Shown here one piece after another: positions 1-64,000 of a DNA stretch of 64,000 bases; position 1 is the first letter of the stretch; the number at the start of each line of letters is the position of its first letter. Source of the stretch: Lachnospiraceae bacterium (lineage in GTDB: Bacteria; Bacillota; Clostridia; Lachnospirales; Lachnospiraceae); contig JBOFWM010000063.1 in the NCBI GenBank assembly GCA_051653625.1, positions 9,799 to 73,798 of the forward strand, read 5' to 3'. Below the pieces are notes generated by a model. That model did not search any database and was not told the origin of the DNA. It saw only the letters and a program-made list of their open reading frames with translations. Made by a program: the position numbers and the translations under genes.

Positions 1-230
1 TTCTTGCGAGTAAAACAAGACTACGTCCTGTATTTATGACTGCACTTACTACTGTTTTGGCATTATCTACTATGGTATTTAGTTCTGATATGGGATCTGA
101 AATGGGAAAACCAATGGCAATTGTGACTATTGGAGGATTAGTATATGGAACATTATTAACCTTATTTATAATTCCTACAATTTATGAAATCTTTAATCGT
201 AAAAAATATTTGGAGCAAGGGAATGGCTAA
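1..230 (+). CDS. RND (AcrB/HAE1-type) efflux permease, C-terminal end; the 5' part lies outside the window
   Basis: The frame is open from base 3 (..KTRLRPVFMTALTTVLALSTMVF..GGLVYGTLLTLFIIPTIYEIF). This matches the last TM helices of AcrB-family permeases. A TetR regulator gene follows directly. Confidence 0.7.
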   Translation, partial: LASKTRLRPVFMTALTTVLALSTMVFSSDMGSEMGKPMAIVTIGGLVYGTLLTLFIIPTIYEIFNRKKYLEQGNG

Positions 231-236
231 TAGAAA

Positions 237-860
237 GTGAAAAGAGTAGATATGAATAAAGAAAATAAAAATGAAAAAGTATTAGCTTTGTATGGTGCTG
301 TTGCAGAATTTGTTATGGAAAATGCCGATTTAAAAAAGATAACAGTTGCCGATATTACGAATAGAGCTGGAATTGGAAAAGGTACTGCATATGAGTATTT
401 TAAAAGTAAGGATGACATCATAATAGAAGCAATTCTTTATTTCGAGCAAAAAGCATTATTTGAAACAAAAGAGGAACTGGAAAAAATAGAAACATTCCGT
501 GAAAAAATAATGTATTTATTTACCCTTATGGAAAAAGAAAGAGTAGAAAAAGAATGCTTTTTAAAGTGTGTGCATATTGCGATTGGAGATGGAGAGATTG
601 CAGATAAGATTCGAAAAAGATTATCGGATAAAGACGTGGAAATGACTCCTTTATATTTTGTGGATTATCTAATACAATGTGGAATAAAAGAGGGAATGAT
701 ATCAAATAAATATCCCTATGAATATTTGATTGCAACACTTAGTTCGAGACTTGGAATTTTTTTAGTAAGTTGCGGCTATAAAGGAAACCAAATAATAATG
801 AACCATGATGAATTAAAAGAGCAATTATATGAAGGTATTATAAGAGAATTGAGAGAATAA
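237..860 (+). CDS. TetR/AcrR-family transcriptional regulator
   Basis: The N-terminal HTH ITVADITNRAGIGKGTAYEYFKSKDDII is the TetR signature. The ORF is 207 aa. The choice between GTG 237 and ATG 252 as start is unresolved. Confidence 0.85.
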   Translation: MKRVDMNKENKNEKVLALYGAVAEFVMENADLKKITVADITNRAGIGKGTAYEYFKSKDDIIIEAILYFEQKALFETKEELEKIETFREKIMYLFTLMEKERVEKECFLKCVHIAIGDGEIADKIRKRLSDKDVEMTPLYFVDYLIQCGIKEGMISNKYPYEYLIATLSSRLGIFLVSCGYKGNQIIMNHDELKEQLYEGIIRELRE

Positions 861-867
861 AAAAGAT

Positions 868-911
868 AGGCATATTATGTAGGTTAAATCAAATACATAG
901 TATGCCTTTTT
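868..911 (+). terminator. rho-independent terminator after the TetR gene
   Basis: A 14-bp stem aggcatattatgta / tacatagtatgcct (one G-U pair) is followed by a T-run. Confidence 0.7.
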
Positions 912-1023
912 GATTCACACGATCTTTACTTAATGCTTATCTTAATTTTACCTAAAAGGGTAGTATATAAAAGAACGAATCTATATAATATATCATATAC
1001 AAAATAAAAAGGAGGCAAAGTTT

Positions 1024-1851
1024 ATGCCATCAACTTATGCGCATTATAGAATGGGGAAATTTGTTTACAAGGAAATGGATGAAAAGAAAAAGGCAATTAT
1101 TAATCAATATTTTGATTTGTATATGATTGGACTTCATGGTCCGGACCTTTTATTTTATTATAATCCATTTACTAGAAATAAAGTTAATGCAATGGGAAAT
1201 GAACTGCATGAAAAGTCAGGATATGATTTCTTTGCACATGCAAAAGAAGTAATACAGGATGAAAAAGAGAAAGCACCATATCTTGCGTACATCTACGGAG
1301 TAATCAATCATTTTTCGCTTGATGTTTTTTGCCATGGTTATGTAGAAGAAAAAATGAAACAAAGTAATATATCACATGATGAAATTGAAGTAGAGTTTGA
1401 TCGGTTTTTACTTGTAAAAGATGGAATAGATCCTGTTAGTCAAAAGCTAACGACTCACATTAAAGTAGATAAAAAAAATGCAGCAATAATAAAATCTTTT
1501 TATAGGGGATTAACAGAAAAAGAAGTGCTAAAAGCATTAAGAGAAATGATTTTTTATACAAATTTATTTGTTGCACCAGGTATAGTAAAAAGAAACCTTC
1601 TTTTCTTTGGCTTAAAATTAGTTGGTCAATATAAAAAAAGAAAAGGTATGATAATGAATCGTATTCCAAATCCAAAATGTATAGATAGTTGCAATACCTT
1701 ATTCTCTTATTATCTTGATGCGCAAACAAAAACAGTAGATTTGATAGAAGAATTTGATGCATTTTTGGAATATGAAACGAGTATGAGTGAATTGTTTGAT
1801 AAAAACTTTAGTTCAATTACAGTTAGAAAGCGGAGTGAATGCATATGTTGA
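1024..1851 (+). CDS. zinc-dependent phospholipase C-like family protein
   Basis: His-rich motifs YAHYRMG, GLHGPDLLFY and INHFSLDVFCHGY resemble the bacterial Zn-dependent PLC-like domain. A GGAGG RBS lies 8 nt upstream of the ATG. Confidence 0.5.
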   Translation: MPSTYAHYRMGKFVYKEMDEKKKAIINQYFDLYMIGLHGPDLLFYYNPFTRNKVNAMGNELHEKSGYDFFAHAKEVIQDEKEKAPYLAYIYGVINHFSLDVFCHGYVEEKMKQSNISHDEIEVEFDRFLLVKDGIDPVSQKLTTHIKVDKKNAAIIKSFYRGLTEKEVLKALREMIFYTNLFVAPGIVKRNLLFFGLKLVGQYKKRKGMIMNRIPNPKCIDSCNTLFSYYLDAQTKTVDLIEEFDAFLEYETSMSELFDKNFSSITVRKRSECIC

Positions 1852-3080
1852 AATTAAATAGGGAAGAAAAAAATTGGATTTTATATGATGTTGGAAACTC
1901 TGCATTTATTTTAATGGTATCTACAATCATACCGATATTTTTTAATTATTTAGCAGAAGCAGAAGGTATATCAAGTGTAAATTACTTGGCATATTGGGGG
2001 TATGCAGCATCAGCTACAACGGCAATAGTTGTTTTGATAGGACCGTTATTAGGAAGTGTGGCAGATAATAGGGGTTTCAAAAAAATGTTACTTTTAGTAA
2101 GTGTTGTATTGGGGATTTTAGGATGTATCGTAATGGGATTTGCAAAGAGTTGGATTATCTTTCTTATTATTTTTGTGATTACAAAAGTTGGATATTCCAC
2201 TAGTCTTATTTTTTATGATTCTATGCTAGGGGATATTACAAAAGAAGAACGCATGGATCATATTTCGGCATGTGGGTATGCATGGGGATATGTAGGGAGT
2301 TGTATACCGTTTGTAATAATTTTATGTTTTATGTTAGGATATCAAGCAATAGGAATAACATTTGAGCAAGCAATGATTGTTTCTATGTTTATCACAGGCA
2401 TATGGTGGGGCGGAATGAGTTTGCCACTCCTTAAGAACTACAAACAGAAATTTTATATTACAAAAAGTGAAAATCCATTTAAAAAAAGTATGTTTCGTAT
2501 GTTTCATACTATAAAAAATGTGAAAAAACAAAAGAAAATTTTTCTTTTTTTACTTGCTTATTTTTTCTATATTGATGGAGTCTATACCATAATAGATATG
2601 GCTACAGCATATGGGTCGGCGCTAGGGCTAGATAGTACTGGATTATTACTTGCGCTTTTGTTAACGCAAATAGTTGCTTTTCCATTTGCACTTTTGTTTG
2701 GAAGGTTGGCGCAAAAATATAAAACAGAACATTTAATTCTTTTGTGTATCGTATCTTACACAGGGATTGCAATTTTTGCAATTTTCCTTCACCATCAATG
2801 GCAATTTTGGGTATTAGCAATATGGGTAGGAATGTTTCAAGGAGGTATACAAGCATTATCAAGATCATACTATACAAAGATCATTCCAAAAGAGCAATCA
2901 GGAGAATATTTTGGATTACTTGATATATGTGGAAAAGGAGCATCTTTTCTTGGGACATTAGTAGTAAGTATAACTACACAAGCGACAGGAAATCTAAATA
3001 TGGGTGTTTCTACACTTACTATTTTATTTATTATTGGTATTGTTTTATTTATAAGAGCAACCAAAATACAAAAATTTTAA
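1839..3080 (+). CDS. MFS transporter (UMF1/Atg22-like subfamily)
   Basis: 413 aa and hydrophobic throughout, with about 12 predicted TM segments. The start is ATG 1839 or, with better RBS spacing, ATG 1845. It overlaps the stop of the upstream gene. Confidence 0.7.
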   Translation: MHMLKLNREEKNWILYDVGNSAFILMVSTIIPIFFNYLAEAEGISSVNYLAYWGYAASATTAIVVLIGPLLGSVADNRGFKKMLLLVSVVLGILGCIVMGFAKSWIIFLIIFVITKVGYSTSLIFYDSMLGDITKEERMDHISACGYAWGYVGSCIPFVIILCFMLGYQAIGITFEQAMIVSMFITGIWWGGMSLPLLKNYKQKFYITKSENPFKKSMFRMFHTIKNVKKQKKIFLFLLAYFFYIDGVYTIIDMATAYGSALGLDSTGLLLALLLTQIVAFPFALLFGRLAQKYKTEHLILLCIVSYTGIAIFAIFLHHQWQFWVLAIWVGMFQGGIQALSRSYYTKIIPKEQSGEYFGLLDICGKGASFLGTLVVSITTQATGNLNMGVSTLTILFIIGIVLFIRATKIQKF

Positions 3081-3098
3081 AAAGGAATAAAAACAATT

Positions 3099-4019
3099 AT
3101 GAAGTATTACTTAGCGCCACTAGAAGGAATTACAACTTATATATTTAGAAATGCATATTATAAGTATTATGGAGAAATGGATAAATATTTTACACCTTTT
3201 ATCTCACCAAATCAAAATAGAGCAATGAGTACAAAGGAAAGAAATGATATTCTTCCAGAACATAATAAAGGGCTGACGATTGTCCCACAAGTTTTAACGA
3301 ATAAATCAAAAGAATTTTTAACAGTTGAAAAAGAATTAAGAGAATATGGGTATCAAGAATTAAATATCAATCTTGGGTGTCCATCTAAAACAGTTGTTAC
3401 AAAATACAAAGGAGCAGGTTTTTTAGATGTTCCAAAGAAATTAGAAGAGTTTTTAGAAGAAATTTTTGCTCATACAAATTGTGAGATTTCTGTTAAAACA
3501 AGAATTGGAATATCAGAGGAAGAGGAATGGGAGTATCTTCTACGTATTTATGAAAAATTTCCAATTAAAGAGTTGATTATTCATCCACGATTGCAGATGG
3601 ATTATTATAAAAACAAACCACGAATGACATGCTTTGAACAAGCCTTAAGAGTTCATCAAATTCCGATTTCCTATAATGGGGATCTTTTGACAAAAGAACA
3701 ATGTTTAGAGATTCAAAAAAAATATTCAACAGTAGATCGTGTTATGATTGGTCGTGGAATTTTAAAAAATCCACAATTGTTATTAGAGCAAGAAAAGAAA
3801 TTTGATATAAATACATTTACTTTATTTCATAATGAAATTTTAAATGAATATGAAGAGCTTATGAAAGAAGATCGAAATACGTTATTTAAAGTAAAGGAAT
3901 TATGGACATATTGGGAATGTCTTTTTCCATCAAAAGAAAAATTAATAAAAAAAATAAGGAAAAGTCAATCATTGAAAGAATATCGACAGCTCTATCATGA
4001 ATTAAGTTCTACAAAATAG
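3099..4019 (+). CDS. tRNA-dihydrouridine synthase (Dus family)
   Basis: The LAPLEGITTYIFRN N-terminus, NINLGCPSKTV (catalytic Cys loop), IHPR and MIGRG motifs are typical of FMN TIM-barrel Dus enzymes. Confidence 0.8.
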   Translation: MKYYLAPLEGITTYIFRNAYYKYYGEMDKYFTPFISPNQNRAMSTKERNDILPEHNKGLTIVPQVLTNKSKEFLTVEKELREYGYQELNINLGCPSKTVVTKYKGAGFLDVPKKLEEFLEEIFAHTNCEISVKTRIGISEEEEWEYLLRIYEKFPIKELIIHPRLQMDYYKNKPRMTCFEQALRVHQIPISYNGDLLTKEQCLEIQKKYSTVDRVMIGRGILKNPQLLLEQEKKFDINTFTLFHNEILNEYEELMKEDRNTLFKVKELWTYWECLFPSKEKLIKKIRKSQSLKEYRQLYHELSSTK

Positions 4020-4365
4020 AGCTAGGTTCAAATTTATTAAAAAAGCAACAATCTGTATCATTAGAAATGGAAGATTGTTTTTTATCCATTGCTTCTATAA
4101 TAGATGCAATTTTTTTTCGAGCCATCCATTCTTTCATGATAGAATCTTCTAAAATTTTATTTGTTGTATTACAAGCAACCTGTAATTCGCAAAAATCAAT
4201 TTTTTTACAAGACCATTGCTTTACAGCTTCTTGCAAAAGTTCGCCATGAGCATTCAAAAGATGGGACATTGCCATTTGATCCAATGCAATTGATTCTAGC
4301 AAATCGATAAATAATTCATCTGTATTAGGGCGATAGGTACCCTCTGGAATTTTAGGCATTCCCAT
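4009..4365 (-). CDS. small hypothetical protein, paralog A of a divergent pair
   Basis: 118-aa ORF with GGAG 8 nt upstream of the ATG. MGMPKIPEGT..IDLLESIALDQMAMSHLLNAHGELLQ aligns with the ORF at 4502-4870. Its 3' end overlaps the convergent dus-like stop by 11 nt. Confidence 0.6.
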   Translation of the reverse strand: MGMPKIPEGTYRPNTDELFIDLLESIALDQMAMSHLLNAHGELLQEAVKQWSCKKIDFCELQVACNTTNKILEDSIMKEWMARKKIASIIEAMDKKQSSISNDTDCCFFNKFEPSSIL

Positions 4366-4501
4366 AGTGATTACTCCATTTCAAACAATCTCTTTCTTAT
4401 TATGTAGTATATGTTGGAAATTTATTATTATTACAGAAAAAATACAGGCACTTACTTTTAAAATATACATATTATATTTGTATAATAAGTAATAAGGAGG
4501 A

Positions 4502-4870
4502 ATGCACAATATGTCAATGCCAAATATTCCTGATTTATCCCCTAATATTCAAATAGACCGTACAGATGCAATTAATATTTTATTAACATCAATCGGTCTT
4601 GAAGAATTATCTCTATCTCATATTGTAAATGCGGAAGCAGAAAAAATACAATATGCACTTGGTACATTACAAGTTGGAGAAGATGAAAATGGAAAACCAA
4701 TTTATAGTGAATCATTATCACCAGAAGAAGTGTTGAAAATGAATCAATCAGCAGGCAAGGTTTTAAGAGATGTTATTAAAAACCAAATGTTGTTAGGTAT
4801 GAAACTTGAAGAAGTTGTAGAAATTAACGAACCAGTTGTTACAACTGAGCCAGTAACACCAATAGCATAA
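4502..4870 (+). CDS. small hypothetical protein, paralog B of a divergent pair
   Basis: ORF preceded by taaggagg. The likely start is ATG 4511 (MSMPNIP...). INILLTSIGLEELSLSHIVNAEAEKIQ aligns with paralog A. It has a Pro/Thr/Val-rich C-terminal tail. Confidence 0.65.
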   Translation: MHNMSMPNIPDLSPNIQIDRTDAINILLTSIGLEELSLSHIVNAEAEKIQYALGTLQVGEDENGKPIYSESLSPEEVLKMNQSAGKVLRDVIKNQMLLGMKLEEVVEINEPVVTTEPVTPIA

Positions 4871-4875
4871 TATAG

Positions 4876-4911
4876 AAAAATTGGTCACTAAATATAGTGA
4901 TCAATTTTTTT
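4876..4911 (+). terminator. rho-independent terminator
   Basis: Stem attggtcacta / tagtgatcaat (one G-U pair), loop aata, followed by 7 T. Confidence 0.75.
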
Positions 4912-5003
4912 GCAAATTTTTATCATTGATTTCTTTGTTATAGATATATAGAGTATGATTTGGTATAATCAAAAAATAAAATAAGAAGGTAAAAGGAGAG
5001 ATC

Positions 5004-5186
5004 ATGGATATTCAAGTGGGAAATATAGTACGGTTAAAAAAACAACATCCTTGTGGAAGTAAGGAGTGGCTTGTAATAAGAAGTGGTGCAGATTTTCGAT
5101 TACAATGTTTAGGATGTGAACATCAAATCATGATAAGTAGAAGAAATCTTGAAAAAAACGTTAAAGAAATAAGAGAAAAAGCTTGA
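5004..5186 (+). CDS. DUF951 family small protein
   Basis: 60 aa with VGNIVRLKKQHPCGS..W.V.R.GADFRLQCLGCEH. This small CxxC protein commonly sits upstream of rpsF in Firmicutes. Confidence 0.7.
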   Translation: MDIQVGNIVRLKKQHPCGSKEWLVIRSGADFRLQCLGCEHQIMISRRNLEKNVKEIREKA

Positions 5187-5285
5187 AATATGAAATGAAT
5201 TATGGTAACATAACTATTCGTGATATAAAAAATAATATCCTTGCTCCAAAAGAGGGGCCAGAGACCAAAAGGAGGTAACAAAAGC

Positions 5286-5573
5286 ATGAACAAATATGAA
5301 TTAGTCGTTGTTATTAATGCGAAAATCGAAGATGAAGAAAGAGTGGCTACTTTAGAAAAAGTAAAAGCACTTGTAGAAAGATTCGGTGGACAAATTACAA
5401 ACATTGATGAATGGGGTAAGAAAAGATTAGCTTACGAAATTCAAAAAATGAAAGACGGGTTTTACTACTTTATTCAATTTGATGGCGCAAGTACTGTACC
5501 AGGCGAAATTGAAAGCAGAATTCGAATTACTGACAACGTTTTAAGATATTTATGCGTGAAACAAGAAGCGTAA
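5286..5573 (+). CDS. rpsF: 30S ribosomal protein S6
   Basis: MNKYELVVVINAKIEDEE... is a typical S6 N-terminus. ATG 5286 is preceded by aaaggagg. The ORF-track start at 5241 would add an untypical 15-aa extension. Confidence 0.95.
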   Translation: MNKYELVVVINAKIEDEERVATLEKVKALVERFGGQITNIDEWGKKRLAYEIQKMKDGFYYFIQFDGASTVPGEIESRIRITDNVLRYLCVKQEA

Positions 5574-5581
5574 AGGTATAC

Positions 5582-5599
5582 CTTCCGGTGTACCGGAAA
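5582..5599 (+). promoter_or_regulatory. GC-rich hairpin between rpsF and ssb
   Basis: cttccgg-tgta-ccggaag forms a 7-bp perfect stem with no U-run. It may be a processing or stability element. Confidence 0.3.
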
Positions 5600-5610
5600 G
5601 AGAGTAGAGT

Positions 5611-6057
5611 ATGAATAAAGTAATTCTAATGGGACGTTTAACAAGAGACCCTGAAGTAAGATATTCTGGGGGCGAAAATGCAATGGCAGTCGCTCGCTAT
5701 ACCATAGCAGTAGATCGCAGATTTAATCGTAACAATACAGAAGAAGCGAATGCAGATTTTATTTCATGTGTTGCATTTGGTAAGACAGGGGAATTTGCAG
5801 AAAAATATCTTCGTAAAGGAACTAAAATTGCGGTAACAGGACGTATCCAAACTGGTAGTTATACTAATAAGGATGGCGTGAAAGTATATACAACAGATGT
5901 AGTTGTGGAAGAGCACGAATTTGCAGAAAGCAAAGGTGGCGCTGGAAACGACGGTGGATTCCAACGAGGTGGATATGAAAGTCAAGCACCTGCAAGTTCA
6001 AGTGATGGCTTCATGAATATTCCGGATGGAATTGAAGAAGAGTTACCATTTAATTAA
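5611..6057 (+). CDS. ssb: single-stranded DNA-binding protein
   Basis: OB-fold N-terminus MNKVILMGRLTRDPEVRY, a Gly-rich linker and an acidic tip EEELPF. It sits in the rpsF-ssb-rpsR arrangement. Confidence 0.95.
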   Translation: MNKVILMGRLTRDPEVRYSGGENAMAVARYTIAVDRRFNRNNTEEANADFISCVAFGKTGEFAEKYLRKGTKIAVTGRIQTGSYTNKDGVKVYTTDVVVEEHEFAESKGGAGNDGGFQRGGYESQAPASSSDGFMNIPDGIEEELPFN

Positions 6058-6103
6058 TTAAAACTGGGGAATTCAAGATAAAATATAGATAGGAGGCAAT
6101 ACT

Positions 6104-6367
6104 ATGGCTTTTAATAAAAGTGATAAATCAGATTATCCGATGAAAAGAAAAGGTGCTATGCGCAGAAGAAAAAAAGTTTGTGTTTTCTGTGGAAAAGACA
6201 ACGCGATTGATTATAAAGATACAAACAAATTAAAAAGATATGTATCTGAAAGAGGAAAAATTCTTCCTAGAAGAATCACAGGAAACTGTGCAAAACATCA
6301 ACGTGCTCTTACAGTTGCAATCAAAAGAGCAAGACACGTTGCACTTATGCCTTATTCAATGGACTAA
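6104..6367 (+). CDS. rpsR: 30S ribosomal protein S18
   Basis: [10 protein letters not shown]...IDYKD...[23 protein letters not shown] is the S18 signature. Confidence 0.95.
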
Positions 6368-6381
6368 GATTTTTAAAATAC

Positions 6382-6418
6382 AGACCAATAGTTAGAAATA
6401 GCTGTTGGTCTTTTTTTA
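6382..6418 (+). terminator. rho-independent terminator after rpsR
   Basis: Stem agaccaatag / ctgttggtct (one G-U pair) followed by 7 T. Confidence 0.75.
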
Positions 6419-6526
6419 TTGCTAAAAAAATATCAATATTATTTATATGGAATAAGAATAACTTTCATGATATAATAGTTTTGGCACTTTGCATGATAAA
6501 ATAATTATGTACAAGTCCTTAGAGTT

Positions 6527-8602
6527 TTGGGAAGAAGAGGAAATATTAGTTTAATGAAAAACCAAGTGAAATTAAAAGGGGTGTTAAGAACATATCTTTA
6601 TTCATCCATAAATTTAGGATATTTATTGATATTCATAAACATAGCAGGTTATATGATTGATGTTAAAACTTCGATTATTTTAACTTTATTTTTAATATTG
6701 TATTTTTCGATTATTGGATATTTATTGCTTAATACAAAGCCGTACATTATCAATGAATTAGTAAGTTTTGCAACAGAATATGGACAAATACAAAGGAAAC
6801 TTTTGAAGGAGTTAGAATTGCCATATTTGATTTTGGATGAAAAAGGGAAAATTGTATGGTTAAATAAAGCGTTTGAACGTGAAATTAATATTTCAAGAGG
6901 ATATTCAAAATCAATTTCTTCTATTTTTCCGGAATTGATTCGTGAAAAATTACCAATTGATATTGAGGAAACGGAGCTTGAAATTTCATTTAATGAAAAA
7001 GAATATACTGCAAAACTTAAGAAAATTTCTTTAAAGGAAATGGTGAATCGAAGTGATATTCTTCGAGCAAAGGAATACGATGGATTTTTGATTGCAATGT
7101 ATTTGTTTGATGAGACAGCATTAAAAATAGCATTAAAGGAAAATGATAATCAGTCTCTTGCTGTAGGACTTATTTATCTTGATAATTATGAGGAAGCATT
7201 AGAAAGTGTAGAAGAAGTAAGACGTTCGCTATTAACGGCTTTGATTGATCGTAAGGTGAGCAAGTATGTTGCAAGTTTTGATGGTATTTTAAAAAAGATT
7301 GAAAAAGATAAATACTTTGTCATTTTTAGAAAAGAAGCAGTAATTAAATTACAAGGAAATAGATTTGACTTATTAGAAGAAGTAAAAACAGTAAATATTG
7401 GAAATGAAATGGCTGTGACCATAAGTATAGGTATTGGATTAAATGGATTATCTTATGCACAAAACTATGAATTTGCAAGGACATCTATCGGATTAGCTTT
7501 AGGAAGAGGTGGAGATCAAGCGGTTGTTAAAATACCGGATTCAATACAATATTATGGTGGTAAAAGTCAACAAGTTGAAAAGAATACAAGAGTAAAAGCA
7601 AGAGTAAAAGCGCATGCTTTAAGAGAAATCATTACTAGTAAAGATAAAGTACTGATTATGGGGCATCGAATTGCTGATGTAGATAGTTTTGGGGCAGCGG
7701 TTGGATTGTATCGAATTGCTAAAACATTAGATCGACAAGCGCATATAGTGGTAAATGATTTTACAACATCCGTGAAACCTTTAACGGAATTGTTTAGAAA
7801 TAATAGTGAATATGAAGAAGATATGATAATTAATAGCCAAGAAGCGCTTGAAATTGCGGAACAAAATGTAGCATTAATTATTGTGGATGTAAATAAACCA
7901 AGTATAACAGAATGTCCAGAGTTATTAAAGATTTGCAAATCAATCGTTGTGTTTGATCATCATAGACAAGGGACAGAAACAATTGATAATGCAGTTCTTT
8001 CTTATGTTGAAGCATACGCTTCATCAACATGCGAAATGGTTTCGGAGATATTACAATATATTAGTGATAATGTGAAGATTCGAGGAGAAGAAGCAGATTG
8101 TCTATATTCTGGAATTATGATAGATACAAGTAATTTTACAGTAAAGACTGGTGTTCGAACATTTGAGGCAGCGGCATTTTTAAGAAGATGTGGTTCTGAT
8201 GTTACTAGAGTAAGAAAATTATTTAGAGAAGAAGCTACAGAATATAAAGCGAAAGCAGATGCTGTAAGTCAAGCGCAAATTTATAGAGGAAATTATGCAA
8301 TTTCAATCTGTGATAGTACGGAGCTAGAAAGTCCGACTGTTGTATGTGCGCAAGCAGCAAATGAACTACTTAATATTCGAACGGTAAAAGCAAGCTTTGT
8401 ACTTACGATGTATCATGATATTGTGTATGTAAGTGCAAGATCGATTGATGAAATTAATGTTCAAGTGATTATGGAACGATTAGGTGGTGGAGGCCATTTA
8501 AATGTTGCTGGTTGTCAAATGGAAGGTATTACATTAGATGAAGCCATTGACAAAATAGAAGAAGTATTAGATCAAATTCAGCAAGAAGAAGGAATTTCTT
8601 AA
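6527..8602 (+). CDS. gdpP: GdpP/YybT-type DHH-DHHA1 phosphodiesterase (c-di-AMP phosphodiesterase family)
   Basis: Two N-terminal TM helices, PAS-like and degenerate GGDEF-like regions, DHH motifs (ADVDSFGAA, VVFDHHRQ) and DHHA1 GGGGH. It occupies the conserved position between rpsR and rplI. ATG 6554 is an alternative start. Confidence 0.85.
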   Translation: MGRRGNISLMKNQVKLKGVLRTYLYSSINLGYLLIFINIAGYMIDVKTSIILTLFLILYFSIIGYLLLNTKPYIINELVSFATEYGQIQRKLLKELELPYLILDEKGKIVWLNKAFEREINISRGYSKSISSIFPELIREKLPIDIEETELEISFNEKEYTAKLKKISLKEMVNRSDILRAKEYDGFLIAMYLFDETALKIALKENDNQSLAVGLIYLDNYEEALESVEEVRRSLLTALIDRKVSKYVASFDGILKKIEKDKYFVIFRKEAVIKLQGNRFDLLEEVKTVNIGNEMAVTISIGIGLNGLSYAQNYEFARTSIGLALGRGGDQAVVKIPDSIQYYGGKSQQVEKNTRVKARVKAHALREIITSKDKVLIMGHRIADVDSFGAAVGLYRIAKTLDRQAHIVVNDFTTSVKPLTELFRNNSEYEEDMIINSQEALEIAEQNVALIIVDVNKPSITECPELLKICKSIVVFDHHRQGTETIDNAVLSYVEAYASSTCEMVSEILQYISDNVKIRGEEADCLYSGIMIDTSNFTVKTGVRTFEAAAFLRRCGSDVTRVRKLFREEATEYKAKADAVSQAQIYRGNYAISICDSTELESPTVVCAQAANELLNIRTVKASFVLTMYHDIVYVSARSIDEINVQVIMERLGGGGHLNVAGCQMEGITLDEAIDKIEEVLDQIQQEEGIS

Positions 8603-8636
8603 AAATAAATATATTTAGAAAAAGGCGGTTAGGACT

Positions 8637-9089
8637 ATGAAAATTATATTATTACAAGATGATAAAAAATTAGGAAAAAAGGGTGATATTATAAATGCAA
8701 ACGATGGATTTGCTAGAAATTATATCTTGCCAAAGAAAATTGGATTGGAAGCGACACCTAAAAATCTTAACGATTTAAAACTACAACATGCAAATGAAGA
8801 AAGAGTTGCAAAAGAGCAACATGATGCAGCAATTGCTTTTGGTAAAGAGCTTGAAGAAAAAGAAGTTATTGTTAAAATAAAAGCAGGAGAAGGTGGAAAA
8901 ACATTTGGGTCAGTTTCTACAAAAGAAATTGCAACAGCTTTTAAAGAACAATTTGATATAACAATTGATAAAAAGAAAATTCAACTAGCAGATAACATTA
9001 AAAACTTTGGTATTTATGAAATAAAAGTGAAATTACATCCTAAGGTAGTAGCAACTTTAAAAGTACGTGTTGCTGAGGAAGGAAAATAG
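8637..9089 (+). CDS. rplI: 50S ribosomal protein L9
   Basis: MKIILLQDDKKLGKKGDIINANDGFARNYILPKK is the typical L9 N-terminus. Confidence 0.95.
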   Translation: MKIILLQDDKKLGKKGDIINANDGFARNYILPKKIGLEATPKNLNDLKLQHANEERVAKEQHDAAIAFGKELEEKEVIVKIKAGEGGKTFGSVSTKEIATAFKEQFDITIDKKKIQLADNIKNFGIYEIKVKLHPKVVATLKVRVAEEGK

Positions 9090-9095
9090 TTTAGT

Positions 9096-10433
9096 ATGGC
9101 AGTACTTGATGAAACATTAATTAAGAAAGTATTACCTCATAGTATAGAGGCGGAGCAATCAGTTATTGGATCTATGCTTATGGATAAAGAAGTAATTGTG
9201 GTTGTTTCGGAATTAATTACGGGTGATGATTTTTATAGTAAACAATATCAAATTCTTTTTGAAACTATGGTGGAATTAAATAATGAAGGAAAGCCGGTGG
9301 ATCCGGTTACACTTCAGGATCGATTAAAAGAAAAAGATGTACCACCTCAAATTAGTGATTTAGAATTTATGCGAGAAATTTTAACATCTAGATTTACTTC
9401 TGCTAATGTACGTGCTTATGCCAATATTGTTTCAGAAAAAGCGACATTAAGAAGATTAATTCGTCTAAATGAGGAGATTGCTAACACTTGTTATTTAGGG
9501 AAAGAGAATTTAGAATATATTTTAGCAGATACAGAAAAAAGAGTATTTGATATTGTTCAAAGAAAAAGTACACAGGAATTTGTTCCAATTAGAAAAATTG
9601 TAATGAATGCACTTGATAAAATAGAAGAAGCAGGGAAAACTTCTGGTAGTGTAACAGGGATTGCAACAGGGTTTTTGGACTTAGATTATAAAACATCGGG
9701 TATGCAACCAGCGGACTTGGTTTTAATAGCTGCAAGACCTTCTATGGGAAAGACTGCATTTGTGTTAAATATTGCTCAAAATGTTGCATTTCGATTAAAT
9801 GAAACGGTAGCAATTTTTAGTTTGGAAATGTCAAAAGAACAACTTGTAAATCGTATGTTTTCACTTGAATCTAGAGTGGATGCACAACATTTGAGAAGCG
9901 GTAAATTAAGTGATCTTGAGTGGGAAAAATTAATTGAAAGTGCTGGTGTTATTGGGCAATCGAATTTAATTATTGATGACACGCCAGGGATAAGTATTTC
10001 GGAATTAAGATCAAAGTGTAGAAAGTTCAAATTAGAACAAAATCTTAGTATGATTATCATTGATTATTTACAATTAATGTCTGGAAGTGGAAAAAATGAA
10101 TCGAGACAACAAGAAATATCTGATATTTCAAGATCTTTAAAATCGATAGCAAGAGAGCTTAAGGTCCCTGTATTGGCATTATCTCAGTTAAGTCGTGCGG
10201 TGGAGACTAGACCGGATCACAGACCGATTATGTCAGATTTACGTGAATCAGGAGCGATAGAACAGGATGCCGATGTTGTAATGTTTATCTATCGTGATGA
10301 TTATTATGACAAAGACTCCGAGAAAAAAGGAATTGCAGAAATAATTATTGCAAAACAAAGAAATGGTCCAATTGGTACAGTTGATCTTGTGTGGTTGCCA
10401 GAATATACAAAGTTTGCTAATTTACAAAGATAA
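9096..10433 (+). CDS. dnaB: replicative DNA helicase (DnaB family; DnaC in B. subtilis nomenclature)
   Basis: PHSIEAEQSVIGSML N-terminus, Walker A ARPSMGKTAF, IIDYLQLM and QLSRAVE motifs. Confidence 0.95.
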   Translation: MAVLDETLIKKVLPHSIEAEQSVIGSMLMDKEVIVVVSELITGDDFYSKQYQILFETMVELNNEGKPVDPVTLQDRLKEKDVPPQISDLEFMREILTSRFTSANVRAYANIVSEKATLRRLIRLNEEIANTCYLGKENLEYILADTEKRVFDIVQRKSTQEFVPIRKIVMNALDKIEEAGKTSGSVTGIATGFLDLDYKTSGMQPADLVLIAARPSMGKTAFVLNIAQNVAFRLNETVAIFSLEMSKEQLVNRMFSLESRVDAQHLRSGKLSDLEWEKLIESAGVIGQSNLIIDDTPGISISELRSKCRKFKLEQNLSMIIIDYLQLMSGSGKNESRQQEISDISRSLKSIARELKVPVLALSQLSRAVETRPDHRPIMSDLRESGAIEQDADVVMFIYRDDYYDKDSEKKGIAEIIIAKQRNGPIGTVDLVWLPEYTKFANLQR

Positions 10434-10448
10434 ATAAATATTCATACA

Positions 10449-10485
10449 AAAGAGAATGAGCATATAGGCTTATTCTCTTTTTTTA
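10449..10485 (+). terminator. rho-independent terminator after dnaB
   Basis: Stem aaagagaatgagc / gcttattctcttt (one G-U pair) followed by a T-run. Confidence 0.75.
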
Positions 10486-10506
10486 TAAAAGTAGGAGGGA
10501 ATAAAA

Positions 10507-11049
10507 ATGGAAAAAGAAAAAAACACAATTTCAGAAACTGCAAAATTAGTAGGAGTAGAAAATCATGTATTACGATATTGGGAGGAAGAACTTGAGCTAG
10601 ATATTTATAGAAATGAAGTTGGTCATAGATTTTATACATTAAAAGATATAAACACCTTTAAAAAAATTAAAAATTGGAAAGAAAAAGGACTACAATTAAA
10701 AGCGATAAAAGGAATGTTGGGTATACATAAGAATGAAAATATTGTTTCAATTTATCCATATGAAAGAAATGAACATGAAGTAAGTACAGAAGATATAAAA
10801 ATACAAAGACTTCAAAGTATATTAAAAAATATGATGCAAGAGGCCGTTTCAGATGCATTGATTGATTTTAGTGAAGAATTGACAAAAGAAATAAAAGAAG
10901 AAATACGATATGAATTTGAAAGAAAAGAGCTAATGGATCGAGAAATAATGAAAATACAAAATGAAAGGTTGGAAAAACATTTTCAAGAACTTGATACAAG
11001 GTTGAGAGAAGTGAGTGGAAAAAAAAGAAAAAAGCATTCAATATTTTGA
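10507..11049 (+). CDS. MerR-family transcriptional regulator
   Basis: N-terminal HTH ISETAKLVGVENHVLRYWEEEL...GHRFYTLKDI followed by a coiled-coil-like charged C-terminal half. Confidence 0.8.
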   Translation: MEKEKNTISETAKLVGVENHVLRYWEEELELDIYRNEVGHRFYTLKDINTFKKIKNWKEKGLQLKAIKGMLGIHKNENIVSIYPYERNEHEVSTEDIKIQRLQSILKNMMQEAVSDALIDFSEELTKEIKEEIRYEFERKELMDREIMKIQNERLEKHFQELDTRLREVSGKKRKKHSIF

Positions 11050-11067
11050 ATGCTTTTCCTTTTTATT
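11021..11067. terminator. bidirectional terminator shared by the MerR gene and the convergent ferredoxin gene
   Basis: Perfect 11-bp stem aaagcattcaa / ttgaatgcttt flanked by an A-run upstream and a T-rich run downstream. Confidence 0.65.
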
Positions 11068-11236
11068 AACCTTCTGAAATTGCGCCTACAGGACAAGCTC
11101 CTGCGCATGATCCACAGTCGATGCATGTGTCAGCACTGATTTCAAATTGAGAATCTCCTTGGCTGATTGCGTTAACTGGACATTGAGATTCACATGCTCC
11201 ACAACTTACGCATGAGTCACTAATTACATATGCCAT
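11066..11236 (-). CDS. fdx: clostridial-type 2x[4Fe-4S] ferredoxin (56 aa; below the ORF-track size cutoff)
   Basis: Hand translation gives MAYVISDSCVSCGACESQCPVNAISQGDSQFEISADTCIDCGSCAGACPVGAISEG, with two CxxCxxCxxxCP motifs. aaaaggagg lies 8 nt upstream of the ATG. Confidence 0.9.
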   Translation of the reverse strand: MAYVISDSCVSCGACESQCPVNAISQGDSQFEISADTCIDCGSCAGACPVGAISEG

Positions 11237-11340
11237 TGTTATGACCTCCTTTTAAAAAAATACATTTCTACATTATCTAGTGTAATACAATTTTTTAGTT
11301 TGTACAACAAAAAATTGAAAAAAATAGATACAAATTGAAA

Positions 11341-12090
11341 TTAACTTTCTAAGCGTCGTGCCTTTATTCCGTTTAAAATCATTTGTTTCTTTTCTGGTAT
11401 AAGTTCTTTGTCCATTGCTGGAAGATCTGCTAATTTATATTTGATACCTAAGCTATCATATTTAGGTTTCCCCATAGTATGGTATGGTAATACATCTAAA
11501 ACTTTAATATTTTTAAACTCGCCGATTGCATATCCTAATTTATATAAATCGTCATCATTATCGGTAAGACCTGGAACAACAACATGACGAATCCACATAG
11601 GAATATTTTTTTCGTTTAAATAAGATGCAAATGCAAGAATTGGATCGTTTGGTTGTGCTGTTAATTCTTTATGCTTAATTGGATCGATATGTTTAATATC
11701 AAGCATAATTAGATCAGTTAAAGAGAGAAGTTTGTTTAATTTTTCCATCCATTCACTATCTTCTGGATAAAAACAAATTCCAGAAGTATCAATACATGTA
11801 TGAATATTCTCTTTTTTTGCAAGCATAAACAATTCAATTAAAAAATCAACTTGTAATAATGGTTCACCGCCAGTAACAGTAATACCACCACCGTTGTAAA
11901 AGCCAATATTACGCATATACTGCTCGATAATATAGGAAGGCTCTAAAAGTGTGCCACCATCTAAATTCCAAGTATCTGGGTTATGACAATAAGCACAACG
12001 CATAGGGCAGCCTTGTGTAAAGACTACATATCGCACGCCAGGGCCATCTACTGTGCCAAAACTTTCTAAAGAGTGAATTTTTCCTTTCAT
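11341..12090 (-). CDS. pflA: pyruvate formate-lyase activating enzyme (radical SAM)
   Basis: MKGKIHSLESFGTVDGPGVRYVVFTQGCPMRCAYCHNPDTW is the glycyl-radical activase N-terminus, including CxxxCxxC. ATG 12090 is preceded by gaaaggag. The ORF-track start at 12126 lies inside the upstream terminator. Confidence 0.92.
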   Translation of the reverse strand: MKGKIHSLESFGTVDGPGVRYVVFTQGCPMRCAYCHNPDTWNLDGGTLLEPSYIIEQYMRNIGFYNGGGITVTGGEPLLQVDFLIELFMLAKKENIHTCIDTSGICFYPEDSEWMEKLNKLLSLTDLIMLDIKHIDPIKHKELTAQPNDPILAFASYLNEKNIPMWIRHVVVPGLTDNDDDLYKLGYAIGEFKNIKVLDVLPYHTMGKPKYDSLGIKYKLADLPAMDKELIPEKKQMILNGIKARRLES

Positions 12091-12112
12091 ACTTAGTTCT
12101 CCTTTCTTAATT

Positions 12113-12142
12113 ATGAAAAAAACCACACCGCAGGGTGTGGTT
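12113..12142 (-). terminator. intrinsic terminator between the glycyl-radical subunit gene and pflA
   Basis: On the minus strand: AACCACACC-cugc-GGUGUGGUU (9-bp stem) followed by UUUUUU. It lies 23 nt upstream of the pflA start. Confidence 0.75.
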
Positions 12143-12156
12143 TTCTTTTGTAGTTA

Positions 12157-12399
12157 CTATACCGCTGAATGGAAAGTACGTGAAATTACATCTGCTTGTT
12201 GTTCTGGTGTTAATTTGATGAAATTAACAGCATATCCTGAAACACGGATAGTTAATTGAGGATAATTTTCTGGGTGTGCTTTTGCATCTTCTAACATTTC
12301 TCTATTTAAAACATTAACGTTAAGATGATGTCCACCTTTTTCTGAATATCCATCTAATAAAGACACTAAATTATCGATTTGAGCGTTACTTGTTGACAT
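12157..12399 (-). CDS. stand-alone glycyl-radical domain protein (GrcA/YfiD-like; the detached C-terminal domain of PFL)
   Basis: 80 aa: ..[56 protein letters not shown] contains the RVSGY glycyl-radical motif. It has its own RBS (aaaaggag, then 8 nt, then ATG). Confidence 0.9.
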
Positions 12400-12416
12400 A
12401 GTATTTTCTCCTTTTC

Positions 12417-12635
12417 TTATTTGTTTTGTGTATAGTCATCAAGACCTTGTTGTAAAGTAGGAACACTGCATGCTAAAGGAGTACGAGAACAATCGGTACA
12501 ACCCATAGTATGAACTTCTTTAGTAGTATTGGTCGATTCATTTACGTTGACATTTACATGTCCTATGCCTTTTTCCATACCAGAATCAAGCATTGCAACT
12601 AAATCATCAATCATTTGTTTTTCATTCATAATCAT
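12417..12635 (-). CDS. small Cys-rich paralog of the N-terminal part of the glycyl-radical domain; unknown function
   Basis: 70-72 aa. aggaaaggag precedes ATG 12635 and ATG 12629, and the second has better spacing. [25 protein letters not shown] matches the 80-aa protein at 14 of 25 positions. The tail has [15 protein letters not shown] and no RVSGY. Confidence 0.65.
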
Positions 12636-12653
12636 GCTCCTTTCCTAATTATA

Positions 12654-14693
12654 TTAGTTGTTTAAATCTAGTTCTAAATCACCAACAAATACTTGGTCTT
12701 CTTTTCCAAGAGCACCTGGAATGATAGTAAATGTATTAGAGATACCATCTTGTGAATCGTTAAATGGAAGTTTTGATACAGATGATAATGAAGCAACAGC
12801 TCCTTTTGTATCACGTCCATGCATTGGGTTAGCACCTGGAGCAAAAGGTTGACCCATTTTACGTCCATCAGGTGTAGAACCTGTAGCTTTTCCATAAACA
12901 ACGTTTGAAGTAATTGTTAATACAGACATTGTTGGGAAACCATTTCTATAAGTATGGTGTCTTCTGATCATAGTCATGAATTTAGAAACTAATTCTTTTG
13001 CAATCATATCTACACGATCATCATCATTACCATATTTAGGGAATTCGCCAGTTGTTTCGAAATCAACAATGATTCCGTCTTCGTCTCTGATTGGTTTTAC
13101 AGTTGCATATTTGATTGCTGATAATGAATCGGCAACAACTGAAAGACCAGCGATACCTGTTGCAAAATAACGAAGAACATCTCTATCATGTAAAGCCATT
13201 TGAGCTCTTTCATAAGAGTATTTATCATGCATGTAGTGAATTACATTTAATGTATTAACATAAACATCTGCTAACCATTCCATCATATCTTCAAATGCAG
13301 TAACAACTGTAGCATAATCTAATACATCACCTTCATATTTACGATATCTTGGACCAACTTGTTTTTTAGTTTTTTCATCGATACCACCATTTAAAGAATA
13401 TAATAAACATTTTGCTAAGTTAGCTCTAGCTCCGAAGAATTGCATTTCTTTACCAACACGCATTGAAGATACACAACAAGCAATTGCATAGTCATCACCA
13501 TGAGTTACTCTCATTAAATCATCGTTTTCGTATTGAATAGAAGATGTTTGGATTGACATTTTTGCACAATATTTTTTGAAGTTTGCTGGTAACTTAGTTG
13601 ACCAAAGTACAGTTAAGTTTGGTTCTGGAGCAGGTCCTAAGTTTGTTAAAGTGTGAAGTACACGGAAGCTTGTTTTAGAAACTAAAGGACGTCCGTCGAT
13701 ACCTACACCACCAATAGTTTCAGTAACCCAAACTGGATCTCCTGAGAATAATTGATTGTATTCTGGTGTACGAGCAAATTTAATTAATCTTAATTTCATT
13801 ACAAAATGATCAATAAATTCTTGAACTTGTTCTTCAGTGAATGTTCCGTTTTGGATATCTCTTTCAGCATAAATATCAAGGAATGTAGAAGTACGTCCTA
13901 AAGACATAGCAGCTCCATTTTGTTCTTTAACTGCAGCTAAATAACCAAAGTATGTTGCTTGAATTGCTTCTTGAACATTAGTTGCTGGTTTAGAAATGTC
14001 ACATCCGTAAGACGCAGCCATTTGTTTCATCATTTTAAGAGCAACAATTTGTTCTGAAATTTCTTCACGAAGACGCATAACATCATCAGTCATAACACGT
14101 CCTGTAGAATCTTTTTGTTCTAATTTGTCTTCGATAAGTCTATCAATACCATATAAAGCGATACGTCTGTAATCACCAATAATACGTCCACGTCCGTAAG
14201 CATCTGGAAGACCTGTGATAATATGAGAAGAACGACAAGCTCTCATATCAGCATTGTATGCATCAAAACATCCAGCATTATGAGTTTTTCTGTGTGTAGA
14301 GAAAAATTCACTAATTTCAGGATCTACTGTATATCCGTTATCTTCACATGCTTTTTCTGCCATACGAATACCACCATATGGTTGCATAGAACGTTTAAAA
14401 GGCTTGTCTGTTTGAAATCCTACAATTGTTTCTTTTGATTTATCAAGATATCCTGGTCCGTGTGAAGTAATAGTAGAAACAACTTTAGTATCCATATCAA
14501 GGACACCGCCTGCTTCTCTTTCCTTCTTTGATAAATCCATAACTTGGGCCCATAAATCTGTTGTGTTTTGTGTAGGTCCTGCTAAGAAAGAATCATCACC
14601 TTCATAAGGTGTATAATTTTTTTGAATAAAATCTCTAACATTGATTTCACTTTCCCATTTGCCGCCTACAAAATTTGTCCACTCTGGTTTCAT
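12654..14693 (-). CDS. pflB: pyruvate formate-lyase (formate C-acetyltransferase) catalytic core lacking the glycyl-radical domain
   Basis: 679 aa, colinear with PflB. It includes the Cys-Cys loop [27 protein letters not shown] and [20 protein letters not shown], and ends about 80 aa short of the canonical length. It has an RBS (aggagg) and a consensus promoter upstream. Confidence 0.92.
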
Positions 14694-14718
14694 TTTGAAA
14701 ATGCCTCCTATAATTTGA

Positions 14719-14736
14719 TTGTTAAATTTTTGTTAA
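14719..14736. repeat. direct repeat TTGTTAA-N4-TTGTTAA (11-bp phase) in the pflB 5' UTR
   Basis: Read directly from the sequence. It lies between the predicted -10 element (14750-14755) and the pflB RBS. Confidence 0.5.
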
Positions 14737-14749
14737 TCTTCTAGAGTTC

Positions 14750-14778
14750 ATTATATCTTTGATTGTTCATGACGTCAA
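14750..14778 (-). promoter_or_regulatory. sigma-A-type promoter of pflB
   Basis: On the minus strand: TTGACG, a 17-nt spacer, then TATAAT. It lies about 50 nt upstream of the pflB ATG. Confidence 0.7.
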
Positions 14779-14817
14779 GATAATGGAATGTACTTTTTTT
14801 GGTACAAATTTAAGGTG

Positions 14818-14846
14818 TTGCATTAAGAAAAAGAACATATTATACT
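14818..14846 (+). promoter_or_regulatory. sigma-A-type promoter of the DUF1858 gene
   Basis: TTGCAT, a 17-nt spacer, then TATACT. It lies 35 nt upstream of ATG 14881. Confidence 0.55.
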
Positions 14847-14880
14847 TATTAAATATTATAATGGAGAATGGAGGAAGAAA

Positions 14881-15069
14881 ATGACAGTATCTAAAGAAAC
14901 AACAATAGGTGAAGTGTTACGTCAAAAACCATCGGCAGCAGCTGTATTGATTGGAGTGGGAATGCATTGTGTGGGTTGTCCATCAGCACAATCAGAAACA
15001 ATTGAAGAAGCTGCAATGGTCCATGGAATGGATGTTGAAGAATTGATGAATAAAATTTTAGAAGCATAA
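14881..15069 (+). CDS. DUF1858 / hybrid-cluster-protein-associated redox disulfide family small protein
   Basis: 62 aa: [48 protein letters not shown], with a CxxC motif typical of this family. Confidence 0.7.
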
Positions 15070-15107
15070 AAAAATCCAGATTGTTTATTAGCAATCTGGA
15101 TTTTTTT
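15068..15107. terminator. bidirectional terminator between the DUF1858 gene and mecA
   Basis: Perfect 11-bp stem aatccagattg / caatctggatt flanked by an A-run and a T-run. Confidence 0.8.
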
Positions 15108-15873
15108 AAATTTTGTTTAAATTTTGAAGCGCATTATCTTTTATTAAAACATCATAATATTCTTCAAAAAATGCTTCTGATGCAGTAGTATTTTTTTCTA
15201 GGTGTCCATATTCTGACAAGGTGTTACAAATTTTATTGAATTCAGAAGGTGTGTGGTGAGATTTTGATACAATAAGCCAGTATTTACCAGTTTTAATATT
15301 TTTGTATAAAGAGTTAATTCCATCATAATAAGAGGATAGAATATGACTAACTCTTGTAATATGATCAATGGAAGTAAAAGAAAAATAACGAATAATTTCA
15401 AAATCCGCTAAAGTGTCCTCGGTAGAAAGTTCGTCTTTATTATCCAATTCTTCTGTTTGAGAAATTATATCTTCTTTCGCCTCTAATGTATTGTTTTTGG
15501 TAGATACTTTTTTAAATAAATCTAAAATATCATCTGCACCTGTTAAAGAAGATTCTACAATTGCATCATCTGATTGAGTGTGAACAGATGGCGCAAACTT
15601 AGAAAAACGAGTGTCTAGTTCTTCTGGATCTTCAACTTTTGTAATAATAAGAACAATACAATCGCTATTTAAAGGGATTGCTTCAATCATAAGAGGAATA
15701 TCCTCTGCTTCAAATCCAAATTTTTGATTTGCTTGTTGCATCATATCACGAAATAAATCTTTTGCTTTTTCGGTTCCATATGCTAATTCGCTTAATTTTA
15801 GCTCTCTATCAGCTAAGTCTGCTTTCGTTAAGGTACATTTAATTTGGTGGTCATTTACTTTTTCTATTTTCAT
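15106..15873 (-). CDS. mecA: adaptor protein MecA (ClpC adaptor)
   Basis: MKIEKVNDHQIKCTLTKADLADRELKLSEL.. N-domain, an acidic linker and a C-terminal domain with the same architecture as B. subtilis MecA. Confidence 0.85.
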   Translation of the reverse strand: MKIEKVNDHQIKCTLTKADLADRELKLSELAYGTEKAKDLFRDMMQQANQKFGFEAEDIPLMIEAIPLNSDCIVLIITKVEDPEELDTRFSKFAPSVHTQSDDAIVESSLTGADDILDLFKKVSTKNNTLEAKEDIISQTEELDNKDELSTEDTLADFEIIRYFSFTSIDHITRVSHILSSYYDGINSLYKNIKTGKYWLIVSKSHHTPSEFNKICNTLSEYGHLEKNTTASEAFFEEYYDVLIKDNALQNLNKI

Positions 15874-16060
15874 ATTTTTCAGGCCTTTCTAACACTACAT
15901 CTTTACCAAATAGTATAGGACACCATAATACATTCTTATGTGAACAGTTAAAAAACTATACACTTTTATCAAAGTGTAAAAATATTTTATACACTATCAT
16001 ATGCTAAGTCAAGACTATTGGAAGTTGTTTTTAAAAAATTTATAAAAATTTGATATTTAC

Positions 16061-16089
16061 TTGCTTTTTAAAAGGAAATTCGCTATAAT
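16061..16089 (+). promoter_or_regulatory. near-consensus sigma-A promoter in the mecA/orphan-ORF intergenic region
   Basis: TTGCTT, a 17-nt spacer, then TATAAT. The predicted TSS is near 16096, about 345 nt upstream of the next ATG (16441). Confidence 0.6.
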
Positions 16090-16440
16090 ATTTTACAGAA
16101 GTTGTATCAGATAGTCTGTATCAAAAGGAGGCTAGCGGTTTACAATTAGTATTTACATATTTATTCATTTTTAATATAGGTAATTATAAGAAATAGTTAC
16201 TTATTATCTTTGCCTTTCATAAGGCAGTCTTAAAAGCATACGTGCAATTCGAATTTATTTTCCAAGACAATTTATATTACAATTCAAACAAAGCAAAAAG
16301 AGTATTAAGGATCAAAATCGATACACGTCTGATTCAATTCTTCTAATTACAATCATCAAAACAAAGAATAAAACATATTTCAACTAAAAGTTATATCACG
16401 AATTCTTTTGGTCTTGTTGAAATAGGAAGGAGGTTCATTC

Positions 16441-16653
16441 ATGAATGAAAGAGGCCGCCGTCTTCAAAAACAATTAAAACATGCTGATGAAGAACAAGTA
16501 AAGATATTCTATAATAATAAACCATCTTGCTATGAAGAAGTTAGCAAAATTAATTGGGTTAATGAAGAGATGGAATATGTACCTGAATTTATCGTATGTG
16601 AAGATGGGCAGGTGAAAGAAATATATTTTAAGGATAGTAGTACTGAGTATTAA
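16441..16653 (+). CDS. hypothetical small protein (70 aa)
   Basis: Strong RBS (aggaaggagg) 7 nt upstream of the ATG. I recognise no motif. Confidence 0.55.
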   Translation: MNERGRRLQKQLKHADEEQVKIFYNNKPSCYEEVSKINWVNEEMEYVPEFIVCEDGQVKEIYFKDSSTEY

Positions 16654-16696
16654 AAGTAGACAAATCTATATTTTAATTTATTCCCCGTATATTTGA

Positions 16697-16753
16697 ACGA
16701 TGTATAAGTTGTATTATAAAGGGTTTATCTGTTGTACAGCTTATACTATCGTT
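16697..16753 (+). terminator. long imperfect inverted repeat; possible terminator of the 70-aa ORF
   Basis: aacgatgtataagttgta ... tacagcttatactatcgtt forms a stem of about 17 bp with one bulge, followed by tt-aac-tt. The U-run is weak. Confidence 0.35.
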
Positions 16754-16817
16754 TTAACTTGTAATAAAAGGAAATAAATGTTTGTTGTAAAAATTTAATG
16801 ACGAAAGAATGATAGTT

Positions 16818-16826
16818 TGCTATAAT
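16818..16826 (+). promoter_or_regulatory. extended -10 promoter element (TGcTATAAT) for the GH18 gene
   Basis: Read directly from the sequence. It lies 40 nt upstream of ATG 16866 and inside the longer ORF-track reading frame. Confidence 0.45.
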
Positions 16827-16865
16827 AAAGCAAAATTTATTTGCTTGAAGGGAGTATTTACACAA

Positions 16866-18551
16866 ATGAAAAGACTTATACCATTTTTTTGTGCTATCAT
16901 TTTAATAATCATAATAGGGGTAGTCAGTCTTTTAAGTGGCGTGTTTGATCGTTTTTCATATTCTGATGTAAAAAGAGATTTGCTTTCTTATTTCAACATT
17001 CAGGGTGATGAAGTTGCGCTTATAATAGAAAATGAAATAAGAGAAGAAAAAGCATATACAATTGATGAAGTACACTATTTAAAATACAATGACATAAAAA
17101 CAATGTTTAATGATCGATTCTTTTATGATTTTAATGAAGGGCTTTTGCTTTATACAACGCCAACACAAATTATAAAAACAACAATTGGAGATACCATTTA
17201 TACAGTGGATCAAGAGTTGGTAGAAGAAGACTATGTCATTACAAGAATAATAAATGAAGAATTATATGTAGCGATTGATTATGTAAATAAATACACTAAT
17301 TTTACATATGAAGTATTTGCGAATCCGACTAGAATTCAAATAAAAACAAATGCAAAAGAAATAGTTGTAGCAAATATAAAAAAAGATACGCAAGTGCGTT
17401 ATCAAGGTGGAATAAAAAGTGATATTTTACGTGAATTAGTAATAGGTGAAGAAGTTATTGTTTTAGAAGAGTTAGAAAATTGGTCAAAAATAATAACAAA
17501 TGATGCATTAATTGGATATGTAGAGAATAAAAGGCTTGAAAATAAAGAAACTAAACAGGAAGAGGAAATCAATGTCTATGTAATGCCTGAATATTCAGAC
17601 AATACAAGAGATTACACTATAAATTTAGGTTGGCATCAAGTAATGTCGGTAGGAGCAAATGCAACAATTCATGAAAGGATTAAAGATACAAAATCCATGA
17701 ATGTTATTTCTCCAACATGGTATTCTTTGAATGATAATAATGGGAATTTCACAAGTTTAGCTAGTCAAGATTATGTTCGTGCTGCACATGAGAATGGATT
17801 AGAGGTATGGGCATTAATTGATAATTTTAATGCAAATGTTAGTACTTGTGAAGTTTTAACTTATACTAGTAAAAGAGAACGCTTGATAAAAGGGGTTATT
17901 GAAGAAACATTAAAATATGGAATAGATGGAATTAACTTAGATTTTGAAGAAGTTTCGTATGATGCAGGAGAAGCATATGTTCAATTTATAAGAGAACTAT
18001 CGATTCAATGTAGATTAAATAATATCGTACTGTCTATAGATAATTATGTTCCAAGAGAGTCCACAACTCACTATAATAGAAAAGAACAAGGAATTGTAGC
18101 TGATTATGTTATTATTATGGGATATGATGAACACTGGGGTGGTGGCGGTGTTGCAGGCTCTGTAGCATCTATTAAGTTTGTAGAAGATGGAATACAAAGA
18201 ACGATAAATGAGGTTCCAAGCCGTAAAGTAATTAATGCCGTTCCTTTTTATACAAGAGTATGGAAAACAGAAGGAAATACTGTGACAAGTGAAGCGGTTG
18301 GCATGGAAGTAGCAAGTAGTTTTATTGAACGTAATGCGGTAGAAGTTTTTTGGGATGAAGAAACGTGTCAAAATTATGGGGAGATTCAAATCGATAATAT
18401 TTTCTATCAAGTATGGTTAGAGGATGAAAAATCAATTGAAACAAAACTTACTATTATGAAAAAATATGATTTAGGTGGAGTTGCTGCGTGGAAACTTGGA
18501 TTTGAAACACCGACTATTTGGAATGTTATAGCAGCATATGTAAACAACTAA
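16866..18551 (+). CDS. SH3b-domain glycoside hydrolase family 18 protein (YaaH/SleL/YdhD-like peptidoglycan/cortex hydrolase)
   Basis: N-terminal TM, an SH3b-like segment (VRYQGGIKSDILRELVIGEEVIVLEELENWSKIITNDALIGYVE) and the GH18 catalytic motif GIDGINLDFEE. ATG 16866 with RBS gaagggag is preferred over 16809. Confidence 0.75.
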   Translation: MKRLIPFFCAIILIIIIGVVSLLSGVFDRFSYSDVKRDLLSYFNIQGDEVALIIENEIREEKAYTIDEVHYLKYNDIKTMFNDRFFYDFNEGLLLYTTPTQIIKTTIGDTIYTVDQELVEEDYVITRIINEELYVAIDYVNKYTNFTYEVFANPTRIQIKTNAKEIVVANIKKDTQVRYQGGIKSDILRELVIGEEVIVLEELENWSKIITNDALIGYVENKRLENKETKQEEEINVYVMPEYSDNTRDYTINLGWHQVMSVGANATIHERIKDTKSMNVISPTWYSLNDNNGNFTSLASQDYVRAAHENGLEVWALIDNFNANVSTCEVLTYTSKRERLIKGVIEETLKYGIDGINLDFEEVSYDAGEAYVQFIRELSIQCRLNNIVLSIDNYVPRESTTHYNRKEQGIVADYVIIMGYDEHWGGGGVAGSVASIKFVEDGIQRTINEVPSRKVINAVPFYTRVWKTEGNTVTSEAVGMEVASSFIERNAVEVFWDEETCQNYGEIQIDNIFYQVWLEDEKSIETKLTIMKKYDLGGVAAWKLGFETPTIWNVIAAYVNN

Positions 18552-18556
18552 AAGAA

Positions 18557-18587
18557 AGACTGATGTTGAAAAACATTAGTCTTTTTT
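18557..18587. terminator. terminator between the GH18 gene and the convergent amidase gene
   Basis: Stem agactgatgtt / aacattagtct (one G-U pair), then 6 T. An A-rich run lies upstream. Confidence 0.75.
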
Positions 18588-19359
18588 AGGTGGAATCGCT
18601 ATTTAAATATTGCATTATACCAAGATGAATGGCCCATGCCATAGATTCTTGATATTCTTTTTCAACCAAAAGAGAAGCTTCTTTTGTATTCGATAAAAAT
18701 CCACATTCAACAATCACCATAGATACACTTGTGTTTTTTAATAAATAGTAACTCGTATCTCCTTTTGGTAGACGAATTTTACTTTGATTAGTAGTAGATA
18801 CAATTTGATTTTGTATTAGAGTTGCAAGTGTATTTCCACTGGAACTATTGGAATGATAAAAAGTTTGTGCACCTATGATTGATTCGTCGGGATAACTATT
18901 TTGATGAATGCTTATTACAAGATCGGGTTGTACTTCTTCTATAATTGCAACACGATTCCTTAAATCTTGAATTTTTTTATTTGTTGCAGAAGCGGAATAA
19001 AGACCGGCATCCGTTGTACGTGTCATAACAACTTGAACATCTTGTGTTAACAGAAGCGATTCTAGGCGCTTTGCAATTGCTAAATTAATATCTTTTTCTT
19101 TTGAACCATTTACACCGACTTTTCCGGGGTCATCGCCTCCATGTCCTGCATCAATTACTACAATTGGTAATTCCTTTGAAAGAGAATAAGAGTTTATGGA
19201 AAAGTTATTTGTAAATTTACTTACTTGTTTTGAAAGTAATATCATAGAAAACAAAAATAGTAAAGTCATAAAAGTATTGAGAAGCTTATGGTTATATTTC
19301 ATATGGGAACCTATTCTAATGGTGTTATTTATAGGATATGATATATTCTTTTTATTCAT
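18586..19359 (-). CDS. cwlD: N-acetylmuramoyl-L-alanine amidase (Amidase_3; CwlD-like)
   Basis: VVIDAGHGGDDPGKVGVNGSKEKDINLAIAKRL..IHQNS..ECGFLSN is an Amidase_3 core, with a single N-terminal TM as in germination-specific CwlD. The start is 19359 or 19302. Confidence 0.7.
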   Translation of the reverse strand: MNKKNISYPINNTIRIGSHMKYNHKLLNTFMTLLFLFSMILLSKQVSKFTNNFSINSYSLSKELPIVVIDAGHGGDDPGKVGVNGSKEKDINLAIAKRLESLLLTQDVQVVMTRTTDAGLYSASATNKKIQDLRNRVAIIEEVQPDLVISIHQNSYPDESIIGAQTFYHSNSSSGNTLATLIQNQIVSTTNQSKIRLPKGDTSYYLLKNTSVSMVIVECGFLSNTKEASLLVEKEYQESMAWAIHLGIMQYLNSDST

Positions 19360-19436
19360 ACCTGTTAAATCTATTTGTAAAAGAGAAATAAATAGTTTAT
19401 GATATAAAAAAGTGGAAAAGAAAGAGGATGATAGGT

Positions 19437-20393
19437 TTGAAGTGGACGAAAATTAGAATTAAAACAATTACAGAAGCAGAAGATATTATTATTAGTAGTT
19501 TATATGATTTGGGATTAGAAGGGGCACAAATAGAAGATAATATTCCTCTTAGTCCTTTAGAAAAAGAGCAAATGTTCGTTGATATTTTACCAGAAACAAA
19601 GGAAGATGATGGGATTGCTTATCTTAATTTTTTTGTGGAAGAGGAAAATACAAACCATATTGAAGAGTTAATTGGAGCTGTAAAAGAGGAACTAGAAAAT
19701 ATTAGAACATTTATGGAAATTGGAGAGGGAACAGTAGAAGTAAGTTTAACAGATGATGTGGATTGGATTAATAATTGGAAAGAATTTTTTCATCAATTCT
19801 ACATTGATGATATTCTAGTTATTCCTTCATGGGAAAAAATAGAAGAAAAAAAAGAAGATCAACTTGTACTGCATATTGATCCAGGAACAGCATTTGGAAC
19901 GGGAATGCATGAAACAACACAATTATGTATTAAATCATTACGAAAATATATTGGATCTACCACAAATGTATTAGATGTAGGAACGGGAAGTGGAATTTTA
20001 TCCATTTTATCTATTCTTTTTGGTGCGGAAAAATGTATTGGTACAGATCTTGATATATGTACAATTGATGCTGTAAAAGAGAATATGATAAATAATGGAA
20101 TCAAAGAGGAACAGTTTGAATTAAAAATAGGAAATATTATTGATGATATACAGTTACAACAAACGTTACAATTAGAACAATTTGGTGTTGTAGTTGCAAA
20201 TATTTTAGCAGAGGTGTTAGTTCCGCTTACAAAAAGTATTGCACCGCTTTTGAAAAAAGATACTATTTATATTACCTCAGGAATTATTGATGATAAAGAA
20301 GCGTTGGTAAAAGAATGTATGATTGAAAATGGATTTACTATTTTAGAAGTAAATTATCAAGGAGAATGGGTAAGTATTACAGCGAAAAAATAA
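19437..20393 (+). CDS. prmA: ribosomal protein L11 methyltransferase
   Basis: (M)KWTKIRIKT.. is the typical PrmA N-terminus, reached from TTG 19437 (GAGG 9 nt upstream). It has the SAM motif VLDVGTGSGILSI. The ORF-track ATG 19428 has no spacing to the RBS. Confidence 0.88.
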   Translation: MKWTKIRIKTITEAEDIIISSLYDLGLEGAQIEDNIPLSPLEKEQMFVDILPETKEDDGIAYLNFFVEEENTNHIEELIGAVKEELENIRTFMEIGEGTVEVSLTDDVDWINNWKEFFHQFYIDDILVIPSWEKIEEKKEDQLVLHIDPGTAFGTGMHETTQLCIKSLRKYIGSTTNVLDVGTGSGILSILSILFGAEKCIGTDLDICTIDAVKENMINNGIKEEQFELKIGNIIDDIQLQQTLQLEQFGVVVANILAEVLVPLTKSIAPLLKKDTIYITSGIIDDKEALVKECMIENGFTILEVNYQGEWVSITAKK

Positions 20394-20408
20394 GAAGGGA
20401 TGAAAAGA

Positions 20409-21149
20409 ATGCATCATTTTTTTATTGAGCAACATCAAATTTTAGAAACTACAATTAATATTAAGGGAAGTGATGTAAATCATATTAAGAATGTTCTGCG
20501 TATGAAGCAAGGGGAACACGTATCTTTAAGTGATATAGAGAGTGGAAAAGAGTATACGTGTGCTATTTTACAATTTTTAGAGGAAGAAATCGAATGTGAA
20601 ATTATAGCGGTAACAGAGAGTGAAACAGAATTAAATACGAAAATATATTTATTTCAAGGACTTCCTAAAAGTGATAAAATGGAACTTATTATTCAAAAAG
20701 CAGTTGAACTTGGAGTGTATGAAATTATCCCGGTAGCGACAAAAAGATGTGTCGTAAAACTAGACGAAAAAAAAGCGAAAAATAAAATTGCAAGATGGCA
20801 AGAAATTTCAAAAGCGGCAGCAAAACAAAGTAAACGCAGTATTGTTCCAAAGATTCAACATGTAATGACTTTAAAAGAAGCGTTGGAATATGCAAAGAAT
20901 ATAGAACTAAAAGTGATTCCTTATGAAGATCATATTGGTTTTTTGGAAACGAAAACGATGTTTCAGACGATAAACGAAAAAGAGAGTATTGCTGTTTATA
21001 TTGGACCAGAAGGTGGATTCGACATAACAGAAATAGAGCTTGCAAAAGAATATTCTACGCTTCCTATATCACTTGGAAAAAGAATTTTAAGAACAGAAAC
21101 AGCTGGTTTTACAATTTTGTCTTGGATTATGTATCATTTAGAGGGATAA
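20409..21149 (+). CDS. rsmE: 16S rRNA (uracil1498-N3)-methyltransferase
   Basis: MHHFFIEQ.. N-terminus, GPEGGF and LGKRILRTETA motifs. Synteny with prmA matches B. subtilis yqeT-yqeU. Confidence 0.88.
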   Translation: MHHFFIEQHQILETTINIKGSDVNHIKNVLRMKQGEHVSLSDIESGKEYTCAILQFLEEEIECEIIAVTESETELNTKIYLFQGLPKSDKMELIIQKAVELGVYEIIPVATKRCVVKLDEKKAKNKIARWQEISKAAAKQSKRSIVPKIQHVMTLKEALEYAKNIELKVIPYEDHIGFLETKTMFQTINEKESIAVYIGPEGGFDITEIELAKEYSTLPISLGKRILRTETAGFTILSWIMYHLEG

Positions 21150-21220
21150 GAAGTACGAAACAAGCAGTTCTTTCATAAAATAAGGTAAAGATAATAATGA
21201 GTTTAGAATGGAGAAGTGAA

Positions 21221-22375
21221 ATGGAAGTTTATTTAGACAATTCCGCGACTACAAAGTGTTTTGATAGTGTGATAGAACTTATGTCTGATATCATGAGAAA
21301 TCATTATGGAAACCCAGCAAGTATGCATAAAATGGGAATTGATGCAGAAGACTATATTCGATATGCAAAGCAGGTTATTTCAAAAAATCTCAAAGTGGAA
21401 GAAAAAGAAATCGTATTTACTTCTGGAGGAACGGAATCGGATAATCTTGCAATTATTGGAACAGCTTTTGCAAATGAACGAGCAGGAAAGCATATTATTA
21501 CGACAAAAATTGAACACCCTGCAGTATTAGATGTAATGACATACTTAGAGACAAAAGGATTTGAAGTAACATATTTATCCGTGGATGAATATGGATGTAT
21601 TTTTTTAGAGGAATTGAAAGAATCTCTTAGAGAAGATACAATTTTAGTTTCAATCATGCATACAAATAATGAAATTGGTGCAACACAACCATTGACGCAA
21701 ATTGGAAAAATAATTAAAGAATATAATGAAAAAATTGCATTTCATGTGGATGCTGTTCAAGGATATGGAAAATGTTATATTTTTCCAAAACGAGTGGGAA
21801 TTGACTTGCTATCAGTAAGTGGACATAAGTTACATGGTCCAAAAGGTGTTGGATTTTTATATATTAATTCAAAAATAAAAATTAGTCCACTTTTTCATGG
21901 TGGTGGTCAACAAATGGGGATTCGATCTGGTACAGAAAATGTTCCATCTATTGCAGGAATGGCAAAGGCAATTGAAGAATGTTATAAAAATTTAAAAGAT
22001 GATGTTGAAAGAATGTATTCGCTAAGAAACCATTTTATTAAAGGGTTGCTTTTAATTGAACATGTTAAAATAAATTGTATGGAAGAATCTTTTAGTGCTC
22101 CACATATTATAAGTGCATCTGTTTTTGGAATAAAAAGTGAGGTGTTGCTGCATGCATTAGAAGAAAAAGGGATTTATGTATCAGCAGGAAGTGCATGTGC
22201 AGCAAAAAAACATAAAACATCAGGCACATTACTTGCAATAGGAGCAGATAAAGAGATGTTAGATTCTACCATACGTTTTAGTATATCTACCTTTACTACA
22301 AAAGAAGAAATTGACTATACATTAGAAAGCTTATATGATATAATCCCTATGCTTCGTAAATACACACGGCACTAA
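21221..22375 (+). CDS. cysteine desulfurase (NifS/IscS family)
   Basis: MEVYLDNSATT N-terminus, PLP lysine motif SGHKLHGPKGVG and an active-site loop with GSAC. GGAG lies 7 nt upstream of ATG 21221. It is adjacent to thiI. Confidence 0.88.
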   Translation: MEVYLDNSATTKCFDSVIELMSDIMRNHYGNPASMHKMGIDAEDYIRYAKQVISKNLKVEEKEIVFTSGGTESDNLAIIGTAFANERAGKHIITTKIEHPAVLDVMTYLETKGFEVTYLSVDEYGCIFLEELKESLREDTILVSIMHTNNEIGATQPLTQIGKIIKEYNEKIAFHVDAVQGYGKCYIFPKRVGIDLLSVSGHKLHGPKGVGFLYINSKIKISPLFHGGGQQMGIRSGTENVPSIAGMAKAIEECYKNLKDDVERMYSLRNHFIKGLLLIEHVKINCMEESFSAPHIISASVFGIKSEVLLHALEEKGIYVSAGSACAAKKHKTSGTLLAIGADKEMLDSTIRFSISTFTTKEEIDYTLESLYDIIPMLRKYTRH

Positions 22376-22389
22376 AAAGGAGAAGTAAA

Positions 22390-23574
22390 ATGTTTACTGC
22401 ATTTTTGATAAAATACGCTGAAATTGGCGTAAAAGGAAAAAATAGATATATATTTGAGGATGCACTTGTGCAACAAATAAAATATGCATTAAAAAGATGC
22501 GAAGGAGAGTTTAAGCTTAGAAAAACGCAAGGTCGTATTTATGTAGATGCAATTACGGAATTTGATTTTGATGAAACCGTTGAGTGTTTAAAAACAGTAT
22601 TTGGTATTTCAGGAATCTGCCCAGTTGTTTATGTGGAAGATGAAGGTGTTGAAAAATTATGCGATACAGTAGCCAAATATATAGATGATGTATATAAAGA
22701 TAAAAATAAGACATTTAAAGTGTCTGCTAGAAGAGCACGAAAAAATTATCCGTTAGATACTATGGAGATTAATGCTAAAATGGGAGGCGTTATTTTAGAT
22801 GCTTATCCAGAAATGAAAGTAGATGTTCATAATCCAGATATTACTTTAAATATAGAGATTAGAGAAAAAATATATATTTATTCTGTTGTTATAAAAGGAC
22901 CTGGTGGAATGCCAGTTGGAACAAATGGAAAAGCAATGTTATTGTTATCTGGCGGAATTGATTCTCCAGTTGCAGGCTATTTGATTAGTAAGCGAGGGGT
23001 GAAAATAGATGCAGTTTATTTTCATGCTCCACCGTATACAAGCGAGAGAGCAAAACAAAAAGTAGTTGATTTGGCAAGATATGTCTCAAAATATAGTGGA
23101 CCAATTTACTTGCATGTTATTAATTTTACGGATATTCAATTGGCAATTTATGAAAAATGTCCTCATGAAGAATTAACAATTATTATGAGAAGATATATGA
23201 TGAAAATTGCAGAGCATATTGCAAATGAAACACAATGTCTTGGACTGATAACAGGTGAAAGTATTGGGCAAGTGGCAAGTCAAACCATGCATTCATTGGC
23301 ATGTACAGATGATGCGGTAACAATTCCAGTATACAGACCTTGTATTGGAATGGACAAACAAGAAATTGTTGATATTTCAGAAACGATTAATACGTTTGAA
23401 ACTTCTATATTACCATATGAAGATTGCTGCACTATTTTTGTTGCAAAACATCCTGTAACAAAACCAAATTTAGAATATATTAAGCGACATGAAAAGAATT
23501 TAGAAGGTGTAATTGAAGACTTGTGCGAAAAGGCATTGTCTACAAAAGAAACGATTATTGTTAAAGCAGAGTAA
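22390..23574 (+). CDS. thiI: tRNA 4-thiouridine(8) synthase
   Basis: THUMP-type N-terminal half and the PP-loop motif LLSGGIDSPVA. Confidence 0.9.
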   Translation: MFTAFLIKYAEIGVKGKNRYIFEDALVQQIKYALKRCEGEFKLRKTQGRIYVDAITEFDFDETVECLKTVFGISGICPVVYVEDEGVEKLCDTVAKYIDDVYKDKNKTFKVSARRARKNYPLDTMEINAKMGGVILDAYPEMKVDVHNPDITLNIEIREKIYIYSVVIKGPGGMPVGTNGKAMLLLSGGIDSPVAGYLISKRGVKIDAVYFHAPPYTSERAKQKVVDLARYVSKYSGPIYLHVINFTDIQLAIYEKCPHEELTIIMRRYMMKIAEHIANETQCLGLITGESIGQVASQTMHSLACTDDAVTIPVYRPCIGMDKQEIVDISETINTFETSILPYEDCCTIFVAKHPVTKPNLEYIKRHEKNLEGVIEDLCEKALSTKETIIVKAE

Positions 23575-23580
23575 AATAAA

Positions 23581-23605
23581 AAAGCAAGACATATGTCTTG
23601 CTTTT
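23581..23605. terminator. palindromic terminator between thiI and the convergent HPr-like gene
   Basis: aaagcaagacat/atgtcttgcttt is a perfect palindrome flanked by A-rich and T-rich runs. Confidence 0.65.
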
Positions 23606-23632
23606 AAAGCACTGCAACCTACAAAATATAAC

Positions 23633-23869
23633 TTATTGTGATATAATGTATGGTTTAAGAATCTCTAATACAGTATCTGCATCGTCTTCAGCATGAATGT
23701 TTAAGTCGATAGGTTTAGATAAGTCTAAACTAAAAATACCCATTATAGATTTTGCGTCGATCACATATCTACCTGATACAAGATCGAAGTCGTAGTCGAA
23801 TTTTGTAATATCGTTTACAAATGATTTTACTTTGTCGATTGAGTTTAAAGAAATTTGTACTGTCTTCAT
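23633..23869 (-). CDS. HPr-fold protein lacking the His15 phosphorylation site (Crh-like)
   Basis: 78 aa. The region VIDAKSIMGIFSL matches the HPr/Crh Ser46 motif (KSIMG). The His15 loop (GxHARPA) is replaced by NSIDKVKSF. Confidence 0.7.
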   Translation of the reverse strand: MKTVQISLNSIDKVKSFVNDITKFDYDFDLVSGRYVIDAKSIMGIFSLDLSKPIDLNIHAEDDADTVLEILKPYIISQ

Positions 23870-23971
23870 TAAAAATTACCTCCTTAATATTTTCATACCC
23901 TATGTATATATAGTAAAGGTGTTGAATAAAAAAGTCAATGATAAAAGGATAGAAATTTAGAAAGGATTATT

Positions 23972-25357
23972 ATGTATAATGTATCACTGCACAACTTAGG
24001 GTGCAAAGTAAATGCTTATGAAATAGAGGTTATGCAACAAAACCTACAAGAAAATGGATACAAAATTGTGCCATTTGCCCCGGGGGCAGATATTTATATT
24101 ATAAATACATGTACTGTTACAAATATTGCAGACCGAAAAAGCAGACAAATGCTGCATAAAGCAAAAAAAATGAATCCAGAATCCATTGTTGTAGCAGTGG
24201 GTTGTTATGTACAAACTGGGAAAGAAGAAATTGAGCTTGATGATTGTATTGATTTAGCAATTGGAAATAATAGGAAGAAAGATTTAGTAGCAATCATAGA
24301 AGAATACTTATCTTCGGAAAATAGAAAAGATAAAATGTTGTCAAATTCAACTATACTTGATATTAATGATAAAGAAGTTATTGAGTATGAAGAAATGACA
24401 TTAAAGCAATCAGGAGAACATACGAGAGCGCATGTTAAAATTCAAGATGGATGTAATCAATTTTGTTCGTATTGCATTATTCCATTTGCTAGAGGGAGAG
24501 TAAGAAGTAGAAAATCAGAAGATATCATTCGTGAAGTAAAGGGACTTGTAGCATCTGGATATAAAGAAATTATAATTACGGGTATTCATATTAGTTCTTA
24601 TGGAATAGATTTTGTTTCACAAAATAGTGAAGATTATTTGACCTGTGAAAAAGACGAAAAGTTTCTTGCGCACAAAAACAAATATTTAATAAATGTAATA
24701 AAAAATATTCATGATATAGAAGGATTAGAACGCATTAGAATTGGATCATTAGAACCACGTATTATTACTCGTGAATTTATAGAAGAACTTCATAGCTTAG
24801 AAAAATTGTGTCCTCATTTTCATTTATCCTTACAAAGTGGTTGTGATGATACACTAAAAAGAATGAATCGTCATTATACAATAAAAGAATATAAAGAGAA
24901 AATTCAGTTGATACGAGAAATCTATAAGAAACCGGCTATTACAACAGATATTATTGTAGGGTTTCCAGGAGAAACACAAGAGGAATTTTTGACAAGTTAT
25001 GAAAATATTAAAGAAATTTCTTTTGCTGAAACACATGTATTTAAATATTCAAAACGAGAAGGCACAAAAGCTGCTCAAATGAAAGAGCAAGTCAATGACA
25101 CAGAAAAAACGCTACGAAGTAAGGCTCTTATCGAATTGAATGAAGTAAAATCACTTGAATATAAAGAATCATTTGTAGGACAAACTGTAATTGCCCTAAT
25201 AGAAGAAGAAAAAGAAATACTTGGAGAAAAATACAAGGTAGGATATACGGATGCATATTTGAAAATTGCTACAAAAAATGAAGAAATATCAATAAATAAA
25301 ATGTACAAAGGAATTGTGAAAAGTATCTTAAATAACTTGTATTTAGAATTAGAATAA
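23972..25357 (+). CDS. mtaB: tRNA methylthiotransferase MtaB (MiaB-like radical SAM)
   Basis: UPF0004 N-domain (LGCKVN..E), radical SAM CNQFCSYCIIP and a TRAM-like C-terminus. It lies in the prmA-rsmE neighbourhood, as B. subtilis yqeV does. Confidence 0.8.
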   Translation: MYNVSLHNLGCKVNAYEIEVMQQNLQENGYKIVPFAPGADIYIINTCTVTNIADRKSRQMLHKAKKMNPESIVVAVGCYVQTGKEEIELDDCIDLAIGNNRKKDLVAIIEEYLSSENRKDKMLSNSTILDINDKEVIEYEEMTLKQSGEHTRAHVKIQDGCNQFCSYCIIPFARGRVRSRKSEDIIREVKGLVASGYKEIIITGIHISSYGIDFVSQNSEDYLTCEKDEKFLAHKNKYLINVIKNIHDIEGLERIRIGSLEPRIITREFIEELHSLEKLCPHFHLSLQSGCDDTLKRMNRHYTIKEYKEKIQLIREIYKKPAITTDIIVGFPGETQEEFLTSYENIKEISFAETHVFKYSKREGTKAAQMKEQVNDTEKTLRSKALIELNEVKSLEYKESFVGQTVIALIEEEKEILGEKYKVGYTDAYLKIATKNEEISINKMYKGIVKSILNNLYLELE

Positions 25358-25437
25358 AAGTATTCATTGAAATTTAAGTGGAAATAAGGTAATATAAAAA
25401 AAACACGTAAAATGATTTGAAGGGAGCTGTTTTATAG

Positions 25438-25701
25438 ATGCAAGATTTAGAAAACACACAATTTTTTAAAGTAGAAGTAGAGCAAGAAACAGGAGTACAA
25501 GTTGTACTTGCTACTGTTTTTGATGCAATGACAGAAAAAGGCTATAATCCAGTAAACCAAATTGTTGGATATATTATGTCAGGGGATCCGACATATATTA
25601 CAAGTCATAAAAATGCAAGAAGTCTTATCATGAAAATAGAGAGAGATGAATTAGTAGAAGAACTTCTTAATTCTTATATTAAGAAAAATGGTTGGGTATA
25701 G
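25438..25701 (+). CDS. ireB: IreB-family regulatory phosphoprotein (UPF0297/YrzL)
   Basis: 87 aa: [33 protein letters not shown] is the family signature. It sits upstream of ruvX. Confidence 0.85.
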
Positions 25702-25714
25702 AGAGGAACGAAAT

Positions 25715-26146
25715 ATGCGAATAATGGGATTAGATTTTGGTGCAAAAACGGTAGGAGTTTCAATTAGTGATGCTCTTCTTATTACAGCACAAGGAAAAGA
25801 AATTATTCGTAGAAAAGAAGAAAATAAGTTGCGAAAAACTTTGGCAAGAATCGAAGAATTAATTTTAGAATATGACGTAGAAGAGATTGTATTAGGATAT
25901 CCTCTTAATATGGATGATAGTATTGGGGAACGTGCAATTAAAACAATAGAATTTCAAGAAAAACTAGAACGAAGAACTGGTCTTACTGTTCATTTATGGG
26001 ATGAAAGACTGACTACCGTTGCAGCGGATGATGTAATGATAGAGGCAGGTTTACGAAGAGAAGAACGAAAAGAATATGTGGATATGATTGCAGCGTCTTT
26101 CATATTGCAAGGATATCTTGATTTTAAAAAAAATAAAAATTCTTAA
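25715..26146 (+). CDS. ruvX: putative pre-16S rRNA nuclease / Holliday junction resolvase-like YqgF
   Basis: [19 protein letters not shown].. N-terminus and WDERLTT motif. ATG 25715 is preceded by gagagga. Confidence 0.9.
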
Positions 26147-26200
26147 GATGTGCTATAGAATGTAAATGAATGAGAATAAAGGGTTAGGTAAAAAATAAAT

Positions 26201-26461
26201 ATGGAAAAGATTACGTTTTGCCCAGATGGTGAAGAACCAGTGGATTTTTTTGTGTTAGAACAAACAAAAATTGCGGGTATTAATTATATATTAGTGACAG
26301 ATGTTGAAGAAGGCGATGGAGAGGCATTAATCTTAAAAGATTTGTCGCAAGAAGAAGAAATGGAAAGTATTTATGCAATTGTTTCTGATGAAAGAGAGTT
26401 AGATGTTGTTGCGGAGATTTTTGAGGACCTATTAGAAGATGTTGCTTTTACGAGGGAATAA
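26201..26461 (+). CDS. DUF1292 family protein (YrzB-like)
   Basis: 86 aa, acidic. The pattern and its position after ruvX fit DUF1292. Confidence 0.7.
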   Translation: MEKITFCPDGEEPVDFFVLEQTKIAGINYILVTDVEEGDGEALILKDLSQEEEMESIYAIVSDERELDVVAEIFEDLLEDVAFTRE

Positions 26462-26580
26462 AATAAAAATAAAAGATAGAATGTAATGACTTCTAGGCAA
26501 AAGAAGTCTTATTGTCGTGCATGAAGTACGTCTTAATAAATATTATATTAAAATAAAAAGAAAAAATGGAGGAATTTTGA

Positions 26581-28257
26581 TTGAAGAAAAAAATGGAACT
26601 AAATACGACAGAAAAGCTTAAGATAATACCACTTGGTGGACTTGAGCAAATTGGTATGAATATTACTGTCTTTGAATATCAAGATAGTATTATTATTGTG
26701 GATTGTGGGCTTAGCTTTCCAGCGGACGATATGTTGGGAATTGACCTTGTCATTCCAGATATTACCTATTTGCAAGAAAATGCAAGTAAAGTAAAAGGGT
26801 TTGTAATTACACATGGACATGAAGATCACATTGGTGCACTTCCTTATGTTCTTAAGCAATTAAATATACCAATTTATGCTACAAGATTAACTATGGGGAT
26901 TATTGAAAATAAATTAAAGGAACATAACTTAACAAGTCATACAAAAAGAAAAGTTGTAAAATTTGGACAGTCAATAAATTTAGGATGTTTTAGAATAGAA
27001 TTTATTAAAACAAATCATAGTATTGTTGATGCTGCAGCTCTTGCGATTTATTCACCAGCAGGTGTTGTTGTTCATACAGGAGATTTTAAAGTAGATTATA
27101 CACCAGTATTTGGAGATTCTATAGATTTACAAAGATTTGCAGAATTAGGGAAAAAAGGTGTACTTGCACTCATGTGTGATAGCACAAACGCGGAAAGACC
27201 GGGATTTACACAGTCGGAAAAAAGTCTTGCAAAAATATTTGATACGATATTTGCGGATCACGTGCAGAGAAGAATCATTATAGCGACATTTGCTTCAAAT
27301 GTGGATAGAGTACAACAAATTATAAATTCAGCATACAAATTTGGAAGAAAAGTTGTAGTTGAAGGTAGAAGTATGGTTAATATTATTGATATTGCATCTA
27401 CATTAGGTTGTTTGAATATTCCAGATAATACGTTGATTAATGTAGAACAGTTGAAAAACTATCCGGAGGAAAAAACGGTAATTATTACGACAGGTAGTCA
27501 AGGGGAAAGTATGGCTGCTTTAAGTAGAATGGCTGGAAATATTCATAGAAAAATTTCTGTTGGACCAAAAGATACAATCATTTTTTCTTCAAGCCCGATT
27601 CCAGGAAATGAAAAAGCTGTAACAAAAGTAATTAATGAATTATCAAGAAAAGGTGCAGAAGTTATTTTTCAAGATGCGCATGTTTCTGGACATGCTTGTC
27701 AAGAGGAAATCAAATTGATGTATACTTTAATGAGACCAAAATATGCAATTCCTGTTCATGGGGAATATAAACATTTAAAAGCACATGCAAAATTAGTTTC
27801 AGATTTAGGACTGGAAAAGGAAAACATTTTTATCTTATCTTCAGGTGATGTATTAGAGTTGAATCAAGAGTCGGCAGCAGTAAATGGCAAAGTAACAGTT
27901 GGGGATATTCTTGTAGATGGATTAGGAGTGGGCGATGTTGGGAATATTGTATTAAGAGATCGTCAACACTTAGCAGAGGATGGAATTATGATTGTTGTGC
28001 TTGCACTTGAAAAACATAGTGGAAGTTTGATTTCAGGTCCTGATATTGTATCGCGTGGTTTTGTATATGTGCGAGAATCCGATGAACTTATGGATGAGGC
28101 TCGATTATTAATGGCTAGTACTGTTGAAGGGTGCTTGGAAAAAGGAATTACCGATTGGGGAAAAATAAAAGGAGCAATCAAAGATTCTTTGAGTAATTTT
28201 GTATGGAAAAAAACAAAGAGAAGACCAATGATTCTACCAATTATTTTAGATATTTAA
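26581..28257 (+). CDS. rnj: ribonuclease J
   Basis: Metallo-beta-lactamase motif ITHGHEDHIG, a beta-CASP region and an RNase J C-terminal domain. TTG start with GGAGG 8 nt upstream. Confidence 0.92.
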   Translation: MKKKMELNTTEKLKIIPLGGLEQIGMNITVFEYQDSIIIVDCGLSFPADDMLGIDLVIPDITYLQENASKVKGFVITHGHEDHIGALPYVLKQLNIPIYATRLTMGIIENKLKEHNLTSHTKRKVVKFGQSINLGCFRIEFIKTNHSIVDAAALAIYSPAGVVVHTGDFKVDYTPVFGDSIDLQRFAELGKKGVLALMCDSTNAERPGFTQSEKSLAKIFDTIFADHVQRRIIIATFASNVDRVQQIINSAYKFGRKVVVEGRSMVNIIDIASTLGCLNIPDNTLINVEQLKNYPEEKTVIITTGSQGESMAALSRMAGNIHRKISVGPKDTIIFSSSPIPGNEKAVTKVINELSRKGAEVIFQDAHVSGHACQEEIKLMYTLMRPKYAIPVHGEYKHLKAHAKLVSDLGLEKENIFILSSGDVLELNQESAAVNGKVTVGDILVDGLGVGDVGNIVLRDRQHLAEDGIMIVVLALEKHSGSLISGPDIVSRGFVYVRESDELMDEARLLMASTVEGCLEKGITDWGKIKGAIKDSLSNFVWKKTKRRPMILPIILDI

Positions 28258-28271
28258 AGAAAGGCTGAAAA

Positions 28272-28628
28272 ATGGGAAATGTGAAAGAGATAACACAGAC
28301 CTTTATAAATTCTTTTAAAGAAACAGAAGAATATCAAAATTATAAAATATCAAAAGAGCAAGTATTGAAAATTCCGGGATTAATGGACGATATAATTGAA
28401 TATAAAGAAAAGAGTTATGAACTTCAAAATCTTGAAGATGAAGATTTATTTGATAAAATAGATGCTTTTGAAAAAAAATACGAAGAGTTTTGTCAAATTT
28501 CAGTAGTTAGTGATTATTTAGCAGCAGAGATCATTATATGCAAATGTTTACAAGATGTAAGTGTTTCTATTTCTGAAACAATTGATTTGGATGCTGATTT
28601 TGTTGCTCATATGAGGAAGAAAGGTTAA
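28272..28628 (+). CDS. YlbF/YmcA-like (UPF0342) protein
   Basis: 118-aa helical protein with an EEYQNY...KEKSYELQ..DYLAAE pattern resembling YlbF-family regulators. Confidence 0.45.
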   Translation: MGNVKEITQTFINSFKETEEYQNYKISKEQVLKIPGLMDDIIEYKEKSYELQNLEDEDLFDKIDAFEKKYEEFCQISVVSDYLAAEIIICKCLQDVSVSISETIDLDADFVAHMRKKG

Positions 28629-28635
28629 ATGTTCG

Positions 28636-28998
28636 ATGAAAGAAAATAATATTGTGGTATCTATATTTGCAACTGCATTTAAAATTGTTATGGCGATTAT
28701 TATTGTGATGTTAGTTTTTACATGGTCAAGAGATGCCTATGATTTTGGGAGACGTGTATTTGCAGAAGAACCAGTAAATGTTGGAACTGGAAGAACGATA
28801 AGTGTTACAATTGCAGATGGTTACTCATCAAAAGAAATTGGTGAATTACTAGAGTATAATGGCTTAATTCGTGATGCGAACGTATTCTTTTTTCAAGAAT
28901 TTTTATCACAATATAAAGGACAATTAAAACCAGGAACATATGAATTATCAACATCAATGACAATAGAAGAAATGATGAAAATCATGTCTGAAGGATAG
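28636..28998 (+). CDS. short MltG/YceG-like protein (TM plus N-terminal subdomain only, no catalytic domain)
   Basis: N-terminal TM, then GRTISVTIADGYSSKEIGELLEYNGLIRDANVFF...LKPGTYELSTSMTIEEMMKIM, matching the first subdomain of MltG. The ORF stops at 120 aa, and the next gene starts 18 nt later. Confidence 0.6.
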   Translation: MKENNIVVSIFATAFKIVMAIIIVMLVFTWSRDAYDFGRRVFAEEPVNVGTGRTISVTIADGYSSKEIGELLEYNGLIRDANVFFFQEFLSQYKGQLKPGTYELSTSMTIEEMMKIMSEG

Positions 28999-29015
28999 AA
29001 TAGGAAGTACATTTC

Positions 29016-29663
29016 ATGATAGTAAATGATAGAATGATTGAATATATTAATTCTTTAGAGACAGGAAACCCTGAATATTTAAACGAATTAGAAGCATATG
29101 CAATAGAAACTTTTGTTCCTATTATTCGAAAAGAAATGCAAAGTTTTATAAAGTTGCTTTTAAGTATAAATAAACCAAAAAAAATTTTGGAAGTAGGTAC
29201 TGCAATAGGGTTTTCTACTCTTCTTATGAGTGAATATAGTGATAAAGATTGTCAAATAACAACGATTGAAAACTATGAAGTGAGAATTCCTATTGCAAAA
29301 GAGAATATAAAAAAAGCAGGAAAAGAAGATTGCATCACTTTAATTGCTGGAGATGCAATTGAGATCTTGCCAACATTGACAGATACGTATGATTTCATTT
29401 TTATGGATGCCGCAAAAGGACAGTATATTCGATTTCTCCCTTTATTAATGCCGTTATTAAAGGAAGGTGGAATGCTTGTATCAGATAATGTATTGCAAGA
29501 TGGTGATATTGTAGAATCGCGTTTTGCAGTAACAAGAAGAAATCGTACGATTCATAGTAGAATGAGGGAATATTTGTATGAACTGAAGCATCATCCTATG
29601 TTGACAACATCTATTTTGCCTATTGGAGATGGTGTGACAGTTAGTGTAAAAAAGAAAGGTTAG
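29016..29663 (+). CDS. class I SAM-dependent O-methyltransferase (YrrM/TrmR-like)
   Basis: SAM motif ILEVGTAIGFST and FMDAAKGQY. Synteny with the U32 peptidase genes matches B. subtilis yrrM-yrrN-yrrO. Confidence 0.8.
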   Translation: MIVNDRMIEYINSLETGNPEYLNELEAYAIETFVPIIRKEMQSFIKLLLSINKPKKILEVGTAIGFSTLLMSEYSDKDCQITTIENYEVRIPIAKENIKKAGKEDCITLIAGDAIEILPTLTDTYDFIFMDAAKGQYIRFLPLLMPLLKEGGMLVSDNVLQDGDIVESRFAVTRRNRTIHSRMREYLYELKHHPMLTTSILPIGDGVTVSVKKKG

Positions 29664-29667
29664 TTTA

Positions 29668-30924
29668 ATGAGAGATACAGAATTGTTAATACCAGCGAGT
29701 AATTTGGAGGTATTAAAGACTGCAGTTATTTTTGGAGCGGATGCCGTTTACATTGGTGGAGAGGCGTTTGGACTTCGTGCAAAAGCCAAAAATTTTTCAA
29801 AAGAAGATATGGTGGAGGGGATTCAATTTGCTCATGCGCATAATGTAAGAGTATTTATCACTGCAAATATTTTAGCACATAATGGAGATTTAGAGGGTGC
29901 AAGAGAATATTTTACAGAATTGAATAAGATAAAGCCAGATGCACTAATTGTTGCAGATCCTGGGATGTTTACACTTGCAAAAGAAATTTGTAAAGAGATT
30001 GAGATTCATATTTCAACACAAGCCAATAATACAAACTATATGACATATCAATTTTGGAATAAAATGGGTGCAAAAAGAGTCGTGAGTGCAAGAGAATTGT
30101 CTCTAGAAGAAATTAAAGAGATAAGACAACATATTCCAGACGATATGGAAATTGAAAGTTTTATTCATGGTGCAATGTGTATTTCTTATTCAGGGAGATG
30201 TTTGCTAAGTAGTTATTTTACAGGTCGTGATGCAAATCAAGGATCTTGTACACATCCATGTAGATGGAAATATTCACTTGTGGAAGAAAGTCGTCCAGGA
30301 GAATATATGCCAGTTTATGAAAATGAAAGAGGTACGTATATTTTCAATTCGAAAGATCTTTGTATGATAGAATATATACCGGAAATTTTAGATGCTGGAA
30401 TCGACAGTCTTAAAATAGAAGGTAGAATGAAAACAGCATTATATGTTGCAACAGTAGCAAGGACTTACCGAAAAGCAATTGATGATTTCAAAAAATCAGA
30501 AGAATTATATCGAAGCAATATGGAATGGTATAAGGAAGAAATTGCAAAATGTACCTATCGTAAATTTACAACAGGATTTTTCTTTGGAAAAACGGATGAA
30601 ACAACACAAATTTATGATAATAATACATACATTAATGAATTTATCTATTTAGGAACCGTAAAAGAAATAGACGATCGAGGATTAGTAGAAATTGAGCAAA
30701 AAAATAAGTTCTCGAAAAATGATGTAATAGAAATCATGAAACCGAATGGGGATAATATTAAAACGACAGTACTGAATATTTTTGATGAAGATGGAAAAGA
30801 AATGGAGTCGGCACCTCATCCAAAGCAGAAGTTGTTTGTAGATTTATCTGTAAAACCAGAAGTTTATGATATTCTAAGATGTGAGAATGTTAGAACAACG
30901 AAATGTGATGATTGTAAAAAATAA
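29668..30924 (+). CDS. peptidase U32 family protein (YrrN/YrrO / TrhP-like)
   Basis: ELLIPA..L..A...GADAVYIGG N-terminus and an ESFIHGAMCISYSGRCLLS motif typical of U32. Confidence 0.85.
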   Translation: MRDTELLIPASNLEVLKTAVIFGADAVYIGGEAFGLRAKAKNFSKEDMVEGIQFAHAHNVRVFITANILAHNGDLEGAREYFTELNKIKPDALIVADPGMFTLAKEICKEIEIHISTQANNTNYMTYQFWNKMGAKRVVSARELSLEEIKEIRQHIPDDMEIESFIHGAMCISYSGRCLLSSYFTGRDANQGSCTHPCRWKYSLVEESRPGEYMPVYENERGTYIFNSKDLCMIEYIPEILDAGIDSLKIEGRMKTALYVATVARTYRKAIDDFKKSEELYRSNMEWYKEEIAKCTYRKFTTGFFFGKTDETTQIYDNNTYINEFIYLGTVKEIDDRGLVEIEQKNKFSKNDVIEIMKPNGDNIKTTVLNIFDEDGKEMESAPHPKQKLFVDLSVKPEVYDILRCENVRTTKCDDCKK

Positions 30925-31051
30925 ACAAAAAATATTGCAAATATTTTATATATTTTTTTGAAAAAAGTATTGCTTTTTGATGAAAAGTAAGGTATCTTAA
31001 TAGAGAAAATGGTTACACAAAGTTGCCAAATAGAGATTAACAGTGAACAAT

Positions 31052-31085
31052 GGCGTTCTGACCTTAGGTTAGAGCGCCTTTTTTT
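31052..31085 (+). terminator. intrinsic terminator inside the glnN leader (attenuator)
   Basis: 12-bp stem ggcgttctgacc / ggttagagcgcc (two G-U pairs), a short loop, then 7 T. It lies 50 nt upstream of ATG 31135. Confidence 0.75.
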
Positions 31086-31134
31086 AGTTAGTAATCATAA
31101 TTAAAAAGATAAAAGATAAGAAGAGGAGTAGGAA

Positions 31135-33246
31135 ATGAGCGAATTATTAAATGTAGAAGAAATTTTTGGAGAAAATGTATTTACGTTAGGTAAAATGAAA
31201 GAACGTTTACCAAAAAAAGTTTTTAATGAAGTAAAACGTGTTATGGATCAAGGGGGAGAATTATCTCTTGCGACTGCAGATATCGTTGCAAAAGCTATGA
31301 AAGATTGGGCGGTAGAAAAAGGTGCAACACATTATACACATTGGTTTCAACCTTTAACAGGTATTACAGCGGAAAAACATGATTCATTTGTTGCTCATCC
31401 AGATGAAGATGGAAAAATGTTAATGGAATTTTCTGGAAAAGAATTAATAAAAGGAGAACCAGATGCTTCAAGTTTTCCATCAGGTGGACTTCGTGCTACA
31501 TTTGAAGCTAGAGGATATACTGCTTGGGATATTACATCGCCTGCATTTATTAAAACAGCAGCAACAGGACCGATTTTATGTATTCCAACAGCGTTTTGTT
31601 CTTATACTGGAGAATCTTTAGATAAAAAAACACCGCTTCTTCGTTCGATGGAAGCAATTAGCGAACAAGCACTTAGAATCGTTCGTGTTTTTGGAAATTC
31701 AGAAGCTACAAAAATCACAGCTTCAGTTGGACCTGAACAAGAATATTTCTTAGTAGATCAAAAGAAAGCATTACAACGTAAAGACTTAATTTTTGCAGGA
31801 CGTACATTGTTTGGTGCATCTGCTCCAAAAGGACAAGAATTAGAAGATCACTACTTCGGAGTTATTCGTGAACGTATTGGTTCATATATGAAAGATTTAA
31901 ATGAAGAGTTATGGAAATTAGGGGTAACTGCAAAAACACAACATAATGAAGTGGCACCAGCGCAACATGAATTAGCACCAATTTATGAAACAGCAAATAT
32001 TGCAGTAGACCATAATCAAATCATTATGGAAACAATGAAAAGAGTTGCTCTTAACCATGGAATGAGATGTTTACTACATGAAAAGCCATTTGCAAGAGTA
32101 AACGGATCTGGAAAACATAACAACTGGTCTATTACAACTGATAATGGTGTAAATCTACTTGAGCCAGGTGAAACACCAAATGAAAACGTTCAATTCTTAT
32201 TAGTGTTAGCTTGTATTATGAAAGCAGTTGATACACATGCAGATTTACTACGTCAAAGTGCATCAAATGTAGGAAATGACCATAGACTTGGAGCAAATGA
32301 AGCACCACCTGCAATTATTTCTATGTTCCTTGGAGAACAATTAGAAGACGTTGTAAGACAATTAGTTGAAACAGGTGCGGCTGCAACATGTATCGAAGGA
32401 GAAGTAATGCAAACGGGTGTTTCTACAATGCAACACTTCAAAAAAGATGCATCAGATAGAAATAGAACTTCGCCATTTGCATTTACAGGTAATAAATTTG
32501 AATTCCGTATGGTAGGAAGCCAAGACTCTATAGCTAGCCCAAATACAACATTAAATGCAATTGTAGCAGAAGCGTTTTGTGAAGCAGCAGATGTATTAGA
32601 AAAAGCAGATGATGTAGATAAATGTGCTCATGATTTAATTAAAGAATATATGACAAAACATCAAAGAATTATTTTTAATGGAAATGGATATTCAGAAGAA
32701 TGGGTAGAAGAAGCAGCAAGAAGAGGTTTACCAAATATTGCATCTATGGTAGAAGCGGTAGAAACATTAACAACTGAAAAATCTATTAAATTATTTGAAA
32801 AATTTGGAATCTTTACAGAAGCAGAACTTGTTTCAAGAGAAGAAATTTTATATGAAACATATGCAAAAACAATCAATATTGAAGCATTAACAATGATTGA
32901 TATGGCATCAAAAGAAATTATTCCAGCAGTTGTTAAATATACAAAAATGTTGGCAGATGCTGTTGTGGCTGTTAAAGCAGCTGGTGCAGATGCAAGTATT
33001 CAATTAGAATTATTAAATAAAACAAATGAAAAACTATTAGAAGTAAAATCTGCACTTGAAACATTAGAAAAAGTAGAAGAAGAAGCAACAAAAATTGAAG
33101 AAATTAAAGAATTAGCATTCTTCTATAAAGATGAAGTTATGACTGCAATGGAGAAATTAAGAGAACCAGCAGACGAACTTGAAATGATCGTAGATAGAAC
33201 TGTTTGGCCATTCCCTACATACGACGAATTAATTTTTGAAGTATAA
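31135..33246 (+). CDS. glnN: glutamine synthetase type III
   Basis: 703 aa. The N-terminus ..[20 protein letters not shown].. and the motifs [10 protein letters not shown] and [10 protein letters not shown] are typical of GSIII. Confidence 0.9.
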
Positions 33247-33262
33247 TATTTAAAAATATGGA

Positions 33263-33312
33263 ATCTAGATATAAATAGTGAACTTTAAACTATTTATATC
33301 TAGATTTTTTTG
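33263..33312 (+). terminator. rho-independent terminator after glnN
   Basis: Stem of about 17 bp, atctagatataaatagt / actatttatatctagat, followed by 7 T. Confidence 0.85.
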
Positions 33313-33397
33313 TTATAATCTTTATAACGTTGCAAAGATGGAGAAACTGTTATAAAATGTAACTCTAAATTGAAAGGGAAAAGAGAATAGGAATAAA

Positions 33398-34114
33398 ATG
33401 TATAGTTATAAAAGTCGAGTGAGGTTTAGTGAAACCAATCATAAAGGAAAACTATTTATAGAATCAATTGTCGATTACTTTCAAGATTGTTCAACTTTTC
33501 AATCAGAAGATGTGGGTGTAGGCATTTCTTATTTGAATACATTTTCGGGAGCGTGGATTTTATCTTCATGGCAAATTATTATAAATAGATTGCCCCAATT
33601 AGGAGAATATATAGAAGTAGGAACAATTCCATACGATATTAAAGGATTTTTAGGGTCGCGTAATTACATTATGAAAGATGAAGATGGACAAGTATTGGCA
33701 TGTGCAAATTCTTTATGGGTTTTGATGGATATGTCAAAAAATATTCCTATAAAAGCATCTTGGGAAATTATTAGTGCATATGAATTAGAAGAAAAATTGC
33801 AGATGGAATATGCACCAAGAAAAATTATTGTTCCAAATGAGGGAGAGATACAAGAAATAATCCAAGTAAAGTCATATCATTTAGATTGCAATGGGCATGT
33901 TAATAACGGACAGTATATTCGAATTGGTATGGAATATATGGAAAATACAGAATGCATTAGACAGATAAGAGTAGAGTACAAAATGCAGGCAAAATTAAAT
34001 GATTATATAGTACCTGTTATTTATAAAGATGAAAATAAAGTAGTAATATCGTTATGTAATGAAGAAAAGAAGGAATATGCCATAATAGAATTTTTGTTAG
34101 TACCTACAAAGTAG
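33398..34114 (+). CDS. acyl-ACP thioesterase
   Basis: 238 aa. The size and pattern (YSYKSRVRFSETNHKGKL.., double hotdog) fit the FatA/B-like bacterial acyl-ACP thioesterases. Confidence 0.65.
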   Translation: MYSYKSRVRFSETNHKGKLFIESIVDYFQDCSTFQSEDVGVGISYLNTFSGAWILSSWQIIINRLPQLGEYIEVGTIPYDIKGFLGSRNYIMKDEDGQVLACANSLWVLMDMSKNIPIKASWEIISAYELEEKLQMEYAPRKIIVPNEGEIQEIIQVKSYHLDCNGHVNNGQYIRIGMEYMENTECIRQIRVEYKMQAKLNDYIVPVIYKDENKVVISLCNEEKKEYAIIEFLLVPTK

Positions 34115-34130
34115 GTGGATAGGAGTAAAT

Positions 34131-34970
34131 ATGTTTTATTTAGGAGAACATCAAGAGTTAGAAATAGTAAAAGAGGTAGAGTTTGGAGTATATTTAAAAG
34201 ATCCAGAAATGAGTTCGGATGAAGAGAGAGTATTATTACCAAAAAAACAAGTGCCAGAAGGAAAAGAAATCGGAGATTTATTAACTGTTTTTTTGTATAA
34301 AGATTCAAAAGATCGTTTGATTGCAACAACAAACCAACCTTTGTTATTAATGGATGAAGTAAAACCATTAAAAGTTGCACAAGTTGGTAAATTAGGAGCT
34401 TTCTTAAATTGGGGACTTGAAAAGGATTTGTTTTTACCATTTAAAGAACAAACGATGTCATTACAAGAGGGAGATACTTGTTTAGTTGCATTATATATTG
34501 ATAAGAGCAAACGTCTCTGTGCCACAATGAAAATATATCATTATTTAGATTTAGATAGTGAGTATGAAAAAGATGATATTGTTGAAGGTACGGTTTATGA
34601 AATTAGTGAAGAATTTGGAGCGTTTGTTGCAGTTGATAACAAATATTCTGCTTTAATTCCAAGAAAAGAATTTTTTGGAACAGTAAAAGTGGGAGATATT
34701 ATTTCTGCACGTGTTAGTGGTGTGAAAGAAGATGGGAAGTTAGACTTATCGATTAGAGAAAAAGGGTTAGCACAAATAGAAAAAGATGCCTTAAAAGTGA
34801 TTGAGGTAATTGAAAGTTTTGATGGTGCTTTACCATTTAATGATAAAGCAAATCCAGAAGTGATTAGACGTGAAATGCAAATGAGTAAGAATGAATTTAA
34901 AAAAGCAGTTGGAAATTTATTGAAGAAAGGACTCATTGAAATTACAGAAAGTTCTATACGTTTGATATAA
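34131..34970 (+). CDS. S1-domain RNA-binding protein (CvfB/YitL family)
   Basis: 279 aa with repeated S1-like segments and a winged-helix-like C-terminus (KNEFKKAVGNLLKKGLI). Confidence 0.65.
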   Translation: MFYLGEHQELEIVKEVEFGVYLKDPEMSSDEERVLLPKKQVPEGKEIGDLLTVFLYKDSKDRLIATTNQPLLLMDEVKPLKVAQVGKLGAFLNWGLEKDLFLPFKEQTMSLQEGDTCLVALYIDKSKRLCATMKIYHYLDLDSEYEKDDIVEGTVYEISEEFGAFVAVDNKYSALIPRKEFFGTVKVGDIISARVSGVKEDGKLDLSIREKGLAQIEKDALKVIEVIESFDGALPFNDKANPEVIRREMQMSKNEFKKAVGNLLKKGLIEITESSIRLI

Positions 34971-34992
34971 AAAAAGAAAGGCAAATAATAGT

Positions 34993-35904
34993 ATGAATGC
35001 AAAAAAAACAAATGTCCTTTTTTTGACCATTATTTTATATCATATAGTTGCAGTGATTTTGTTATCGATCTTTACTATTTTTATGAATATTTCAATAGTT
35101 GGAAGTTTATTATTTAGCCAAAGTATTTTAATTATTCCAACATATATTGTTTGGTATCTTTTGAAAGAAAAGGGAAGTTTGAAACAAGAAATTAGCATAA
35201 AAAAAATAAAACCAAGTACAATTATCTTGACTATTTTTTATACATGGGCATTAATGCCACTCATTACATTGATAAATGCCATTAGTATGTTATTTGTAGA
35301 AAATACAGTCATAAATATGAGTGGTGAAATATTTCAGATGCCGTTTGCGTTATCATTTTTTATGATAGGAATATTTGGACCGATTATTGAAGAAGTGGTT
35401 TTTCGTGGTTTTATTTTTAAAGGATATCGAAGAAGTGGAAATGCAATGGGTGCCATTCTTCTATCAGCTCTTTTATTTGGATTGATGCATATGAATATTA
35501 ATCAAGCAATGTATGCATTTGTAATCGGAATAGCACTTGCATTTTTAGTGGAAGTTACAGGTAGTATTTTTCCTGCAATTATTATGCATATGGTAATTAA
35601 TTGCCAATCTGTTATTTCTATGTATCTAACGGAATTTTTTAATCCAGGTGTTTTAGAAGAGACAAGTGTGATTACACAAGGGATAGAAGCATTTTATATT
35701 CAAAGTGCTATAGTATCTTATTTTATTATATCATTATTCACAACTACAATTGCTTGGATTATACTGAAAAAAATAGGAAGAAATGAAGGATTTGTAATAC
35801 AAAGAGATAGGTTGCTAGAGGCGAATTATCAAGAAAAAAGAGTTACAATGCCGTTGGTAATTGCTGTTATAATTTGTATTTTTTATATGGTATTCACTAT
35901 ATAA
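34993..35904 (+). CDS. CPBP-family intramembrane glutamic endopeptidase (CAAX protease/Abi)
   Basis: Multi-TM protein with motifs EEVVFRG, FGLMH and HMVIN. Confidence 0.8.
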   Translation: MNAKKTNVLFLTIILYHIVAVILLSIFTIFMNISIVGSLLFSQSILIIPTYIVWYLLKEKGSLKQEISIKKIKPSTIILTIFYTWALMPLITLINAISMLFVENTVINMSGEIFQMPFALSFFMIGIFGPIIEEVVFRGFIFKGYRRSGNAMGAILLSALLFGLMHMNINQAMYAFVIGIALAFLVEVTGSIFPAIIMHMVINCQSVISMYLTEFFNPGVLEETSVITQGIEAFYIQSAIVSYFIISLFTTTIAWIILKKIGRNEGFVIQRDRLLEANYQEKRVTMPLVIAVIICIFYMVFTI

Positions 35905-35905
35905 G

Positions 35906-35938
35906 AAAAACGGGTAAGCATGATACTTACCCGTTTTT
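35906..35938. terminator. bidirectional terminator between the CPBP gene and the yjfB-like gene
   Basis: aaaaa-cgggtaag-catgata-cttacccg-ttttt. Confidence 0.8.
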
Positions 35939-35939
35939 C

Positions 35940-36131
35940 TTATACGATTACATCGATGTTAGAGCCTATGTTAGGATTTACGGAACGAGAAAGAGCAGCA
36001 CCTTCTAACATTTTCACCATATTTTGTCCTTGTACGTCATTCGTATCAAGCATTTTTCCTAAAACAGCATATCCTACATTTGATAAAGCAGAATTTGTTG
36101 CAAGTGATGTGGATAAAGCAGCAATATTCAT
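35940..36131 (-). CDS. YjfB-family putative motility protein
   Basis: MNIAALSTSLATNSALSNVGYAVLGKMLDTNDVQGQNMVKML...NIGSNIDV resembles YjfB. ATG 36131 is preceded by GGAGGG at 8 nt. Confidence 0.7.
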   Translation of the reverse strand: MNIAALSTSLATNSALSNVGYAVLGKMLDTNDVQGQNMVKMLEGAALSRSVNPNIGSNIDVIV

Positions 36132-36316
36132 ATTCCATTCCCTCCGTTCTATAAAATAAAGATGATAAATAAAGTCTATCAAATAATTATGTTTACGACA
36201 AGATGTATATCAAATAAAATGATAAAACTTAAGATTGATAGAATTGAAAAGAAAGAATAAGTTTGATATAATGAAAATTAATACTTTCTAAGATAAATAG
36301 GAAAGCGAGAACCAAT

Positions 36317-36988
36317 ATGAAAGTGAATCTACTAGGAATAACTTTTGAAGATTTTAATGTCAAAGAAGGATTAAGAAAAGCAAATATTTATTTGAAAAGT
36401 GGTGCATTAAACACAATTGCATATGTATCCGTAAAAAAACTAATGCAAGCCTCAAAAGATGAGGAAGAATCTAAGCGGTGGGAAGTTATAGATCTTATAG
36501 TCTGTGAAGATAAAGAAGTGCTAGAAGCACTAAATATAACAGCAAGAAATCGAAGTAAAGAAGTAGAAGAAAATGAATTTTTGACTGAATTTTTGAAAAG
36601 GATTGTAAGAAATCAAAGCACAGTCTTTTTGCTTTCGAAAGATCAGGTAGAGGCACAACGTGTTGAGAATGAATTAAGAAAATTACAAAGTGGAATTAAA
36701 ATTGTAAAAAATTGTAGTATTGATGAATATTCTATTAATTTGGATGGGCTAATTAACGATATGAACAGTTTGACACCAAATGTGATATTATCATCATTAG
36801 AAATGAATGAAACATTAAAGCTTATGGAAACTTATAGAGGATTATTGAGTGCTGAAGTTTGGATGGCTTTGCCAAATGAAATTACAAAAAATAGAAAAAA
36901 TGCTGCAATTTTTAAATTTATAAAAAGCATATACATAAAATTGTTTATTCGAAAAGTAAATAGTTTTCATGATGAAGAGTCTAAGTAA
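36317..36988 (+). CDS. hypothetical protein, divergent WecB/TagA/CpsF-like fold
   Basis: By eye, VNLLGITFEDF.., TVFLLSKDQVEAQRV...GIKIV and TPNVILSSLEMNET.. are colinear with TagA-family glycosyltransferases. Conservation is weak. Confidence 0.35.
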   Translation: MKVNLLGITFEDFNVKEGLRKANIYLKSGALNTIAYVSVKKLMQASKDEEESKRWEVIDLIVCEDKEVLEALNITARNRSKEVEENEFLTEFLKRIVRNQSTVFLLSKDQVEAQRVENELRKLQSGIKIVKNCSIDEYSINLDGLINDMNSLTPNVILSSLEMNETLKLMETYRGLLSAEVWMALPNEITKNRKNAAIFKFIKSIYIKLFIRKVNSFHDEESK

Positions 36989-37109
36989 AAATAGACTCTT
37001 TTAGTTATGATTGCTAAAAAGATGTTTTTTTCTATAGATTTTTTTGTAATTATCAATTAAACTGTAAAATAGCATTAGGACGAATAACGAAGGTTAGTCC
37101 GAGAAAGGT

Positions 37110-38210
37110 ATGGTTACTATTATGATCTCAAATCAGATTTTACAAAATACAATTGAAGGAATTAAAGCAATTGGTAGGGTGGAATTATGTGTGGTTGATA
37201 CGGATGGCAAGATTGTTGCTACTACAACTTCAGAATTAGAAGGGTGTACTACATCAGCTACTGCATTTGCAATTTCACCAGCAGATAGTCAGGAAGTTTC
37301 TGGTAATCAATATTTTAAAATATATGATGAACAACAAATTGAATATATATTAGTGGCAAGTGGTCCAGGTGATGGTGTTTATATGATTGGAAAAATGGCA
37401 TCATTTCAAATCCAAAATTTATTAGTCGCCTATAAAGAACGTTTTGATAAAGATAACTTTATCAAAAATCTATTGTTGGATAATTTGTTATTGGTAGATA
37501 TTTATAGTAGAGCCAAAAAATTACATATTCAACCAGAAGAAAAACGTGTTACAATTATTATTGAGGGACATGTTGGAAAAGATAGCAATATTTTAGAATT
37601 GATGCGTGGACAATTTGGAACAAATAATAAAGACTTTATCACTGCAGTAGATGAACATAATGTGATTGTTGTAAAAGAATTAGGCGACAATGATACAAAT
37701 AATGAAATTGATAAGATTATAAAGAGTTACCAAGTGTTTTTAGCAAAAGAGGGAATCAAAGATGTTCATTTTGCATATGGAACAATTGTAAAAGAAATTA
37801 AAGAGGTAAGTAGATCCTTTAAAGAAGCGAAAATGGCACTTGATGTAGGAAGAATTTTCTTTACAGAACGAAATATTATTGCATACAGTGAATTAGGAAT
37901 TGGTCGTTTGATTTATCAATTACCAATTCCGTTATGTAAAATGTTTATTCGAGAGATTTTTGGGGGGAAAAGTCCAGATGACTTTGATGAAGAAACATTA
38001 ACTACTATAATGAAATTTTTTGAAAATAGTTTAAATGTTTCAGAAACATCACGTCAATTATTTATACACAGAAATACATTGGTGTATAGATTAGATAAAC
38101 TACAAAAAACAACTGGTCTTGATTTAAGAGTGTTTGAAGATGCAATTACCTTTAAAATTGCTTTAATGGTAGTGAAATATATGAGATACATGGAAAGTTT
38201 TGAATACTAG
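37110..38210 (+). CDS. PucR/CdaR-family transcriptional regulator
   Basis: The C-terminal HTH NVSETSRQLFIHRNTLVYRLDKLQKTTGLDL is the PucR_C signature. Confidence 0.8.
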   Translation: MVTIMISNQILQNTIEGIKAIGRVELCVVDTDGKIVATTTSELEGCTTSATAFAISPADSQEVSGNQYFKIYDEQQIEYILVASGPGDGVYMIGKMASFQIQNLLVAYKERFDKDNFIKNLLLDNLLLVDIYSRAKKLHIQPEEKRVTIIIEGHVGKDSNILELMRGQFGTNNKDFITAVDEHNVIVVKELGDNDTNNEIDKIIKSYQVFLAKEGIKDVHFAYGTIVKEIKEVSRSFKEAKMALDVGRIFFTERNIIAYSELGIGRLIYQLPIPLCKMFIREIFGGKSPDDFDEETLTTIMKFFENSLNVSETSRQLFIHRNTLVYRLDKLQKTTGLDLRVFEDAITFKIALMVVKYMRYMESFEY

Positions 38211-38220
38211 GAGAAAAATC

Positions 38221-38955
38221 GTGGCAATTAGAAAAAAGAAGAAAGAAACAAAAATACCAGAAGAAAATATTATAGTGTTGAAAGGTGTTACAAAAGCATA
38301 TTCAACTGGAGCACCAGCACTAAATGGAGTTGACCTTACCATTCGATCAGGAGAATTTGTATTTATTGTAGGTGATAGTGGTTCGGGTAAATCAACATTA
38401 ATTAAATTATTATTAAGAGAATTGACTCCTACTGCTGGGAAAATATTTGTAAATGGGGAAGATGTAGAGGCTTTAAAAAGACGACATGTTCCCAAATTTA
38501 GAAGAAATATGGGAGTTGTTTTTCAAGATTTCCGATTATTAAAAGATCGAAATGTATATGATAATGTCGCATTTGCGCAACGAATTACACAAGTACCAAC
38601 AAGAGAAATTAGAAAAAATGTACCTTCTATTTTAGCAGTAGTAGGTCTTGCAGGAAAATATAAAGCCAAACCCAAACAACTTTCAGGTGGGGAACAACAA
38701 AGAGTTGCATTAGCGAGAGCCTTAATTAATCGTCCACCAATTTTATTAGCTGATGAACCAACAGGAAATTTAGATCCAAAGAATTCTTGGGAAATTATGA
38801 AGTTATTAGATCAAATTAATAAAAAAGGTACCACTGTTTTAGTAGTGACTCACAATAGAGAAATTGTAAATGAAATGCAAAAAAGAGTTATTACAATGAA
38901 AAAAGGTGTTATTGTCAGTGATGAAGAAAAAGGTGGTTATATAGATGAAGATTAG
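38221..38955 (+). CDS. ftsE: cell-division ABC ATPase FtsE
   Basis: Walker [10 protein letters not shown], signature LSGGEQQR and Walker B ILLADEP. GTG 38221 is preceded by AGGAGA at 6 nt and is preferred over TTG 38200. Confidence 0.9.
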
Positions 38956-39841
38956 TGCATTTTTTTATACATTAAAACAAGGAGTAGCAAATATATTTCG
39001 TAATTTTTGGTTTTCGTTAGCTTCAGTTGCGACAATAAGTGCATGTTTATTATTATTTGGAGTGTTTTATGCAATTATTGCAAACTTTCAAAGTATTGTA
39101 AAATCAGCGGAACAAGGTGTAAGCGTTACAGTATTTTTTGATGAAGAGTTAGAGGAAGCAAAAATAAAAGAGATTGGTGAAATGATTTTAAGAAGAGCAG
39201 AAGTTTCTAAAATTGTTTTTGTTTCAGAGGATGAGGCATGGGAGAGTTTTAGAGTAGATTATCTTGGAGAATATGCAGATGGTTTCACAGAGAATCCGCT
39301 TGCAGGATCTTCTCATTATGAAATATATCTTTCGGATATTTCATTACAAGCTAATCTTGTGCAATATTTAGAATCCGTTGAGGGAGTAAGAGATGTGAAT
39401 CGTTCAGAAGTAACCGCTTCAACATTAAGTGGGATTAATATGTTGATTGCGTATGTATCGATTGGTATCATAGGAATTCTTTTAGCGGTATCCGTATTTT
39501 TGATTAGCAATACAGTTATGATTGGTATTTCAGTGCGAAAAGAAGAAATTAATATTATGAAGTATATCGGTGCTACAGATTTTTTTGTTAGAGCGCCATT
39601 TGTAATAGAAGGTATGGTTATTGGAGTAATTGGATCTTGTATTCCTTTGGCTATTATTTATTTTTTGTATAATAATATTATCCAATATATTTTAGAACGT
39701 TTTTCTGTATTAACATCACTACTTAACTTTTTACCGGTTGGTGAAGTTTTTACACTACTTACTCCAGTTTCGCTAGCAATAGGGCTAGGAATTGGATTTT
39801 GGGGAAGTTTTTCAACAGTAAGAAAACATTTACGTGTATAA
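38945..39841 (+). CDS. ftsX: cell-division permease-like protein FtsX
   Basis: 4-TM topology with a large first extracellular loop. It overlaps the ftsE stop. The MKYIGATDFF motif is present. Confidence 0.9.
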   Translation: MKISAFFYTLKQGVANIFRNFWFSLASVATISACLLLFGVFYAIIANFQSIVKSAEQGVSVTVFFDEELEEAKIKEIGEMILRRAEVSKIVFVSEDEAWESFRVDYLGEYADGFTENPLAGSSHYEIYLSDISLQANLVQYLESVEGVRDVNRSEVTASTLSGINMLIAYVSIGIIGILLAVSVFLISNTVMIGISVRKEEINIMKYIGATDFFVRAPFVIEGMVIGVIGSCIPLAIIYFLYNNIIQYILERFSVLTSLLNFLPVGEVFTLLTPVSLAIGLGIGFWGSFSTVRKHLRV

Positions 39842-39891
39842 TGTAAGTTTTATATTATACTTTTGCGAAAAAGAAAAGGATACTTAATAAA

Positions 39892-41103
39892 ATGAAAAAA
39901 TTATATCAAATTCTTATTCTTGCAATCTTTTTTTTGTTTTTTGCGTTTCAACCATCTGGAATAACTGTACAAGCTACACAAAGTTTAGATGATAGTATTG
40001 AACAAAAAAAAGAAGAAATTAAAAAGGCAGAAGAAGAGAAAAAGAATCTTCAACAGGGACTTACCAATGTTAAAGAAATGCTTGAAAATCTTGAATCAAC
40101 GAAGTCTAATTTAGAAAACTATGTTGTAAAATTGGATGGACAATTAACAACAGTGGAACAAAAAATTAATGAATTATTTGTTATGATTGAGGAAAAAGAG
40201 CAAGAAATCAAAAAAACAACAAAAGAATTAGAAGAAGCAGAACAGTTAGAAAAAGAGCAGTATGAAGCGATGAAAACACGTATCCGATTTATGTATGAAA
40301 AGGGAGATACTTTTTATTTAGAACTTCTTTTTTCGTCTACAAGTTTTGGTGAAATGTTAAATAAAGCAGAATACATAGAAGCATTATCTGCTTATGATCG
40401 TACTATGCTTGATGCTTATCAAAAAAATCGTGAATACATTGAAGTTTGTAAAGAAGAGCTAGAGTTAGAAGAGGAACTTTTAAAAGATGCAAAAGCTGCT
40501 GTAGAAAAAGAGCAAGCAAATTTATCTTCCTTAATTTCAGCAAAGGAAGGTGAAATTACAAAGTATGAGGGAGATATTTCTACTCAAGCACAAGCCATTA
40601 AAGAATATGAAGAAGAAATTAAAGCACAAAATGCGGTAATTGCAGCGTTAGAAGCCGAAAGAAAGCGTCTTGAAGCAGAGAATGAAAGTAAATTCGATTA
40701 TGATGGTGGTATGTTTGCGTGGCCAGCACCTTCTTATACAAGAATTTCTGACGATTATGGGAATAGAATACATCCAATTTTAAATGTACAACAATTTCAT
40801 AATGGAGTGGATATGGCAGCGCCAAGTGGAACACCGATTTTGTCAGCATACGATGGGGAAGTAGTTGCTGCAACATATAATGCAACAATGGGAAATTATG
40901 TTATGATTAATCATGGTGGAGGACTTTACACCATTTATATGCATGCATCAGCGCTTTACACTTCAGAAGGTGCAAAAGTTGCAAGAGGTGATAAAATAGC
41001 AGCAGTTGGTACAACAGGTAGATCTACAGGAAATCATTTACATTTTAGCGTAAGATTAAATGGTAGTTATGTTAGTCCTTGGAATTATTTGAATAAACCA
41101 TAA
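39892..41103 (+). CDS. M23-family peptidoglycan metalloendopeptidase with coiled-coil N-domain (EnvC/PcsB-like)
   Basis: Signal/TM segment, a long coiled coil and M23 motifs HNGVD and GNHLHF. It is located after ftsEX. Confidence 0.85.
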   Translation: MKKLYQILILAIFFLFFAFQPSGITVQATQSLDDSIEQKKEEIKKAEEEKKNLQQGLTNVKEMLENLESTKSNLENYVVKLDGQLTTVEQKINELFVMIEEKEQEIKKTTKELEEAEQLEKEQYEAMKTRIRFMYEKGDTFYLELLFSSTSFGEMLNKAEYIEALSAYDRTMLDAYQKNREYIEVCKEELELEEELLKDAKAAVEKEQANLSSLISAKEGEITKYEGDISTQAQAIKEYEEEIKAQNAVIAALEAERKRLEAENESKFDYDGGMFAWPAPSYTRISDDYGNRIHPILNVQQFHNGVDMAAPSGTPILSAYDGEVVAATYNATMGNYVMINHGGGLYTIYMHASALYTSEGAKVARGDKIAAVGTTGRSTGNHLHFSVRLNGSYVSPWNYLNKP

Positions 41104-41167
41104 ATAAGAAACATATAGTAAAATTAAGAATAAATATAATTTATATGCCCTAGGAAAAGGAAAAAAT

Positions 41168-42397
41168 ATGGAATCTGAAAATAGAAAGTCATACCGTAGA
41201 GGTTTTTTAGGAGGAGTACTTCTTGCAATTTTAATTGTAATGCTTTACTCACTTGGTAGTAAGGTTTACTCAGTATATGTAAAACCATATGTTAGTTTAA
41301 GTTCTTCAACAAACGTTGGAGAAAAAGAAATACTTTTAGATACGCAAACAAGTACAAAGATCGAAGTGATTGAAGGTGCAATTCAACAGTATTTTTTAAA
41401 TGATATTTCGCTGAAAAATCTAGAGGACGGAATATATTCAGGTATATTAGATGCATTAGAAGATCCATATTCAGAATATTATACTGCAGAAGAATTAATT
41501 AGTATTCAAGAAAAGACGGAAGGTATTTATTACGGAATTGGTGCTTACATTGGAATTGATGAAAAAACAAATTTATCTGTTTTAAGTGGAATTATTGAAA
41601 ATACCCCTGCACAAGAAGCAGGATTGCAAGCAGGAGATGTAATCTATAAGGTAGATGGAGTATCTACAGAAGGAAAAGATACAACAGAAGTTGTAGCTCT
41701 TATTAAAGGGGAAGAAGGGAGCAAAGTTCTTTTGACGATTATAAGACAAGGGGAAGCTGCTTATCTTGAAATTGAAGTTGAAAGAAGAAAAATCGAAACA
41801 CCGACTGTTGAATATAAAATGTTAGAAGACAATATTGGATACATTCGAATTTTAGAATTTGATGATATTACACTCGATCAATTTACAGAAGCATTAGCTG
41901 TTTGCGAGGGATCTGGAATGACAGGACTAATTCTTGATTTAAGAAATAATCCTGGAGGCAATCTAACAACAGTATGTGAGATTGCAAGAATGTTGCTACC
42001 GAAAGGCCTTATTGTATATACTGAAAATAAATATGGAGAGCGAGAAGAATATAGTGGTGATGGAACGAGAGAAATTCAAATTCCATTAGTTGTACTTACG
42101 AATGAATATAGCGCTAGTGCATCAGAAATTCTTGCAGGTGCAATTAAAGATTATGAAAAAGGTACCATTTTAGGAACTACTACATATGGAAAAGGAATTG
42201 TGCAAAGAATTATAGGATTATCAGATGGTTCTGCTTTAAAATTAACAGTAAGTAAATACTATACTCCTAAGGGAAATGATATTCATGGAATAGGTGTATC
42301 TCCCGATGTTGAAGTTAAGTTCGATAGTGAAACATATTTGTTGAATGGAAAAGATAATCAATTAGAAGCAGCAATTTCGCTTTTGAAAAATGAATAA
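41168..42397 (+). CDS. S41-family C-terminal processing peptidase
   Basis: PDZ segment (GLQAGDVIYKVDG) and catalytic regions DLRNNPGG, SASASEI and TYGKG. Confidence 0.88.
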   Translation: MESENRKSYRRGFLGGVLLAILIVMLYSLGSKVYSVYVKPYVSLSSSTNVGEKEILLDTQTSTKIEVIEGAIQQYFLNDISLKNLEDGIYSGILDALEDPYSEYYTAEELISIQEKTEGIYYGIGAYIGIDEKTNLSVLSGIIENTPAQEAGLQAGDVIYKVDGVSTEGKDTTEVVALIKGEEGSKVLLTIIRQGEAAYLEIEVERRKIETPTVEYKMLEDNIGYIRILEFDDITLDQFTEALAVCEGSGMTGLILDLRNNPGGNLTTVCEIARMLLPKGLIVYTENKYGEREEYSGDGTREIQIPLVVLTNEYSASASEILAGAIKDYEKGTILGTTTYGKGIVQRIIGLSDGSALKLTVSKYYTPKGNDIHGIGVSPDVEVKFDSETYLLNGKDNQLEAAISLLKNE

Positions 42398-42407
42398 AGA
42401 TGAGAAA

Positions 42408-42438
42408 AGCTGAGCAGAATTTCTGTTCAGCTTTTTTT
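42408..42438 (+). terminator. rho-independent terminator
   Basis: Stem agctgagcaga / tctgttcagct (one G-U pair) followed by 7 T. Confidence 0.8.
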
Positions 42439-42514
42439 AAAAAAGAAATGTTGTTTGTAATATAAAAAAGAATTATAATGGTAATAAATATAAGGAATAA
42501 ATGGAGCACACTAT

Positions 42515-43945
42515 ATGATAAAAAAAATCTTAATTACAATACTAACAATTATTAGTCTTTTTATAGCAATGATGTTTTATGGGATTTTCAATCCTGATTT
42601 TGCTTTAGAGATAGCAACTAAATTATTTCCGGATAGATATAATACAACTTCTATTGATGTAGAGGAAGAAATAAGTTCTGAAATACAAGAAGAACAATCA
42701 GAAGAAATAGAAACACAAATAGAGATTCCAAAACAGAGCGAAGAAAGTATCGTGAAACAAAGTGAAGTTACACAAGTTTTTGATGAGATAGAAACTCCGT
42801 TAAAAAGTATATCTGGAAAAAATGGTTATATATCCATAACAGAACAATCAAATCAAGTATCAGATAAAGAAAATGAAGAAATACAAAAGACTAAAGATTA
42901 TGGTGAGACAGGATCAAGTCTTACATTTGATACAGAGATGTATCCATATTATGGTATGTTATCAGAAGCTGGACAAACATTATATAAACAGATTTATTCT
43001 AATGCTAATATTTTGAAAAAAACATTTAATCCTATTGTTGATGTGGATAAAGATCATGTTAAAAATGTTTTTATGGCAGTATTTAATGATCACCCAGAAT
43101 TATTTTGGCTTTATACTTCCTATTCAAGCAAGTATAGTAAGCCTGGAATTTGTATAGAAATAACACTTACATATTATGATTTTGGAAGTGTATTCGAGTC
43201 GGAAAAAACAAAATTTAATCAAGTAATTAATACCATTGTTGATGGAGCAAAGACAAAATCAACAGATTTTGAAAAAGAGCAATATGTACATGATGCACTT
43301 ATTAATCGAATTACATATAATTTACAAGCACCATTGAATCAAAGTGCATATAGTGCAATTGTGAATGGATCAACCGTATGTGCAGGTTATGCAAGAGCAT
43401 TTCAACTTATTATGCAAAAACTGGAGATACCAACGTATTATTGTACTGGATATGCAGGAGAGAGACATGCATGGAATATTGTGAAGCTTGAAGGAGAATA
43501 CTATAATGTAGATTTAACATGGGATGATTCCGATCCATTTACGTATGATTATTTCAATAGAACAGACCAAGATTTTATAGATACACATACAAGACAAGAT
43601 TTATCCGTGAATTTACCAGAAGCAAAAGGTACAAAATATAGAAATTTAGTAGGAAACATTTCAAATGAAATTCTAAAAGAAAAAGTAAGCACAATAGAGG
43701 AGTATTATACAAAATGCTTATCTCTTGCACTTGTACAAAAAGAAAAAGATAGTATTTCTTTTGAAGTAATAATTGGTGATAATATTTTAGAAGATGTAAA
43801 AAAGGCATATCAAGATAATGCGTATCAAAATGGATATGTGAATAGATTAATGGATGAAATTGAGGCAGATAGTTTATCGGTTAATATAGAAAGTGAAAAT
43901 TTAGGAAGTGGATACTATAAATTATATCACACTATAAGAAAGTAG
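42515..43945 (+). CDS. membrane-anchored transglutaminase-like (Cys-His-Asp) domain protein
   Basis: N-terminal TM, an acidic Glu/Ser-rich linker, and the core [12 protein letters not shown] ... ERHAWNIV ... YNVDLTWDD. Confidence 0.65.
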
Positions 43946-43962
43946 AAGAAGGGTTTGATAAG

Positions 43963-45951
43963 ATGGAGTTTAAGTTACATTCTGAATATAAGCCGACAGG
44001 TGACCAACCAGAAGCAATTGAGCAACTAGTTGCAGGTTTTAAAAAAGGAAATCAAATGCAAACGTTGTTAGGAGTGACAGGTTCTGGAAAAACATTTACA
44101 ATGGCAAATGTAATAGAGAAGTTACAAAAACCAACTCTTATCATTGCTCATAATAAAACATTAGCTGGGCAATTGTATGGAGAGTTTAAAGAGTTTTTTC
44201 CGGAAAATGCAGTAGAATATTTTGTCTCATATTATGATTACTATCAGCCAGAAGCATATGTTCCTTCTTCAGATACGTATATTGCAAAGGATTCTTCTAT
44301 TAATGAGGAAATAGATAAATTACGTTTGTCGGCAACTGCATCTTTGTCGGAACGAAAAGATGTGATTGTTGTAGCCAGTGTTTCTTGTATTTATGGAATA
44401 GGAAGTCCAGATGATTATAAAAAGATGATTGTATCATTAAGACCAGGTCAGATGAAAGATCGCGATCAAGTTCTTAGAGAAATGGTGCATATTCAATATG
44501 CGAGAAATGACATGGACTTATCGCGAGGTTGTTTTCGCGTAAGAGGAGATGTCGTTGAAATTAATCCAGCAGTAGGTGGAGAGATTATTTATCGAGTGGA
44601 ATTTTTTGGTGATGAAATAGACCGGATTTGTGAAATAGAGCCATTAAGTGGAAAGGTTTTAAAAGAATTAGAACATTTAGCAATTTTTCCGGCGTCTCAT
44701 TATGTAGTACCAGAAGAGAAAATAAAAAAAGCTTGTATAGAAATTGAAAAAGAAATGTTAGAAAGAGTCCAATACTTTAAGGGAGAAGATAAATTACTTG
44801 AAGCCCAAAGGATTAGTGAGCGTACAAACTTTGATATTGAAATGTTGCGAGAAACAGGGTTTTGTTCTGGTATTGAAAATTATTCAAGACATTTGAATGG
44901 GCAAAAGGCGGATGTGACTCCAAAATGTCTTATTGACTTTTTTGAAGATGATTTTTTGATTATTATTGATGAATCCCACATTAGTGTACCGCAAATTAGA
45001 GGGATGTATGCAGGCGATCGTTCTAGAAAAACAACATTGGTAGAGTATGGATTTCGCTTGCCATCCGCATTAGATAATAGACCATTAAATTTTACAGAAT
45101 TTGAAGAAAAAATAGATCAAATGCTATTTGTATCAGCAACACCAAATGTTTATGAAAAAGAACATGAATTATTGCGTGCGGAACAAATTATAAGGCCAAC
45201 TGGATTGCTCGATCCGGAAATCACTGTAAAACCTGTAGAAGGTCAAATTGATGATTTGATTTTTGAGGTAAGAAAAGAAATAAAGAAAAAAAATAAAGTG
45301 TTAATTACTACACTAACAAAAAGGATGGCAGAAGATTTAACAGATTACATGAAAGAAGTTGGAATACGTATTAAATATTTACATTCTGATATTGATACAT
45401 TAGAGCGTGCGCAAATTATTCGTGATATGAGATTAGATGTATTTGATGTGCTTGTAGGAATTAACTTATTAAGAGAAGGATTAGATATTCCAGAAATTAC
45501 GCTTGTTGCTATTTTAGATGCAGATAAAGAGGGATTTTTGCGCTCAGCAACTTCACTGATTCAAACGGTTGGAAGAGCAGCAAGAAATGCAGATGGTCAT
45601 GTAATCATGTATGCAGATAAAATTACAGATTCTATGAGGGAAGCTATTAGTGAGACAAATCGTAGAAGAAAAATACAAGAAGAGTATAATATAGAGCATA
45701 ATATTACACCAACAACAATTAAAAAAGCAGTAAGAGATTTGATTAGTATTTCAAAAGAAATTGCAAAAGAAGAAATGAAGTTTGAAAAAGATCCAGAGTC
45801 TATGGATGCAAAGGAACTTGAAAAATTAATTCAAAAAGTTTCGAAAGAAATGTCAAAAGCGGCAGCAGATTTAAATTTCGAAAATGCTGCAATGCTTCGA
45901 GATAAGATGATTGAATTAAAAAAACATTTAGAAGAAGTAAAGAATAAGTAG
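43963..45951 (+). CDS. uvrB: excinuclease ABC subunit B
   Basis: [25 protein letters not shown], and a C-terminal UVR motif. Confidence 0.97.
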
Positions 45952-45968
45952 AAAGAAAAGGAAAAAAG

Positions 45969-48797
45969 ATGTCAAAGGAATATATAAAAATTAGAGGGGC
46001 CCATGAACATAATTTGAAGGGGATTGATATAGATATACCGAGAAATGAATTTGTTGTTTTAACGGGGCTTTCCGGTTCGGGAAAATCGTCGCTTGCATTT
46101 GATACAATTTATGCAGAAGGACAAAGAAGATATATGGAATCAATTTCTTCTTATGCGAGACAATTTTTAGGGCAAATGGAAAAACCAAATGTAGATAAGA
46201 TTGAAGGATTATCACCAGCAATTTCTATTGATCAAAAATCGACAAATCGAAATCCAAGATCTACGGTAGGTACGGTAACAGAAATATATGATTATTTTCG
46301 ACTTCTATATGCAAGAATTGGTATTCCACATTGTCCAAAGTGTGGAAAGGAAATAAAAAAGCAAACAGTAGACCAAATGATTGATCAAATTTTAGAGTTG
46401 CCAGAAGGTAGTAAAATCCAATTGCTTGCACCAGTTGTAAGGGGAAGAAAAGGAGAGCATACAAAAGTATTTGAACGTGCAAAAAGAAGCGGATATGTAC
46501 GCGTAAAAATTGATGGAAATCTTTATGATTTATCAGAAGAATTTAAGTTAGATAAGAATATTAAACATAATATTGAAATAGTAGTGGATCGACTCGTTGT
46601 AAAACAAGATATACAATCAAGATTAACTGATTCTATTGAAAATGTATTAGAATTAGCGAATGGTTTAATGATGGTTGAGGTTATTGGTGGAGAAATCATT
46701 AATTTTAGCCAAAGTTTTTCCTGTCCAGATTGTGAAATTAGTATCGATGAAATTGAACCAAGAAGCTTTTCTTTTAATAATCCTTTCGGTGCTTGTCCTA
46801 CTTGTTATGGACTTGGATATAAAATGGAGTTTGATGTAGATTTGATGATACCGGATAAATCAAAAAGTATCAATGAAGGAGCCATTGTTGTAATGGGGTG
46901 GCAGTCAAGTAGTGACGAAGGTAGTTTTACAAATGCGATTCTAAAAGCATTAGCAAAAGAATATAAGTTCAAATTAGATGTGCCATTTGAAAAATTAACA
47001 GAAGAAATACAACATATTCTTTTGTATGGAACAGATGGAAAATCTGTAAAAGTACCATATAAGGGACAACGTGGTGAAGGAATCTATGACATAGTTTTTG
47101 AAGGTCTTATCAAAAATGTACAAAAGCGATATAGAGAAACTGCCTCAGAGGGCATGAAACAAGAATATGAAACATTTATGAGAATTACACCTTGTGAAGA
47201 TTGTCATGGAATGAGGTTGAAAAAAGAATCTCTTGCAGTAACTGTATGTGATAAAAATATTTATGAAGTTACAAATATGTCAATTGCTGTATTAGATGCA
47301 TTTTTAAAAGAAATGAAATTAACAAGAAATCAAGAAATAATTGGAGATCAAATCTTAAAAGAAATTAGAGCAAGAGTCGGATTTTTAATGGACGTTGGTT
47401 TAGATTATTTAGCATTATCAAGAGCAACAGCTAGTTTGTCAGGTGGGGAAGCACAAAGAATTCGTCTTGCCACACAAATCGGTTCTGGATTAGTGGGAGT
47501 TTGTTATATTTTAGATGAGCCAAGTATTGGATTACATCAAAAAGATAATGATAAACTATTAAATACGCTTAAAAATCTAAAAGAAATGGGAAATTCTTTG
47601 ATTGTAGTAGAACATGATGAAGATACTATGATGGCAGCAGATTTTATTGTGGATATTGGACCAGGAGCAGGTTCACATGGTGGAGAAGTAGTTGCAACTG
47701 GGACAGCAAAAGAGATCATGGAAAACGAAAAATCTATTACTGGAAAATATTTGAGCGGAAAAATTAAAATACCAGTTCCTGAAAAAAGAAAGAAAAAAAC
47801 TGGAACATTAAGTATTGTAAAAGCAGCAGAAAATAATTTGAAAAATGTAACAGTAGACATCCCACTTGGAATTATGACGTGTATAACAGGAGTATCAGGA
47901 TCGGGTAAGAGTTCGTTAATCAATGAGATTTTATACAAAAGCCTTGCAAGAGGATTAAATCGTGCAAGATGTATTCCGGGAAAACATCAAAAAATAAAAG
48001 GAATAGAGCAATTAGACAAAGTAATTGCTATTGATCAATCACCAATTGGAAGAACACCAAGATCAAACCCTGCAACATATACTGGAGTTTTTGATATGAT
48101 ACGTGATTTGTTTGCAGCGACTCAAGATGCAAAAACAAAAGGTTATAAGAAAGGGCGTTTTAGTTTCAATGTAAAAGGTGGTAGATGTGAGGCATGTAGT
48201 GGAGATGGAATTATTAAAATTGAAATGCATTTCTTACCAGATGTATATATACCTTGTGAAGTATGTCAAGGAAAACGTTATAATAGAGAAACATTAGAAG
48301 TAAAATATAAAGGGAAAACAATTTATGATGTACTTGATATGACAGTAGAAGAAGCAGTTACTTTTTTTGAAAATGTTCCAAGTATTAAACGTAAAATTGA
48401 TACATTATACGATGTTGGATTATCCTATATTAAATTAGGGCAACCATCTACTACATTATCGGGTGGAGAAGCACAAAGAATTAAATTAGCAACCGAATTA
48501 AGTAAAAGAAGTACTGGAAAAACGATTTATATTTTAGATGAACCTACAACAGGGCTTCATTTTGCAGATGTGCATAAACTAGTGGAAATATTACAACGTT
48601 TAACAGAAGGCGGAAATACAGTTGTTGTAATTGAGCATAATTTAGAAGTAATTAAAACTGCAGATTGGATCATTGATATGGGACCAGTTGGAGGCGATGG
48701 CGGAGGATGCGTTGTTGCAAAGGGAACTCCGGAGGAAGTGGCAAAAGTGGCAGAGTCATTTACAGGACAATATATTAATAAAATCATTTTTTCTTAA
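45969..48797 (+). CDS. uvrA: excinuclease ABC subunit A
   Basis: [10 protein letters not shown], two ABC modules (GLSGSGKSS and GVSGSGKSS), Zn-finger Cys clusters and two LSGGE motifs. Confidence 0.97.
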
Positions 48798-48927
48798 GTT
48801 TTTGTGAAATCCCTTTTAAAATCAATTTGTTTCAGTTATAATGATTCAGTGTGTATAAATGAAAACATATGTCTATACTTTTATAAGTATTATTGAAATA
48901 TATTGAAACCGGGAAAGGGGCAAAAAA

Positions 48928-49920
48928 ATGCAATATACAGATATTGGAATTGATTTAGGAACCGCAAGTATATTAGTTTACATTAGAGGAAAAGGTGTTG
49001 TTCTAAAAGAACCTTCTGTTGTAGCTTTTGATAGAGATACAAATAAAATTAAAGCCATAGGAGAAGATGCAAGGCTTATGCTTGGTAGAACACCAGGAAA
49101 TATTGTGGCTGTTAGACCACTTCGTCAAGGGGTTATTTCTGACTATACAGTGACAGAAAAAATGATGAAATACTTTATTCAAAAGGCACTTGGGAAAAAA
49201 ATATTAAGAAAACCAAGAATTGCAGTTTGTGTTCCTAGTGGTGTAACAGAAGTTGAAAAAAAAGCAGTAGAAGATGCAACATTACAAGCAGGAGCAAGAG
49301 AAGTATCTATTATTGAAGAACCAATTGCAGCTGCAATTGGAGCAGGAATTGATATTTCTAAGCCATGTGGAAATATGATTGTAGATATTGGCGGCGGAAC
49401 ATCCGATGTTGCAGTTATTTCACTAGGAGGTACCGTTGTAAGTGCTTCTATTAAAGTTGCTGGAGATGATTTTGATGAAGCAATTGTGCGTTATATGAGA
49501 AAGAAACATAATCTTTTAATTGGAGAACGAACAGCAGAAGATATAAAAATAAAGATAGGTTCTGCATATAAAAGACCAGAACCAGATTTTATGGATGTTA
49601 GAGGTCGAAATTTAGTAACAGGATTGCCAAAGACGATAACTGTTTCTTCAGAAGAAACAGAAGATGCATTAAAAGAAATTACAGCTCAAATTGTAGAAGC
49701 AATTCATAGTGTACTTGAAAGAACACCACCAGAATTAGCGGCTGATATTGCAGATCGTGGTATTGTATTAACCGGTGGCGGTAGCTTATTGCGTGGATTA
49801 GAAGAGTTGATTTTTGAAAAAACAGGAATTAATACAATAACAGCAGAAGATCCAATGACTGCAGTGGCAATTGGAACAGGGAAATATGTAGAGTTTTTAG
49901 CAGGATATAGAGAAGACTAA
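48928..49920 (+). CDS. mreB: rod-shape-determining actin homolog (MreB/Mbl family)
   Basis: DIGIDLGTASILVY, DIGGGTSDVAV and TGGGSLLRGL. It sits upstream of two rod-protein genes, as B. subtilis mbl-flhO-flhP. Confidence 0.9.
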   Translation: MQYTDIGIDLGTASILVYIRGKGVVLKEPSVVAFDRDTNKIKAIGEDARLMLGRTPGNIVAVRPLRQGVISDYTVTEKMMKYFIQKALGKKILRKPRIAVCVPSGVTEVEKKAVEDATLQAGAREVSIIEEPIAAAIGAGIDISKPCGNMIVDIGGGTSDVAVISLGGTVVSASIKVAGDDFDEAIVRYMRKKHNLLIGERTAEDIKIKIGSAYKRPEPDFMDVRGRNLVTGLPKTITVSSEETEDALKEITAQIVEAIHSVLERTPPELAADIADRGIVLTGGGSLLRGLEELIFEKTGINTITAEDPMTAVAIGTGKYVEFLAGYRED

Positions 49921-49932
49921 AGAGGAGGGGCC

Positions 49933-50709
49933 ATGGTTAAAGGCTTATATACAGCATATACGGGACTTATTAATGAACAAAATAGAATGGATGTTGTGAG
50001 TAATAATTTAGCGAATGCTACCACAACTGGGTTTAAAAAAGAAGGAACTACAAGTCAAGCGTTTGATGAAGTGCTTGCTTATAAAATAAAAGACACATCA
50101 GAACTTGGAAATATGACAAAAAAGTTAGGTTCAGTATCGCTCGGTGTTAAAATTGGTGAAAATTATACAGATTTTAGCCAAGGTTCTTTAAAAACAACAA
50201 ACAACGCATTAGATTTATCTTTATCAAGCGATGGTTTTTTTGCTGTGGAAGTTACAAATAAAGCAGGTGATACATCTACTATGTATACGAGAGATGGTGC
50301 ATTTTTATTAAATAAAGATGGAAATCTTGTAACTAAAGATGGTGGATATGTATTAGATAAATCGGGAAATAGAATTCAACTTAATCCATTGAAAGAAGTA
50401 AGTATTACAGAAGAAGGTGGCATTTATCAGGAAGAAAAATTAGTGGCAACCATTCAAGTAGCAGCATTTGAAGATAATAATTATTTGGAAAAATATGGAG
50501 AAAATTATTATAAAACAGTAGATGGTGCTACATTAACAGAATCTAATGCACAAGTGTTATCTGGATATTTAGAGACTTCTAATGTACAGGTTGTAAATGA
50601 AATGGTGGATTTAATTGCCATATCTAGAGCGTATGAAACAAGTCAAAAGGTAGTACAAGCATATGATGACTCGTTAGATATTACAGTAAATCAATTAGGA
50701 CGAATATAA
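49933..50709 (+). CDS. flagellar basal-body rod protein (FlhO/FlgF-like)
   Basis: The N-terminus GLYTAYTGL...VVSNNLANATTTGFKK and the C-terminus GYLETSNVQVVNEMVDLIAISRAYE are the flagellar rod-family signatures. Confidence 0.85.
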   Translation: MVKGLYTAYTGLINEQNRMDVVSNNLANATTTGFKKEGTTSQAFDEVLAYKIKDTSELGNMTKKLGSVSLGVKIGENYTDFSQGSLKTTNNALDLSLSSDGFFAVEVTNKAGDTSTMYTRDGAFLLNKDGNLVTKDGGYVLDKSGNRIQLNPLKEVSITEEGGIYQEEKLVATIQVAAFEDNNYLEKYGENYYKTVDGATLTESNAQVLSGYLETSNVQVVNEMVDLIAISRAYETSQKVVQAYDDSLDITVNQLGRI

Positions 50710-50742
50710 GCAGACATAATATAAGTTAGAGAGGGGAATTTT

Positions 50743-51561
50743 ATGGTACGTTCACTTTGGACTGGTGCGACAGGAATGAATGCACAACAAACAAATTTAG
50801 ATACAATTGCTAATAATCTTGCAAATGTAAATACCGTTGGATATAAATCGGAGACTGCAGAATTTAAGACATTGTTGTATCAAAATCTGCAAGCAAAAAC
50901 CACACTAGCTAATGGAGAAGAAAAACCAACAAGTGCACAAGTAGGACTTGGAACACGACTATCTTCTATTACTTCCGTTTTTTCACAAGGAAGTTTAACA
51001 GCATCGGATAGTGATACTGCTTTTGCGATTTCAGGAGATGGATTTTTTGGAGTACGTAATACAGATGGCACTATTAATTATACACGTAATGGAAATTTTC
51101 TTTTTACAACAGCTTCAAATGGTGGAATGATGCTTTCAACAACAGATGGATTACCAGTTGTTAATTCAACGGGACAGCCAATTATTCTTACAGGGACTTA
51201 TAACGCAAGTAAAATTACAGTTTCAACAGATGGAAAGTTATATTATCCAGATGCGAATAATAATCCACAAGAAATAGGAATGCAAATAGGAATATATCAG
51301 TTTACCAATCCATCTGGATTAGAAAAATTAGGAAGTACGCTGTATGCTGCTACAGATGCAAGTGGTGCAGCAATTAATGAAGCAACAAATGCAAATGTGA
51401 ATAAAAGTAGTCTTGTACAAGGGTATTTAGAAGCTTCGAACGTACAGGTAGCGGATGAAATGGTAAATTTAATTGTTGCGCAAAGAGCATATGAAATGAA
51501 TTCAAAAATAATTACAACAACTGATGAAATGATGCAACAAGCAAATCAATTAAAACGATAG
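50743..51561 (+). CDS. flgG: flagellar basal-body rod protein (FlgG/FlhP-like)
   Basis: MVRSLWTGATGMNAQQTNLDTIANNLANVNTVGYK and GYLEASNVQVADEMVNLIVAQRAYEMNSK. Confidence 0.88.
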   Translation: MVRSLWTGATGMNAQQTNLDTIANNLANVNTVGYKSETAEFKTLLYQNLQAKTTLANGEEKPTSAQVGLGTRLSSITSVFSQGSLTASDSDTAFAISGDGFFGVRNTDGTINYTRNGNFLFTTASNGGMMLSTTDGLPVVNSTGQPIILTGTYNASKITVSTDGKLYYPDANNNPQEIGMQIGIYQFTNPSGLEKLGSTLYAATDASGAAINEATNANVNKSSLVQGYLEASNVQVADEMVNLIVAQRAYEMNSKIITTTDEMMQQANQLKR

Positions 51562-51582
51562 TACATAATGGAGGAAAAAATA

Positions 51583-51924
51583 ATGGATATTAGTTCATTA
51601 TATACAGATTATATTTCTCAAACAGCAAATAATACAACTGCAAATCAACTATCAAGTACAGAAAATAAAGACTATTCTGAAGCAACAGATGATGAGTTAT
51701 TAGATGTCTGTAAACAGTTTGAATCTTATTTTTTAGAGCAAATGTTTAAGCAAATGGAAAAAACGATTATTCGTGATGAAGAATCTAGTGATTCTAACTC
51801 TACCTTAGTTGACTATTTTAAAAGTAATGCACTTGTAGAATTATCGGAGCAGTCAACGGAAACAAATGGATTAGGGATTGCGCAAATGCTTTATGAGCAG
51901 ATGAAACGTAATTATAATTTGTAA
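51583..51924 (+). CDS. rod-binding protein (FlgJ N-terminal-domain-like)
   Basis: The CKQFESYFLEQMFKQMEKT motif is typical of the Rod_binding domain. ATG 51583 is preceded by GGAGG at 8 nt. Confidence 0.65.
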   Translation: MDISSLYTDYISQTANNTTANQLSSTENKDYSEATDDELLDVCKQFESYFLEQMFKQMEKTIIRDEESSDSNSTLVDYFKSNALVELSEQSTETNGLGIAQMLYEQMKRNYNL

Positions 51925-51928
51925 AAAT

Positions 51929-51956
51929 GGGCTGTCTATGACAGCTCTTTTCTTTT
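51929..51956 (+). terminator. rho-independent terminator
   Basis: gggctgtc-tat-gacagctc followed by ttttctttt. Confidence 0.65.
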
Positions 51957-51979
51957 GTAAGAAGTAAAGAGGGTTTTAA

Positions 51980-54193
51980 GTGGAAGAAATAAAAGGATAC
52001 GTAGATCATATTGTGTTTCGCAATAGTGAAAATGGATACACAGTATTTGTATTAAATGATGGAAAATATGAAATGACATGTGTAGGAACGCTTCGTACGA
52101 TCGAAGAGGGAGAAACCATGTCTCTTCGTGGTACAATCATTGAACACCCTGTCTATGGAGAACAATTAAAAGTAGAGGAATATAATATTATTCCACCGAG
52201 TGATGCAATTAGCATGGAACGTTATTTGGGTAGTGGAGCAATAAAAGGGATAGGGCCAGCATTAGCGAAACGAATTGTTGGAAAATTTAAAGAGGATACG
52301 TTTCGTATTATTGAACAAGAGCCAGAACGCCTTGTGGAAATCAAAGGTATTAGCGAAAAAAAAGCAATTGAAATCAGTAGTCAAATGGAAGAAAAAAAAG
52401 AAATAAGGGAAGCTATGATTTTTTTGCAACAATATGGAATATCAAATACACTTGCTATTAAAATATATGAAAAATATGGAATTAGAATGTATCAGATTAT
52501 GAAAGAAAATCCATATTTACTTGCAGACGATATTGTTGGAGTTGGATTTAAAATAGCGGATGAGATTGCAAGTAAAATTGGGATTAAGACAGATTCGGAT
52601 TATAGAATTCGAAGTGGAATATTTCATACAATATTGCTTGCAACAACACAAGGACATGTCTATTTACCGAAAGAAATTCTGTTAAAAAAATCTTCAGAAT
52701 TATTAGAAATTGAAGAAAAAGTTCTTGAAATTCAGCTAAATAATTTGGTTATGGAAAAAAAGTTGGTTATAAAAAATGAAGAAACAGCAACCATATGTTA
52801 TGCAGCCTCTTTATACTATTGTGAATTAAATTGTGCAAAAATGTTACATGATTTAAATGTTACAATGGAGTTTTTTCAAACAGATTTAAAAAAAATAAAA
52901 GACCTGACAATTGATAATGAATATGTTTTAGATGAACTTCAAATAAAAGCAGTTCAAGAAGCAATTACTAATGGAGTGTTTATTTTGTCGGGAGGTCCAG
53001 GAACTGGAAAAACAACAACAATAAATACGATGATACGTTTCTTTGAAAAAGAAGGTTTGGATATTCTTTTAGCAGCGCCTACAGGTAGGGCAGCAAAAAG
53101 AATGACAGAAACTACAGGTTTTGAGGCGAAAACAATTCATAGATTATTAGAACTGAATGGGAATGTTTCAGAAGATGGAAGAAAAGCAGTATTTGAAAAA
53201 AATGAAGAATCACCATTAGAGGCGGATGTAATTATTATAGATGAAATGTCTATGGTAGATATTCATCTATTTCAAGCACTATTAAAAGCAGTTCAAATTG
53301 GGACTAGATTAATTTTAGTTGGTGATATGAATCAATTGCCTTCAGTAGGTCCAGGTCAAGTTTTAGCAGATATTATTAAAAGTGAATCATTCAATGTGGT
53401 ACAGCTGAAAAAAATATATAGACAGGAAGAGAAAAGTCATATTATTATCAACGCTCATAAGATTAACGAGGGAAAAGAAATTCTATTAGATAATAATAGT
53501 CTGGATTTTTTCTTTTTAGAAAGAAATGATCCAAACGTTATTTATAAGCATATGATACAGTTGATTAAAGAAAAGCTTCCAAGTTATGTAAATGCGGATA
53601 TGTTAGATATACAAGTTCTTACCCCAATGAGAAAGGGGAGTCTTGGAGTAGAATGTTTAAATAAAATTCTGCAAAAATATTTAAATCCTGCTGAAAAATC
53701 AAAAGCAGAATATGAGTATGGAGATAAATTATTTCGAGTTGGTGATAAAGTAATGCAAACAAAAAACAATTATCAGATAGAGTGGGAAATATTAAGTAAA
53801 TATAATATTCCAATTGATAAAGGTATGGGAGTTTTCAATGGAGACGTTGGTAAAATCATAGAAATTAATGAAAAACAACAAATTGTGGTTATTTTATTTG
53901 ATGATCAAAGGCAAGTAAATTATTCTTTTTCAAATTTAGAGGAAATAGAGCTTGCATATGCGATAACGATTCATAAATCACAAGGAAGTGAATATCCAGC
54001 GATCATTTTACCTATATTATCGGGGCCTAGACAATTGTTAAGTCGTAATCTTTTATATACAGGTATTACAAGAGCTAAAAATTGTGTAACACTTATGGGT
54101 TCAAAAGAAACTATTTATGGAATGATTTCTAATGTGAATGAGAAATCTCGTTATACAGGATTAAGTGCTCGAATACGTGAAATGGAAAAATAG
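51980..54193 (+). CDS. recD2: ATP-dependent RecD-like DNA helicase
   Basis: N-terminal OB/HhH region, Walker A SGGPGTGKTT, IIIDEMSMVD, and a C-terminal SH3-like/2B region with AITIHKSQGSEYP. GTG start. Confidence 0.9.
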   Translation: MEEIKGYVDHIVFRNSENGYTVFVLNDGKYEMTCVGTLRTIEEGETMSLRGTIIEHPVYGEQLKVEEYNIIPPSDAISMERYLGSGAIKGIGPALAKRIVGKFKEDTFRIIEQEPERLVEIKGISEKKAIEISSQMEEKKEIREAMIFLQQYGISNTLAIKIYEKYGIRMYQIMKENPYLLADDIVGVGFKIADEIASKIGIKTDSDYRIRSGIFHTILLATTQGHVYLPKEILLKKSSELLEIEEKVLEIQLNNLVMEKKLVIKNEETATICYAASLYYCELNCAKMLHDLNVTMEFFQTDLKKIKDLTIDNEYVLDELQIKAVQEAITNGVFILSGGPGTGKTTTINTMIRFFEKEGLDILLAAPTGRAAKRMTETTGFEAKTIHRLLELNGNVSEDGRKAVFEKNEESPLEADVIIIDEMSMVDIHLFQALLKAVQIGTRLILVGDMNQLPSVGPGQVLADIIKSESFNVVQLKKIYRQEEKSHIIINAHKINEGKEILLDNNSLDFFFLERNDPNVIYKHMIQLIKEKLPSYVNADMLDIQVLTPMRKGSLGVECLNKILQKYLNPAEKSKAEYEYGDKLFRVGDKVMQTKNNYQIEWEILSKYNIPIDKGMGVFNGDVGKIIEINEKQQIVVILFDDQRQVNYSFSNLEEIELAYAITIHKSQGSEYPAIILPILSGPRQLLSRNLLYTGITRAKNCVTLMGSKETIYGMISNVNEKSRYTGLSARIREMEK

Positions 54194-54241
54194 AGAAAAG
54201 GAGATTTACATATTAAGAAAATTATTAAAAATATATTAGAT

Positions 54242-54922
54242 ATGATATATCCAAGAAGATGTAGTATATGTGATGATATTTTAGAATATGGAAAAAAGGA
54301 CATATGTAATGATTGTAAGAAAAAAATAAAATATATTAAAGAACCATATTGTATAAAGTGTGGGAAATCATTAAAAAGTGAAACGGAATACTGTTATGAT
54401 TGTATGAGAAAATTTCATTACTTTAATGCAGGAAGAGCAATATTTGAGTGGAGTAGTATAAAAAACTCTATTTATAAATTTAAATATCATAACAGACAAG
54501 AATATGTTCATTTTTATGGAAAATCAGTTGTTAAAGTTTGCGGGAAACATATTAAACAGTGGAATCCAGATGCAATAATAGCAGTTCCTATACATAAAAA
54601 AAGGCATAAAAAAAGAGGATTTAATCAAGCGCAACTTTTAGCGAACGAAATAGGGAAATATACCAATATTCCTGTTTATAAAAATTTTGTTATACGACAA
54701 AGAAATACGAAGCCGTTAAAAAACATGGACCCAGTAAAAAGGCAAAATAATTTGAAAAAAGCTTTTAAAATAGTGCCAAATGATGTAAAATTAAATACGA
54801 TTCTAGTAATAGATGATATTTATACAACAGGATCTACTATTGATGCAATTGCTAAAGAATGTAAATTATATGGGATAAAAGAAGTTTATTTTATCACATT
54901 AGCAATTGGAGAAGGATTATAA
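54242..54922 (+). CDS. comFC: ComF-family phosphoribosyltransferase-like protein
   Basis: N-terminal double CxxC Zn-finger-like motifs, RGFNQA, and the PRTase motif VIDDIYTTGST. The reading frame is open a further 16 codons upstream (IKKIIKNILD) without a canonical start codon. Confidence 0.85.
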   Translation: MIYPRRCSICDDILEYGKKDICNDCKKKIKYIKEPYCIKCGKSLKSETEYCYDCMRKFHYFNAGRAIFEWSSIKNSIYKFKYHNRQEYVHFYGKSVVKVCGKHIKQWNPDAIIAVPIHKKRHKKRGFNQAQLLANEIGKYTNIPVYKNFVIRQRNTKPLKNMDPVKRQNNLKKAFKIVPNDVKLNTILVIDDIYTTGSTIDAIAKECKLYGIKEVYFITLAIGEGL

Positions 54923-54951
54923 AATTTTAAAGAGAGAAAGGTGTGAAAATT

Positions 54952-55356
54952 ATGAATATAAAAACATGTAAAGGTTGTAGAAAATTATTTAATTATGTTG
55001 TTGGACCTTATTATTGCCCAGCATGTAAAGATGCGTTAGAAAAAAAATATAATGAAGTGAAAACATATATTCGTGAAAACGCAAATGCGGATATAAATCG
55101 TATTGCTGAGGAATGTGAGGTAGATAAAGCACAAATACATCAATGGATACGTGAAGAGAGATTAATGCTTTCTGACAATTCGTCAATTACTTTAGAATGT
55201 GAACTTTGTGGTGGAGAAATACGTACAGGGCGTTTTTGTAATAGTTGTAAAGAAAAACTAGCTGGTGGATTAAGTAACGCAATTGAAAAACCAAAGCAAA
55301 TTAAGCCAGATGAAAAAAGAAATCAATCAAGAATGAGATTTTTAGAGCGCAAATAA
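54952..55356 (+). CDS. flagellar-operon small zinc-ribbon protein (YvyF/TIGR03826-like)
   Basis: CKGCRKLF...YCPAC N-terminal zinc ribbon, an HTH-like middle region and a second CxxC..CxxC. It is located after comFC, as B. subtilis yvyF is. Confidence 0.6.
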   Translation: MNIKTCKGCRKLFNYVVGPYYCPACKDALEKKYNEVKTYIRENANADINRIAEECEVDKAQIHQWIREERLMLSDNSSITLECELCGGEIRTGRFCNSCKEKLAGGLSNAIEKPKQIKPDEKRNQSRMRFLERK

Positions 55357-55380
55357 AAAGGAAAGGGATATCACTATATT

Positions 55381-55770
55381 ATGATTGATATAGATAAGAT
55401 CCGTTTGATGACAAAAATGGCAGTTTATGAATCAAATGAGGGAAAGAAAAATAAACATATAAATAGCTACTTTCGAAGTGATTACATAGGACTTGAACTT
55501 CTAAAAAGCTTTATGTTTATTACCATTGGATTTGGGATATTTTTATTTTTATATGTGATTTATGATGTGGAATTTTTTATGAATGAAATATATAAAATGA
55601 GTATTATGGAATTCATGAAATCTATTCTTGCGATTTATTTGATTGTAATTGTATTTTTTTCTATAATTACATATTTTATTTCTTTATATAATTACAGAAA
55701 ATCTAGGCAAGAAATAAAAAACTTTTATTCACATTTGAATAAAATTTCAACATTCTACGAAGATAGATAA
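55381..55770 (+). CDS. hypothetical membrane protein (129 aa, about 2 TM)
   Basis: ORF with two hydrophobic helices. I recognise no motif. Confidence 0.5.
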   Translation: MIDIDKIRLMTKMAVYESNEGKKNKHINSYFRSDYIGLELLKSFMFITIGFGIFLFLYVIYDVEFFMNEIYKMSIMEFMKSILAIYLIVIVFFSIITYFISLYNYRKSRQEIKNFYSHLNKISTFYEDR

Positions 55771-55788
55771 AATTGAAGGGAAAGATAA

Positions 55789-56820
55789 ATGAGTAGTTTA
55801 TTAGAATTAAAAGAATATATCAAAAATTTTTGTGGAAAGTATGAAATATATTTAATATCTATTTTGAAATTTATAATAGCAATTATCGTTTTAACAACAA
55901 TTAATAGTAATTTAGGATATATGACAAGAATTGATAAAATTACAATTGTACTCATAATTTCTTTGATTTGTGCATTTATGCCATTTAATTTTATGGGTGT
56001 GATATCTGCAGTAGTTGTATTATTACATTTATATGAGTTATCGTTGGAAATTGCGGTGATAGGTGTGGCAGTATTTTTTCTGGTTTTTATTTTTTGTTGC
56101 CGTACTGTTCCTAAAGATATCTTAGTTGTTTTATTAATGCCAATATTATTTTTAATAGGGATACCGTATCTCATGCCACTTGTACTTGGCTTAATGTTGA
56201 GTCCGCTTTCTATCGTATCTATGATTGCAGGAGTTATGATTTACTTTTTTCTTAATACTGTAATTAGTAGTACAACAATATTGACTTCGGTTGAGTCATT
56301 AGAAGCTACGGAAAAAATAAAATTAGTTTTAGATGGAATCATAAATAATAATACATTATATATCATTGTAGTTGCATTTTCGATTACACTTCTTCTTGTT
56401 TATTTTATAAGGAGATCTTCTATCATGTATTCATGGCCAATAGCAATAGCAATAGGAACAACGATAGATGTTGTGATTTTATTAATAGGAGAATTTGTTT
56501 TTGATATTAATATCTCTATGATGTCCCTTGTTTTAGGTGGGGCAATATCAGGAGCTATAGGAATTATTATTTCTTTTGCTATGCAAAACTTAGATTATAA
56601 AAGAACAGAAAATGTACAGTTTGAAGATGATGAATATTATTATTATGTTAAGGCAATACCAAAAATAACAGTTTCCACAAAAAAGAACAGTGTAAAAAGA
56701 ATTCAACCACAGAAAAAAGTAGTTAGAAATAATAGTTCAAATCAAAACATTTCGAATAGAACGATTAAAACATCAAATGGAATTAAGAAAGAGTTTGTAG
56801 CCACTAAAAATAAAGAATAG
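55789..56820 (+). CDS. hypothetical polytopic membrane protein (343 aa) with a basic Lys/Asn-rich C-terminal tail
   Basis: At least 7 hydrophobic segments. RBS gaagggaaag upstream. I recognise no motif. It lies 15 nt upstream of cdaA. Confidence 0.55.
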   Translation: MSSLLELKEYIKNFCGKYEIYLISILKFIIAIIVLTTINSNLGYMTRIDKITIVLIISLICAFMPFNFMGVISAVVVLLHLYELSLEIAVIGVAVFFLVFIFCCRTVPKDILVVLLMPILFLIGIPYLMPLVLGLMLSPLSIVSMIAGVMIYFFLNTVISSTTILTSVESLEATEKIKLVLDGIINNNTLYIIVVAFSITLLLVYFIRRSSIMYSWPIAIAIGTTIDVVILLIGEFVFDINISMMSLVLGGAISGAIGIIISFAMQNLDYKRTENVQFEDDEYYYYVKAIPKITVSTKKNSVKRIQPQKKVVRNNSSNQNISNRTIKTSNGIKKEFVATKNKE

Positions 56821-56835
56821 TAAAGACAGGACATT

Positions 56836-57705
56836 TTGAGAATGGAACAGATTAGAAATTTCGCAGAAAATAATTTAGCAAATCTTCATATACCTACTAT
56901 TCAATTGACTGACATTTTAGAAATTATTATTATTTCTTTTATGGTCTATTCAATTATGGTCTTTATAAAAAATACACGTGCATGGTCTTTGCTAAAAGGA
57001 ATAATCTTTATTATGGTTTTTCTTTTGGTTGCAGCTTTATTTGAAATGAATACAATTATTTGGATAGCTACTAACGCATTTAGCTTAGCTATCACAGCAC
57101 TTATTGTTGTATTGCAACCAGAACTAAGAAAAGCACTTGAGACATTAGGAACAAAAAATATTATTTCAACATTTTTTAGTTTTGATGGTAATAGAAGCAT
57201 GGAAGGATTATTTTCAGATCATACTATTCAAGAGATCACAAAGGCATGTGTAGAAATGAGCAAAGTAAAAACTGGTGCTTTAATTGTTGTAAAGCAAAAT
57301 GATACAATGTCAGAGTTTGAGCAAACAGGAATAAAAGTAGATGCTATTGTATCGAGTCAATTATTAATTAATATTTTTGAACATAATACACCGTTACATG
57401 ATGGAGCAATTATTATTGAAGGAAATAGAATAAAGGCAGCAACTTGTTATTTGCCGTTATCAGATAATATGCATCTTAGCAAAGAACTTGGGACAAGACA
57501 TAGAGCAGGAATAGGAATTACAGAGATTGCAGATTCACTAGTTATTATTGTTTCGGAAGAAAATGGAACGATAAGTGTTGCATATTCGGGTCAATTATTT
57601 AGAGGTTTAGGTCCAGAAGACATTGATCGATACTTGAAGAAAATACAAAATAAACCATCCCCTGATAATAAGAGAAAAAATATATTGCATAAGTTTAGAA
57701 AGTAG
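56836..57705 (+). CDS. cdaA: diadenylate cyclase CdaA (DisA_N domain)
   Basis: 3 N-terminal TM helices, then the DAC motifs HDGAIII, CYLPLS and LGTRHRAGIGITE. The start is TTG 56836 or ATG 56842. Confidence 0.92.
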   Translation: MRMEQIRNFAENNLANLHIPTIQLTDILEIIIISFMVYSIMVFIKNTRAWSLLKGIIFIMVFLLVAALFEMNTIIWIATNAFSLAITALIVVLQPELRKALETLGTKNIISTFFSFDGNRSMEGLFSDHTIQEITKACVEMSKVKTGALIVVKQNDTMSEFEQTGIKVDAIVSSQLLINIFEHNTPLHDGAIIIEGNRIKAATCYLPLSDNMHLSKELGTRHRAGIGITEIADSLVIIVSEENGTISVAYSGQLFRGLGPEDIDRYLKKIQNKPSPDNKRKNILHKFRK

Positions 57706-57717
57706 GAGAAAATTTGT

Positions 57718-58989
57718 ATGAAAGAGCGCATAACCCATAATCTTGGGCTTAAAATAATGGCGATTCTATTTGCTGCTTGTCTATGGTTAATTTCCATTAA
57801 CATTACTGATCCATACCAAAGTAAACAATTTAATGTTACTGTGCAATTGCAAAACGCAAATACAATGACTGCTGCTGGAAAATTTGTTGAAGTAATTAAT
57901 GAAACAGATGCTATTACAGTAACAGTGCGTGCAAGTAGATCTTTATTAGATTCTTTTACAGTAAATAATATTATAGCAGTAGCAGATATTAATGAGCTCA
58001 CAGATGAAAATACAATACCAATTACTTTGACTACAAATAGAGCAAATGAAAATAAAATTGAAAGTATTCGCAGTGATCAATCTTTTGTCAGTGTACGAGT
58101 AGAAAATATAATGTCATTGCAAAAAAATATTAATATTAATGTGAATAATGAACCAAAGAGTGGATATATTGTTGGGAAAGTTGCAATTGATCAGAATGCA
58201 CTTAGTATTTCTGGACCAGAATCAGTTGTTAAATTAATAAAAAAGGCAAGTGTTGAATTTAATGTGGATGGATTGACAGAAGATGTTGCCATAACACTAC
58301 CGATTGTATTATATGATGAAAATGACAATGTGATTAGTGATTCGAGAATAACTACAAGTATAGAAGAAGTTCGCGGAACAGCAACTATTCTTGAAACAAA
58401 AACTGTACCTATTAAAATTTCTACTGCAGGCTCTTTAAAAGAAGGATATCTTTTGACAGGAGAGATTGAGCTCTCACCAAGTAGGGTGTTAATAGCAGGG
58501 AAGGCAAATACAATAAAAAATATCAATCAATTAGAAATTAGCGAAGCAATCAATTTAAATGATGTAAGTGAAACATTTTCTTTAGATATAGATATTAAAA
58601 ATTATTTGCCAGAAGGTATTTCATTAGGAAATTCTAGTTTTACTGGAAATATTAATGTTACGGTAAATGTTGAGCAAGAAAAAATAAAAGATGTTGAAAT
58701 AAATCGTAACAAAATTTCGGTGATTAATTTACCAGAAGGTTTTAATGCAACAATTGAAGATATAGAGTCAGTAACACCTATAAAAATTGTAGGAATTGCT
58801 TCAAAATTAGATTCTGTAGTTGCAGAAGAAATTAATGGATATTTAGATATTAATACATTAATTGAACAAGAAAATTTAGAAACATTAATACCAGGTGAAT
58901 ATCAATTAAAAATCAAATTTGAATTACCGGAATATGTTAATGTAGTTGAAGAATATACTGCAAAAGTTGTAATTGAGAGTGTATCATAA
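57718..58989 (+). CDS. cdaR: CdaA regulatory protein CdaR (YbbR-repeat protein)
   Basis: N-terminal TM followed by repeated YbbR-like beta-rich modules. It is in the conserved position after cdaA. Confidence 0.85.
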   Translation: MKERITHNLGLKIMAILFAACLWLISINITDPYQSKQFNVTVQLQNANTMTAAGKFVEVINETDAITVTVRASRSLLDSFTVNNIIAVADINELTDENTIPITLTTNRANENKIESIRSDQSFVSVRVENIMSLQKNININVNNEPKSGYIVGKVAIDQNALSISGPESVVKLIKKASVEFNVDGLTEDVAITLPIVLYDENDNVISDSRITTSIEEVRGTATILETKTVPIKISTAGSLKEGYLLTGEIELSPSRVLIAGKANTIKNINQLEISEAINLNDVSETFSLDIDIKNYLPEGISLGNSSFTGNINVTVNVEQEKIKDVEINRNKISVINLPEGFNATIEDIESVTPIKIVGIASKLDSVVAEEINGYLDINTLIEQENLETLIPGEYQLKIKFELPEYVNVVEEYTAKVVIESVS

Positions 58990-59023
58990 TAATAAGCAAT
59001 AAAATGTAAGGAGACAATTTAGA

Positions 59024-60373
59024 ATGGCTAGATTATTTGGAACAGATGGTGTAAGAGGTATTGCAAATGAAGAAATAACTCCAGCACTTGCTATGAAATT
59101 AGGGCAAGCAGGAGCATATGTTTTGACAAAGGAGAAAAATCATAAACCAACAATAATGATAGGGTGTGATACGCGTATTTCAGGAGATATGTTGGCAAAT
59201 GCATTAATGGCAGGAGTGTGTAGTGTAGGTGCAAATGCAGTCTATGTAGGTGTAATACCAACACCAGCAGTTGCATATTTAACAAGAAAATATAAAGTAG
59301 ATGCAGGTGTTGTAATTTCAGCATCCCATAATCCAGTTGATTCTAATGGAATTAAATTTTTTGATGAGTTTGGATACAAATTGCCAGATGAACTTGAAGA
59401 TGAAATCGAAGAATTGATATCAAATGATATGAAGAACGTAAATTTTCCTACGGGAGTAGGAGTAGGGAAAGTAAAATATCGTACAGATGCAAGAGAAGAA
59501 TATATTAATTATGCAATACAATCTGTGCCTGTAGATTTGTCAAATTTGAAAATAGTAGTAGACTGTGCAGAAGGTGCTGCATTTTATACATCCGTTGAAG
59601 CAATTAAAGATTTAGGTGCAAATGTTATTGCAATACATAATAATCCAGATGGAACAAATATTAATGCAAACTGCGGTTCAACTCATATGGAAGAGCTACA
59701 AGGTAGAGTTTTATATGAAAAAGCAGATATTGGATTAGCGTTTGATGGAGATGCGGATCGTCTTTTAGCTGTTGATGAATGTGGAAATATTGTAGATGGC
59801 GATCAAATTATGGCAATTATCGGAAATTATATGAAAGAAAAGGGCACCTTGAAAAATGATACAATTGTTGCTACTATCATGAGCAATCTTGGATTCTTCA
59901 TAATGGGAAAAGAAAAAAACATTAAAATTGAGCAAACTAAGGTTGGAGATAGATATGTTTTAGAAAAGATGAAAGAAATCGGTGCAAATCTAGGTGGTGA
60001 ACAATCTGGACATATTATTTTTCTCGATGAAAATACTACAGGAGATGGATTGCTAAGTGCACTTCATATATTAGAGGTAATGGTTAACACAAATAAAAAA
60101 CTCTCAGAACTAACAGAAGTTATGAAAGTAATGCCACAAGCTTTAGTAAATGCAAAAGTTGCAAATCATAAAAAAGATATTTATATGGAATTTCCAGAAA
60201 TAGCAAAAAAAATTGATGAATTAAACAAGAAATATAATAATGAAGGTCGTATTTTGATTAGACCATCCGGTACAGAACCAATGGTTCGTGTAATGATTGA
60301 AGGAAAAGATAAAGAAATGATTAAAAAGGATGCTAAAGAATTAGCAGAACTTATTAAAGACATCTTGTTTTAG
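59024..60373 (+). CDS. glmM: phosphoglucosamine mutase
   Basis: LFGTDGVRG, the active-site motif SASHNP, GDADR, and GEQSGH. Confidence 0.95.
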   Translation: MARLFGTDGVRGIANEEITPALAMKLGQAGAYVLTKEKNHKPTIMIGCDTRISGDMLANALMAGVCSVGANAVYVGVIPTPAVAYLTRKYKVDAGVVISASHNPVDSNGIKFFDEFGYKLPDELEDEIEELISNDMKNVNFPTGVGVGKVKYRTDAREEYINYAIQSVPVDLSNLKIVVDCAEGAAFYTSVEAIKDLGANVIAIHNNPDGTNINANCGSTHMEELQGRVLYEKADIGLAFDGDADRLLAVDECGNIVDGDQIMAIIGNYMKEKGTLKNDTIVATIMSNLGFFIMGKEKNIKIEQTKVGDRYVLEKMKEIGANLGGEQSGHIIFLDENTTGDGLLSALHILEVMVNTNKKLSELTEVMKVMPQALVNAKVANHKKDIYMEFPEIAKKIDELNKKYNNEGRILIRPSGTEPMVRVMIEGKDKEMIKKDAKELAELIKDILF

Positions 60374-60406
60374 ATAGAAAAATAAGAAATATGGAGGAGT
60401 AGGACA

Positions 60407-60670
60407 ATGGTAAGTAAAAAAGTTGTTATAAAAAATCCGACTGGGTTACACCTTAGACCAGCTGGAATTTTATGTAAAGAAGCAATGCAATTTAAATCAC
60501 ATATTACATTTGTATTTCGCGAAACAACTGCGAATGCAAAAAGTGTCTTAAGTGTATTAGGTGCATGTATTAAATGTGGTGATGAAATAGAATTTTTTTG
60601 TGAAGGAGAAGATGAAGACATTGCATTAGAAACATTGATTCTTGCAATTGAAAATGGTCTTGGAGAATAA
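60407..60670 (+). CDS. ptsH: phosphocarrier protein HPr
   Basis: 87 aa with the His15 loop NPTGLHLRPAG and a Ser46-region NAKSVLSVLGA. Confidence 0.85.
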   Translation: MVSKKVVIKNPTGLHLRPAGILCKEAMQFKSHITFVFRETTANAKSVLSVLGACIKCGDEIEFFCEGEDEDIALETLILAIENGLGE

Positions 60671-60672
60671 TT

Positions 60673-62355
60673 ATGTTAAATTATAATAGATATAAAAAAA
60701 ATCCAGTTGTAGAAAATTTTGATCGTACATGGCCGGATAGAGAAATTGAGAAAGCACCAATTTGGTGTAGTGTAGATTTACGCGATGGAAATCAAGCATT
60801 AATAGATCCTATGGTTGTAGAGGAAAAAATTGAAATGTTTGAACATCTTGTTAAACTTGGATTTAAAGAAATTGAAATAGGATTTCCAGCAGCTAGTCAA
60901 ATTGAGTTTGATTATTTAAGACAATTGGTTGAACGAAATATGATTCCAGATGATGTATGCGTTCAAGTACTTACACAATGTAGAGAAGAATTAATTGAAC
61001 GTACTTTTGAAGCAATCGAAGGTTGCAAACAAGTTATTGTACATATTTATAATTCAACTTCCACTTTGCAAAGAGAAGTAGTGTTTGGTATGGAAAGAGA
61101 AGAAATAATTGAGATTGCCGTTAAGGGAACAAAGATGGTAAAAGAGCGAGCAAAAAATTTTGATGGAGTAATACGATTAGAGTATTCCCCAGAAAGTTTT
61201 ACAGGAACAGAACTAGATTTTGCATTAGAGATTTGTACAGCTGTTCAAAAAACATGGGAAGCAACAAAAGAAAATCCGATTATTCTTAATTTACCATCTA
61301 CTGTAGAAATGAATACTCCGAATGTATATGCGGATCAAATTGAATGGATGCATCGTCATTTTGAAAATCGTGAATCTATTATTCTGAGTATCCATCCACA
61401 TAATGATAGGGGTACTGGGGTAGCATCTGCAGAGTTAGCGATTTTGGCTGGAGCAGATCGAGTAGAAGGAACATTATTTGGCAATGGAGAAAGAACAGGA
61501 AATGTAGATATTTTAAACATTGCATATAATATGTTTTCACAAGGAATTAATCCAATGTTACATTTAGAACATGTAAATGAAAGCATTGAACTTTATGAAC
61601 GTTGTTGTAAAATACCAATTCATCCAAGACATCCATATGCAGGAAAACTTGTCTTTACTGCTTTTTCTGGGTCACATCAAGATGCGATTAATAAAGGTGT
61701 TAAAGCAATGAAGGATCGAGAAGGTTCCTACTGGCAAGTACCTTATTTACCAATTGATCCATCTGATATTGGAAGAGAGTATGAACCAATTGTACGTATC
61801 AATTCACAATCAGGAAAAGGTGGTGTTGCCTTTGTAATGGATACATATTTTGGTTTTAAATTACCAAAAGGAATGCATAAGGAGTTTGCGAACATTATAC
61901 AAAGTATTTCAGAGGCAAAAGGCGAAGTTTCTCCTGAAGAAATTATGGAAGCCTTTAGAGTTCATTATTTGAACCAAAAAGAACCAATTCATTTTAAGAA
62001 ATTAAGAATGGATGATTTGAGTGGTATTGCAACAGCTGAATTTGATACGAGAGTAACAGTACATTATACGTTGCATGGAAAAGAAAAAGTCTTTGAAGCA
62101 ACAGGAAATGGACCGATTGATGCTGTACAACGTGGATTCTTGGAGTCGTTAGGTCTAGATATTAAAATTTTAGATTATCAAGAACATGCATTACAATCTG
62201 GTTCTAATTCTCAAGCAGCAGCATATATTCATGTGCTGGATACGAAGTCAGGACGTACAACTTTTGGTGTAGGAGTGAGTTCTAATATTACAAGAGCTTC
62301 TATTCGTGGTATTTTTTCTGCAATTAATCGATTGGAATTGGGAAAAGAATTATAG
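60673..62355 (+). CDS. leuA: 2-isopropylmalate synthase (long, LeuA type 2 form)
   Basis: WPDREIEKAPIWCSVDLRDGNQAL, HPHNDRGTGVA, and a C-terminal LeuA dimerisation/regulatory domain. Confidence 0.85.
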   Translation: MLNYNRYKKNPVVENFDRTWPDREIEKAPIWCSVDLRDGNQALIDPMVVEEKIEMFEHLVKLGFKEIEIGFPAASQIEFDYLRQLVERNMIPDDVCVQVLTQCREELIERTFEAIEGCKQVIVHIYNSTSTLQREVVFGMEREEIIEIAVKGTKMVKERAKNFDGVIRLEYSPESFTGTELDFALEICTAVQKTWEATKENPIILNLPSTVEMNTPNVYADQIEWMHRHFENRESIILSIHPHNDRGTGVASAELAILAGADRVEGTLFGNGERTGNVDILNIAYNMFSQGINPMLHLEHVNESIELYERCCKIPIHPRHPYAGKLVFTAFSGSHQDAINKGVKAMKDREGSYWQVPYLPIDPSDIGREYEPIVRINSQSGKGGVAFVMDTYFGFKLPKGMHKEFANIIQSISEAKGEVSPEEIMEAFRVHYLNQKEPIHFKKLRMDDLSGIATAEFDTRVTVHYTLHGKEKVFEATGNGPIDAVQRGFLESLGLDIKILDYQEHALQSGSNSQAAAYIHVLDTKSGRTTFGVGVSSNITRASIRGIFSAINRLELGKEL

Positions 62356-62366
62356 AGAATTTAATG

Positions 62367-62396
62367 AAAAAGACGTCAAACTTCTGACGTCTTTTT
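62367..62396. terminator. terminator after leuA (also serves the convergent RpiR-family gene)
   Basis: aaaaa-gacgtca-aacttc-tgacgtc-ttttt. Confidence 0.8.
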
Positions 62397-62419
62397 CGTT
62401 ATAGAAAAGTTTAAAAGAG

Positions 62420-63277
62420 TTATTTTGGTCGTGTAATGTGAGGTTTATCAATATGTGTTCGATTGAGTTGTTCAATGAAATAATCATATTGTGTACTTGC
62501 ATAGCATACAAATAAAATGTCAACAATATTTAATTGAGAAATTCTAGAAGACATGGCGCCACTACGGAAGGTTGATTCGGAAGCGGCAATATATAAATTA
62601 TAAGTAGCAAGATCCGCAATTGCAGATGAAGCATATCTTGTAATAGCAATACTAGGTGTATTATTGGATTGTAACTCTTTTATACATGTTACCATTTCTT
62701 CTGTTTCACCAGAATATGAGAAGATGATTGCTACATCCGTATCTTTAGAATTATAGGCTTGGAGTCTTTGAGAATGATAATCGTCATTAATAATACAAGC
62801 TTTATTTAATCTTAAAAATTTCAAATAAAAATCTTTTGCAACACAGAGAGATGCACCAATTCCAAATAGTAAAATGCGATTTGACTTACTTAATAAATCA
62901 ACACATTTATGAATAGTTTGCGGATCTAAAAGATTTTTTGTATCTTCTAAACATACAATATTTTTATATGTTGTTTTTTCAATAATCTGTTCAATACTAT
63001 CTTCGCGTGCTATTTCAGCACGCTCTTTTTCTAATGTTTGTTCACGTAATGCAAGTTCATAAATCATAGAACGTCTAAAATCTTTGTATCCTGAAAAACC
63101 AATACGTTTACACATACGAATGATAGTAGAAGGAGAAGAAAATGTTTTAGTTGCTAATTGATAAATGGATAAATCCATAATAGATGCAGGAAATTGTAAT
63201 AAATATTCAATAATTAGTTTTTCTGTCATACTTGCAGTACTTTTGCTTTCTCTTAATCGTATTAATGCACTATGCAT
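62420..63277 (-). CDS. murR: RpiR/MurR-family transcriptional regulator (HTH + SIS domain)
   Basis: HTH_6 region (IMDLSIYQLATKTFSSPSTIIRMCKRIGFSGYKDF) and a SIS domain (ILLFGIGAS). It is divergent from murQ. ATG 63277 is preceded by aaggag at 6 nt, and the longer ORF-track N-terminus is unlikely. Confidence 0.8.
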   Translation of the reverse strand: MHSALIRLRESKSTASMTEKLIIEYLLQFPASIMDLSIYQLATKTFSSPSTIIRMCKRIGFSGYKDFRRSMIYELALREQTLEKERAEIAREDSIEQIIEKTTYKNIVCLEDTKNLLDPQTIHKCVDLLSKSNRILLFGIGASLCVAKDFYLKFLRLNKACIINDDYHSQRLQAYNSKDTDVAIIFSYSGETEEMVTCIKELQSNNTPSIAITRYASSAIADLATYNLYIAASESTFRSGAMSSRISQLNIVDILFVCYASTQYDYFIEQLNRTHIDKPHITRPK

Positions 63278-63446
63278 AAGATTCTCCTTTTTCATCGTTC
63301 TTTGTTTATGATACGAATATGCAATGTATTTGTCAATGATATGAAAACAGAAAAAAGAAATATATATCATAAAGTGTCAGAATTTTCGTTTTATATATGT
63401 AAAAAAAACAAAATATAAAACAAAGTTTCATACATATATGAATTCG

Positions 63447-63475
63447 TTGACACAAAGTGTTAGAAAAATTATCAT
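63447..63475 (+). promoter_or_regulatory. sigma-A-type promoter of murQ
   Basis: TTGACA, a 17-nt spacer, then TATCAT. It lies 33 nt upstream of ATG 63508. Confidence 0.55.
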
Positions 63476-63507
63476 TAACATATAATTAGAAGGAAGGTGG
63501 TGTAAAA

Positions 63508-64000
63508 ATGTTAGATTTACAAAAAATGACAACTGAAACACGTAATCAAAACACATTAAATTTAGATACCATGACACCTTTAGAAGTAATAAGTGCTATG
63601 AATAAAGAAGATGCAATTGTTCCTAAAGTAATTGAGGGAATATTACCACAAATTGCAACATTAGTTGAATGGGTAATCGAAGGTTTTTTGAAAGGAGGAA
63701 GATTAATTTATATAGGTGCTGGTACAAGTGGGCGCCTTGGTGTATTGGACGCAGCGGAATGTCCGCCAACATTTGGAGTACCTTCAACTATGGTAGTAGG
63801 ATTGATTGCAGGAGGAGAACGTGCATTTATTCAAGCGGTTGAGGGGGCCGAAGACAATAAAGAGTTGGGAAAACAAGATTTGATTAATATTAAATTGACC
63901 CAAAATGATGTTGTAGTTGGAATCGCAGCAAGTGGAAGAACGCCGTATGTATTAGGTGCATTAGAATATGCAAATAATTTAGGGGTACATACAGCAGCAA
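63508..64000 (+). CDS. murQ: N-acetylmuramic acid 6-phosphate etherase, 3'-truncated by the window edge
   Basis: Hand translation gives [35 protein letters not shown]...[28 protein letters not shown]...[11 protein letters not shown], the MurQ SIS-domain signature. RBS aggaaggtgg. It is not in the ORF track because no stop codon falls within the window. Confidence 0.9.

Follow-up and report, generated by a model that had tools for sequence, protein, structure and literature searches.

A conserved small protein encoded at the split of a two-part pyruvate formate-lyase in Lachnospiraceae, a candidate non-radical placeholder of the radical-domain dock

In many gut anaerobes pyruvate formate-lyase (PFL) is the central enzyme that turns pyruvate into formate and acetyl-CoA. 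Oxygen destroys its glycyl radical. Here we describe a PFL locus of a Lachnospiraceae bacterium in which the catalytic core and the radical domain are encoded by separate genes, with a small ORF between them. The whole stretch of DNA that was analysed, 64,000 nucleotides long, is called the window. The features of the locus are as follows, in the order in which they are read:

14750..14778, minus strand: predicted sigma-70-like promoter, TTGACG-17-TATAAT, with 11/12 consensus matches, the best site of the region, called by its consensus match alone
12654..14693, minus strand: PFL core, 679 aa, matching TIGR01255 positions 2-669 of 744
12637..12646, minus strand: Shine-Dalgarno sequence AGGAAAGGAG of the small ORF, 7 nt before ATG 12629 and 1 nt before ATG 12635
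12417..12629, minus strand: small ORF of 70 aa (72 aa if the start is ATG 12635), the putative glycine-less partner of the split PFL, intact in 81/81 relatives
12537..12629, minus strand: N-terminal module of the small ORF, residues 1-31, a helix followed by the strand GHVNVNV, both with homology to helix and beta10 of GrcA3/PFL
12516..12536, minus strand: variable linker of the small ORF, residues 32-38, dN/dS 0.58
12435..12515, minus strand: conserved C-terminal module of the small ORF, residues 39-65, with Cys47, Cys54 (70-aa numbering) and the P-T-L..G-L-D signature, dN/dS 0.032
12157..12399, minus strand: GrcA3-type glycyl-radical domain, 80 aa, with RVSGY (PF01228, E 8.5e-23; NF038360, 152.9 bits)
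12119..12144, minus strand: intrinsic-terminator-like hairpin and U-run in the gap between the GrcA3 gene and pflA, -18.6 kcal/mol, z = -3.2
11341..12090, minus strand: PFL-activating enzyme PflA, 249 aa from ATG 12090 (TIGR02493, 296 bits), downstream in most loci
11066..11236, minus strand: 2x[4Fe-4S] ferredoxin, 56 aa, kept after pflA
11028..11059, minus strand: predicted terminator-like hairpin at the end of the pflA-fdx unit

The PFL core is 63.6% identical to E. coli PflB and the alignment reaches as far as GKDDEV-680, i.e. the core is truncated before the helix, the beta10 strand and the glycine loop. The tail in which it ends is typical of its clade and is kept in the relatives. NCBI names the close relatives of the 80-aa radical protein "autonomous glycyl radical cofactor GrcA3". 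A tblastn search found no second PFL-like gene in the window. The PFL of this locus is therefore split, with GrcA3 as the only radical carrier that can be seen for it. The promoter-like site stands upstream of the core gene, and an Rfam search of the region gave no match.

A first-pass annotation, made from the sequence alone, had placed a small ORF with its own Shine-Dalgarno sequence between the PFL core and the radical subunit, and had preferred ATG 12629 to ATG 12635 as its start. The coordinates given above bear out both the position and the Shine-Dalgarno sequence. With respect to the start, all 81 homologous ORFs begin at the equivalent Met and the public gene calls give 70 aa, so that we take ATG 12629 to be the true one.

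The same annotation had counted, by eye, 14 identities in 25 positions between the beginning of the ORF and the radical subunit. This was reproduced by tblastn within the window (14/23, E 1.9e-4). The NCBIfam model of GrcA3 (NF038360) aligns with its residues 3-30 to residues 6-33 of the ORF (E 8.4e-5); the match has 22.6 bits and partial coverage, which is below the curated cut-off of 158, and a Pfam search with the ORF gave no match at E <= 1, PF01228 included. The relationship is seen more clearly at the family level, where hhalign, given 64 diverse members of the ORF family and 19 GrcA3 proteins, reported 93.5% probability (E 2.2e-7) over 33 columns that cover residues 1-33 only. The homologous stretch consists of the helix and the GxGHxNVxV strand, and it corresponds to residues ~681-709 of E. 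coli PFL, i.e. the helix before beta10 and beta10 itself. In this hhalign alignment the docking segment IDxLVxLLD...GGHHLNVNV of GrcA3 has a counterpart in the ORF. The two strands are not identical, as the ORF departs after H-x-N-V from the HLNVNV that is invariant in GrcA3. A comparison of parallel substitutions in the two strands was uninformative because the GrcA3 strand hardly varies.

It had also been claimed that the likeness ends where the radical loop should begin and that the ORF has no conserved Gly loop, and both statements hold. No homology is seen past about residue 33, there is no RVSGY loop and the RVxG[FWY] motif is absent. Gly43 (70-aa numbering) is conserved in the close clade only and is replaced by K, R, N or S elsewhere. 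By eye, VQTMGC is reminiscent of IRVSGY and the core tail GDIELDL of beta10, and there are also likenesses for VPTLEQGLDD and to the catalytic IACCVSPM loop. We note that all of these are leads only, since hhalign stops at residue 33.

The ORF has 1515 homologous protein clusters at E <= 0.01, and a filter-free profile search of 1.84 billion representatives gave 197 clusters at 50% identity. Scanning one genome per species gave at least 569 confirmed matches, essentially all of them in Lachnospiraceae (e.g. Acetatifactor, Kineothrix). Homologues named by their source are all "hypothetical" and none has a Pfam domain, and neither Pfam nor NCBIfam has a dedicated model for this unannotated family. 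A repeat protein of 1035 aa that matched the profile (P0158) was dropped as a chance match.

Conservation and dN/dS among split-PFL relatives had been suggested as a check of the ORF. It is intact in 81 of the 81 relatives, and its dN/dS (Nei-Gojobori method, 79 sequences, median of unsaturated pairs) is 0.095, compared to 0.063 for GrcA3. The distribution of the constraint along the protein is uneven: the N-terminal module has a dN/dS of 0.115, the linker 0.58 and the C-terminal motif 0.032. The linker is variable also in length, ranging from about 8 to more than 40 residues across the family. Moreover, the ORF is conserved down to ~35% identity with the same motif. As far as sequence comparison can tell, it is a real, strongly conserved gene under purifying selection.

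The H-x3-C-x2-C-x6-C metal-binding or redox-active knuckle of the first-pass proposal is not conserved as such. In the clade of the window the C-terminal block is invariant among the 25 relatives aligned, His42 apart, and His42 is Gln in 25/25 of these close relatives. The first Cys of the proposed knuckle is clade-specific and is gone at 35-50% identity. The residues that are invariant in the whole family are His24, Cys54 and Pro57, and nearly invariant are Asp15, Gly23, Cys47, Ala53, Leu59, Gly62 and Asp64 (70-aa numbering). Written as a signature of the family, the motif reads [DE]C-x(4-7)-AC-x-[VI]-P-[TN]-L-x-x-G-[LI]-D, and an acidic tail comes after it. His24 is conserved in the true radical domains too, and is for this reason probably structural. 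Only two Cys are thus near-universal, their spacing is 1 to 7 residues, and many members have exactly two. The family alignment shows neither the four Cys/His ligands at fixed spacing of a zinc knuckle or ribbon nor, with only two family-wide Cys, a Fe or Fe-S motif of four Cys ligands or of three Cys and a His. This pattern does not support a self-contained four-ligand metal knuckle, and the two Cys probably form a redox-active dithiol and not a metal site that is complete in itself.

The genomic context of the ORF is uniform. It adjoins a split PFL in 87/87 loci examined, and among these 87 loci no member of the family was found away from a split PFL. In the 80 close loci the order core - ORF - GrcA3 is kept without exception (80/80), the core ends at about residue 678, and PflA and the ferredoxin usually come next after GrcA3. 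In the distant loci (35-45% identity) the ORF lies beside a split core of 679-700 aa in 7/7 cases, with members of 63-129 aa. There are a few special arrangements: the order is core - GrcA3 - ORF - PflA in L085 and L086, four genes overlap by 1-4 nt in L089, and the ORF is present in a locus where pflA is not adjacent. PflA is an ordinary activase of 249 aa without a SPASM domain and is the only radical SAM gene nearby, and the called genes of the loci whose annotations were read include no SPASM-type maturase, peptidase or exporter.

A different arrangement was found in locus L087, in which the homologous core has no separate ORF beside it and ends in the tail ...LEPDCACCEPNLSVDEAE. Scanning metagenomes with this tail gave 80 loci, and the C-termini of the cores fall into three architectures. 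Cores of type A, to which the window belongs, have the tail FxGD[IL]E[LIV]DLxx and are accompanied by the separate gene. Cores of type B run straight into a Cys peptide and have no separate gene; examples are the tails GDIDVDLECGVDTACSIPNLMEGLDDRN (L131), GDLDLDRLEAECGNMACNIPNIEESIDRE (L132) and GDIDVDLDCGGACFSPTLFEGIDEE (L159), and many others end in ...EPDCACCEPNL followed by acidic residues. Some of the fused tails carry three to five Cys, e.g. DCACCEPN and VDCACCADASAGCYC. Cores of type C have the tail GDIDLDQLGE, with neither a Cys peptide nor a separate gene. Searched against 2880 ORFs, the ORF-family HMM matches with its positions 48-69 the last residues of type B cores (i-E 1.3e-5 to 6e-4); the CxCC-type tails were matched to the ORF motif by pattern alone. 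Two long "cores" of 805 and 821 aa (P0395, P0440) are not fusions with the ORF, and P0440 has an internal repeat.

The two forms of the Cys peptide exclude each other in the 155 loci that have enough downstream sequence, both strands of which were searched; the counts come from two pattern-driven scans and are not unbiased frequencies:

tail without Cys, separate gene present: 88 loci of 155
tail with two or more Cys, separate gene absent: 53 loci of 155
tail with two or more Cys, separate gene present: 0 loci of 155
tail with one Cys, separate gene absent: 2 loci of 155
tail without Cys, separate gene absent within the available sequence (type C): 12 loci of 155

A GrcA3-type radical domain follows the core in 154 of the 155 loci. 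A crude neighbour-joining tree built from core residues 301-668 shows types A and B intermingled, e.g. L084 of type A has L132/L158/L160 of type B as its sister group, and type C is nested among Cys-tailed cores. No core cysteine was found that is present together with the Cys module and lost without it.

At the level of sequence, the alternation between a separate gene and an extension of the core tail is a fusion/fission ("Rosetta stone") pattern. The fact that the Cys motif is found either in the separate gene or on the core tail suggests that it acts on the core, next to the dock of the radical domain. The Cys peptide appears to be the functional unit, and it would act near the C-terminus of the core, at the docking place of the radical domain. 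As a covalent link can stand in for the helix-strand module, this module would most simply be a tether. Finally, the 12 loci with neither Cys tail nor gene indicate that the module is dispensable for catalysis, so that an 'essential chaperone' version of its role would be too strong.

The AF2 model of the 70-aa protein alone, based on 64 family sequences, has a modest confidence (pLDDT 68.8), and consists of a helix (3-19), a strand (25-29), a second strand (37-41), the Cys loop and a helix (59-68). With this model, Foldseek found no PDB match below E 2.8, and searching the PDB sequences with a profile of the ORF gave chance helical matches only, with no PFL, GrcA, HiPIP or rubredoxin among them. 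A modest model without an independent fold match fits a protein that may fold on a partner. The core-only AF2 model, built with 38 close homologues, has a mean pLDDT of 39 and its tail is unreadable.

A precedent is the oxygen damage of PFL in E. coli. There, PFL loses its activity when oxygen cuts it at Gly734, and regains it with the spare-part protein YfiD/GrcA (PMC8683613). Residues 61-127 of YfiD duplicate PFL 693-759, beta10 included, and with a truncated PFL(1-695) the binding of YfiD was too weak to measure and activation was 32-fold less (PMC8683613). Residues 696-733 on the cleaved PFL, i.e. beta10 and half of the loop, were proposed to serve as a recognition element, one that has to swing out (Andorfer et al. 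2021, PMC8683613). This retained beta10 'stump' promotes the loading of the spare part, and cleaved PFL is protease-sensitive (PMC8683613).

We tentatively propose that the ORF protein is a non-radical "pseudo glycyl-radical domain", an exchangeable placeholder and recognition element of the dock that aids the loading of GrcA3. This is the reading that we prefer, although we put its probability a little below even. The helix-strand module would act as a tether that brings the Cys peptide to the place on the core where the radical domain docks, and the placeholder would fill the beta10 slot and the glycine-loop cavity of the radical-less core. In this position it could protect or stabilise the radical-less core, promote the loading and activation of GrcA3, and then be displaced by GrcA3. 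The ORF protein would thus be a free-standing counterpart of the residues 696-733 that are left on the oxygen-cleaved enzyme of E. coli. The split locus as a whole would resemble a hard-wired version of the E. coli repair, in which the core corresponds to the truncated PFL, GrcA3 to YfiD without its disordered N-terminus, and the 70-aa protein (or the Cys tail of type B) to the beta10-containing "stump". The dithiol might guard the catalytic Cys-Cys loop or quench stray radicals. A docking-site placeholder was one of three roles listed in the first-pass annotation, and it is the one that we favour: the part of the ORF that is homologous to GrcA3 is the docking helix and beta10, and the E. coli stump is a precedent for it (PMC8683613). 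Nevertheless, the strand of the ORF diverges from HLNVNV after H-x-N-V, so that the protein need not occupy exactly the slot of GrcA3.

The placeholder reading can be carried further, to a PFL of three parts: a barrel, a disposable GrcA3 cartridge, and a glycine-less pseudo-cartridge whose dithiol plugs and guards the active site. The pseudo-cartridge would quench the radical before oxygen cleaves the backbone, shield the catalytic Cys pair and hand the dock over to a fresh cartridge. We regard this elaboration as speculative and unlikely to be correct in full.

It is conspicuous that the Cys peptide of the fused lineages remains attached to the core, to which GrcA3 has to bind too; the peptide may then be a permanent resident and not a plug that is displaced. 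According to this alternative the protein or the fused tail is a regulatory or protective subunit bound alongside GrcA3, and its dithiol controls the radical, either as a built-in 'deactivase' that reduces the glycyl or thiyl radical once oxygen gets in or the loop has flipped out, or by gating the opening of the radical domain. Two Cys at a spacing of 1-7 residues would suit a dithiol/disulfide couple better than a metal site, and the overlapping genes of L089 hint at co-production. There are parallels in other glycyl radical enzymes, since protection by reduction of the radical has been proposed, without evidence, for HPAD-gamma, and the small subunits of BSS and MASS are thought to control movements of the radical domain (PMC13450708). 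On the other hand, the conserved GxGHxNV strand implies the beta10 environment of GrcA3, which makes simultaneous binding awkward, and a glycyl radical that works beside a thiol would tend to be quenched all the time. A resident subunit is a real possibility that we nevertheless think falls on the doubtful side.

A second role put forward in the first-pass annotation was that of a redox or metal sensor. The metal-knuckle part of this idea is weakened by the His that is not conserved and by the two family-wide Cys with their variable spacing; redox sensing stands as a possible role. A related alternative is a metal or Fe-S accessory subunit like BSS beta/gamma, HPAD gamma or MASS delta, with a site that is completed by a second copy or by a partner. 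The C-x2-C-x6-C and invariant His24 in the clade of the window and the fused tails with three to five Cys are compatible with such a subunit, and small Cys-rich subunits are a known pattern of other glycyl radical enzymes. However, many members get by with just the two Cys, 1 to 7 residues apart, His42 is not conserved and His24 is probably structural. Moreover, neither Pfam, the PDB profile search nor Foldseek with the modest AF2 model gave a sequence or fold match to HiPIP or rubredoxin, and no core Cys co-varies with the module. We consider a metal subunit improbable.

The third role, a peptide substrate of a radical SAM enzyme, is disfavoured. The ORF would then be a ribosomal peptide whose PFL-derived segment offers the Cys peptide to PflA or to another radical SAM enzyme, and a small protein with a conserved C-terminal Cys peptide, whose gene adjoins a radical SAM gene in many loci, could be so interpreted. 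But the PflA of these loci is an ordinary one that lacks a SPASM domain, no SPASM-type maturase, peptidase or exporter is among the called genes of the loci with annotations read, the ORF is kept where pflA is not adjacent, it has no conserved Gly for PflA to attack, and the same motif occurs as the C-terminal tail of a metabolic enzyme of ~700 aa. Taken together this makes a peptide substrate very improbable. Finally, the chimeric look of the ORF, with an N-terminus duplicating GrcA3 and a position exactly at the split point, would be explained if it were a relic without function, left by a partial duplication of the radical-domain gene or by the original C-terminus of PFL, but this is effectively refuted, since a decaying duplicate would not have its most constrained part (dN/dS 0.03) in a tail unrelated to the radical domain, would not be intact in 81/81 relatives and conserved to ~35% identity, and would not have its motif fused to the core in other lineages.

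To our knowledge, the recognition, loading and activation of a spare part on a radical-less PFL have so far been studied only with the damaged E. coli enzyme. The locus type described here looks like a natural, genetically fixed counterpart of the spare-part situation that is widespread in gut Lachnospiraceae, and its additional, unannotated component has the look of a part made for loading or guarding. Spare-part recognition could be studied cleanly on it with three proteins, namely the core, GrcA3 and the 70-aa protein, together with PflA and a ferredoxin. If the proposed role is true, the ORF protein would be the first accessory subunit of any formate lyase to be reported, and it suggests that many "autonomous cofactor GrcA3" proteins would be obligate subunits of truncated PFLs and not spares. 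If the pseudo-cartridge elaboration were also true, the locus would represent a hard-wired management of oxygen damage in a glycyl radical enzyme, and a new class of accessory module of these enzymes, derived from the radical domain.

The first-pass annotation knew of no described equivalent of the small ORF, and we likewise found no publication on one in open-access text, where searches for GrcA3, for split or truncated PFL and for small subunits of PFL gave nothing relevant. A review of June 2026 describes accessory small subunits for HPAD, BSS and MASS only, and spare parts for formate lyases only (PMC13450708). According to the same review the HPAD, BSS and MASS subunits are HiPIP- or rubredoxin-like with four-ligand Fe sites, and split PFLs are unmentioned (PMC13450708). 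The locus combines spare-part radical domains and accessory subunits of glycyl radical enzymes in a form that is not described for formate lyases.

Three known systems can be compared with the ORF family. The first are the autonomous glycyl radical cofactors, i.e. GrcA/YfiD, Y06I of phage T4 and GrcA2/GrcA3. Like them, the ORF protein is small and stands alone, has the helix and beta10 docking segment in common with the C-terminus of PFL, is encoded together with PFL and PflA, and presumably binds the PFL barrel. Unlike them, it has no RVSGY, no conserved Gly and no Gly_radical match, i.e. it cannot carry the radical, and it always co-occurs with a true GrcA3 and is no replacement for it. The second is the segment 696-733 of E. 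coli PFL. Here the likeness is a beta10 with a stretch that stops before the radical Gly and duplicates the strand of the spare part. For the E. coli segment it is proposed that it favours loading and activation of the arriving radical domain and afterwards makes room. The E. coli segment is, however, a covalent by-product of damage, whereas here we see a separate protein or a dedicated tail of the core, and the conserved Cys-pair peptide of the ORF family has no counterpart in E. coli PFL; any functional equivalence of the two would be by analogy. The third are the small subunits of other glycyl radical enzymes, BSS beta/gamma, HPAD gamma and MASS beta/gamma/delta, which are likewise small Cys-containing proteins encoded with the catalytic subunit and are believed to influence the radical domain or the access to the active site. 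Those subunits are unrelated to the radical domain, whereas the ORF family is partly derived from it and has two conserved Cys.

A third split-PFL architecture is seen in a set of metagenome loci from a high-GC organism (L135, L138, L140-L145, L147, L150, L156 and L161-L171). The core protein ends here in GDIDLDQLGE, without Cys, and is followed by an 83-aa radical domain, with the PflA gene either about 1.8 kb beyond that domain or outside the sequence in view. No gene of the small ORF family, i.e. of the glycine-less partner encoded in the window between the PFL core and GrcA3, was found within 3 kb in these loci. Since both the Cys tail and a nearby ORF-family gene are missing, the Cys module (the two-Cys peptide carried either by the separate small ORF or by the core tail) is dispensable or encoded elsewhere in this organism.

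Core proteins of unusual length occur among the homologues as well. Two of them, P0440 of locus L087 (821 aa) and P0395 (805 aa), were considered as fusions with the small ORF and rejected; the surplus of P0440 is an internal repeat of residues ~360-490, which is probably an assembly artefact. In L136, L137, L139 and L154 the Cys-tailed cores run on past LDCGCCE into a basic tail of ~35 residues (...YMTPLIKKTQKKTADENTYTKL).

The core tail of the window (12657-12692, minus strand) has the conserved pattern FxGD[IL]E[LIV]DL. By eye, this very short segment looks like the beta10-like strand, i.e. the docking strand of PFL radical domains, in an acidic form, its counterparts being GxGHVNVDV (residues 21-29 of the small ORF) and HLNVNV (GrcA3). 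Because of this resemblance, loci with a Cys-less core tail and a separate ORF may carry three beta10-like strands.

The arrangement of the genes may also bear on their expression. One signal lies between the GrcA3 gene and pflA:

12119-12144: strong terminator-like hairpin

Transcription of the three PFL pieces may thus be separate from that of the activase and the ferredoxin, or exceed it. In the homologous locus L089 (1965-5227) there are overlaps of 1-4 nt between the genes for the core, the ORF, the radical domain and PflA, which suggests that all four are translationally coupled.

The following genes accompany the PFL locus in the window:

10507-11049, plus strand: MerR-family regulator, flanking
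11066-11236, minus strand: 2x[4Fe-4S] ferredoxin, 56 aa, 3' of pflA
14881-15069, plus strand: DUF1858 protein, 62 aa (PF08984, E 2e-21), CxxC motif
15106-15873, minus strand: MecA adaptor protein, flanking

The ferredoxin comes after pflA in most related loci (window; L004-L083), and in these organisms it probably serves the activase as its physiological reductant. The DUF1858 gene is divergent from the PFL promoter; its product is a small putative redox-disulfide protein, adjoining the locus of an oxygen-sensitive enzyme.

No account of a split PFL came to light in the literature that was searchable. The PFL of the window (12157-14693, minus strand) consists of two natural pieces, a 679-aa core and an 80-aa radical domain, the latter named 'autonomous glycyl radical cofactor GrcA3' by NCBI, i.e. 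a spare part. As the only radical carrier beside the truncated PFL, GrcA3 is, despite this name, probably an obligate subunit.
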